Shown here: one piece after another, positions 1-64,000 of the stretch | Layout of the letters: every line of letters begins with the position of its first letter | Numbering within the stretch: position 1 is the first letter of the stretch | Assembly (NCBI RefSeq): GCF_009914755.1 | Contig: NC_060940.1 | Origin: the human T2T-CHM13v2.0 reference genome, Homo sapiens | DNA: 64,000 nucleotides | Reading direction: 5' to 3' (one strand) | Notes under the pieces: model-generated | Database searches by the model: none | Told to the model about the DNA's origin: nothing | What the model saw: only the letters and a program-made list of their open reading frames with translations | Position numbers and translations under genes: made by a program

Positions 1-258
1 AGGCGGGTGGATTGCCTGAACTCAGGAGTTCGAGACCAGCCTGGGCAACATGGTGAAACCCCATCTAAAATACAAAATACAAAATACAAAAAATTAGCTG
101 GGTGTGGCAGCATGCACCTGCAATCCTAGCTACTTGGGAGGCTGAGGCAGGAGAATTGCTTGAACCCAGGAGGCGGAGGTTGCAGTGAGCCAAGATCAAG
201 CCATTGCACTATAGTCTGGGCAACAGAGCGAGACTCTGCCTCAAAAAAGAAAAAAAAA
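1..258 (+). mobile_element. Alu (AluS-like, cut by window edge) with (AAAATAC)3 linker
   Basis: Alu consensus similarity, A tail 243-258. Confidence 0.93.
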
Positions 259-399
259 TGGCTTATAATAGCTACTACATAAGATTATTGTGAAACTTTA
301 TGTATAGTAGGTGTTCGATAAATGTTTGTCTTGTCTCTTTCTTGCTTGCTTTTGTAAACAGAATTCTGGTCCCTTTTCCTGTACCTGAACAGAATCTCT

Positions 400-700
400 G
401 TGTTGTTCATCCATTCAACACATGTTTATTGGGTGTCAGCTATGTGCTAAGTATTTTGTTAGGTACTGAGCACTCAAGCATGAACAAGGCAAAGACTCTG
501 TCTTCATGGATCTGCTGGTCAATAAGGGGAGACACAATTAACAGGTAACCAAAACCCAGTGTGATAAGTGCAGGTGGGTAGGAAATGCAGGGGACTGAAG
601 GAGCACACAGGGGGCCAGCTCATTCAGCCTCTGCAGGCAAAGTAAGTGTTATAGAAGAACTAACATTTCAGCTGAGACTAGAATGCACAAGAGTGAGTTA
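400..700. mobile_element. L2 3' fragment
   Basis: CATTCAACA..TTTATTG..CTATGTGC L2-type end. Confidence 0.6.
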
Positions 701-1210
701 GCCAGGGGAATACGTCTTAGAAGGACTGTCGCTGGAACTCTTTCTGAGTTAGTGCTTCACGGGATGGCAAGATACTACTGCTGAGTAATTGCAATGATCC
801 AACTGGAGTTGAAGTTGGAAGGGGAGAGAGGTGAGCAACAAGGCTGGGCAGGAAAGCAAGAGTTTGATTGAGGGGGCTTGGAAGCCTCTTGCTCCAGGTC
901 TATCACCAGAATGTGGGTGTGGAGTCCCAGGGCAGCCCCAGGGCTGGTGCTATGAAATGAGTGCTGGAATTCGTGGCTCCTGGGGAGGAGCAATGATGGA
1001 CATGTGATTTCAACGAAGCCCACAGGGTCACCAATGCAAAGGCCTGCAGGGCTGGTTGCAGCATGCCCATGCCCATAGGGGATAGCCAGGTGACTAAGTG
1101 CTGTGGGTGACCCAACAGCCTTCCTCACCCCCGAAAGTGGGCAGACACCACCTGGATCCAGGTAAGTGTGGCGGTGAGAAAATCAAGAAAATCTAGAAAT
1201 CTACATTTTA

Positions 1211-1502
1211 TTCTGTTTTCTTTTCTTTTGAGACTGAGTCTCACTCTGTCTCCCAGGCTGTGGTGGGGTGGCACGACCTTGGCTCACTGCAACCTCCGCC
1301 TCCTGGGTTCAAGTAATTCTCCTGCCTCAGTAGCTAGGACTACAGGTGCCCAGCACCTCGCCCAGCTAATTTTTTTAATTTTTAGTAGAGACGGGGTTTC
1401 ACCATTTTGGCCAGGCTGGTCTCGAACTTCTGACCTCAAGCAATCCACCCACCTCGGCCTCCCAAAGTTCTGGGTTTACAGGCGCGAGCCAATGCGCTCA
1501 GC
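1211..1502 (-). mobile_element. Alu
   Basis: 16-bp TSD AGAAATCTACATTTTA at 1195-1210 and 1503-1518. Confidence 0.95.
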
Positions 1503-1529
1503 AGAAATCTACATTTTAATGTTGATAGC

Positions 1530-1720
1530 TAATCTTTATTGAGCATTTACTCTATTCCAGGCACTCTTTTATAAGCTTTCTATCAATGAACATACTTAAG
1601 TCTCTCATATAACTAGGAGGCATGAACTACTATTACCCCATTTGGCAGCTAAGAAAATTGAGGTCAGCATGTGTGAGCAGAACAGGTGGAGGCTGGGGGA
1701 GCTGGGATGTGAACCAAGGT
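1530..1720. mobile_element. MIR
   Basis: MIR core-like ATTACCCCATTT..GAAAATTGAGG. Confidence 0.6.
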
Positions 1721-2265
1721 GGTCTCTGTTTAGGACCACGACTACATTCTTTCAAAACACTGGTCTAAGAGCCTAACTGCTGGCCAAATAAATTCTCAAG
1801 TCTGCCAGCTTTAGATCTTTGATTAAGAGGATGAAAATGAACTTCATAAATGTAAAATGATGATGGATTTAAAAATTTGGCTCACTAATATTAAACAGCG
1901 CTCTTGCAAAAGCTGCCTTGTTCTTCATGGATCAAGATGTACCAAGCATCAGAGAGGGATGCCTGTGCTGTGGTTCCCAAGCTCCAGCATGCTTGGGACT
2001 CTTTCTGGGTTGTTTATTTAAGATGCAGACTCCAGATCTTTTGGTGAGAGTGTCTGTTTCAAAGACTAGGGGCAGGACCAGCTAATCTGCCTTTTAACAT
2101 GTACCCTAGTTTGATTCTGCTGGGGGTGAAGCCAGGACCACATTTAGAGGATCAGAAAAGATCTGATCCAGCCTCCAGGTGGGTGATGAAGAAGGTCAGA
2201 TGCTCTTTCCATCTCTGGGCATCAAATCAACTCTGCACTTGAGTTCAGAAATAATGACCACATCA

Positions 2266-2600
<335 letters not shown>

Positions 2601-2717
2601 TCACTTCCCAACCATATGGTCCTCCCTCAGAAAGCCACCTGATCTCCCAAGCCTCAGTTTTCTTTTCTGTGAAATGGACATAAACAATGTGATGAGGACC
2701 AAATTTATTTGCTGCTT

Positions 2718-3045
<328 letters not shown>

Positions 3046-4407
3046 TGAATAAGTCAGAACCTCTTCAAGCCTCAGTTTTCTCATCCATAAAATGGGCGAT
3101 AATAATAGTGAAGATATTAAAAGACTATTGGATAATAAAAATAAAATAATTATGGATAAGCAGAGACTGACAAAAAAGAAAATAAAATAATTAGGAAAAA
3201 AGTTTATTGGATAAATTAAATAAGGAAAAATGAAAAAGCAATGAGGAGGCTGTTGATAAATATTTCTTCTCTGCTCCCTCCTACTCTTATTGGTTCTGTT
3301 AATTGCTTCCTCTGGGTGAATTTATTGCTTCAAAAGGAGATGCTCATTCATGGTGGGCACTTAGTTAGAGCTTGGAGTTAGTTAATGAGATCCCAATTGT
3401 GGTTTGAGGCCCAGGGTGTTGGGAGATTTAGTTGCTTCCATTCAGAAGCCCCTCCTGTGGGTTTCCTCACTTCAGTCTGCAGCCCCCACCAGCCCGGTGA
3501 CCTGGCAGATTAAGGCAGATGAGGGAGGGCAGGCAGAGGAAGGGCCATCCATCACCATTACCAGCCAAGCCTCTTCACAAGACACAGGTATCCTTCAGCA
3601 GCACTCAGCAGCAGCAGCAGCCTGGAATGGGAAGACAGCTCATTATGAGTTTATTAATGCACAGTTCGGCGGGGCTGGAAGAGTTTGCTGGGTATCCTGG
3701 AGGGTCCAGCCAGGCCATGCTGGCAGCTGGCCCAGCCGTCCTCCTGGGTTTCTGGGAAACTTTGGGAACAGCTTTTGCCCCTCAACCCTGCACTTCCCCA
3801 GGTTCTCAACAGGACCTTTATCAATCTGTAGGGGACTCTGGAAGGCCTCACAGTGCTTCTTCAGACAAAGACGACAAAGAGGAAAATTTGCACTTGGAGA
3901 AAATATCAGTGGGAGGGGTGGTTTCTGGGTGAATCGCATTTTCCATAGAGCCTGCCATGACACCCTCTCCATTTTCAGAGAAAACGGAGTACTTTCCTGC
4001 TTCGCGCCCCACGATACGTGAGCACCTGTATTACTATTTGACTATTTATGAGTTGGTTTCAATTGACTATTTATTTGACTATCTATTTCTTGATTTTGGT
4101 TGTTAGTTACACAATACCTGAACTGTTGTCCCTGTAAAAAATGGAAATTACACATATGTATAGAGACCCTTTTTTTCTCCATTCTCATTCCAATACCCCT
4201 GTTGTTTATATTATTATCTTATTTTTCTTTTTTCTTTTCATTATTTTTATTTTGTATCTATCGTTGCAGATCATTAGTGGTCGTAGGAGTAATAATAACC
4301 ATTGTATTAGTCCTGATAATAGCAAACATTCGTTGAGAACTTACTTTGCATCAACTTTATATTAGCTCATTTGATCCTCACAATAACCCTATGATGTATA
4401 TACCATT

Positions 4408-4798
4408 TGTATTAGTTTGTTTTCATACTCTTATAAAGAACTGCCTGAGACTGGGTAATTTATAAAGGAAAGAGGTTTAATTAATTCACAGTTCAGCATG
4501 TCTGGAGAGGCCTCAGGAAACTTACAATCATGGCAGAAGGCAAAGGGGAAGCAAGGCCTTTTCTTCACAAGACAGCAGGAAGGAGAAGTGCTGAGAAAAG
4601 GGGGAAGAGCCTCTTACAAAACCAACAAATCTCGTGAGAATTCACTCACTATCAAAAACGCATAGGGAACCCACTCCCATGATTCGGACACCTCCGCCTG
4701 GTCTCTCCCTTGACACATGGGGATTACGGGGATTACAAATTATACAAATGTACAATTCAAGATGAGATTTTGGGTGGGGATACAGCCAAACCATACCA
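4408..4798 (-). mobile_element. MaLR solo LTR (MST/THE1D-like) inserted in a MIR
   Basis: TG...CA ends, 5-bp TSD CCATT (4403-4407, 4799-4803). Confidence 0.92.
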
Positions 4799-5038
4799 CC
4801 ATTATCATTTCCATTTTACAGATGAAGAAACTGAGGCTCAAAACATTTCAGAAATGTTTTCAAGGTCACATAACCAGTAAATGGCATAACTGGAAGTTGG
4901 GTCCCAGAAGTCTGAGTCCATAGTTTGTGTCCTTAATCCTCATTGTACAGTTCTCTACCTACTGTACATGTTTATGTATCATTGAAGGTAAATGCTATTT
5001 ATGTGTGTATGTTCATGCATATGTGTGTGCACAATGGA

Positions 5039-5337
5039 TTTTTTTTTTTTTTTTGAGAGAGAGAGTCTTGCTCTTTCGCCCAGGCTGGAGTGCAGTGGGT
5101 GATCTTGGCTAACTGTAATCTCCGCCCCCCAGGTTCAAGTAATTCTCCTGCCTCAGCCTTCCGAGAAGCTGGGATTACAGGTGAGTACCACCACGACTGG
5201 CTAATTTTTTGTATTTTTAGTAGAGATGAGGTTTTACTATGTTGGCCAGCCTGGTCTCAAACTCCTGTCCTCAAGTGATACACCCATCTCGGCCTCCCAA
5301 AGAGTTGGGATTATAGGCATGAGCCACTGTGCCTAGC
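5039..5337 (-). mobile_element. AluS
   Basis: Poly-T start, Alu consensus. Confidence 0.93.
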
Positions 5338-5955
5338 CAAAATTGGTTATTTTTAAATTGTAAATAGTGTCTTATTGAATAGTTGTTTCTCATACAACTA
5401 TTCAATAAGATACTATTTACAATCAAGCTATTTTTTTCCTAACAAATTCAACCAGCAATGTGTCTTGGAGTTTTTTCCATATCGACAGATACAGACTTAT
5501 ATAGACAGATATAAACTTACTTCATTATTTTTAATGGCTGCTAGATACTTTATGGGATTCATGGCCTGCAAATATAACTGTGTTTTGGTTTTCTTTTTTG
5601 GGGTCATTCTCCTGTTGATGGACACATTTGTGTTTCTTTTCTCCTTTATTTTAAACTAAATTTTCCCTTTAAATTGTAAGTAAAAAAATGTACATTTCTT
5701 AGTACTTAGGACTTACATTTTGAGGAAGGAGATTGCCATGCACACATTAACCCTGCATCCTTGTGCATGGATTCCGCATTATTTCCTGCAGGCTGTGTAC
5801 CTGCTCTCATTTATATGCAAGTCAGATCCTGCACTAGAATGAACAACCTGAGGATACAGACCATGCCCCAGTTATTTCTGTGTCCCCTCCCCTAGTATTG
5901 TGCCTGGTATGTCGTAGGGGCTCAGTGAATGTTTGAATGAATCAGTGATTGAATG

Positions 5956-6464
5956 GTGTATTAGTTATTGCTGGTTAATAAATTTCCACAAGACTCAGTG
6001 GCTTAGAAGAATACACATTTATTATTTTACAGTTTCTGTGGCTCAGGGATTCAGGCAGAGCTCATCTGCGCAGGCTGCAGTTAAGGTGTTAGCTGGGGAT
6101 TCGGTCATCTCAAGGCTCTACTGGGGAAGGATTTGCTTTCCAACTCATGTGGTCATTGGCTGGATTTAGTTCCTTGTGGTTGTTGGAGTGAGGACCTCAG
6201 TTCCTCTTGTTTATTGCCACATGGGTCCTCCAACATGGCAGCTTGCGTTGTCAGAATGTGCAAGTAATAGAGTCTGCTAGCAAGACAGGAATCACATTCT
6301 TTTGTAACCCAGTGTGGAAACAGCATCCCATCACGTTGGTTGTGTTTTGTTGATTAAAAACAAGTCACAGGTCCCTTGCACACTCAAGAGGAGGGAGTTA
6401 TACTGGGACTTGAATACCAGGGAGCAGGGATCACTGGGTGCCCTCTTAGAATTCTGTCTACCAC
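5956..6464 (-). mobile_element. MLT1 (E/F-like) solo LTR
   Basis: TGTATTAG start, TCTGTCTACCACA end, MLT1 motifs. Confidence 0.8.
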
Positions 6465-6501
6465 AAAAGAATAATTTAAATAATAACATCAAAAAATAAT
6501 A

Positions 6502-6931
6502 CAGTTGACCCTTAAAGAACATGGGCTTGAACTGTGAAGATTCAAATATGCAGATTTTCTTCTGCTTCTGCTCCCCTAAGACAGCAAGACCAATCCCTCC
6601 TCTTCCTCCTCCTCAGTCTACTCAAGGTGAAGATGACAAGGATGAAGACCTTTAAGATGATCCACTTCTAGTTAATGAAGAGTAAATATATCTTCTTTTT
6701 CTTATGATTTTCTTAGAAACATTTTCTTTTCCCTAGCTTACTATATTGTAAGAATATGGTGTATAACACATATAACATACAAAATATGTGTTAATTGATT
6801 ATGTTATTGGGCTTCCAGTGGACAGTAGGCTATTAGTAGTTAAGTTTTAGGGGAGTCAAAAGTTATATGTGAATTTTCAACTGTGTTGGGGGTTGACATT
6901 CCTGACCCCTATGTTGTTCAAGAGCCAAATG
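6502..6931. mobile_element. Tigger2a/MER28-like DNA transposon
   Basis: Terminal inverted repeats CAGTTGACCCTT... / ...TGTTCAAGAGCCAAATG, TA on both sides, 430 bp. Confidence 0.85.
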
Positions 6932-7280
6932 TATTTGTATATTTCTTACAGATTACAAAACACTTTAATGTTCATCACTGTACTTTAATGCTCACAGCTA
7001 CCCCAGAAAGTAATTACCATAAGAAAACCAGGGCAAGATTATTATTCCTATCTTCATGTTGAGGAAATCGGGACTCAGAGAGTTCAAGTAATTTGCCCAG
7101 GATCACACAGCTAGCAAGAGGAAGAGCCAGGATTTCAACCTAGAAATTACTCTGTGAGTATAAGCAGTAAGATAGGCTATTCAGTCCTGGGGTTTGCCTT
7201 GATATAATCTCAAATACAAGGGGATACATGACGAGAGGGTTACAAGGAGGCATCATGGTGTGGTGGAAGAAGATGGGGAC

Positions 7281-7575
7281 TTTTTTTTTTTTTGATGGAA
7301 TTTCGCTCTGTCACTCAGGCTGGAGTGCAGTGGTGCGATCTTGGCTCACTGCAACCTCCTTCTCCTGGGTTCAAGCAATTCTCCCTGCCTCAGCCTCCCG
7401 AGTAGCTGGGATTACAGGTGCTCACCATCATGCCCGGCTAATTTTTGTATTTTTTAGTAGAGACGGGGTTTCGCCATGTTGGCCAGGCTGGTCTTGAACT
7501 CCCGACCTCAGGTGATCCACCTGCCTAGGCCTACCCAAAGTGTTGGGGTTACAGGCATGAACCACCACACCTGGC
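7281..7575 (-). mobile_element. AluS(x), followed by MIR (~7590-7790)
   Basis: Alu consensus. Confidence 0.93.
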
Positions 7576-8423
7576 TAAAGGTAGGGACTTTGAAGGCAAG
7601 ACTCAAGTTTGAATCCTGGCCAGGTGACTTCTGGCTGTGTGAATTTGGGCACTGTTTTCTATTATCCTCTCTGAGCTTACGCTTGTCCTCTGCAAATGGA
7701 GTTGTTGTGAGGATTAAGTGCCATAATTAATGTATGTAAAGTGCCGCTCAGTGTGCTTGGCACATAGCCTGCACCCATTGGGTGTTGCTGCTGTTTTTAT
7801 GGGAGCTGGTTGGGCAGTGGTATTGTTTATAAACATGTATGATGTGCTTTTGAAAGCTCCTTCAAAACTCAATGATTAATTGTTAATGGACTGAGCCCGG
7901 GGCTTCTCTTTTTGAGGTATCGTTTACGTGGAAATTCTGTTTGTTGCTTTTGCCCATATAAACCCACTTGATTAAGAATTGATGAAAGGAAGTCATAATT
8001 CAAGTAAATAAAGGATGCTCCATGAGGGTAAGTTCTGACAGCCTTGAAATTAGTGCATGAGTATGGTTGCCATGGTTAATCGGGACTGAATAATTGGCCT
8101 CAGGGAGAACCTGCCAAGCGAGGCAATGGATATCAAGGGAACTTACCCATTGGGCATGAGATCAGGCACCCAGAAGGCACACACTGGGTGGTGAGATTTT
8201 AGCCAGATGGTCACCTCTTTGCTCTATGGGTTTTCGACCGACTGAGAAATTAACAGACACAGGAGTCAGGGATCAAAATATCAGGCCTGTTGCTGGCTAA
8301 TGTGGGTGGAAGGACATGGCTTGGACCTGTGGACCTAATGATCCTCCTTAATTCTCCTCTCCTGTTCTAGAACTTGAGAACTTCTTAAGGGGCGAGATAA
8401 GAGAAAGGGGAAAAGAAGACCTG

Positions 8424-8500
8424 AAAAACAAACAACAACAACAACAAAACAAAACAAAAACCAAAAGCAATCAAACAAAAAACAAAAAACACCCCAAAAA
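8424..8500. repeat. Degenerate (CAA)n/(CAAAA)n microsatellite
   Basis: Direct reading. Confidence 0.85.
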
Positions 8501-8739
8501 ACCGCAGGGAGGGAAAGAAAGGGAGAAAAGGGAAGAGGGAGGTGGTAACACTTTAACTTTCCCCCCAAACGGTAGACCAGTGAAGCTCAGATTCTTGCCA
8601 ATCTGCCAATCAGATGCATTGCTCCACCTCCCAGGGGAGGAAGAAAAAGCTTTTTCACCTATCAATGGCACTAGTCAGTATTTTATGAGCCAGCCTGGCT
8701 TCTGGGTGAGGGAGACTCTGGTTTCCCCTTTCATTAGGG

Positions 8740-9010
8740 AATGATCATCATAATAATACCAAATATTTATGGAGTTTTTACTTGTGCCAACTCCTTTAAA
8801 GGAATTATCTAGTTTAGTTATCGAGAGTCAAATGTATTTGTATATTTCTGGTTATCACAGCAACCCTTTGGGAGGGAGAATAAAATTAGCTGCAGTTTAC
8901 AAATGAGCATGGTGGTACCATGTCACCTTTTCGACAATCCAAGGCCACACAGCTAGTAAATGTCATGCTGACATTCAAATTCAAGTCTATCTGCTCTCAA
9001 ATTCTGTGTT
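8740..9010. mobile_element. MIR carrying a 28-bp foreign insertion
   Basis: MIR similarity is interrupted at 8823-8850. Confidence 0.7.
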
Positions 9011-9019
9011 TTTTATATA

Positions 9020-9220
9020 CTAGTTTTCTCTAAAGGTGGTCCATGGACTTCCTGATCAAGAATCATCTGGGATGTGTTTTAAAAAATGCAGATTTCCAGC
9101 ATGGCTGACTCTCACACCCAAATGCTGACAGGAGGTCTCAGGAGGGGCACAGCGATGTGTACTTTAAATAAGGACCCTGGCTGTGTGAATCAAACACACA
9201 CCAAAGTTCGTGAGTGATTG
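9020..9220. mobile_element. MER5A-like hAT relic
   Basis: GAATCATCTGGG..AAAATGCAGATT..CAAAGTT motifs. Confidence 0.7.
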
Positions 9221-10204
9221 CACTGGAAGGATAGGTGTCCAAATCAGCTTTTACTAATATATCTATGGGACAAGTAAACGGACATTTATTTGCAAACAGA
9301 ATTTTTATTTACTGATTTTTGCTAATGTATTGAATCTGACAAGTTTTTTGGGAGCCAGGCAAGCCAGGCCTCAGGTAAGCTGGGTCTCAGGTATCTGAAC
9401 TCCTGCAAAGATCTGGATGTCACCTCTGGTACAACTTTTCTCACAATTTTCAATCTAGAGACTTTGACTTTTTGCCCAGTGATGACTCCTACACCAAGAG
9501 AAGCCAAGACCAGGGGAAACTGCCTTCTGAAAAAGCTGATCCTCCTTTTTGCTTTTCAGGACATGGTCATTTACATAGATTAACATGACCACTTACATAC
9601 ATTTGCATATATCTGCATAGATTTGCATGCATAGGGTATGTGCATAGCTTTCTCTTATCCATTTGGCTCCATTCTTGAGTAAGCTCTGTATATTGCAACT
9701 TCCCATCCTCTCATCCTCTGATTGGACCTTCTTGAACTTTGATTTCAAAGTTTTATTTTATTTTAAATTTTCCACATGGTGGGCAGTTGGCTTTGGGAAC
9801 CTGACCTGGTTGCTCGGACAGGTGGAGTTTCCTTTACTGGCCGGTGGGAGGCAGTGAAGAGTAGTAGCTAACAGCACAGACTGCAGTTAGATCTGGTTTA
9901 TGCACTTACTAGCTGTTTAACATTGAATAAGTCACTTAACGGCCCCAGGGCTTTGTTTCCTCAACTCTTAATGGGAATAATAGTACCTACCTAATAGTGT
10001 TGTTTGAGAATTAAGTGTCTATAAAGCAGTTAGCATACTGCCTGGCATGGCCCCGAAAATGGTACAATTAATATGGTAATTTTCTTGTGAGGATGATGTT
10101 GATGATGATGAAGATAATGATGCAGTACTCATCATAATGCCTTCTAAATTGTGACTCTCTTAATCCCAGAAGATAAGCACTCAGTGGAAGACAGAAAGGA
10201 TTCA

Positions 10205-11048
10205 GTGATAGCGTGGTTTTAAAAAATATGTCCACAAATTCTTTGATATTCTCCCCTTCAAGAAATGTAACTTAAGGTTGCTCTTTTTGAGTGTGAGTTG
10301 GACTTAGTGCTTAACTACTTCTCTTCCTCCTCCTCCTTCTTTCTTTTTAGAAATAGTCTGAAAAACATTTTATTTTTAAAATTTTTAAAAATGCATTTAC
10401 TTGTCTATTTTTAAATTGATAGAGAACACTGTATGTTTTAATCATGTATGAAATGATGTTTTGAAGTACATCTACACTGTGAAATGGTTCAGTCCAGCTA
10501 ATTAACAAATGCAATACTCACATAGCATTTTTACAGTAAGAGCACATAAAAACCACCCTTTACATTTTTCAAGAATACAATATGTCATCATTAACTATAG
10601 TCACCTTGCCTTATAATAGATCTCTTGAAATTTATTCCTTGGAGCCTGACTTCTAATGAATAACGTATGGCAGAGGTGATAGGGTTTCATTTCCAAGATT
10701 AGGTTATAAAAAGGCTCAGCTTCTGCCTTGGGTGCATACATTTCCTCTTTCCTGATTCACTCTCTTTATGAGCAGCCCTAATAGAGAGACCCACATGGTG
10801 AGGGATTGAAGCCTCCTGCCAACAGCCATGTAATTGAACTTGGAAGCAGATCCTCCAGCTCTTTTAGAAGCAGCTGCAACTCATGGCGATCTCATGAGAG
10901 AACTTCAACCAGAACCATGAACCTAAGCCTCTTCACGTTCCTGACCCTCTGAAACAATGAAATAATAAATGTTTGCTGATTAAAGTTTTAGGATAATTTT
11001 TGCTAAGGTTGGGGGCAATTGGTTATACAGCAATATATAACTAGAACA
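10205..11048 (+). mobile_element. MLT1 solo LTR split by an L1 3' fragment
   Basis: MLT1 similarity at 10205-10320 and 10645-11048, ending GCAATATATAACTAGAACA. Confidence 0.78.
10325..10640 (-). mobile_element. L1MA-type 3' end
   Basis: TAACTATAGTCACC..AATAGATCTCTTGAA L1M 3'UTR motif. Confidence 0.8.
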
Positions 11049-11310
11049 GTTGGGGAGAGGGTATTCCAATTGTGGATACCCAGTTCTGGGGACTGAGGTG
11101 TTATACCTCTTGGTCTGAAGGCAGAATGCTCAAGGTGGTGCCAGGAGAGGTCTGTGCAGAAGTGCATTGAGGAGTAACTGGAATAATGGTGAATGTTAAC
11201 TTGTTGTTGACTGCCATCCACATAATTGATTCCTTTACTTGCATGACACACTCACATATACGTTTCTAGATTTCAGATAACTTAAACAATTCATGAATAC
11301 ATAAAACATG

Positions 11311-11833
11311 AGTAGGGGAGAAGCTATTTCTTTTCTTACTCATTGCTAGGTTCATGGCTGAGGCCCCTATAAGAAGAGCCAGATTAACAAGAGAAAAGCA
11401 TGCAAGTTTATTTAATATAAGTTTTTCATTACATAGGAACCTTCAGAAATGAAGACCCAAAGAAACAGGGAAACCTATGTATTTTTATGCATAGGTTTGA
11501 TGGAGTGGACAATGATGCAGAAGTATGATTGGGCAAAAGTGGTATGATCTAATGGTAATAAACTGGGGGGAACTTAGCAAGGCCTGTTTGTTCAGATTAT
11601 TCACTGTATCCCTGTGTCATCAGAGATAAAGACATTCCTTTTTTCTGGGTATTGGGAGGGCACTTCTGGAATGAGGGTCTTATGACCTGCTTCAAGGGAG
11701 TGTCAGAGAATTCTTTTCCGGCCTAATTCAGGGGAGAAGGGTGAGGGGAAAGTGAGAGTGACCTTCCTGCTTCTGCTGTTTTCTCAAATGCCAAGGTGTT
11801 ATATCTTGGGGTAGCCTGTCTTGAACCTTATCA
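11311..11833 (-). mobile_element. ERV1 solo LTR (MER31-like)
   Basis: Minus strand starts TGATAAGGTTCAAGACAGGCTACCCCAA; flanking CATG on both sides. Confidence 0.7.
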
Positions 11834-12619
11834 CATGACTATAGTTTGCAACAGCTATTAAGGTACATTAGTACTATTAGTATTCAATAGAGGTTTAAGC
11901 ATAGTTGAGCTAGGTGAGGGTTACATCCCAATTTTAGTTGGAAGCCCTCTCCATTATCTTCCATTCATAAAGCCTAGAGGATGTTATCCATTTATTTACA
12001 AATATTTGTTGCATACCTACTGTATTCGTCCATTTTCACACTGCTGATAAAAACATACCTGAGACTGGGCAATTTACAAAAGAAAGAGGTTTTATGGACT
12101 TAGAGTTGTACCTGGCTGAGGAGGCCTTACAATCATGGTGGAAGGTGAAAGGCACTGCGTCACATGTGGAGACAAGAGAAGAGAGCTTGTGCAGGGAAAC
12201 TCCGCTTTTTTATACCATCAGATCTCATGAGGCTTAGTCACCATCATGAGAACAGCATGAAAAAGACCTGTCCCCCTGATTTAATTACCTCCCACTGGGT
12301 CCCTCCCACAGCATGTGGGAGTTCAAGATAAGATTTGGGTGGGGACACAGCCAAACCATATCATCCTGCTTCTGCTGCATTCTCAAATGCCAAGGTATTA
12401 TATTTTGGGGTAGCATGTCTTGAACCTCATCACATGACTATAGTTTGCAACAGCTATGAAGGTACATTAGTACTATTAGTATTCTATAGAGGCTGAAGCA
12501 CAGTTGAGCTATGCAAGGGTTACATCCCAATTTTAGTTGGACACCCACTCCCTTCTCTCCCATTTATAAAGCATAGATGATGTTATCCATTTATTTACAA
12601 ATATTTGTTGCATACCTAC
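11765..12619. repeat. 256-bp direct duplication (11765-12020, 12364-12619) flanking a THE1 LTR
   Basis: Ungapped manual alignment, 23 mismatches in 256. Confidence 0.95.
12021..12363 (-). mobile_element. THE1(B-like) solo LTR, no 5-bp TSD
   Basis: TGTATT...CCAAACCATATCA ends. Confidence 0.93.
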
Positions 12620-12774
12620 TATGAGCTATTTACTCTGGTAGGCCCTGGGGAGTCTATGGTAAATAAGACAGTGTCTGTGATCACAGAGAATATAGTCTAG
12701 TGAAAAAAAACTGCAGGCAGCAGGTAATTAAACAAACAAAAATAATAGTGTTTTGAAAATTATGATAGATGCAC

Positions 12775-13320
12775 TTATTAGAATGTTTTTTAGCTATAAT
12801 GGCAGAAAATCTTGATTAAAACTTGCTTAGGAATAAACTATTTAATCACACAGATATAGCAGTTCACATGGAGGGTAGGCTCTAAGCAAGAAATGGTCAG
12901 CAACTTGGTGATGTCAAGAGGACCCAGATTCTTTCCATCTCTCTGCTTTGTCCTCCTGGAGCTGGCCTCATCCTGGTTCTCCTTGTAGATAAAAAATGGC
13001 TCTCAGAAGCAACTGAGGCTCCACCGCTTCAGCATTCACTTCTAGCTGGAGAGAGGCTAAAATCTCCCTACTTTGCCCAGGCTATGTCTCTTCCCTTCAA
13101 TCTGATTGGCCAGTTTAGATCATGTGAGCTATCCTGAACCAATAACAGTTGCCAGGAGCATGCCTAATTCTGATGGGTTAAGACTAATTAGGACTCGCTA
13201 GAGCTAGGAACGGGTTACCATTGCCCTAAAACAGGTGGCAGATGTGAATGCCTAATAGCATCAGACTCAGGGAGGGAGGGATAAAAGGGAGGGTTTTGAA
13301 TTCTGGGTAGGCAGCCAGAT
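12775..13320. mobile_element. Old MLT1 (K/L-like) LTR within L2 fragments
   Basis: CTGATTGGCCAG..CCTGAACCAAT motif. Confidence 0.55.
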
Positions 13321-13990
13321 GTATCTTTTTATAATACGGGGAGAGTGGGGAGGTGTGGGAATATGTGGCTGGGAGTCTGGGAGGACTTCACTGGGGGAGT
13401 GATGTTGACATTGAGATCTGAAGGATGAAGAGATGGAGGCAGATGAAGGGACTAGTGTGTGTGTACCTGTGTGTGTGTTGTGTACATATTTTGAAGATTA
13501 TGGCGTCACAAGATGGAATGGGCCAGGAACCTTGGGCATTACTACAGTGCCAATATTGAATCTATCCCAATTTATAAGAAGAAATATGCAATTCATAAAA
13601 TTCTGCACCTAAACAGCACCAGTATTAATATATAATATTATACACAGCACCTTTTATCATTGATGGAATTTACAGCACCATTTCACCATGATCTCCTTGA
13701 CTTTACTATTTTAGGGTACAAGGACCTGACTTCCAACTGTTAACGTTTATTTATATATATATTTTAAAGCTGGACCCATTTTATCACCATTGTGGCAGCC
13801 TGAAATGCTAGAGAATGAACAGCTGCTCCCAACATCCTCCACCCAGCTGAAGGAACACAGACGTGGGGCACATAAACATTCAGTCCATAACAGGTATGAC
13901 TAGAACGTGTGGTTCATAGGGGCCACCATGGAATAGTCTATAGCCCTCTCATTTTGCAGTAGGGGAGGCAGAGGCCACGTGCTTCCCTAA

Positions 13991-14686
<696 letters not shown>

Positions 14687-15065
14687 CATGTGTGCAGTAA
14701 TTTGAACTAATATTTACGCCCAAGCTCTCTGACAGTGTGAGTTATTTGTTGTCTGAGAAGGACAAAATCCTCTGTCTTTGGACTCTTGTGCTATTTTTTG
14801 GGTCTTAACAGTCAGAGCCAAACTTTTCTTTGGCTTTGATGTGGTTGAAGAATGATGACTTCTTTTCTTTGAATAGCTTTTTTCGTTGTGACACAGTGAG
14901 GTGCATTAATTGAGGAACATATAAACAAATAAAACGAAGAAATTTAAAATCACCCGCGGGGATCATGATGCTGCACATCTCAGATGCCCCTTTGAGAAAG
15001 GACCTTCTGTTGCATGTGCTGACTGTGTCCAGGCTCCAGCTGTTGGCCCTTCAGGGATTGCCTCA

Positions 15066-15613
15066 TGTATTAGTCAGGGTTCTCCAGAGAAACAGAACAA
15101 GTGCACATGAACACATAGATATACAGAAGGAGATTTGTTAAGAGAAATTGGCTCATGTGATTATGGGGGCTGAGAAGTTCCATGATCTGCTGTCTGCAAG
15201 CTGGAGGCCCAGGAAAGGTGGTTGTGAAATTCATTTCAAGTCCAAAGGTCTGAGAACCAAGGGAGTCATGGTGTATGTCCCAGGTGAGCCAATGGTGTAT
15301 GTCCCAGGCTGAGTTCCAGTGCCTGAGATCCAGAGATGCTGATGTCTGAGGGCAGGAGAAGATGAATGTTTCAGCTCAAGAAGAGAGAGTGAATTCACTC
15401 TTTTTTTGTTGTTGTTGTTCTAGTTGGACTCTCAATGGATTGGATGATGCCCACCATATTGGCAAGGGTGTTCCTTTTTACTCAGTCTACTGATTCAAAA
15501 GTGGATCTCTTCTGGATAGACATATCTCATAGACACATCCAGAGACAATGTTTTACCATATATCTGGGCATCCCTTAGCCCAGTCAAGTTGACACATAAA
15601 ATTCATCATCACA
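15066..15613 (-). mobile_element. MLT2 (ERVL) solo LTR nested in an older LTR16-like LTR (~14965-15890)
   Basis: TGTATTAGTCAGGGTTCTCCAGAG...GTTGACACATAAAATTCATCATCACA; TSD CCTCA/CCTTG. Confidence 0.85.
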
Positions 15614-16049
15614 CCTTGGCTGCAGAGAGCTACCTCATTCAATGTCACACCCTTCAAGGGATGGCTCACATCCAGTGACTGAGGAATCAGGAAGCATCAA
15701 GGTCTGGGCACTTTGGGCCAACTTGGAACACTCTGAAGGATTGTTCTAGATCTAGAGCTTCCTGCATCAAAGCTCAAGCTCTCCCTCTGCTCTGCCTCCT
15801 GTATCCTTCTTCCCATAAGCCCTCTTTAATCAACATGCCTCATGCTATCCTCCACCTCAGGGATTGCTTCTTGGGGAACCAACCTGTGACATTACCTGTC
15901 ATCAATCTCATTCTCCACAGATAACTACTCTGAAGATTTTGGTCCGTATCATGGCCATGCTTTAAAGTGCTCTGCCTCTTTCTACATATAATACTTTTTT
16001 CGTTTTGTTTTTACAAAAATAAGATACACTGCACAAACTCTGTTCCAAA

Positions 16050-16290
16050 CAGTGCTATGTGGGGGTTAAGAATGCAGACACTGAAGACAAATTGCCTGGG
16101 TTCAAATTTCAACTCTGCCACTAACTAGGCTTGTAATTTCAGACATGTTAGATGTCTCCATCTGAGCCTCTGCTTCCTCATCTCTAATATGGTGGGTAAT
16201 AGCAGTACCTTCTTTCTAAGGTCGTTTTGAGGATTCAATGAGCAGTATTCAGAGTAAATCCTCAATAAACATTAGCTGCTAATGTTATTT
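16050..16290. mobile_element. MIR
   Basis: CCTGGGTTCAAAT..TGAGCCTC..CCTCATCT. Confidence 0.7.
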
Positions 16291-16390
16291 CATAACTGGG
16301 TTTTCTCAAAGGCTATTGTAACATTCTCCCATGACATCAGATATTCTTCTCTATCATCAGTTTTAATGGCTTCATAATATTCTATTGTGA

Positions 16391-16581
<191 letters not shown>

Positions 16582-17847
16582 GGGAAGGCATTCTTGAAAG
16601 AGAAATCAGTCTGTGCAAAACCCATGAAGCAAGAGAGCCTGTTGACCTGAAAAAGATCCCGTGTTGGGGGCATTGGTGAGGAGAAAGCAGGATCAGGTCA
16701 CCCTGAACCTTGTAACCTCTGAAGTTTGGGTTTTACCCTGGGGATGGTGGCCGCCAGTGAACAATGGCTTTCTAATAGTAGAGTTGCAGACACTGTGACA
16801 TCTGGAAGAAAGAGGAATCTTCCCAGGAACATATTAGGGGTCCTGCTGAACCTGGTTGGTGAGGCTTTTATATTGGGAACAGGAGACAGGGCAGCAGTGT
16901 GATGTACTGTTTGCTCGTTTGCCTCTGGAGTGGCAGCTGTTGTCTCACCCCCTGATAGTAACCTCACATCCTGAGCGGTCAGGATGCTGCAAGCTCCCTT
17001 AGCCTGAATACACTCCTCAAATTGAATTCCCAGGGCAGGCAAACAAACCATCAGATCATCGTGGGCTGTTGTGGGCAGATTCAATTCACTTGTGGCGAGG
17101 GATTGTTTGCCAGGGCGAGGAACTCAAGTGCTGGGCCAGAGGGAAGGTGAGCTCATCGGGAGGAAGCCCTGCTTGCTTTCTCCACATATGAAAACCTAGA
17201 AACAAATAACACTCAGAAATTCCCTCTTGGATAAAAGAAAAGAAGCTCCTGGTGGAAGATGTTTAAACTATGATTTTTATGATCCTTTCATGCCCTCAAA
17301 AAGGCTAGGCTGTGGAAAGAGAAGAGTGTCACCAGGAGGTTGAGCAGACTGGGCACTGAAGAACCCATTCACATTACAGCTGATGAGCTCGGCAGCTCCT
17401 AGGGCTGTGCAGTGTGCAGCTGGAATGGCTACACACAGCTGCCCTTAGGTAGGTACCTGGGAGAGGAACAAACTCTTAGTCAATCACTTCCAGGGCTGGG
17501 AAGGAGGCAAACATTGACCTTCTGGTTCTTTTCAAGGGAAGAAAATAGAATTTCCCAAGTGTTTGCAAAGGAGGAAATACATTTATGCTTGGAAATCTCT
17601 TCCCTAACCTTTATTAACCTGGCCAGTTTTCTATAATAATGTATATTTTTATATTTGAATAGGTAATAATTCCACATGGTTCAAAATTCAAAAGGCATGA
17701 GAAGATTTTCAGTGACAAGCCTCCCTTTCATTCTATGCCTTAGATGCTGGATTGCTTTCCTCAGAAGCAGACAGTGGTCCCAGCTTTTTTTTTTTTTAAT
17801 CCTAGGCCAAGTCTTAATTCTACTTCAATACTTTGAAAAGCTTTCTT

Positions 17848-18160
17848 GGCTGGGTGCAGTGGCTCATGCCTGTAATCTCAGCACTTTGGGAGGCTGAGGT
17901 GGGTGGATCACGAGCTCAGGAGTTCGAGGCCAGCCTGACCAACATGGTGAAACCTTGTCTCTCCTAAAAACACAAAAAATTAGCCGGGCGTGGTGGTGCA
18001 CGCCTGTAATCTCAGCTACTCAGGAGGCTGAGGCAGGAGAATGGCTTGAACTGGGGAGGTGGAGGTTGCAGTGAGCTGAGATCACACAACTGCACTCCAG
18101 CCTGGGCAACAGAGTGAGACTCTGTTGCAAAAAAAAAAAAAAAAAAAAAAAAAGAAAGAA
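17848..18160 (+). mobile_element. AluS
   Basis: Alu consensus, long A tail, TSD GAAAA(G/C)CTTTCT. Confidence 0.94.
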
Positions 18161-19529
18161 AACCTTTCTCAACCCACTTCCTCCCTGCAGCCAACCAACA
18201 TTCCAACGTCCTTGGTGGAATCTGTCATTCACTCATCAATCAATTATCCTCTCTCCCTTCTTCCCTTTCTCCTTCCTTCTCTCTTTCTTCTCTCCTCTCT
18301 CCTTCTTTTCTTTCTCCCTCCCTTTGTACTTTCTGGGTCCCAGGGGGCAAGGTTGAACTATTCATACCTCTTCTTACCTAGCAAATTACCAGCATGTATG
18401 CGGACAAATCTCCTTTTTGTTTTATTACTAATTAATTGCCTTTTATTTCATCCCTCTCCAGCTCCCAATAGACAGCATTTCTAATATGTCTGGTGTACAT
18501 CCTTTTGTTTATATGAGTTCTTGTAAATGCGGAGGCATGCATTTTTGTAAAAATTTCAAGTAAGCATTAAATATCCACTCTGGGATAGGCTTTGCACTGG
18601 GGATTTAGGGAAGCACAAGACAGGCTAGTTCAGCTCTGAAGTCTCCAGAGTGGAGGTCATTTGGGAGTCTTCCCTTGCTCTGTGTTCCTACACAGATAAC
18701 TCACTGCTCTTTTTGTTCCTCCAGCTCCTCTCTGCCTCTATATGTCTCTGTGTCTGCCTGTTGCTGTTTTCCTGTCTCTGTTTCTCTTTCTTACTTAATA
18801 CTTACTCTTAGTCAGCCACTTTACATGGTTAATCTCATGAATCTGTACCCCAGCTCTGTAAATCAGTGAACCCAGGCTTGCTGGTTTGTCCAGAGGGGCT
18901 GCTGTTCTTCGCACTCCCCCAATAGACCCATTACCTCAGTGTATTAACAAAATGTCATTTTTTTTCCTGAAGATTTTATAGATGTGGAGAGGGTGGTTCA
19001 CATTGCACAGCATTCAGCAGAAACCCAATCAGATTCTCCATGAAACATCTTTGGTTTAGCCCACCAAGTTTTCTTCCCCCTCTGTTGGGGAGCTCATCTT
19101 TTCCCATCTGTCTTCTCTTCCTCCTTTCTTTCCCTCCCTTTCCTTTCCCATCTTGCAGCCTCTAAAAACCCCTTGAGTGTCCTGAAAAATCAACATGCAC
19201 CCTCAGTTAACATCTCTCTTTAAGCAAGAAAAAAGCTGGAGATTAATGATAAAAGCCACCTCTTGGCAGGGGTAAGGAGGAAGATGGGAGTAGAAGTGGA
19301 AATGATTTGTGGGATGGGAGCAGTATGACCTGGACCAGAAACAGGGGGTATGGGGGAAAGGGTGTCATTGTCTGCAGAGAATTCAAAGCAGTAACAAAAC
19401 TGAGAGTAGGCATATCTTTCCTTATCAGCAAACATTGGCCAGACGTTCTAAACCATGTCTATGATAAAGTACTTCCTTTGACCACCATATGCAACTGTCA
19501 CTGCACATTGGGTGCAGGATGGCAAAATG

Positions 19530-19750
19530 TGTAAGCCTGGAGTTGAACAGCCAGGCTTGAATGCCAGTTCTGATGTGTACTGGCTGTGTGACCTTGGACG
19601 AGTTACTCTACCTCTCTGTACCTTAGTTTCCCACTTGCATATTTGGGACTATACAACACCATGGCCTTGTTGGTAGGTTTACATGGGTTAATGCCTAGGA
19701 TTAGCTCGGAGCAGTTAGTAATTACTTAATGAATGATGGCAATTATCAGT
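19530..19750. mobile_element. MIR
   Basis: GCTGTGTGACCTTGG..CTTAGTTTCC. Confidence 0.65.
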
Positions 19751-20216
19751 GTCAGGAAAATTGTGAAAAACTTACAGTGAGCAGCAAGGATGGCTGGATG
19801 TCCTCTCTGGTGCCCCTTTCTGGATTATCACCACCTTTCATTGTCTTTGAGCTATTGTACAACTCTGTAAGTTGCAGAAAACTGATAATGCAAATGAATT
19901 TTGTCCATAGAAACACAAATAAATTATGTCTGGTAGAAGGCAATTGATTATTGCACTGCGGATATTGAGCAGTTTTGCATCTATTAGGCAACTTTATTTC
20001 AGGAATCCCGATTACCTATGTATGTGTCTAGTCTTTGACTTCTTTGAATCAGTTGTAAGCATATTTCTGGTTTTCTCTTTAACGAATGAGTTAAATAAAA
20101 TAAATTTCTGACATGTGTTTATGAGAGTCATTGTTTCACCTGTTTCAAACATTTCTGTTTCAAACTGTTTGTACAATTTTTCATAACTGTTTATACAATT
20201 TTTCTTCAATGTCTTA

Positions 20217-20450
<234 letters not shown>

Positions 20451-20454
20451 TTAA

Positions 20455-20945
20455 GTGCTGTAGTGGCTTGGTAATGGTTCAGCGGTCTGAGCTGAACTAC
20501 ATTTCCCAGAATCCTCTTCCCTTCACGTTTCCAGGTAGAGTGGGCTATGAAAGATTCCTGTGGGAGATTGGAGCGCAGGAGTGAAGCGGCCACCATTTTG
20601 CAGCTCATGCCCATTGCTTACCTTCTGGCTCTCCTCGTTGGTGTGATGTGATGCCTGGGTCTGCAACTGCTTCCCTCCACTAGATTCTCGTGTCTCCCTC
20701 TCCTGGGCAGCTGTGAGTGTTCACCTCCGTAGTAAGATTACCAAGGTGAGAGGCTACAAGAACCTCAGCTCTTGCTTGTGGTCTCCAGCCTGGTCTCAAG
20801 CCCCACTTTCTTACCCTCCTGAACTTCCTGCCCTGTGGCCTTGAAGCCCCAGCATCAGATCAAAGTAAACAGCCTTCCAGAGGCTGCTTAATCCATTCCC
20901 ATAGTTGTGTAAGGTCAAGTGTGCAACCAATCCCTTAAAAAACCC
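20455..20945. mobile_element. LTR33-like ERVL LTR
   Basis: GAACTACATTTCCCAGAAT motif. Confidence 0.55.
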
Positions 20946-20969
20946 TAAATTTAAATCTATGTCCATATC

Positions 20970-21343
20970 TGCTATCTGCTAAATGTTTGTGTCCGCCCCC
21001 CGCATTCGTATGTTGGAACCGAATCCCCAATGCGATGGTATTTGGAGGTAAGGGCTTTGGGAGGTAATTAGGTTTAGATGAGGTCAGGAGGGTGGTGCTC
21101 TCAAGAGATTAGTGAGGCTTCAAAGAGATCCCTTGCCTCTTCTGCTATGTGAGGATGTAGTGAGAAGACAGCTGTCTATGAACCAGGAAGGAGGCCCTCA
21201 CCAGACACTGAATCTGCCAGTGCCTCGATCAGTGCCTCAGTCGTGCAATTCCCGGTCTCCAGAAGTGTAAGAAATAAATTTCTATTGTTATAAGCCACCC
21301 CATCAATGACATTCTGTTATAGCCACCCATACAGACTAAGACA
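20970..21343 (+). mobile_element. MLT1A-like solo LTR
   Basis: TG..GACTAAGACA, TSD ATATC. Confidence 0.88.
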
Positions 21344-22217
21344 ATATCCATATTCACATTCACATTCACATGCACATCTCCTCAGTATCTGTGTATCTCT
21401 TAGTGGCTCTGCTTCTCGGATTGAACTCTAACTGCCCAGCTTAAGGACGCAGAGCTGGCCAGTGGTGGAACCCAGATCTGTGTGGCCTCAAAGCCCCCAG
21501 TCCTTGTTCTTGACTCCTTCTCCACCCTCCTTGTGTGTCAGCTCTACCTGGGCTGTCTCTTCTCTGCTGGCTCCTCTGTGCTCTGCCGCAGTCTGCTCTT
21601 TTTCTCTTTTCCAGCTTTCCTTTCCTTTCTCTACTTTAACTCTTTCCCATACAAAGAAGAGATGCTCAACCATAATGATTATGATTATGTTGACTGTGAA
21701 TGACTTAAAAAAATCTTTAGGTGATTTAAAAATCAGGTGACTTAAGAGAAAAATAAACGAGGTAAAATGGTTTTTAACTGGGATGTGGCTCATAATTGTA
21801 AGTTTGTTTTTCTCCCCCTGATAAAGTTCTCAATAGGGAAAAGTTCTGTACTCTGGTGAAGATCTTCTTCTGGATCCAAACGGCCCAAGCTCTGTTTTAG
21901 GTGTCTTTCATCTCAGGCCTGGTGCCATCTGGATTTCCATATGCAATGTGATTGTGCTCCCATGAGGAATCAGCTGCTTTCTTTTCCAACTCCCTACCTC
22001 TCAATCCATCTTTTGCCCAAAAGACCAAATCTCTTTCCTGCAGTGGTTAGTTTTATAACCCAGATATAGGTTTTCTGTGGGGGTCATACATAGCCCTGAG
22101 TCCCATTCGAGAGAGCCTTCCCCACTAGGTACTGAGGGAAGATGGACTTGTTACTGAAGACACTGTAGGGAGATGAAGAGGTATGTTTACATTGCACAGC
22201 ACACAGTAGAAACTTAT

Positions 22218-22581
22218 TGATATGGTTTGGCTGCATCCCCTCCCAAGTCTTATCTTGAATTGTAGCTCCCATAATTCTCACATCTCGTGGGAGGGATCCG
22301 GTGGGAGGTAATTGAATCATGGGGGTGGGTCTTTCCCATGCTCTTCTTGTTATAGTGAATAAGTCTCATGAGATGTGATGGTTTTATAAAGGGCAGCTCC
22401 CCTGCACAGGTCCTCTTGCCTGCTGCCATGTAAAACATCCCTTTGCTCTTCCTTTGTCTTCTGCCATGATTGTGAGGCTTCCCCGGCCACGTGGAACTGT
22501 GAATCCATTAAACCTCTTTCCTTTATATATTACCCAGTCTCGGGTATGTCTTTATTAGTAGCATGAGAACAGGCTAATACA
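22218..22581 (+). mobile_element. THE1 solo LTR
   Basis: TGATATGGTTTGG..CTAATACA, TSD CTTAT. Confidence 0.93.
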
Positions 22582-22659
22582 CTTATGTTCCCTCCTAGTC
22601 TTCTCCCCAAAGCTTCTTACCCCTGGTAGCCACCTCATTTACTCTCATCTTCCCCTACA

Positions 22660-23430
22660 CAGACTCCTGGGTTTCATTCTGATTTATAGAATCAGAATCC
22701 AAGAAGGCAAGGCCTGGGAACATGAATTTTAACAAATATCCCAGATGATAGTCACGCGCAGGAAAGTTTGAGAGTCACGGCACGAGACATAGTCCAGATT
22801 TTCAGTTTTTAGGATATGGGCTTTTTAAAAAAACCAAGCCTTGAATGACAAACTGCCTGAATTTGAATTGCAGCTCCGGTGTTTGTTACCTCTGTGATTT
22901 CTGCAAGTCATTTTATCACTGTGAGCCTCAGTAACCTCATCAGTAAAATGGGGCTGATGATAGTATCTATCTCATTGGGTGATAATAAAAGTTAATTCAT
23001 TTGCTCATTAATTCATTAATTCACTTGATATTTATTGAGCACCTTTGGTGTATCATGACCTCTTCTAGGCATTGAGGAATATAGAAGTAGAACAGACACA
23101 CACATACATGCACACACATATGCACACACATATACCTTGTCCTAATTGAACCAGTGCAAGGGTTTTGGCATACTTTTCCTGTAAAGAGCTAGACAGTAAA
23201 TATTTTAGGCTTTACAGGCCACAAATGACTTCTATGACCTATCTTTCTTTGTTTTTTTCTAAAACTCTTTAAAAATGAAAAACCATTCTTAGCTCATGGG
23301 CTGTGCAAAGACAAGCCACAAGCTGATCCGTGTTGTAGTGGATTAAATGGAATAATAGCTATAAAGTATTCTAGCAGACATGATGATGATGATGTGAAGT
23401 GCTTAGCACAGCTCCTGGCCTGGAGCCTGG
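22660..23430. mobile_element. Cluster of MER5A, MIR, L2 and MER58A fragments with a (CACATA)n tract
   Basis: Family motifs recognised by eye. Confidence 0.6.
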
Positions 23431-24325
23431 GCTCCGTAAGTAGTTAGCTGTTTCATTTGCCAACCTTAACCCCCAGTGATGCTCCCTTGAGCTTTATGCT
23501 CCTGCCCTGGTCACCGTTCTGTGGTATCTTGTATCAGACCCAGACCCGTTGGCCACTCAGCCTTGCGGAAGTGAGCAAGACCCTTCCTGCTGCTCTCTTC
23601 CTTTCCACAAGGTCAGAGGGGTAGATGTGGGCATCCATCCTCCCTTCGGTCACGGCTGGCAGCCCCTGGCAGTCCTGCTGGTGGTCTCTCGCTTGGCCAG
23701 GGCACACTTCCGTCCGACTCCTCTGCCTCCTGGGGAAAATAGTTGGAACCAGCTGGGATGACTCACAATGCGGCGGCCACGCGGCTTGGCTCTCTGCAGG
23801 GCCACAGCCTCTTTGTGTGTCAGCTCAGGGGGTGGCGGAAATGGATGGGCCGCCGCTCAAGATGTCCTCTTGCCAGGATGGGGCAACCTGAGGACATATC
23901 TCTGCTGCCTGATGCTTTCTGGACATGAAATGAAATGGTCCAGGGCTAAATCAGGTTCCCCACTGGGCAGTCAGCCATGGGCTCTCACATCCTGGGGAAA
24001 ATTGGGGACTGAGTTGGCCTTTGGCATTTTGAGGGGCTCCAGAGCTCCCGGTGTCAGTGGATTGGCATGTCCCATTTTTGAGGCCTGGTACCACTCTGCT
24101 GTCTTTAATTACATGGCAAATGTTGTCCCCGAAAAGGAAACTTCCCCAAGTGTGGCTGAGAGGACAGTCCTCATCCATCTCCTTGCCCTCTTCTGACCCT
24201 CTCTATAATCCATGTTCCACGCTACAGTCAGCATGATCTTTTAAAAATGTAACTTTGATCTTGACTTTCCTGCTTTAAAATACTTCAATGGCTCTTCATA
24301 ACTTTCAGAATAAAATCAAGAGTCT

Positions 24326-24905
24326 TTTGAGAAAATAATTTCAACTTTTAGATTTGGGGTTGCATTTACAGGTTTGTTACATGGGTATATTGCGTGATAC
24401 TGAGATTTACAGTACAGATCCCGCCACCCAGGGGGTGAGCACAGGACCCAATACGTAGCGTTTCAACCCATGCCCACCTCTCTTGTGTTTCTCAGCGTCT
24501 ATTGTTCCCTTCTTTGTGTCCACGTGTACTCAATGTTTAGCTCCCACATATAAGTGAGAACGTGTGGTATTTGCTTTTCTGTTCCCGTGTTAATTGGCTT
24601 TGGATAATGGCCTCCAGCTGCATCCATGTTGCCACAAAGGACATGATTTCATTCTTTTTTATGGCTGGGTAGTATTCCATGGTGTGTATGTACTACATTT
24701 TCTTTATCCAATCCACTGTTGATGGGCACCTGGTCGATCCCATGTCTTTGCTATTATTAATAGTGCTGCCATGAACCCATGAGTGCATGTGTCTTTTTGG
24801 CATAATAATTTATTTTCCTCTGGGTATATATCCAGTAATGGGATGGCTGGGTTGAATGGTAGTTCTCTGAGAAATCTCCACACTGCTTTGCACAGTGGCT
24901 GAAGT
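24326..24905 (-). mobile_element. L1PA/L1PB 3' fragment inserted in L2
   Basis: Antisense L1 3'UTR and ORF2 end; ORF track shows PLCKAVWRFLRELPFNPAIPLL. Confidence 0.9.
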
Positions 24906-25745
24906 TCAGAGTGTTCAGCTAACATGAGGCACCATCCATGACCCTGTGGTACTTCTATCTCTTGTATCGTCTCCTTCCCTCTGCACCCTAGCCATGCTGA
25001 ATCACAGGAGCTGGTTTCCAGAAGTCCCATGCTTTCACAGTCCCATGGCTTTGTGCCCACTTTTCCTGGTATTCCCTCTCCCTCCTTGTCAACTGGAGTC
25101 CCTCCCTCTTTTGAGCTCCTACTTGCAATTGATTCCCAAGTGTAGACAGCATGGTCAGGAACCTGGGTTTGAATTCCAGTTTGATTTATTGCTAGCTGTG
25201 TGGCATCAGGTAAGTTACTCAATCTCTCTGAGCTTTAGTCTCATCTGCAAAGTGGGGCTGATAATGGGACTTGCCTCATAGGGTGCTTTTGTTGTGAAGA
25301 TTGGGTGAGATGATGCATGTAAATATCACTGCACTGTGGGTGGCCTGTAGTAAATGCTCAGTAAATTTATCGACATTACCACTGGCTGACACCATGAGCA
25401 ATTTAAGGGAAGACCAGTGGCTTCATCTCTGGACCCCCCAGCACCTAACACAATGCCTGGATTATATCAGTCACTAACTGAGCTTTTGTCTAAATGCTTT
25501 TGAATAAAGGTCATGAAGAAAACTAATCTAGGCTGTGTATCAAAATTTATCTATATGAGGATGTCCATTGCAGCATTCATTTGGAGAATAAAATATTGAA
25601 AAACCACTGAAAGTCCAGCATGGTACATCCTTACTATGAAATATTTTGCAGCAATCAAAGACAATAATGTCACCCCATAAGTGCTGACACAGAAAAATAT
25701 CTAAGACATATTCTGTGAAAATTTTGAGTTTGTGCCAGCAGATAG

Positions 25746-26088
<343 letters not shown>

Positions 26089-26217
26089 TGTGTGTGTGTT
26101 TAAAGGACATTTACAGGTAGAAAATGTTTAGAAGAATACTGAAGAAACTGTTAACTGTAATTACCTCTGAGAGGGGAAGAGAGAGGAAAAAGAAGGAGTT
26201 TTGCTGTTTACTTTATG

Positions 26218-26450
26218 CCAGGGGCCAGTAAACTACAGCCCTTGGGCCAAACTCAGCTGGCTGCCTGTTTTTGTAAACACAGTTTTATTGGCACACAGCC
26301 ATGTCCATTTGTTTACATATTGTTTGTGGCTGCTTTTGAGCTTCAAAGGCAGAATTGAGTAGCTACAACAGCCTGCATGGCACAGACCATATGTCCCACA
26401 AAGTCTAAAATATTTACTATTTGGCCCTTTACAGAAAAGGTTTGATGATC
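26218..26450. mobile_element. MER58A hAT relic
   Basis: CAGGGGCCAGTAAACTAC..GTTTTATTGG..TTTACAGAAAA. Confidence 0.8.
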
Positions 26451-27015
26451 TCTCTTTATCCCTTTCTGTACTATTTAATTAAAAAAAATGGGACATAGTA
26501 TTTAAATTGTTTTGTTTGCAAGTTAATGTGACCTTATTTTGTAGTAACAGGATGCTGAAGCCACGGACTACCATATCCATTATCTGTTGCCACAATAATG
26601 CTGTAAAAAAAATATTACTCCAAAACTCAGTGGCTTGAAACAACCACCATTTATGGATCATTAGGGTGGTTCTTCTGGCCTCTGCTGGGCTTGTTTACAT
26701 ATCTGTGGGTTGTGTAGGAGGCTCTGCTGATTTTGGCTGGGCTCTCTCACATGTTGGCCTTGGCTGGGACAACTGGGCTGGTGTCCGTTGGTCTCTCATC
26801 CTCCTGCAGGGTGGCTCAGGCTGTCCTCAAGGTGACGGCAGTGTTCTGACAGTGAATGGGAGAGCAGGTCTCTTTAGGCGTAACCTTGAGACTCACACAC
26901 CCTCACTTCTACTCTAGTTGGCCAGCACAAGTCACAAGCCCAGGCCAGATCGAGGGATGGGGAAAGAGTCTACCTTTTGATGGCAGTAGTTGCAAAGCCA
27001 GATCGTAAAAGATAG

Positions 27016-27363
27016 TGTATTAGTCTGTTTTCATGCTGCTGATGAAGGCATACTTGGACTGGGTAATTTATAAAGAAAAAGAGGTTTAATGGACTCACTG
27101 GAGAAGCCTCACAATCATGGCAGAAGACAAAAGGGACATCTTACATGGCAGCAGGCAAAAGAGAATGAGAGCCAAGTGAAAGGGGAAATGTCTTATAAAA
27201 CCATCAGATCTTGAAAGACTTATTCACTACCAGGGGAACAGTATGGGTGACACTGCTCCCGTGATTCAGTGATCTCCCACCGAGCCCCTCCCACAACATG
27301 TGGGAATTATGGGAGCTACAATTCAAGATGAGATTTGGGTGGGGACACATCCAAATCATATCA
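27016..27363 (-). mobile_element. THE1 solo LTR nested in an older MLT1 (~26575-27420)
   Basis: TG..CA ends, TSD (G/A)ATAG. Confidence 0.88.
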
Positions 27364-28288
27364 AATAGGAACACCAGAAGGGGTGGAGAATTGAGGACAG
27401 TTTTGTAACCAATCAACTGCAATGACTCCCTTACCCTGACAGAGCACTGTCACCTACAGGCTGTCTAGTGAGCTTCCAAATCACCCTTTAATGGTAGGTA
27501 GTCCAGTGCCCTTACCCCTATTATAGAGGTAGCTGAGGAAGCTGAGATCTAAAGAGACTTGCTCCAAATTGCTCCATGGGGCAGGCTTAGACTTGAATGT
27601 GAACCCAAATCTCCTGACTCCTAGCACAGGGCTCTTCCCCAGGCTCCTGGCTGCTGAGCTTTCTTGGTCCCTTTTTTTTTTTTTTTTTTTTTTCTGTTTC
27701 ACATGGGCCCTGGGAGAACAGTGAGCTTCTCTTATTCATTTTTGTATTCCTAGTGCCTGGCGCTGACCATGTGTTCAGTTGACACATGGGACAGTCTGGG
27801 ACTATTTTTTCAAAAGGCACAATGAATGGCAGTATATTGAATATGGAACACTTCCATTTTTGGCCACTCACCAAGCAAACTACTTTCTGTATCTGAGGAA
27901 TTTCCCATCTTATGGGCCCCAGGTGGGTGATTAAGGCTTCACCAGTCACAAAACAAAACTCTCTTGGACCCCCACCCAAAAAGACAGGGTCTGGAGGGTT
28001 CTCTGTTGGGGTGGGGGCCTCACTGGTCCAATCCTGTGGTGTGAGTTTTGGGATTGTTCCTGTCCTCAAATCTCTAGACTTGGTTCTCCAGCCTTTCTGC
28101 CAACCACTTAATATCCTTTAATTAATTCCTTTTTCAGGAAATTACCCAGAGTTGGTATCTTAGTCTGTTCATGCTGCTGTAACAAAACACTGGAGACTGG
28201 GTGATTTATACGGAACAGAAATTTATTGCTCACAGTTCTGCAGGCTGGGGAAGCTCAAGATCAGAGTGCTGGCAGGTTTAGTGTCTGA

Positions 28289-28640
<352 letters not shown>

Positions 28641-28801
28641 CAACCCCACCTCTTAATACCACATCATTGGTGATTAAGTTTCAACACAAGGACTTTGGGG
28701 AACATTCAGACCATACCAGTTGATTTCTGCGGCTTGCATTTAAAAACTCTGACTCTTATGTGTAGCAACTATTATGCTATATGCTACAAGTAACTGTCTT
28801 A

Positions 28802-29140
<339 letters not shown>

Positions 29141-29472
29141 TCAGTTTCTTTATATTTAAGATGTGGAAAAGGTATGCCTCTCCTAAGCTCTGGAGGATAA
29201 AAGGGAAGTACATAGACAAAGAGAGGTGAAAAGGCTGGAAAATTAGCTTCAGAGAAAGACAGTTCAGCTGGAGCTATTTGGAATTGAATCTCACACCATA
29301 TAGGACTTGCCTAATTGTTCAGAGGATTTCACACCCATATGTGGGGTGAATTGCTGCTTTGACCTTAAACATCAGAATCGTGCAACTGTTCAAACTGAAT
29401 TAAGCTGCAGCCAGCATCAGCAGGTAGAGGTGAGTGTCTTTTGTCCTCTCAGCTGTTTGGCTGTTGGAAAGG

Positions 29473-30020
29473 TGTACTAGTTTCCTAGGGCAGCTGTAAC
29501 AGATTGCTGCAGACCCAGTGGCATAAAACACCAGAAATGTATCCCCTCACAGTTCTGGAAGTCTGAAATCAAGGCATCAGCAGGGCTAGGCTCCCTCTGA
29601 ACGCTCTAGGGAAGTATCCTTCCTTGGCTCTTCTAGCTCCTGGTAGCTCCTTGCAATCCTTGGTATTCCTTGGCTTACAAATGCATTTCTGCCTCTGTAG
29701 TCACATGGAATTCTCTGTGACTGTGTCTCTTCTTATGAGGACACCAGTGATTGGATTTAGAGCCCCCACCATGCTGGTAGTTAGAGCATTGGCTATAGAG
29801 CCAGGCTGCTAAGGGTCTGAATCCTGGCTCTGCCATTTATTAGCTGTGTGATTCTGGGCAAGTTACTTGATGTCTCTGAGCATCAGTTTCCTTTTCTGTA
29901 AAATGGGGATAATAATAATAATACTATACCTAATGCAAGAGTTGCTGTAAGGGTTAAATAAGCTAATATGTCAATGGTCTAGAAGAGCTGAATAAGAGTT
30001 TAACAAATGTTACTGTTCTT
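29473..30020. mobile_element. MLT1B/C fragment followed by MIR
   Basis: TGTACTAGTTTCCTAGGGC start; MIR core at 29780-30020. Confidence 0.7.
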
Positions 30021-30349
30021 GTTATTTCTACCAATACATATTCATTGAGCACTTTCTATCTTCTAGACCCTGGCCTTGCAGCTTGAATACAGCATGGTCA
30101 CCGGCATAGAAGGCAATAGTTATCCTGATTTACTTGGTATCTCTTAGTATCCAGCCCACTGCCTTGTTTGTGGAGGATGCTCAGGAAATATTTGTATATT
30201 AGTGGAGCGTTGGTGCTGATCTCCCCACTACGCTTTGGCTTCAGAACCTTGGAGCATGTATATATAACCTTCTATATTGACCCTCTTGTGAATCTGGGTG
30301 AATAGTGGTAGCTATAGTTTATGAGACTTTCCTTGTCACCTCTCCACGT

Positions 30350-30970
30350 AATGACCGAGAGCCCATCTCTGGGCCTTTGCATGGGCTGTTTCCTCTGCCT
30401 AGAACATACCACTCTCCAACTTCCCTTAGTTACCAACACATTCTCCTTCAAGTGTCTCAAAGAGGACTTCCCTTACCAGCCTGGCTAATGCAGGGCTGTC
30501 TGTTCTCAGCCATTCTTCTATCCTATCCTGTTATTTCCTTCAGAGCACCATTCTGTGCTAAACTTATCTAATTGGTTTGCATGCTTGCTTTCTCTCTCCT
30601 CCACCAAAATATAAGCTTTACAAGGGCAAAGACTTAGTCTAAGTGGTTCATCCATGTTTTCTGAGCAGGAACTGTACCTGACACATGGTAATTGCTCAAT
30701 ACGTGTTTGTCCAATAAATGAATTATCCTAAGAATAATGGCTAAAATTTATCAAGCACCCGCTACGTGACAGGTGTTGGCAGAGCACATTAGATATGTCA
30801 TTTCACCCAATCCTGCAAATGTTATTGCCTTGAGCCTTACAGCTGAGGAAACTCAAAGAGCACACGGGACCTGCCCCAAGTTGCACAGCCAATGACGTTA
30901 CAGCTTCATTCTGAGCCCTGGGTCCTGCCTTTCAAAACCCTCTGCTCTCAACCACCATGCTATGTATTCT
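30350..30970. mobile_element. L2 3' end and MIR
   Basis: Family motifs. Confidence 0.6.
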
Positions 30971-32207
30971 GCCTCTTAGGGCATCAGGAAAATGTCTGGA
31001 CCCTTCTCTTCCCACCCTCAGCCCTAGGGGGCTCTTGAGAAGATTAATTACAAAACTCCAGACTGTACTCAGCCTTGTGCAGGAAGCTCTGTTTCCACAG
31101 CGGGAGCAGCACTTGGGAGGGGCACCCAGGGATCTGCCAGGACTGGCTGTATCTCGAGCCCCAGAGCCCCCGAATGTGCACGCTGCTTGTGCCTCTGCTG
31201 CCTGCATGACAGCCTCGCCGTCACGTAGCGCTGGACCGCAGGTGTTCTGCACCAGACCCTCTTTCAGAAAGGAAATGCAATTAGGGCTGTACAGTTGGCA
31301 GACTTCATCTCCATTTCGGCCTTGGGAGAGGGATCAAAGGGCAGCAGGCAGGGCTGTGTGTGCATGTGCATGTACATGTGAATGACTGTGTGTCTTGGGT
31401 TAACCCCTGCGGGCCTGAAAACAGCTTTCAGGACTCACAGGGCATTGTTAGGAAGGGGAAAATGAATACTTTTCATTCCTGCCAGTGACTGTTGCCTCAT
31501 CCTTCACCAATCATAGTTATATTTCTTGAGAACTTACTGTGTGCCGGGTACTATGTTGAGGACTTCATGTATATAATCTCATTTAAAGCTTATAACCACT
31601 GTATGAGCTTAGTGTTGGTGTCAATCTCATGTTTCCGATGAGAAAATGGGCTCAGGGAGGCTAACAGTTAGTTGGTGAAAGTCCAAGACAGGAATTAAAC
31701 TCAGGTTGTTCAGACTCCACTTACCCACCACATTGTACTGCCATTCCAATAGCCTTGATGTTGCTTTTTCATTTTTAAAGCAGACTGAAAAACCTCTTTC
31801 TTTGATATGACACTCACAAATAGTTTCTTCTATGCAAACATTCTGTCCTACATTTCATTTTGTATAGGTGCCGCTGCTTTGTAACTCTTTCATAGTCATT
31901 ATTGTATTAGGCAGGGTAGGACAAGTTATGCTGCATTAACAAATATCACCAAATTATAGTTGCTTAACATAAATTTCTTTCTTACTCATTTCAGATTCAC
32001 TGCAGGTATGGTCAACTGGCCTTCACGTATTGGCTTAGCCCAATTATTTCAACAATTGCTTGGCAGGGAAGGAAAGCACAGAAAATCACTTAGTGGTTCT
32101 TAAATGCCTCTGCCCCAAAAGTGATGGTGTCACTTGTGCTCACATTTCATTGGCCAAAGAAATTCGCATGGCCATGCCTCACCTTAAGAGGGTGTATGAC
32201 AGAAAGA

Positions 32208-32542
<335 letters not shown>

Positions 32543-34069
32543 TCAAATCTTGTAGAGTCCTAGTAATGCCTCCCACACTCCCACAATCGTCTCTTTCCTC
32601 TCTCATCCCCTTCCCACTTTCTGTGACTGATTAACTCTTCTTGAACATCCACCAAGCCTACCCACCCTTCTTGGTGTCATATTGTTAAGCACAGTTCTAT
32701 AAGGCACAGACCCCAGACTTTAGGTACACATAGACCTGGATGAGAGTCATCAATCCACCATTGTCTTTATTAGCTGAGCGATCTTAAGCAAGATACTTGA
32801 CCTCTCGGAGTTTCAGTTATTTAGCTGTAAAATGGGGTTTATACAAGATTCTGTCTTCAGGAATAATGAGGATTACAAGAGATAATCTCTGTAAAGCTCC
32901 TAGCACCATGCTTGGTACTCAGTAAGATTATAATAGTAGCAACAGTTAACACCACCTACATCCATTGAATGCTTAGAGTAGGTGCTCAATAAATGCTATC
33001 TGTAAGAATTATTTTGGCCACTCCCACTTTTAAATTGTAATATGGTTATGAGTGTTTATTATCTCTCTTCTATTCATTTGTTCATTTATTCAAAAGGTAT
33101 TTATTGAGAGTCCTTTATGTGCCATGTACTGTCCCGCAAGTTGGAGAAATATTAGAGAAGAGTTAGACAGTTTCTACCTCCATGAAGATTTCTTTCTTCT
33201 TTCCTTTCTCGTTTGTGTTTCTCTCTCTTGCTCTCTCTCTCTTCCTTTTTCTCTGACTCAAGGTTCACCCTCATTAGACATGTAACAGAGTTTCACTGAG
33301 TGTCTACTATGAGCCAGGACAATGGGAAAACATAGCAAACAAAGCAAGCATCATTCATGTTCAATAGCACAGCAGCAATTTTCACTCAGGAATTGGACAG
33401 TGCGGGCAGTGCCTGTAGGTTCTGACTGGGCCTGAACCCTTGGTCTCCAGAAGCCACCACTGTCTGTCTTAAGTCCCCCTGCTCCCCCGACCCTCAGCAT
33501 CCTCCCCCAAGCTCTCCTATGCATTCTCACCAGAGCCAGTGGCTGCTGGGGCTGCCTGATTCTGCAGAAGGCTTTGAGGATGGAGCAGGCACACAGCTCT
33601 TTGAGTCCCAGCCTCTGACCGGCTACTTTCTCAGGCATGTCGGGGCTCTGCTCCACTCGCCTGCATGAAAAGCCAGAGCTGATGGACAAGGCTGCTATCT
33701 CCACCATGCTGACAGGAGACTCTCTGCACCTTGCAAGGTGCACCTCTGTGAAGAGAGACGAAAAGGGTCACTGATGGGGTTTAACCTTGGGCTATACAAT
33801 GCAAATAAATGGAAACTTCTGAGTCAGAGCAAGGCCTGGTTTACATCAGAAAGACTAAAGGGCTGAGAATGGAGAGACCTGGCATTGGATTCCAGCTCAA
33901 CCTCTAGCACTGCTTGAGTTGGGAGAAATTCCTGTCCTCTTCTGGCATCACTCCCCCTATCTGTGGTGTCTGATTCCTACAACAACTCCACTATTTGGCT
34001 TTGTATACTGCCTGGAGATTATTCACTGTCTTTCTTTTAAAGTGCCTCGCTTTAAATTTCCTTTAAAAA

Positions 34070-34880
<811 letters not shown>

Positions 34881-35864
34881 GGTATGATATTGTATCATAC
34901 ATTTATATTATGAATAAAAAGCCTATTATCAATGACTATAAATAGAAAACAGCCATGAAAATAAGTAGGAGGACAACAAACCCATGACATTAAATTATAT
35001 GCAGTTTCTTTCCTGTTGGAAGGTCTGTCTGACTTGTTATATGTGAAAATGGCATGTTTTAGAGAGGTGTTACAGACATACCTGTGCCAGATGGAGACTT
35101 TTATGTGAGGCAATCAGAAAGATAGAAAGAAAATGGAGAATAAAGCACTGCCCAATTATGTGAATTGATATTATTTAATGTCATGTCTGAGTGCCACATA
35201 AAAACCAATCTCAACTCTCATCAGTGATAGTCATTCCTTATTTTTGGAAGCCTTGATGATTCTAAGGTTTCTTCCTGCTCACACATTTCAGGGTTCTTAA
35301 ATACCGTGGTGAACTGGCTTTATTTTCTCAACACTCACCACCGCCTGGTGAGCAGGTGGCTTTGTTTCCTTTTTAAAATGAGTTAATTAAAGCCTCAATG
35401 AGGTTGGTCCCCATGCCTTCCATTGCTCAGCTTTCTTGCTTATTGTCCAAAAAGGCAATTTCAAACCTTTTCCATTCTCATGCCTCCTGATATTTACCAT
35501 TCTCTCAGCAGATGGTAATGGACACCATCAGTCAAATGTGTGCCATCTTTTCCAGGCCACCCTCTCATCATTCCGCTTCTATGGCCTAAGAGACCTCTCA
35601 CCTGTTCTTTGGAATCCCCCTCTTGGGTTCTCAGGGTCTTTATTCCATCAGTCATCCCCAATATCTCCAGCATTTTCAACTTCTCTCCTGTATTGGATCA
35701 TTCCCACCTACATTTATGAGTATATAAACTTTTTTCACTATAAATGTACAATTTATTCGGCAATAAACAAGACTCTAAGGAACCAAGGTTATTTGGCAAA
35801 ATACCTCCTACTTCTTTTTTGAGGACAGTTACCTATGTTTTGACAAATAGTTCAATCTGCTGGA

Positions 35865-36085
35865 GCAGGGGTCAGCAAACTATAGTCTATGGCCCAAATC
35901 TGGCCCACTGTCTGTTTTTGTAAATAAAGTTTTATTGGAACACAGCCAGGATCATTCAATTTATGCAGCATCCATGGCTGCTTTTGTGCTACAATGATAG
36001 GGATTGAGTAGTTGCAACAGAAAGAGTACAGCCTGCAAAGCCAAAATTATTTGTGGCTCTCTGCAGAAAGAATTTGCAGACCCTC
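35865..36085. mobile_element. MER58A
   Basis: CAGGGGTCAGCAAAC...TTTGCAGACCC inverted termini. Confidence 0.85.
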
Positions 36086-36876
36086 ATGCTAGAGAAGAAC
36101 CAGTTGTGTATGTCAAGGTGAGGAATCCATCTGGGCTGCTCCAAATTTGTCACATGTCTAGAACTATCACCTCAATAGAAATGTGACCACTGATCAGAAC
36201 AAACCATAGCTTGATGGTTCAAGAGTGGAATTGCACACTGGATGAGACAAAATTTGACCCATTCAACTCTTAGATTTTTGCCTGTGTTGAAGCAGTTTGG
36301 TGAGCTGAGCATTGTTATATTGGAGTAGCATGTGTTTTTGGAGGAGCAAAACTGGGTGGCGATGATGATATTTCATAAGAGTGTACATCCACTCCACATG
36401 GCAATCACAGCACAGTTATGTGATATGACATCCAAGTGAAAGCCCCCCAAAGTTTTACACACCATCACCTTCTCCCCCAGGAAATGCTTTGATGCCATCA
36501 GTCCCCAGCCTGAGCTCACCTGTCCTTTCCATGTGACACATCCATCTACTCATGCTTTTTTCCTGGAAGAAGCACATGCATTTAAATTACAATTTGGTTA
36601 TCACGCATTTGGGATGCTGTAGTTAGTCAACACAAGATGAAACAGATATTTTAGGATGTTACAACTAGAGTATTCTTGTCTTAGAATTTTGGATAAGTCC
36701 CCAGACCTGTGAGTAATAGAGGCCAAGGATTCCCATATTCTAAATGGAGGTGCTAGACGGTTTTGGTAACTTTTGTAGGCCCCCAAATTGCGTTTTTCAG
36801 CATTAGCCCATCCCCACTCTCCAGACTATGGGGGAGAAGGCTAAAGATTCATTTGTGAGTAAAAGTGTCTTTAGAA

Positions 36877-36901
36877 GTGTGTGTGTGTGTGTGTGTGTGT
36901 T
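36877..36901. repeat. (GT)12 microsatellite
   Basis: Direct reading. Confidence 0.95.
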
Positions 36902-37427
36902 GGACTTAAAGATATCTGCTTGAAAGGTTGAATTCTATCCTTTGAAACTCAAGGAATAGAGTAACTGTTACCTGTTGCACACCTAAACATTCAAAGCCAA
37001 GATGCTGGCTAGAAGTAGATGGTGAGACAAGGTTGCCTGAAAGCAGTTTGCATTCGGCAAGGTTGCCTCAGAGTTACCCATGGGAGGGGGATGGCTGCGG
37101 TTTATCCTCAAATGTATGCCACACACGAGGATCATCTAGAGAATTAAGGCTATGCTAGGGTGAACTGCCAGGAGCCAGGACTGAGGGACAAATGAGTTGA
37201 CAAAAGTTTGTTTCATGGGGCAATGGTGAAAAAAAAGTTTTCCATTAATTCCTATTCCCACCTTCAATCCCAGATAACCATTAATCTACTTTCTGTTTCT
37301 ATAGAATTGCTTTTAAAAAACATTTCATATAAATGGAACAACATAGTAGTGGCCTTTTGCACCTGGTTTCTTTCGCTGAGCGTAATATTTTTGGGGCTTA
37401 TCCATGTGGTAGCATGTATTGGTATTT

Positions 37428-37973
37428 TTGTTTCTTTTTTTTTTTTCTAGAGCATGATAGTTTTATTTAGTTTTAAAAATTTTTGAAGTTTTAATTTTTG
37501 TGGGTACATAGTAGGTGTATACATTTATGGAGTACATGAGATGTTTTGATACAGGCATGCAATGTGAAATAATCAAATCATGGAGAATGGGGTATCCATC
37601 TCCTCAAGCATTTATCCTATGAGTTAAAATCAATCCAATACACTCTTTTATTTTATTTTATTTTAAAATGTAGACTTAAGTTATTATTGACTATAGTCAC
37701 TTTGTTGGGCTATCAAGTAGTAGGTCTTATTCATTCTTTCTAACTATTTTTTGCACCCCTTAACTATACCATATCCCTGTCAGGCCCCCCAACTACCCTT
37801 CCCAGCCTCTGGTAACCATCCTTCTACTCTTGATGTCCATGAGTTCAGTTGTTTTGATTTTTAGATCCCACAAATAAGTGAGAACATATGATGTTTGTCT
37901 TTCTTTGCCTGGCTTATTTCACCTAACATAATGATCTCTAGTTCCATCCCTGTTGTTATAAAGGTACTACATT
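37428..37973 (-). mobile_element. L1MA 3' fragment nested in an older L1M
   Basis: 13-bp TSD TGTATTGGTATTT at 37415-37427 and 37974-37986. Confidence 0.88.
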
Positions 37974-38493
37974 TGTATTGGTATTTCTTTCTTTTTATTG
38001 CTGAATAGTTTCAATTGCATGGATATGCTGTGTATGGGGACTATTTGAAAGTTCCTCAGGTGATTATAATGTGCAGACTGGGTTGAGAACCATTGAACTA
38101 AACCATTCTGTTATGAATAAGAACATTTGAGACACCCAAGCAAACATTTTTAAGTTTCTCCTGGTTTATAAAAAATCAGTGAAACTCCCCCAGCCTTATA
38201 CCTCCATGCAGCGAGTGGCTTTTTCCTTGAACCTTCCTTCTTGATAAACTTCTTGGCTAGCGTCCCCAGTTTCTCTCTCCTACTTACTTCTCAGCCTTCT
38301 AGCACCAAGCTTCTGACATGACCACTGCTTGAAAACTGCTAAAGCTGAAGGAGATATCTCTGTCAACCTTGGTCTTAGCCTTGGGAGCATTTGTTCCAGG
38401 AATTGCTTCCTCCTTCTTGAAACTTGGACACTACATCATCAAAATTTTATGTTTTTCCTCTGAATTCCTGTTTCTTTTCATAAATATTTTATT

Positions 38494-39058
38494 TGTATTA
38501 GTTTTCTACTATTGTGTAACAAATTACCACACAGTGACTTAAAACAACACACATTTATGATCTCAGTTTCTGTGGATCAGGAGTGCAGGCACAGCTTACC
38601 TGGGTCTTCTGCTAGCATCTGTGAAGGCTGCAATTAAAGGGTTGGCCATACTTGGGCTGTGTTCTCATCTGGAGTCTTGACTGGGGAAAAATTCCATCCC
38701 AAACTCAGTGAGGTTGCTGCCAGAATTCATTTCCTTGTAGCTATATGACTGAGGGTCAGGCTTCTTGTTGAGTGTCAGCTGGGGGTGGCTATTAGGTCTT
38801 AGAGGGTCACTCATGGTTTTCTGCCATCTGGCCTTCTCATAACAAGGCAGTTTATTTCTCCAAGCCTGTAAGAGTCTCTCACTCTAGTCAGTTAAGGCAG
38901 AAAATTATATAATATAAAGTAATCACAAGAGTGGCATCCATCGCCTTTGCCGTATTCTATTGGTTTGAATCAAGTTACAGGTTCTACCTGCGCTCGAGGG
39001 GAGGGAATTATGTAAGAACATGGTTTACTTTGGTGTTACTTTATGGTGTATCTACCAT
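38494..39058 (-). mobile_element. MLT1 (E/F-like) solo LTR
   Basis: Same family motifs as 5956-6464. Confidence 0.8.
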
Positions 39059-39454
39059 ATCATTATAACATATTTTAAGGCACAGAAACCCATAGGAGAT
39101 AACAGGAAGGATACTCATCTGTAAAATTTCTTGACACTTTGCCTTGTGTGTTTCAGAATTTTCTAAAGTAATAAAACCCATCAGATAGAGTTGCAGTCCC
39201 TTGTGTTTGTCCCCTTCTTATTTCTCCCTCTTGTCCAGGAAGTAACCACTATAAAAAATTTGGAATTGCACATTTTTATTCATGTTTTTATACTATTTCT
39301 ATAAATGTATATATGCATGTATGGAAACTATATAAATGGAGTCATACTGTACATGGGCTTCAACTTTCAATATTCCCTTTTTGAGGTTCATCCATGGTGA
39401 CACATGTGGCTTTAGTCTATTCATTTGCTTTGTGTCCTAGTATTATCTCTCTCT

Positions 39455-39751
39455 CTTTTTGAGACAGAGTCTTCCTCTGTCACCCAGGCAGGAGTGGTAT
39501 GATGTTGGCTTACTGCAGTCTCTGCCTCCTGGTTCAAGTGATTCTCCTGCCTCAGCCTCCCAAGTAGCTGGGACTACAGGCACGTGCCACCACACCCTTC
39601 AACTTTTTTTTTTTTTTTTTTTTTTTGTACTTTTAGTAGAGATGGCATTTCACCACATTGGCTAGGCTGGTCTTGCACTCCTGACCTCAAGTGATCCACC
39701 GCCCTGGCCTCCCAAAGTGCTAGGATTACCGGCATGAGCCACCATGCCTGG
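39455..39751 (-). mobile_element. Alu with expanded linker (T run 39604-39626), within L1ME
   Basis: Alu consensus. Confidence 0.9.
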
Positions 39752-41359
39752 ACATATTCCATTTATTTATTCATTCTCCTATTGATGGACATATAGATTG
39801 CTTCCAATTTCTTTTTGCTGATGCATCAATCATGCAAGAAACATTGTCATACCCATCTCTTTGAGCATGTGTGTGAGAATTTTTTTCCTAAAGGACACAC
39901 CTGGAAATAGAATCGTTTGGTTGTGAGGTAATGCATCGGCAATTTTAAAATACATTTCCCAGTTTCTCTTCATAGTGGGTATAACCATTTTCACTCCCAC
40001 CAAACACCCTTGTCTTTTTCATATCTGCCCAAGACCTGAGGTTGTCTGTTTCTTTTAATGATTATAAATCTGATAGGTGTAAAAATTGCTGATATGTTCA
40101 GTCACATTCCTGATTTTTAGTGAACTAGAACATAGTTTTTATTTTTATTCACCATCCAGGTTTCCTCTTCTAGGAATTGCCTATTCATAGACATAAAATT
40201 TATCCCTTTTTTTCAAACATGTGTCAAGGTGACCCGACCTGGAAGAGGGACCTGTTTCTACCTGTGGTTAGAATGTGGCACTGCTTTAGCCCCTCAGTGG
40301 CCTTTTCATGGTGGCTTTTGTCAGGAATGGCAGCAATGAGATCCTCTGAAGTTCTTCATAATCAAGAGATGTCAACAAGGAAGACCCGGGACAAGAGGGG
40401 AGGAATGGGGAGGACTCCACGTGGAGATGATAGCTGGACAGCTGAGGATGCATGAAATGCACGCAGAGACTCCCAGAAATATTGAACAGGGGACCTGCGT
40501 GAATACATGGAGGCAAGCCATGGAAAATGTAAGACACTGGGATGAATGGAGCATTTTCAAGGTAGCTCTTTCTGTGTTTATAGCAAGGTGAGGCAGGGGT
40601 ATATTTGTTACACAGTTTAGCCTTTTCTGGACTTGGGGATACTATTGGCATCAGTTAGTTCCTTTTATAACTCTAGCAGCATATGTGTAAACCAAAAAGA
40701 AAAGTTAATCTTCCAAAAACAATGTTGCTTCCCCAGGCATGATCTCTCATATCATAAGGTCTCCTTCTGTCTCCTTGATTCATTTCTTCATTTCCTTCAT
40801 GTCTACAGGAATAAATCACAGAAGGCTAGTTCTGGGATCATCACTTAGGGGTTATTTGGAACCCATGTATGGGAGAGTTTTGTCTTAAGCTAAGCAGAGC
40901 TCTTGTAAGCCTTGTCTGTCCACATCATCTGGATCCCTCATCAGGTGTTTGTGCGTAAGGACCAAACTCCAAAATCCATGGTAGCCAATAATCCTGACAT
41001 TTTTGGAGGACCAGCTACTTCAGAGTGACTTTCAATCTTGGATTATTTAGGTCACTAATTGAAACAACAACAACAACAAACTGCCTTTGTGACCTCAATA
41101 TCCATCCATCCATCTATACATCCATCCATTGATTTATTTATCTATTCATCCCCAAACTATTTAATGAGTACAACTACTAAGTACTGGGCTTAAGGTTTGC
41201 AGAAGAAAATATTTTGTATTCTCCTGAGTAATGTGAACTTATTCCAGGATTCAATACCCTCCTTTTCATACTTATGCATAAATCACCTATAAGAAAACCC
41301 TTTTGTTTTATTTTATGAAGTGTAAATGTTGTTTTCTGATAATAAAATTGATGTATAAT

Positions 41360-41740
41360 TGTATTAGTTCATCCTTGCACTGCTGTGAAGAAATACCTGA
41401 GACTGGGTAATTTGTAAATAAAAGAGGTTTAATTGGTTCACAGTATAGGAAGCACAGTGGCTTCTGCTTCTGGGGAGGCCTCAGGAAACTTACAATCACA
41501 GCAGAAGATGAAGTGGAAGCAGGCATGTCTTACATGGCTGGAGGGAGCAGGAGGAAGAGAGAGAATGGGGAGGTGCCACATGCTCTTAAACAGATCTCAT
41601 ATTAACTCACTCACTCACTCCCATGAGAACAGCACCAAGGGGATGGTGCTAAACCATTCGTGAAAGTTCCAATCACCTCCCACCAGGCCCCACCTTCAAC
41701 ATTGAGGCTTACAACTGACCATGGTATCCAAACCATAGCA
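41360..41740 (-). mobile_element. MST solo LTR
   Basis: TG..CA ends, TSD ATAAT. Confidence 0.9.
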
Positions 41741-42424
41741 ATAATCGTTGAAAAACCTTCATTAAATCAGATATTTACAATTTAGATAGTGAAAATTCTT
41801 TTAAAACAAGATGGAATTATACTATACCTCCTATTTTCACTTAAAAATCTAAGGTAGATATCTTAGCCATGAGTCCATACAGATCTAACTCATTATTTTC
41901 AAATAGCTTCATAGTATTCCATTTTACGGAGGTACAATAATTTATTTAATACATTTCTTATTGATGAGCATTTAGAACAGTTCCAGTAATTTACTGTTAT
42001 CAAACAAGGCTGCAATACCTTTGTTCAAATATATTTGTATGGTTTGTCAACAATTCAAAACATGATAAATGCCTAGAACTAGGATTGCTGAGTCAAATGG
42101 TAGGTGTATTAATAGCTATTGCTAACTTCCCTTCTAAAAAGTTTATGTGAATTTAAACTACTACTAGTAGTATGTACGAGTGTACACATTTCCCCACACT
42201 CTCACTCACACTGTGTGTCAGTGACATCTGGCAAGATAGAATAACCTCATGTTGTTTTACTTTGCATCTCTTGAAGTAATAATAAGCTTTAATATGTTTT
42301 CAGATGTTTATTATCATTAGTGGTTCTTATTTTATAAATTGCCTCTTCAAATTCTTTGCAAATTTTTACAGGGGTGTTCTTCTTTTTCTTTTTTCTTTTT
42401 AACTACTCTTTATAGATTGAGTAT

Positions 42425-42794
42425 GGATAAGGTTTGGCTGTGTCCACACCCAAATCTCATCTTGAATTGTAGTTCCCATAATCCCCACGTATGTGGGAGG
42501 GACCGGGTGGGAGGTAATTGAATCATGGGGGCAGTTTCCCTCTTGCTGTTCTTGTGATAGTGAGTTCTCATGAGATCTGGTAGATTTATAAGGGGCTTTT
42601 CCCCCTTTTTGCTTGCACTTCTTTTTGCTGCCGCCATGTGAATAAGGACGTATTTACTTCCCCTTCCACCATGCTTGTAAGTTGCCTGAGGTATCCCCAG
42701 CCATGCTGAACTGTGAGTCAATTAAACCTCTTTCCTTTATAAATTACCCACTGTTGGGTATTTCTCCATAGCATCATGAGAATGGGCTAATACA
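42425..42794 (+). mobile_element. THE1 solo LTR within L1ME (~41800-42960)
   Basis: GGTTTGGCTGTGTCC..CTAATACA. Confidence 0.9.
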
Positions 42795-42967
42795 GGCATG
42801 AACTCACTATTTTGTGTGTGTGTTCATGTTTTTTACAGTATGCTTGCTTTAAATATATTGACAATGTCTTTTATCATGAAGGAGTTTAAACTGTTTGTAT
42901 GATTAGGTCTGTAAGTCTTTTCATTCCTTTTCCTCCCTGGTTTTTGGTGTTATGCCAAGGAAAGCTA

Positions 42968-43395
42968 TTGTTAAAGTAAATTAAAATGAAAACCAAGTGG
43001 GAAGAATCCCTGAGCAAACAAAGCCAGTTTGGTCTCAATAAGTGACCTTAACCTTGTTTGATTTGCAAACATAAGTGAAACTTAACTTGTGCTATTTCTT
43101 ATAAAAGACTGTATTAAAGAATAACAGAACTGAAGCTCAACCAAACAGAAGCAGCCAACAAACTTATAATTATATAACTAGAAACTTTTCAACAGTATAG
43201 ACTAAATAAGACAACTGTGTACTGTAACCAATCAAATATTCTTTGCTTTACTTTTATGTTTGTCCTATAAAAAGTCCCCCTTCCATTCCCTTGGCAGAGC
43301 TCCCAAACCTCTTCTGGTTTGGAGTTGTCCAATACATGAACTGCTGTTTGCTCAAATAAACTTTTAAAAATTTTGATTGTGACTCAGTTTACCAT
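42968..43395 (+). mobile_element. ERV1 solo LTR (MER57-like)
   Basis: TGTTAAAGTAAATTAAAATG start; CCAAT, TATAAAA and AATAAA in LTR order. Confidence 0.7.
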
Positions 43396-43883
43396 ACCTA
43401 CACTCAAGATAATAAACAGTGTCCCTTCTACTTTTCTACAAAGGAAAATATCCCTTTGGCATATTTTCCTTCTTATGTTTAAATAAATGTATCATGGATT
43501 TGTAATCCATTTTGATCATATCTTAAATTCCTACATATACATGAATCTATCTAGATTCAACCTCCTCATTTTACAGATGGAGAAACTCAACAGAGGATGG
43601 ATTTAGTGACTTCACTCAGGCAGTTAATGGCAGGGCTACAATTAGAACCCAGGACTTTCTCTTTCTTAACCAGGGCTTTTTTCAACTTTACCCCTTTGCC
43701 ATTAAGTGATTTGTATCATAAATGCCTTCTTATTTCTAGGACATGTATAGCAATATCTAACCCAGTGGTTTTCAGCTGGTATGCCAAAGAAAACTTCTTA
43801 GATCTTCCCTCAAACTGGAAGCAATGAATATAATTTTATTTCAGCTACAGTTGAAGACTCATACTGTAAATCAACGTCTATCA

Positions 43884-44307
<424 letters not shown>

Positions 44308-44938
44308 TTATAATGGTGTTGTATTTTACACTATCTGGAATCACTTTATTACAAATTCAACCAGAAGATCATTAAGTGAATTGTTCGTATTAAAACTCTC
44401 AAATAGGTAAAGGTTTTGTATGTTATGAATACAATATATCTTTAAAAAGAACTTAGTTTACTGTGGAGTCATTTACCTCAAATGGTAAAACTTAAAAAAA
44501 TCATTGATTTCCCACACTAGTCATTATTTTCTGAGTGGAGTAATTATCCGAACAGTCTTTGAAAAGCTTTTTAAACAATCAGAGAAAAGGTGTTTAATGT
44601 CCATAATACAAAAGTAAAATGTGAAATCTATTAGTGTCAGGATAATTGCTATTTTCATCAAGAAAACTGTTAATAGCTCAATCAACAATGCCTACTCTAT
44701 GATGATGTTGGGAACATGTAAACATTTGAACTTGTTTACCATCTTTAAAGGAGAGATTAGTGTTTGTGATTTACATTCTGCATGAATTAAGAGGGACTTT
44801 AAAAATCTTCCCTTGATAGAGATAAGGTTCTAAAATTAACAAGTAAGGTGGAACTGAGTATAACAAAAAGTGCCATTGAAAGTCCATCAAATCATTAATG
44901 AGATAGAGTGTGGTATACAGCAGAAGCATCCTCTGGCA

Positions 44939-45382
44939 TGGAAATGTCAGAGAGAAGCCCTCTAAAATAAAATGATATTTATTCAGCGCATTGCCATGAG
45001 AATACACATGCCACAGTAAACTAGGTGTGTATTCAAGGAGGTAAAGGAAGGCAAAGATTTTTAAAGGAAAACTGCAGGAGAACTATGTAATTGTTTTGAG
45101 ATAATCATCCTTGGCTACAAGGGTCAATAACGAGGGTGATACTGGTCTGAGATTCGACAGACAGTTGCTGGGCAGACGTCCTCACAGAAGTATTTTTTGT
45201 GTAAGGCTGCAATGGCGTTTGTGCAAGATTGCAGATTTTGTGGGGTCTTTTGTCCCAGTTTTGTTGTCAGGAATACAAGCGTGAGAACCCTCTCTTCATA
45301 GCCTTCCCTGCCCTATTCGTCAGGATTTTTGTTTGTTTTTTTAAACACAAACGACTCCATTTTGATTCTTACAACTTTCACA
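44939..45382 (-). mobile_element. ERV1 solo LTR (MER65-like)
   Basis: Minus strand starts TGTGAAAGTTGTAAGAATCAAAATGGAGTC. Confidence 0.72.
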
Positions 45383-45822
45383 AGAACAAATGTTTATTCA
45401 ATTGAGGACCAATTGAAGTAGTTGGCTTGTGTTTAGGGGTCAATTACATGAAAAAACCCATGTTTTCAGGCACGAGATCACTCCAGGTCAGCTGAGGTGC
45501 TCACACTCTGAGAGGCATGTGGAAACAGAGACTGAATCAATTGTAGATTTGTGTGTCCCATTTCAAACTCATTCTCATGTTGCAGAATGCAGAGGGTGAC
45601 TCTTACTATGTATATTGTTATGATTATCATTGCTGTGTCTCATTTTATTTCTTCCTTTGGTTCAGTTAAATATCGGTTTGTTGAAATTCCACTAACACAG
45701 ATTTTATAAGAATTTTACTTTGAGAATAGGTAAGAAGGCACAGGTAGGCCAGTGAGTTTCTAGTAAAACACAGCTAGTGCTGAAGGGCCACTAAATAATG
45801 AGTTCAATAAATGCAAATGCTG

Positions 45823-46125
45823 TTTTAATTTTTATTTTGAGATGGAATCTCACTCTACTGCCCAGGCTGGAGTTCAGTTGCACCATCATAACTCACTGCA
45901 GCCTAGCACTCTTGTGCTAAAGTGATCCTCCCACTTCAGCCTCCCGAATAGCTGGGACTGCAGGCATGCACCACCACACTCTGCTATTAAAAAAAATTTT
46001 CTTTGGTAGAGATGGGGTCTCACTATGTTGTCCAGGCTGGTTTTAAACTCCTGGCCTCAGGCAATGTTTCTGCTTCAGCCTCCCAAAGTGCTGGAATTGT
46101 AGGCATGAGCCAACACAACCGGCTA
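45823..46125 (-). mobile_element. AluJ
   Basis: Diverged Alu consensus. Confidence 0.9.
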
Positions 46126-46556
46126 GATGCTTTTGTAAAAGGACCAAAATATGACTGTTTTATAGCAGCAATTACATTGCAATTACTATTGACTTTTAAA
46201 GACTTGGTTTGATTCTGTTAATCCCTTCAAGCATGTTCCTGAAAGTTTGGGTATTTCAAAGTGGGCTGTAAACAAAAAGAAACTGAAAAATCTCTGCTTT
46301 AGATTTATTTTAATTAATTTAAAATTATCTAAATTAATCTGCAATTTTTCCCCCTGATTAAATTGTCTTCCTCACTCAGGAAGAATAGATAATAGAAACA
46401 GAGTACCAGTAATAAAGTTATCTGTGGGTTGTGGAGAGAGTATTGGTGCTTGCAGTACATTTGGAAAGAGGCACAATTGGAGAAAAAAAAAATGCTAGAG
46501 GAAATGTAAGAGTTACTGAAGTCATTTAGATTAGAGAAGAACTCCCTGTAAGTTTA

Positions 46557-47989
<1,433 letters not shown>

Positions 47990-48503
47990 CTATTCTTCTA
48001 CTTTCTTTCCTAATACCATTTATTAGTCATAGCATTGTTAAGTTTTTTTGGGTATTTTTAAGCTGAAATATTGTTCCACAAGCTTTGGGAGAGAACTGAC
48101 ATTGGCTCTGAAGGATGTGTTCACATGTGGTTAGTTAGGGAAGGGCAATGGGAGGAGAGATATTTCTTTGGGGTCTTCTCCAGCCACTTAGGAAAGTGAC
48201 ACATGACTAGTCAATCTTGAAATCCAATGACCAAGAGTCACTGGATAAATTTGGTAAAGCTTATCCATCTCAGAAGTATTTAAAGACTCTGTAAGATAAT
48301 TCTCTCACTTTTGAGAGAGATAAGCCATTACATCTAAGAGTGCTCACAGATAGAATCTTTTGAGGAAAGAGTGATGGGACCGTGGGGTCTAACTCTGTGC
48401 TAGATTCACTTTCCCTTTTGGGGGGTTCCCACTTCAAGGTTGTTTTGGCTTTGGTTGGGGATACCCTCTTATTTAGTATTTCAATTCAACCAGTACAAGA
48501 TGG

Positions 48504-48891
<388 letters not shown>

Positions 48892-49839
48892 TAAAAGTAA
48901 AGTTGACTCATCAGTAGGGTTTCAAGAAAAACAGCCAGTTTTCTTTCAGCCCCACCTTTGTCTTATCCTCCCTAGGAAAACTAAAATAAGCAGATCCCTC
49001 TCTCCTACTTTCCAAGGCTCATTTCCCTTTCCCTGTTTGATGACCTGCCTTTTCTCTTTATGACAGATACTATGATGACCTCATTCTCTGGGAAAGACCC
49101 TGTACTTTCCCTCATGGAGATGGCCTTTCCCTTGCAGACCTGGCTGGGGCAGCCATGTCAGAGCATATCACCATGCCCCAGACAATCAAATACACTAAGA
49201 GGCACACACATTTAGCAACAGGGGGTCATTTCCTTACAGCGTCTTAGAAATCAGATATTTACAAGATTAATTTACAATAACAAGAAGCCCTTGTCTGCAA
49301 CTGCAGAATATTTGTGGCCTCTCTCAGAGCCTGGGAGACACACTTGACATAGTGAGGACAGGTCACCTGTATCAACCCTCCCCCAGAATTAGGTTGCTAT
49401 TAGTTGACTCCAGGGATATCACTTACCTCTATCTGATGAGATGAGCAAGTGGCCTTTATGCAGCTGCCATCACATCACCCTGAAGGCTGAAGTTTAGCTC
49501 CAGAGACTAGCAGTGGATGAAAATGGAGAGAGAGAACTAAGGTAAAATAGGGAGCCACATTTCATGGTATTGAAATTGAATATGGAGTGACTGATGATCT
49601 GCCTTCTTTCTTCCAAATTCTTGATGTTCTGTCTTTTTCAGGGACTCTCACTGGATGACTGAAATAAGTGATATGCTTTCTCTACTTTGGAAAAGAGGGA
49701 CAGCTGGGAGCATGACATTGCTAAGCTCTTTCTTTCTGGGAGTGGCCTTGTCATCTCAAAGTAGATGCAGTTTCTCAGAGAAGTCCCAGAAGAGGCAAAG
49801 TTCTTCTTGTCCCTACTAGAGAGAACTAAATAATAAGAG

Positions 49840-50060
49840 AGTTTATTAATAATGTTTCAGATACTTAAAGTTATTATAAATAATTCCCACCACCCCGTTT
49901 TGAAGTCGGTACTATTGTTATCTCCATTTTACAGATGATGCAATAGTAGTAGCTCAGAGACTGGAAGTGACTTGTCCAACATCACTCAGGTGAAAAGTGG
50001 TGGCATCAGGATTTGAACTCAGACCTGCATGACCCACATCCTTTTCACATCAGGAGCCTG
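49840..50060. mobile_element. MIR
   Basis: ATCTCCATTTTACAGATG core. Confidence 0.7.
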
Positions 50061-51224
50061 GTTTCAGGAGCTGCAATGCTTTGAATGTGTAACTACTTTG
50101 ATTTTGGCACCAATTTTTTCACTTTTAGAAGTGCTATTTGGTGTCCGTATTGAGTCAATTACAATTATTATTATTATTTTTTATTTCAGAGCCTTTAGAG
50201 AACTGTGTGACAGCTGGGGGAGATGGGTAGGGTGGGACTGAAAATCTCTGACCCTGAAGATAGGAATAGGCTTTTACAGGCACCCAACACCCCTGCTTTA
50301 AGGACAGTGAGGTGCTGAGAGGACCAGGAGGATCTTTTCTTGCCTTGCTTCTTTAAGTATTTTAGTTGTACAGCACACCTGACTGTTTGCCTCCATGCGG
50401 GTTATGGAATTCCCTGAGCCACTTTTATAAATTCCCTAGGTCATGAAGAGGTGAATGTAGAAAGAGAACCATATTCTCTTTCTAGTAGTTCTACATTAGC
50501 CCATTACTTAGGAATTCTTGTTCTTAATCTTTCAGAAGCATTTGGAAGGTAACTTCTCTCAACTTTCCTCTTTTACTGTACTCCCAATGGAGAATGAAGG
50601 TCTTGACTGATTTGTAGAATCGGGAGAAGGTACACAATATATGTGAATAAACCTCCCTCCCTCCCTCCCTATTTCTCAGGCCAGCCTGACCCTAGGAGGC
50701 AGGAATTCTTCCTATGCTCCCGTCTTCCCTGTAGGACCCCCTAACTGGGTTGTGGTCCATGCCTGGCTTCCAAAGGAAGGTCTAGAGGCCCATCTCTAAC
50801 TGTCTTCACCAACAAGGCTTGATTTGGAGACAGAAAATCTGCTTGCAACAGTCTGCATAACTGTTTTCTGTGCAGTCCCAGACTATCTCATGGGTGTCTG
50901 GCTGAAGACTGAAACTCACTGGGTGGGAAATCTGTTGGCCCTGGGTCCGGCTGAAGTTCTCCAATCCACCCTTACAGTAATAGAGCTTAAAATTGATATC
51001 TACCAACCAATTTCTTCATTTTATTTCTCAACTTGTTCCAAAGCCAGAGTGGGGGATAGATGGGTGGGATTTATCAGCCCCCTGAGACCTCAACAGTGAG
51101 ATGTGCACACACTGTGGACTCTCAAGCAATTGTGAAGAGTCTGAATTTGTGAAATGGCCAAATGACGATTATCTGGGAGAGCTGTATGGTATTTTCCCAG
51201 TTAACCAAGTGTTACTAAGTAGCC

Positions 51225-52030
51225 AAGTGGTTCTCAATCCTGGCTGCATGTCAGAATTACCTGGGAATGTTTTTAAAAATTCTGATGACTTGGGCTCATT
51301 GCTGGAGGTTCTGACTTACTTCTTCTGGGAATAGTGTTTGAATATAGGTTTTAATAAAAACTCCAGGTGAGTCTAAAGTGCAGATAAGAGCTGCTGAAGC
51401 CTCCTTATTTAACAGATCAGTGTTTCCCAAAGTATAATGCTTGTAACACTCAGTGTGTGAGTCGGCTTAGATAGCACAAAGTTTGACTTTGAAAACACTA
51501 AAACATATTGTGAAAAAGTTTACCTTTCTAATTTTCTATTAGTTCTTCTGATTAGATTAAAAAGAATGTCTCAGTATGGCAGTAGTAGACGCCTAACACC
51601 TATCTTTTAAAAGAGTGTAGATATCAAGCTCACACAATAGTATGTATTGAAAATTATTGATAGTCTTTAATCTTTTTTTTACAATTTCTATCTATTTATG
51701 GTAGGTGATACTGGCTTTTCGTTTATGGTGGGGATATGAAGTTTTCTTTAAAAAATCAGTGGCTCTCCATCTTGGCTTCACATTGAAATCATTTTAGGAG
51801 CTTTAAAAAATAATGATACCTGGATTTCATCTTAGGCATTAGGATTTTCAAAAGCTCCCCAAAGGTGTAAAACTGCAGTTTTAAAGTGCATCAGTTTAGT
51901 GCTCCTCAAACTTTAATATGAATTACCTGGAGATCTTATTAAAATTCAGATTCTGGTTCAGCAGGCTGGGGTGGGCACAGTGATTCTACATTTCTTGCAA
52001 GCTCCCAGGTGATGCTGATGCTGCTGATAG
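51225..52030. mobile_element. Cluster of MER5/Charlie-type hAT relics
   Basis: Several (C)AGTGGTTCTCAA-like termini and CTCCCAGGTGAT motifs. Confidence 0.65.
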
Positions 52031-52891
52031 GTGGGCCATGATTTGAGGAGCAAGGCCCTCGTGGAACTTGCTTCTGTACTTTAAATATTTTCATAAAGTA
52101 AACAATGCTGTCTCAATTTATTTTTTATGGGAGGATTGCAAATCTTCTTAAAATGGGTATTAGTCTTCTTGTTCAAAAGTCATGGCCAAATAGTTTCAGC
52201 ACCTTGGACAGAAGCACAGGCAATTATTTTAAAGGGCTAGTGCCTAAGCTGGAGAAGGAAAAAGAGTTAAAAATCTCTTGTGTATTAAAGCATTTGTAAA
52301 ATAATGATGTTGAAAATATTATTGAAGATTGTGAAAGAAAGTTTAAAAATAATTATGCCTCTTTTTAAATGCCTACCCTGCTGGTAGACCCTGTATTGTT
52401 TTATCTGCCATCTTGTAGGGCTAATGCTCTGCCAGATATCATCAGACACATTAGTTGGGTTATGAAACAGAACCATACAGTATTATGCACTGATGATTTC
52501 TGACTCCTCATTAATTGAACTAGAAGATGGCTTTAGCCTAAATATCAACCTTGGATGATGAAAAGGCTAATGGGACCAAACTGCAAATTCAGGAGAGAGA
52601 GTGTGGAATGTCAACAACAGCATGTCAAAGTGGCCTGAAGTGAAGTGGCTCTTGGAGTCAGACAGAACTGAACTTGAATGCCAACTCATGAATTACTCAC
52701 TGTGACCTTGAGTATGTTTAATTTAATCCCCATGAGATTCAGTGTTCTCCTCTGGATAATGGAGGTCACAACACGGTCTTTCAAGAATTGTGAAGATTAA
52801 GTGACATAAGAAGATCACATCAGTTTCTTACTTCAAACTTTTCAATGGCTTCCCACCAAATTCCTTTTTAGGGACCACAAAGCTCTACATG

Positions 52892-53255
52892 TGATATGGT
52901 TTGGCTCTGTGTCCCCACTCAAATCTCATCTTGTAGCTCCCATAATTCTCATGTGTTGTGGGAGGGACCCAGTGGGAGACAATTGAATTATGGGGGCAGA
53001 TCTGTCCCATGCTGTTGTCATGATAGTGAATGGGTCCCATGAGATGGTTTTAAAAACGGGAATTGACCTGCACAAGCTCTCTTTTTGCCTGCCACCATCC
53101 ATGTAAGATGTGACTTGCTCCTCCTTGCCTTCTGCCATGATTGTGAGACTTTCCCATCTATGTGGAACTGTGAGTTCTCCATTAAACTTCTTTCCTTTGT
53201 AAATTGCCCAGTCTCAGGTATGTCTTTATCGGCAGCATGAAAACTGACTAACACA
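52892..53255 (+). mobile_element. THE1B-like solo LTR inserted in L2 (~52815-53735)
   Basis: TSD ACATG. Confidence 0.93.
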
Positions 53256-53859
53256 ACATGATTCAGCTCCTCCCTGTCCCTTCCTTCTTTTGTTCCATAC
53301 CACTCTACCCCTGGATCACTAGGTTTCAGCAATATTAATCTTCTAATTGTTCCATGAGCACCCAAGGTTATTCCAATCTCAAGGCTTTTGTACTCTCTGA
53401 CCCCTTTGCCTAGCATGCTCTTTTTATGACTGTCTGCTTTTAATGTGGATTTCAGTTCTGTTGTCACCTTCTCAAATAGACCTTCTTTGACTCATTTATC
53501 TATCTAGTGTTATTTCTGCCTGACCTTAGTCACTTACAATTATTTATTTCCAGCACTTATCACTACTTGAAATTATTTTATTTGCTTTCTTATGTACTGT
53601 CTTTCTCATTACAGTGTATGTGCCAAAAGGTCAGGGGTCTTATCTATCTTGTTCATTAATGAATCACTATGCCTAGAATACATCTTGACACATAGTGTAT
53701 TTCAATAAGTATTAGTCAAATAAATAAATGACTAGAGAAGTGCCTGGGACTTGTTAAATGAGTGCCTACTCTCTTGACTCTTTCCATCTCCATCTCTAAA
53801 GGTGTTCAAGGTGACAGCCTGGTCATTGGAGATGCTAAGGAATAATATAAGAAACTTCT

Positions 53860-54190
<331 letters not shown>

Positions 54191-56709
54191 GAATATAAGA
54201 AATTTCTAACCATGAAGATTTCTAACCATGAAAGTTTAAAGCAAGCTTGCAGAAGTATATAATCTTTCTACATTTCTGGGAACTGTACAGAAAGGTAATT
54301 GGAAAGAGGATCTACTAACATCTAGGTTGTGTAGCTTTGGATGAGGGGCTCTCTTGGGCCTTAGCTTTCTTTTTTGACCTTTGAGTGAAACAGTCTCTAA
54401 GATCCTCTGTGACTTTCCAATGGTTCAGTGATAGTAAAAGAAGAATCTAACCTTTGTGGTTATTCTGCGTTTGCTTCCTGTCTCACTTTAGTCTTGATCT
54501 ATTCTTTACTGCCTTATGCCCTGGGGTCTTCCCACTGTGGACTGCACCACCTGCTCTCCTTTTCTGGCTGGCTTCTGTTTGAACTTGGCCAGTGGGTGAC
54601 ATCAGCATGATATCAGAGGTAAGGAAGAAAGAGGCATTCCTTCTGCTCTGGCATCATATCTCTGACTGTGATGTGGCCCCTTCTTGGTGGAAGGCCCCTC
54701 CTCCAAGGCTCTAGACCTCACTGAGGTCTACTAGGCTCTAGACCTCACTGAGGTCCACTAACATCCTTTCCTCTCATTGCTTCATTAGGAGAGGTAAAGC
54801 TTCCTGTTATCTCTAGTTCCAAGGTACCTCAACAGCTAATGGAAAGCTTCCTCACAGGAAGCTTCACCTCTCATAAGTTCCCCTAATCTTGCTCAAGCCA
54901 TTGTTAGCAGTTTTTTGGTTAAAGTCATTTCATGAAACCATCTGATTGAGATTTGTTTCCCTGTAAGACTCTGATCGACAACCCATTTTGAAATATATCC
55001 AGAAAAGCAGATTCTAAGAACTCCCACTGAAAATCATTTGTGGTGTTAATAGACATTTCTGTAATGATTTCTTCTTTGGGTTTAATCTGGAACTCTCATA
55101 CTGCAGTTGAAGTCTCACATCGTCTTGTTCCATCTCCAGTGGAGAGAAATGTCATGTTACTGCCATTCTCTCGGTAACAAAGCTCCAAAGACATGGCAAC
55201 TCCTCATGCAGAGTTGATGAGAAGACATCTTTCTTCCCTGTGGCCTTATTTACTCCTTCTAAATCAGAACATTCCCCCCATCTGCTTTTTTTTTTTTTTT
55301 TGGCATGACAGTGACACATTCTGCCAATAAGCCCAGGAAATTCACAGTATCTATTTATCCCAGTAGACATGAGCCTCTTATCCCCCTTGTTGTGTCTGGC
55401 AAGTACTTGGGATTAATTGCACACTCTCCAAAGAGGCCGGACTATCACATTTAGCTGAGTGCACTAATAAAAGGATTATTATTTAATGGTTCAACCTCCT
55501 TCAACTCTCCTTTGTCCTGCCTCCCTGAATTGGAGAACAAAATTAATGAGGCTGCTGTGGCCATGCCCAAGAGCTTCTGTTTGCCACCCTTTCAGCAAAT
55601 TCTTTGCTTTTCTGCACTTCCCCCTCAACTCCTAAGTCACTTTTATTCTCCAAGTTGATGCAAAGATGGATTGTGACAATAGTTTGTGGGTGGCTGTCAG
55701 AATTGATGGTGGTTTGTGTGGGAAAATGCATAGCAAGTTTGAGAGCTATGGTTAGGATTCCACATAGAGTCAATTAAAAAAAGTTCTACTCACAAGGAAA
55801 GGTCAAGCTGAGAGTTTTAATTATGAGGCTGTTATAATATATATCATGCCTGAATGATCTGGGTTTGAAGAGTTGCAAAATTATTCAATGCACCCAACTC
55901 TAAAATGGGCATAAAAACAATGTGATGTTTTGGGGGAATGACTTAGAATTTTGCAAAGAAGATAATGAGGTGAAGTGAAAAGGATGGAGTGTTGAGTGAC
56001 CTGGGTTCCATTCAGGCCCAGATCATTGACCTCTTTGGGCCTAGCATCCTCACCTATAAAATGATGTACAATTGGAGGCTTTTTAAAAAACTCTGCTACT
56101 AATAATCACTTTATAAGTTACCTACTGGAATTATAATTAGCTCCATTTTATGGAGAGAAAATTGAGACTCAGAGAGAGAGAGATTGAGAACATTGCTCAA
56201 GTTCACATAGCCAGGAAAGTTATAGCCTGTAATAACTGACTCCAAATCTTGGGTTCCTGACTATAAGAGTTTCTACATACCTTGAAGACAACTGGAAAAA
56301 ATTTAAATTATGCACCGTTTTCTAGATGAGGAAAGTCCTTAGGAAATCTCCAAGGACTTGCTCAAGGCCATTCATCTAGTAAATGGGGGAGCTGGGACAT
56401 GAACTCGTGACTGTCTGACATCAAAGCCCAAGCTCTTAGACATGATGCTGGATTTCCAGTTATGATTATTAAAAAATCATCCTTCACTGTCTCAAAGATG
56501 TACAGAGGATGTGATCAGCAGAGAATTCAGATTTATACCCAGTAAACTACCTAAATGAGGATTGTAGGGAGCACAGTTCAGTGGTCTTAAATTCTGAACT
56601 ATATCTGCTAACCAGGAGACAGATGGAACTCTGGTTTTATTCTAGCACCCAGCACAATGTATAAGAAAGATGTCCACTTAAATGTTAAATGTTTAAACCA
56701 GGATTCTGC

Positions 56710-57150
56710 AATTTGGAAGATATCATGCTTAGTGAAATGAGCCAGGCACAGAAAGACAAATACTATATGATTTCACTTATATGTGGAATCCAAAAGAGTC
56801 AAACTCATAGAAGTAGAGAGTAAAATGATGGTTACCAGAGGCTGGAAGTAGGTGAGAAGCAGGGAATGGGAGATGTTTGTCAAAGGGCACAAAGTTTGTT
56901 AGATGGAAGAAATAAATTTTGAGATCTATTGCATAGCAGGGTGAGTGGAGTCGGTAACAATGTATGTTTCAAAATAACAGATAATAAATTTCAAATTTCT
57001 CACCACAAAAAAATGATAAGTGAAGTGACAGATGTGTTAATTTAGCTTGATTTAATTATTCCACATTGTATACATATATCAAAACATCACATTGTATCCC
57101 ATAAATGTATACAATTATGATTTATCAATTAAAAATAATAGTAATAAAAA
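56710..57150 (+). mobile_element. L1MA 3' end
   Basis: AGTGAAATGAGCCAGGCACAGAAAGACAAA..GGTTACCAGAGGCTGG. Confidence 0.88.
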
Positions 57151-57216
57151 TCAGCATACTGCAATTGCTTGAACATAGATGCAAATACCAAACACCAAGT
57201 GTGCACCATATTAGAA

Positions 57217-57222
57217 TTTATT
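57217..57222 (-). terminator. Candidate distal poly(A) signal
   Basis: AATAAA with upstream UGUA and downstream GU-rich TTGGTGTTTGGTATTTG on the minus strand. Confidence 0.5.
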
Positions 57223-57712
57223 ATAATACAAACAAGTCCAAACACAATATATAATCTAATTAAGAAAATATGAACATTTGCTTTTTTTCTATGGTAACTT
57301 TCTATTCCATTCTCTGAACTGGAATAGCCAACATTAGAGTCTTTTATTCACTTCGGGTAGGCTCCCCATGTTGAACCAGGAGGTACCAAATGTGCAAAGT
57401 GATCTTTTCCAATAGCAGGGTGTTTGCAACACACAAGTTCATGCCCACTCCGGTCTGTCTTTTATGGTTTGTCTGTCATTCCCCTCATTTCCTTCCCCAT
57501 GAGACATTTCAGCTGTCAAGTTGTTCAATAAAAAGACACAGCATGGTGGTGCGTATCATCATTGCAATGTCCAACCAAGGACACAAATCATATAGCAAGA
57601 GAGAAGCTAGTTAACTGTCTTTGAAAGAGGCACCACAAAAACCCACGATAAGGCAATTGCTTTAGTGCCACCAGCAGCAGCCATTTACATGACAGGCTTC
57701 AAAGTTCAAGGC

Positions 57713-57718
57713 TTTATT
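57713..57718 (-). terminator. Candidate poly(A) signal
   Basis: AATAAA on the minus strand with upstream U-rich tract and UGUA. Confidence 0.45.
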
Positions 57719-60527
57719 GTCAAAACTGGCCTGAAAGAAAAGGCTTACAAGTTTTTAAAGTTTTAAAGTTAAAAAAAACCCATTTCATGATGTCCATAAT
57801 TATTACTATAAATAATAATAAAAGTCCTTAGATAGTTTGAAATAAATTTTAAGAGATATGAATCAACCTAACCCAATGGGCATTCATTTGCATTTTAAGC
57901 AGAAGACAGCAATTCACTACAGTGCCTTCGAGAATTGGACCTCTTTTAAATATCATGTAGCAAAATATAAAATATATTCGGAGGAAAAGAGATCACAATA
58001 CCACGTGGTAGAGCCTCTATCATCGAGAAGTAATAAATTAAAGTGTCTGAGGAAAATGTTCCCAATGCACACCCAGTTTTTAAACATCAACAATTAATTG
58101 TTACACACAATTAAAAATATGGAGCAGAGAGCATGGAGAGTCACATACATATTTTCCATCTTATATACATTCTCAAAAAGGAATTGCTTAACCTTTGTAG
58201 ATATTGCACTTTGACTCATTCATGTGTAGCTCAAACTAGCATTTTTCAGAGCTACATGTTTAAAAAATAAATAAATAAATATATATATATATATATTCAG
58301 TATAGGTAGCCTTTGGTCAATGTCCATTCATAAGGGGGTGTAGTGGCGTTGCATCACACACACATTTAATGAACACATGTTCAATTACACGTGCTTGGCA
58401 AAAAAGAGACAGAGAGAAATGCAATTTAAGGGAGGTGAGGGAATCTGCTTACCATTCCACTCAATGAGCATACGCCCTGGGGAGCGTGGGAGATGGGAGA
58501 TCTGTCCCTCAGTCAGACGACTTCCATGAACTTCTTTGAGTGGAAGCATCTTGATGCACCAGGGTGGTCCTAATGTTCTCAGATACATTAGAATCACACA
58601 ATGTGGTCCCTAAATGAGAGCCAATTCTGTCTTGTCATCAACCAGAGAAACAGCAACTTGTTCCAATGCTAGAGAAAAACTTAGCTGTGTTAGGTTTTGA
58701 AAGCAATGGAATATAATCTCCAACATGGCTCTTTTTTGAGGATCTTTTGCAAAGGTAACTTTGGCTCTGTAAGGTTTTATCTTTTGCACTGACTTTAGAA
58801 TCTAATCCTTGGCTCTGATGAGATTCTATTGCGATCCTTTAAAAGGGGTAAGAATTAGGATCATCAGGACTAATATGACCTAAGTTTGTATTGAGTTAGT
58901 ATTGAGAGCATTGGCTGAAGTTTAGGGTTTGTGTTGCCATGGGGCCTTTTCTTATCCCATTCATTTATTGCAAATTCCCTTAAAAAAGATAGACATGTCT
59001 TCCAACTTAGGGACAAAATGCAGTAAAAATCCAGCCTGAGGAACTAAATATTCCAGGTGGACTGTCTGCCGTTTTTTGGTCACCAAAAATGTCATGCAAT
59101 TTCAAAGTCAGTTTGGCAAATTTATTCCAAAACAGGGATGAATTCGAATACTGGGAATCTGAGGGAGAAGTTAAAAAAAAAAGAAGAAAAAAGAAACACT
59201 AAATAAGACGAATATAATCATGTGTGTGTGTGTGCTGCACACATAAGTAGCAATTTCCAGGGATGCCCCTATTCATTACATCCTAGAAATGTTCTTGCCT
59301 TGGACAGGCAAGGGTAGAATAAATAAACACACTTATATTTTATCATTTTACAAAGGATCTGGGTTAAATAGCTTTACCAAGAACTGGCACCACCCTTTTG
59401 AGCCATGTGCGTCAAAGGGCAGACGAGGCGTCAGCATGGGCACCTTTTGTGTCTGCGTTTGTGGCGAAATGGCAGCGCCAGCTGGGCTGTGAGACAGAGC
59501 TGAGAACACCTCCTCTCATACCCGCAGAGCTGCAGTTCCTGACCCTTGAATATTAAATTCAGTTCGGAAGTCACTTCAAATAAAACAATTTGGTGAGGGC
59601 CTCAGCAAGCAAGGAGGCAGGGTTGGCAACTTGACACGTAAAAAGGCTTCTCTAGGAAGCTGGAGTGATACCATAACAAGAAGCAATTTTGAGTAACGGG
59701 ATCGTATGCAGCTGACACAGGGATGGGTTGAAACAATGGCAAGTGTGGGCTTATTTTTTTGTTTTTCTGGGCTCGAGAATTCCTCCTTTCCCCCTGCGCA
59801 CCAGGCAGGGTCTTTGTTTTGGAGGAGATAGAGAAAATCTATACATAATGATAAATAGAAAACTGCCTTTTAGACCCCAGGTTTGAGGTCACAGCTATGC
59901 GGGTTTGGAGATTTCCTGAAGAAGCTCTGGCCACAGTTTGGATGGGATCCAATACTCTTCTATTCCCACAGTGTCATTCTGAAGCTAGGAGTGCCAGAGC
60001 CAATTCAAGACCACAACCCTCTCTAGGACAAAGGGCACCTTGAAAAAAATCCTGAAATAGTCATTATTGTTAGCTCCTGGGAACAGCAGAGGGAAGTGAT
60101 GAATGACCTCAGCTCTCGGAAGAAGAGTGCAGGCTCAGCTATGTGCTACTGGGGCTTGGTAAGTCCCATAAATGAAGGGTTCCCAGTGACTGTGGATGGT
60201 ACCAGGGCGAAATCACAGACTACTTCTCTACTTTGTGTCCTAACTGGTCACAGGATGATGACACAAGCTCCAATGGCATCTTCAAACTGGTAGGAGCTTT
60301 TGCTGTCATTACGACTCTGTGGAAATAAATGCATAAGTAAAAACAAGCTTCATGCTCTCCTTTCTTCTCTTCCATCTCTTCTCATCTACCAGTCTGAGAA
60401 TTGCCCAGTCTGCGGGAGACAGGAAATCGGATTAGCACTCTTAAGGAGAGCTGCTCAGCCATAGGATGGGACACCTTCCCATCTGGAAATGGATTAGACA
60501 GAGGCAGTAGTTGCCACACCTATGGAA

Positions 60528-61529
<1,002 letters not shown>

Positions 61530-61663
61530 CTAGGCATATGTTTATTTTGCACTCCCATGGAAGTGAAAATGATTGAATCAATGCTTTTGAGGGACAACCT
61601 CAGCATTACAAATAGCACCTCATACAATTAGTGGATACTATTTTAAAGTTATGCTTATATTCT

Positions 61664-62184
61664 AACACAACCATGAGAGGTGGTGCCTCCATTCTCCTCA
61701 TCTTAGAAGTGAAACTGGGGCTCTGAGAGCCTCACACAGCCATGAGAGGTGGTGCCGCCATTCTCCTCACACAACCATGAGTGGTGTTGCCGCCATTCTC
61801 CTCACACAACAATGAGAGGTGGTGCCACCATTCTCCTCACACAACCGTGAGAGGCGATGCTGCCATTATCCTCATCTTAGGAATGAAGCTGGGGCTCTGA
61901 GAGCCTCACACAACCGTGGGAGGTGGTGTTGCCATTCTCCTCACACAACCATGGAAGGTGGTGGTGCCATTCTCCTCACACAACCATGAGAGGTGATGCC
62001 GCCATTCTCTTCACACAACCGTGAGAGGTGGTGCCGCCATTCTCCTCACACAACCGTGAGAGGCGATGCTGCCATTATCCTCATCTTAGGAATGAAGCTG
62101 GGGCTCTGAGAGCCTCACACAACCATGAGAGTTGGTGTTGCCATTCTCCTCATCTTAGAAATGAAACTGGGGCTCTGAGAGCTT
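61664..62184. repeat. MIR-derived compound minisatellite (11 x 35-bp unit A + 4 x 34-bp unit B)
   Basis: Manual parse A B AAAA B AAAAA B A B = 521 bp. Confidence 0.95.
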
Positions 62185-62629
62185 AAGCAACTTGCTTAGA
62201 GCTACACAGTTAATAATTCATGGTGATAGGATCCCCTGATCCCAAATCTCATGCTTTTTCTTTTGTTCAGTTGCATGAAGAATATGGGGCTGAGGTGGCA
62301 TTTCCTGCTATATGTGTTCAGGAAAGAGACGGGACTATATAACCTCTTAAGAACCTCTTCAGAGCTTGGATTTTAGGACCTTTCCTTTTTAAGTAGATTT
62401 AAAATTGGAGGTGCAGAGAAGATCATGACCTTCAGATTAATTTAAAAGTAAATTACATTTGTTTTTGGAATAGGTAATCTACGTACATGCTACATAATCA
62501 AAAATAATAGCAAGGAAAAGTACATTTTCCTTCTACTCTTATTCTCCAATCATCAAAGTTCCCCTCCCTCAGGGAAATTACAGTTAATAAATAATCTATG
62601 CTTATATATGTCCATATAGTGTGCCTGCA

Positions 62630-62685
62630 TTAGGTTGGTGCAAAAGTAATTGGCAAAAACTGCAATTACTTTTGCACCAACCTAA
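62630..62685. mobile_element. MADE1 (Hsmar1 MITE) with internal deletion
   Basis: Perfect 23-bp inverted repeat TTAGGTTGGTGCAAAAGTAATTG. Confidence 0.93.
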
Positions 62686-63319
62686 TACATAGTTTTTGCA
62701 TAAACAGCAGCAATGTTTTATTTTTTGTGGGGTCAGATTTGTCTTGAAAATACATCTATATAATTTCTGATCAGTTTTTTTTTTTTTAAAAAAGTCTCCC
62801 TGAATTAAGCATATTTAGAAAGTCATTAGGGACTCACTCTGAAATGATATTCCAATGGATAATATCTAGAAATCATTCTACACATTTATTTTCATTCATT
62901 CTCACAGTCAACCCTGAAATTTGAACACCGATAATGCTATTTTGCAACCTAAGTTCTCAGAAAGCTTACATTCCTTGTCTGAGGTCCAGTGGCAGAGCTA
63001 GAATCCAGATCTCTCTCTCAGTCTCTCTCTGTCTCTCTTCCTTTCTTGGTAGCCATTTAAAATGTCATACAATAGTTCACATGTAAAAATTCTTATAATA
63101 AACACACCTGCAAAACCTGGTGTGCTCATCACTCAGATTTGATACATTTTAACATTTTGCCATATTTACTTCAGCTCTCTTTAAAGAAAGAAATGACACT
63201 ATAGATACAGTTGAAGTCTCCTCTGAAGAAGCTCTGTTCTCATTCTTTTCCATCTTCTTTCTCTAGAGGCAACCACCATGCTGCAGGCTGTGTGCAGTGT
63301 CCAGTGCCATGTCTGCATA

Positions 63320-63498
63320 TTCTTTCTTTCTTTCTTTTTCAGAGACCCGGTCTTGCTATGTTGCCCAGGCTGGAGTGCAGTGGCTATTCACAGATGCAAT
63401 CATGGTGCTTTACATCTTTGAACTCCAGGGCTCAAGTGACCCTTGCACCTTAGCCTCCTAAGTAGCTGGGACTACAGGTGCACATCACTGTGCCCAGC
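63320..63498 (-). mobile_element. FAM-like fossil Alu monomer within L1ME (~63050-64000)
   Basis: Single monomer retaining the 7SL-type segment GGCTATTCACAG absent from dimeric Alus. Confidence 0.75.
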
Positions 63499-64000
63499 CT
63501 TTTGCTTTCTTTTATACTGAAACTGCCATTCTATATACTGCTTTTGTCATTCAAAATTGTATTTTTGAGGCCCAGTTTTGTTGCTACGTGAAGATCTAGT
63601 TCACTCAATTGAATGACTACATAGCATTTTGCTGTAGGAACTTACTGATTTATTTATTTATTTATAATTTATTATATTAAATATGTTCATTCATTTAAAT
63701 TGGTTCCAGGATTTTGCTGTTATAAACCAAAGTTAATATCTTGACATGACTCTCCATGAGAAGTACTTATATATGAAAATTTCTCTGGGGTAATGTATAC
63801 ATGGAAGTGTATTTATTATGTTTTAGAGTATGTGCATCCTCATCTTTAACAGACACTGCTGAATTGCTTTGTAAAATTTTACTAATTTAGATTCCCAATA
63901 GCAGAATATGAGAATTCCAGTTGCTCCATATCCTCTCAGTATTACCAGTTTTTTTTTAAAGTCTATACTGTTCTTGTTCTTGTCCAAATCACTTGAAATA

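What the first reader, a model, noticed from the sequence alone, without database searches (positions are those of the whole stretch)
11765..12619. Solo THE1 LTR with a 256-bp 'target-site duplication'
Seen: 11765-12020 and 12364-12619 align without gaps (23 mismatches in 256, ~91% identity). The THE1 LTR (12021-12363) sits exactly between them, with intact TG/CA ends abutting the breakpoints and no 5-bp TSD (CCTAC vs TCCTG). Other MaLR LTRs here (4408, 20970, 22218, 41360, 52892) have exact 5-bp TSDs. Established: retroviral integrase normally makes 4-6 bp staggered cuts, and aberrant one-ended integration can give large host duplications. Inference: this is a germline fossil of uncoupled integration. 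An alternative is unequal recombination between two LTR alleles 256 bp apart. The event also copied the end of the MER31-like LTR and of an L2.
Basis: partly seen in the sequence, partly recalled or inferred. Interest (0 to 1): 0.75.

Follow-up and report, generated by a model that had tools for sequence, protein, structure and literature searches.

The report
THE1 solo LTR, 256-bp flank duplication
An ancient retrovirus-like LTR in a human chr16 intron lies exactly between two copies of a 256-base stretch of host DNA, most likely the scar of a faulty integration, a kind of scar already described for younger human endogenous retroviruses.

Summary
Window 11765-12020 and 12364-12619 align without gaps, with 23 mismatches in 256 (BLAST E 1e-99). 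A complete 343-bp LTR (12021-12363, minus strand) fills the gap between them exactly. Its TG and CA ends coincide with those of its 29 best genomic relatives. It has no 5-bp TSD (1 of 5 match).

Family: ERVL-MaLR, THE1. It is a short variant (342-345 bp) that sits between a published THE1B copy (CRH) and a THE1A-type copy (SQOR).

Age: the flank copies differ by 0.048 substitutions per site per copy. That matches typical THE1 terminal branches (0.045-0.066) and does not differ significantly from the LTR's own private changes (21 of 343; p = 0.36). The duplication is therefore as old as the insertion class, which print puts at more than 40 My.

Best reading: an aberrant integration whose two ends joined the host DNA 256 bp apart, later reduced to a solo LTR.

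This is not new in kind. HERV-K(HML-2) loci with 13-450-bp TSDs are in print, including a validated 250-bp case (PMC5488345, PMC4422153). I found no THE1/MaLR report. The decisive outgroup comparison could not be run with these tools.

The parts
11765..12020 (.). Left copy of the duplicated host stretch (256 nt). It abuts the U5-side end of the LTR.
   Evidence: gapless, 233 of 256 identical to 12364-12619.
12021..12363 (-). Complete solo LTR of the ERVL-MaLR THE1 group (343 nt, TG...CA). The element lies on the minus strand: its 5' (U3) end is at 12363 and its 3' (U5) end at 12021.
   Evidence: 40 scored genome matches at 85-88% identity over the full length; the ends coincide with those of 29 relatives, and 12 of those abut PBS-like or PPT-like internal sequence, which fixes the orientation; aligned to the named THE1B (CRH) copy and the THE1A-type (SQOR) copy.
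12364..12619 (.). Right copy of the duplicated host stretch (256 nt). It abuts the U3-side end of the LTR.
11312..11842 (.). Older interspersed repeat (about 520 nt, name not verified). Its last 62-78 nt lie inside the left copy. The bounds are approximate.
   Evidence: BLAST of window 10801-12020 against 8 genome copies (L033-L040). Homology runs from 11312-11446 to 11824-11842; 37 further genome matches to only the first 51-74 nt of the 256-nt stretch.
12364..12441 (.). Copy of only the tail of that older repeat, beginning abruptly at the LTR junction. This shows that the right copy is a local partial duplicate and not an independent repeat insertion. The right bound is an upper estimate.
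   Evidence: together with the gapless register.
12020..12021 (.). Left junction. One base (T) could belong either to the host or to the LTR.
   Evidence: the T at 12021 equals the T at 12620.
12363..12364 (.). Right junction. There is no shared base between the LTR end and the host sequence upstream of the left copy.
   Evidence: position -1 is T in one and A in the other.

Best explanation
A THE1 (ERVL-MaLR) element entered the germline of an early anthropoid primate by an aberrant integration. Its two DNA ends were joined to opposite strands of the target 256 bp apart, with the same polarity as a normal 5-bp stagger. Filling in the long single-stranded gaps duplicated the 256 bp on either side of the element.

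Two routes lead to this structure. In one, integrase joins both ends in uncoupled half-reactions. In the other, integrase joins one end, and the other 3' end primes on nearby host DNA and is resolved by host repair. The second route is the model of PMC5041404.

Later the element was reduced to a solo LTR by recombination between its LTRs. Since then the two host copies and the LTR have decayed neutrally inside an intron of lncRNA LOC105371117.

Shown: the structure, the intact ends, the lack of a 5-bp TSD, the local origin of the duplicate, and the matching ages. Inferred: the integration mechanism, which end was aberrant, and the provirus-to-solo-LTR step.
For: 1. Exact abutment. The 256-nt copies end and begin at the first and last LTR base, and there is no 5-nt TSD.

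2. Canonical ends. The LTR ends are the canonical TG and CA of the family, at the same positions as in 29 relatives. This is what integrase-processed ends look like.

3. Normal TSDs elsewhere. Of the 29 closest copies, 9 have 5 of 5 and 4 have 4 of 5 flank matches, 12 abut internal sequence and 4 are unclear. This locus is therefore an exception. A long abutting flank repeat is seen in 0 of 29 closest copies and 1 of 58 further THE1 copies.

4. Local origin. The right copy carries only the tail of an older repeat and starts at the junction. The genome has no other copy of the stretch.

5. Matching age. The flank copies have diverged by 0.048 per copy (95% range 0.030-0.074). THE1 terminal branches are 0.045-0.055 (NJ) or 0.063-0.066 (star fit). 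The LTR has 21 private columns in 343. A test for an equal per-lineage rate gives p = 0.36.

6. Precedent in print. Aberrant proviruses carry host duplications 'hundreds or thousands of bp long', and the aberrant end is 'often, but not always, truncated' (PMC5041404; Discussion and passages read). For HML-2, 8 of 622 LTR5_Hs sites have flank repeats longer than 10 bp (13-450 bp), and the 250-bp one at a solo LTR was validated by an empty allele (PMC5488345; abstract and sections 11 and 13 read; also PMC4422153 passages).

7. A second THE1 case. L102 has an 18-nt flank duplication plus 4 nt of junction homology.
Against: - No outgroup or empty site could be examined, so it is not shown that the duplication arose together with the insertion.
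- The structure is identical to that expected from recombination between two insertion alleles.
- The LTR's fitted branch is about twice the per-copy divergence of the flanks: 0.089 over all sites and 0.080 over non-CpG columns, or 0.095-0.101 in larger alignments. That would fit a duplication younger than the LTR. However, this branch includes pre-insertion differences and alignment noise around a private indel pair, and the count of private columns does not differ significantly.
- In cell culture, wild-type integrase gave 0 of 99 and 0 of 85 aberrant events (PMC5041404). The event is therefore rare unless the integrase or its substrate is impaired.
- Junction microhomology, which the one-ended model expects in most cases, is only 1 nt at one junction and 0 nt at the other.
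Confidence: 0.7

Rival explanations
1. Two independent THE1 insertions in the same orientation, 251 bp apart, segregated as alleles. An unequal crossover within the LTR or provirus in a heterozygote joined the left side of the downstream insertion to the right side of the upstream one. The product is stretch-LTR-stretch, where the duplicated unit is the spacing plus one 5-bp TSD.
For: It predicts exactly the observed structure, including intact TG/CA ends and the absence of a matched 5-bp TSD. THE1 elements are numerous: the first-look searches found 5,020-6,721 candidates, and PMC6166974 implies roughly 23,000 THE1B copies (passage). Unequal recombination among THE1 LTRs does occur, since L013 looks like the middle LTR of a tandem array.
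Against: It needs two insertions within about 250 bp, in the same orientation, polymorphic at the same time and in trans, then a crossover in a short offset homology, then fixation. This is my own estimate and was not computed by any tool. Even counting about 40,000 family members over the whole activity period, the chance of a same-orientation neighbour within 251 bp is about 0.3%, and co-segregating ones are far fewer.

There is no sign of a mosaic LTR. All three thirds of the LTR are closest to the same subgroup, and the private differences are spread evenly, 2, 4, 3, 4, 5, 2, 1 per 49 nt. This test has little power for two sister copies.

The HML-2 7p21.2 precedent of the same size had an empty site with one copy of the stretch (PMC5488345).
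Confidence: 0.1
2. 'Pseudo-TSD': a tandem duplication of the 256-bp stretch existed first, and the LTR later landed between the two copies.
For: PMC5488345 raises this model for putative long TSDs whose empty site is unknown (Discussion read). The confidence ranges of the flank divergence and the LTR divergence overlap, so an earlier duplication is not excluded by dating.
Against: The LTR would have to hit the exact junction base of the tandem copies and also leave no 5-bp TSD. The copies are in gapless register right up to both LTR ends. The flank copies are no more diverged than the LTR, 0.048 per copy against 21 of 343 private columns.
Confidence: 0.05
3. A normal insertion with a 5-bp TSD came first. 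A later replication-based rearrangement with two template switches copied the upstream 251 bp to the other side of the LTR. The second switch would have used the 5-bp TSD as microhomology.
For: The fitted LTR branch (0.08-0.10) exceeds the per-copy flank divergence (0.048), as it would if the duplication were younger. The last 5 nt of both copies equal what a normal TSD at the left junction would have been.
Against: It needs two switches that both land exactly on LTR boundaries. No microhomology exists at the right junction. The age difference is not significant when private columns are counted (p = 0.36).
Confidence: 0.05
4. LINE-1-mediated insertion of an LTR-containing RNA. L1 events can leave long TSDs.
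For: None beyond the long duplication.
Against: The insert is a complete LTR from TG to CA, with U3, R and U5 in DNA order. No single transcript has that order. There is no poly(A) tail and no 5' truncation.
Confidence: 0.01

Closest known systems
HERV-K(HML-2) solo LTR at 7p21.2 with a 250-bp TSD, and the other long-TSD HML-2 loci (PMC5488345, PMC4422153)
   Same: A solo LTR with intact ends lies directly between two copies of about 250 bp of host DNA in place of the normal short TSD. The authors ascribe this to inefficient or aberrant integration. The frequency is of the same order: 8 of 622 LTR5_Hs sites there, against 1 of 87 unselected THE1 copies here.
   Different: The retroviral class differs: a class II betaretrovirus-like element with a 6-bp TSD there, against class III ERVL-MaLR with a 5-bp TSD here. 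The age differs: those copies are human-specific and nearly identical (99.6%), these are 91% identical and date from the THE1 period. The 7p21.2 case has a sequenced empty allele. This one does not, and probably cannot within humans.
Aberrant (one-ended) integrations of HIV-1 and ASLV vectors in cell culture (PMC5041404 and the work it cites)
   Same: Host duplications of hundreds of bp lie next to the provirus. One junction is normal. The polarity is such that repair on one side gives a duplication and on the other a deletion.
   Different: There the aberrant end is usually truncated or shows short homology. Here both ends are complete and overlap is 0 and 1 nt. Those are somatic events with impaired integrase, drug or mutated ends. 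This is a fixed germline event from an element that, by recall and not tested here, carries no integrase of its own.
Ordinary THE1 solo LTR
   Same: Length, termini, sequence and copy-number context are the same.
   Different: It lacks the 5-bp TSD that 13 of the 17 solo-like closest copies show at 4 or more of 5 positions.
Proviruses or solo LTRs with unmatched TSDs made by recombination between different proviruses (Hughes and Coffin; recalled, not read here)
   Same: The matching short TSD is absent.
   Different: In those cases the two flanks come from different loci and the intervening DNA is lost or rearranged. Here the flanks are copies of one another.

Membership tests
ERVL-MaLR, THE1 LTR | Full-length sequence similarity to copies that print names as THE1 | tested here: met
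   About 76% identity over the whole length to the 366-bp THE1B upstream of CRH (PMC6166974). 74% identity to the LTR that carries the RefSeq SQOR start, which is THE1A by the indels listed in PMC10735291. 85-88% identity to 39 other genome copies.
ERVL-MaLR, THE1 LTR | TG...CA termini and a length of about 340-370 nt | tested here: met
   343 nt, with TG at 12021-12022 and CA at 12362-12363. The ends are in register with 29 relatives.
ERVL-MaLR, THE1 LTR | Relatives occur as LTR pairs around an internal region with a PBS and PPT next to the LTRs | tested here: met
   12 of the 29 closest copies abut a shared PBS-like or purine-rich flank. Two of the matches lie 1.9 kb apart on chr1.
ERVL-MaLR, THE1 LTR | 5-bp target-site duplication | tested here: not met
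   CCTAC against TCCTG, 1 of 5. A 256-nt duplication stands in its place. This bears on the mode of insertion and not on the identity of the LTR.
THE1B (subfamily) | Structure as in the named CRH copy: about 364-366 nt, with the 15-nt and 10-nt blocks present | tested here: not met
   Ours and all 29 of its closest copies lack the 15-nt block (30 of 30 rows, against 0 of 30 rows of the THE1B group). 29 of 30 lack the second block. The net distance to the THE1B group is small (0.057), so a repeat library might still label it THE1B. That was not testable here.
THE1A (subfamily) | The four indels of PMC10735291 relative to THE1B: 186ins, 204del, 226_235del and 303_312delinsTT | tested here: not met
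   A 10-nt deletion at the place of 226_235del is shared, but the 303-312 stretch is kept. The net distance to the THE1A-type group is 0.135. In the NJ tree rooted on the IL2RB-promoter LTR the group is sister to the THE1A-type group. Coordinates in the paper refer to a consensus that I did not see.
Long-TSD retroviral insertion (as HML-2 7p21.2) | Direct repeats much longer than the normal TSD that abut both LTR ends with no normal TSD | tested here: met
Long-TSD retroviral insertion (as HML-2 7p21.2) | An empty (pre-integration) site with exactly one copy of the stretch | not testable with these tools
The human reference holds only this locus.
One-ended aberrant integration (Hughes laboratory model) | One normal junction, and one junction with truncation, added bases or short homology | tested here: inconclusive
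   Both ends are complete. There is a 1-nt overlap at the U5-side junction and none at the U3 side. Chance gives at least 1 nt at one of two junctions 44% of the time.

The most novel reading that the evidence does not exclude
Long target-site duplications are a regular class for THE1/MaLR elements, at the level of about one per hundred insertions, and this locus is not a one-off. MaLRs are non-autonomous elements that had to borrow an integrase. If so, the two cases seen here would be the first fossils showing that uncoupled or one-ended integration operated in the primate germline more than 40 My ago. The cases are 256 nt at this locus and 18 nt with 4 nt of junction homology at L102. The human genome would then hold hundreds of such scars, each a small segmental duplication seeded by an LTR element, and their junctions could be read to infer how the ancient integration machinery failed.
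Probability: 0.4. Interest if true: 0.45.

Novelty: new member of a known kind. Interest (0 to 1): 0.3.

Why it matters
It extends a documented oddity of retroviral integration to a much older, class III, non-autonomous family. [quoted passage not shown] It also shows that such scars remain legible after roughly 40 My.

In practice it warns annotators that a missing short TSD at a solo LTR does not always mean inter-element recombination. It also shows that LTR insertion can seed small tandem duplications of host DNA.

It has no visible functional consequence. The locus is intronic in an uncharacterised lncRNA and overlaps no annotated exon or regulatory feature (finding's gene table).

Tried and rejected
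**Dating by a star-tree fit.** The fitted branch of the LTR rose from 0.089 to 0.095 to 0.101 as more sequences were added to the alignment. It mixes pre-insertion differences with later decay. I therefore relied on counts of private columns and on comparison with the terminal branches of other copies. The comparison copies were chosen by the search tool as the best matches, so their branches are biased short.

**Subfamily naming.** No repeat library was available. I used three copies tied to print:
- the CRH THE1B copy (PMC6166974);
- the LTR that carries the RefSeq SQOR start. PMC10735291 says THE1A starts SQOR transcripts, and the copy shows that paper's indels;
- the LTR at the RefSeq IL2RB 5' end. 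PMC13313205 says a THE1D LTR is the placental IL2RB promoter. That this LTR is the one meant is my inference.

The 10-kb stretches around the IL23R and THOC5 gene starts held no THE1 match (0 of 2). The result is 'THE1, between THE1B and THE1A', not a library name.

**Chimerism tests.** Both were negative, but they are weak against recombination between sister copies.

**Gene conversion between the flank copies.** 16 of the 23 differences fall within 94 nt (p about 0.015 for that window, chosen after looking). A 50-nt window gives p = 0.33, and the longest clean run gives p = 0.33. I treat this as not established.

**RefSeq repeat mask.** It has no row over window 10424-14085, so it gave no help with boundaries.

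**Literature.** Eight searches were run. None of the listed titles or abstracts reports a long TSD for THE1 or MaLR. The 11 papers holding 'THE1', 'MaLR' and 'target site duplication' were seen as a listing only, except PMC10735291. Supplementary tables were closed, so the structures of individual aberrant proviruses in PMC5041404 and the full TSD list of PMC5488345 were not seen. They may hold junction details that bear on which model fits.

Full report
**1. The observation**

Window 11765-12020 and 12364-12619 are direct copies in gapless register. They differ at 23 of 256 positions: 11 transitions and 12 transversions, none in a CpG context, K2P distance 0.096. BLAST of the 500 nt left of the LTR against the 500 nt right of it gives a single hit. 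It is 256 nt long with E 1.2e-99, it ends on the last base before the LTR and starts on the first base after it. The repeat can be read one base longer, because T 12021 equals T 12620. Beyond that the sequences are unrelated. This is far beyond chance.

**2. The insert**

Window 12021-12363 (343 nt) matches 39 other places in the reference over its full length at 85-88% identity (40 scored matches including the locus itself). The first look found 5,651 candidates, of which only 40 were scored.

In the 29 best copies that were saved (L002-L030), homology starts and stops at the same bases as here, with TG and CA at the ends. Twelve of the 29 abut a shared flank. For five it is a PBS-like flank on the window-left side, and for eight a purine-rich, PPT-like flank on the window-right side. 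One copy, L013, has both. The element therefore lies on the minus strand of the window, with its U3 end at 12363 and its U5 end at 12021. Our copy is a complete LTR.

**3. Target-site duplications**

The five bases on either side of our LTR are CCTAC and TCCTG, a match at 1 of 5. Among the 29 closest copies:
- 9 have a 5 of 5 match;
- 4 have a 4 of 5 match;
- 12 are parts of longer elements;
- 4 are unclear.

A cruder scan of 58 copies of two other THE1 groups found 15 with 5 of 5 and 14 with 4 of 5.

A normal 5-bp TSD is therefore the rule for this family, and this locus is an exception.

A long flank repeat that abuts both ends occurs in 0 of the 29 closest copies and in 1 of 58 further copies. 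That one, L102, has an 18-nt duplication. In addition, 4 nt are shared between the LTR end and the host sequence just upstream of the duplicated stretch.

**4. The duplicated stretch is local host DNA**

A genome search with the left copy finds only the two copies at this locus in full. It also finds 37 matches confined to the first 51-74 nt.

These short matches belong to an interspersed repeat of about 520 nt that runs from about window 11312 to 11824-11842 (8 of 8 copies examined match). The left copy contains the tail of that repeat in continuity with its body. The right copy starts in the middle of it, directly at the LTR junction.

The right copy is therefore a partial local duplicate. 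I could not verify the names MER31 or L2.

**5. Family**

I tied the name to print through three published copies.

- *CRH THE1B.* PMC6166974 (passages) describes a 366-bp THE1B within 2 kb of the CRH promoter. The reference has a 366-nt LTR there (L041:4297-4662), and our LTR aligns to it over its whole length at about 76%.
- *SQOR THE1A.* PMC10735291 (Results read) states that THE1 members are simian-specific and that the order is THE1D, C, B, A, with activity until about 45 My ago. It lists four indels that separate THE1A from THE1B, and says that THE1A starts SQOR transcripts. The RefSeq SQOR start lies inside a 352-nt LTR (L073:4808-5159) that shows those indels.
- *IL2RB THE1D.* The RefSeq IL2RB 5' end lies inside a THE1-like LTR of about 379 nt. 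PMC13313205 (passages) says a THE1D LTR is the placental IL2RB promoter.

With 30 copies around each of the first two and the IL2RB copy as outgroup, the results are as follows.
- Our LTR and all 29 of its closest copies (342-345 nt for most) lack a 15-nt block that all 30 THE1B-group rows keep. They also lack a 10-nt block at the place of the THE1A deletion, but they keep the 303-312 stretch that THE1A lost.
- Mean pairwise K2P within groups is 0.133 (THE1B group), 0.126 (ours) and 0.110 (THE1A-type).
- Net distances are 0.057 to THE1B and 0.135 to THE1A-type.
- The NJ tree is ((ours, THE1A-type), THE1B).

I call it a THE1 LTR of a short variant between THE1B and THE1A. What a repeat library would label it was not testable.

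**6. Age**

The flank copies give 0.048 substitutions per site per copy (95% range 0.030-0.074). Terminal branches of other THE1 copies, measured in the same way, are 0.045-0.055 on the NJ tree and 0.063-0.066 by star fit. Over non-CpG columns the star fit gives 0.051.

Our LTR has 21 columns in which at most 10% of the 29 others share its base. The others have 8-18, with a median of 13. The 21 columns are spread 2, 4, 3, 4, 5, 2, 1 along the LTR. A test for an equal per-lineage rate between the LTR (21 of 343) and the flanks (23 of 512 site-lineages) gives p = 0.36.

The duplication is thus as old as a typical THE1 insertion. By PMC10735291 that means after the tarsier split and more than 40 My ago.

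One point counts against this. The fitted branch of our LTR (0.08-0.10) is about twice the flank value and is the longest of its group. It includes pre-insertion differences, and it grew with alignment size, so I give it less weight. It does leave room for a duplication somewhat younger than the LTR.

**7. Mechanism**

The polarity is that of a TSD: the same host bases lie left and right of the element. Both ends are complete and canonical. The simplest account is that the two viral 3' ends were joined to opposite host strands 256 bp apart instead of 5 bp apart, and that gap repair then copied the interval.

PMC5041404 (Discussion read) shows that this happens. When integrase inserts only one end, the other 3' end primes on nearby host DNA, usually at a short homology, and recombination completes the insertion. 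This gives deletions on one side or duplications 'hundreds or thousands of bp long' on the other. The aberrant end is 'often, but not always' truncated. With wild-type integrase the rate was 0 of 99 and 0 of 85. With impaired integrase it was 3-25%.

At our locus the overlap is 1 nt at the U5-side junction and 0 nt at the U3 side, which chance explains (44%). The sequence therefore does not tell whether one or both ends were joined by integrase. The later collapse of a full element to a solo LTR is inferred from general knowledge and is not shown.

**8. Rivals**

- *Two insertion alleles.* Recombination between two insertion alleles 251 bp apart yields exactly the same product. It can only be separated from aberrant integration by outgroups, and I rate it lower because of the coincidences it needs. 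The mosaic tests were negative but weak.
- *Pre-existing tandem duplication.* This is the 'pseudo-TSD' model of PMC5488345. It needs an insertion on the exact junction base with no TSD.
- *Later two-switch replication error.* It needs both switches to fall on LTR boundaries.
- *L1-mediated insertion.* It is excluded because the insert is a whole LTR in DNA order without a poly(A) tail.
- *Assembly error.* It is excluded by the 9% divergence between the copies.

**9. What is known**

The phenomenon is in print for HERV-K(HML-2).
- PMC4422153 (passages) lists solo LTRs with 250-bp and 61-bp duplications, a provirus with 450 bp, and a chimpanzee provirus with 15-18 bp. It ascribes them to inefficient integration.
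- PMC5488345 (abstract and sections 11 and 13) validates the 250-bp case with an empty allele. It also tabulates 8 loci with flank repeats longer than 10 bp among 622 LTR5_Hs sites.

My searches listed no report for THE1 or MaLR. This locus is therefore a new, much older member of a known kind, in a different retroviral class. With L102 it hints at a rate near 1 in 87 unselected THE1 copies. That is similar to the HML-2 figure, but it rests on one case.

**10. Verdict**

The feature is real, and the reading as a fossil of aberrant integration is the most likely one (0.7). It has modest interest (0.3). It has no apparent function: it lies in the last intron of lncRNA LOC105371117 and overlaps no annotated regulatory feature. 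The decisive evidence is the orthologous locus in other primates, which these tools could not reach.

Noticed in passing
L102 = G000:C7:140324627-140324978 (chr7), flanks included: A THE1A-type LTR is flanked by an 18-nt host duplication that abuts both ends. In addition, 4 nt are shared between the LTR end and the host sequence just upstream of the duplicated stretch. This is a second, shorter long-TSD case, with the junction homology that the one-ended model expects.
   Followed up: partly
L013 = G000:C5:88313542-88313884 (chr5): This LTR has a PBS-like flank on one side and a PPT-like flank on the other. It looks like the middle LTR of a tandem LTR-internal-LTR-internal-LTR array made by unequal recombination.
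   Followed up: no
window 10424-14085: The RefSeq masked_repeat table has no row here, although a full THE1 LTR (12021-12363) and an older interspersed repeat of about 520 nt (about 11312-11842) lie in this span. The mask is evidently not a library-based repeat annotation.
   Followed up: no
window 11765-12020 against 12364-12619: The differences between the two copies are 11 transitions to 12 transversions, fewer transitions than is usual for neutral decay, and none are at CpG. 16 of the 23 differences lie within 94 nt (post hoc p about 0.015), while a 50-nt window and the longest clean run give p = 0.33. This is possibly partial conversion near the ends, but that is not established.
   Followed up: partly
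window 41360-41740 and 42426-42794: Two MaLR LTRs in opposite orientations lie about 700 nt apart. The first (381 nt) has an exact ATAAT TSD. The relation between the two was not examined.
   Followed up: no
L073:4808-5159 (chr15, SQOR) and L075:about 4758-5136 (chr22, IL2RB): The RefSeq 5' ends of SQOR and IL2RB fall inside THE1-type LTRs in the sense orientation, at about LTR position 194 for SQOR. This agrees with the printed statements that THE1A and THE1D LTRs act as promoters there.
   Followed up: partly
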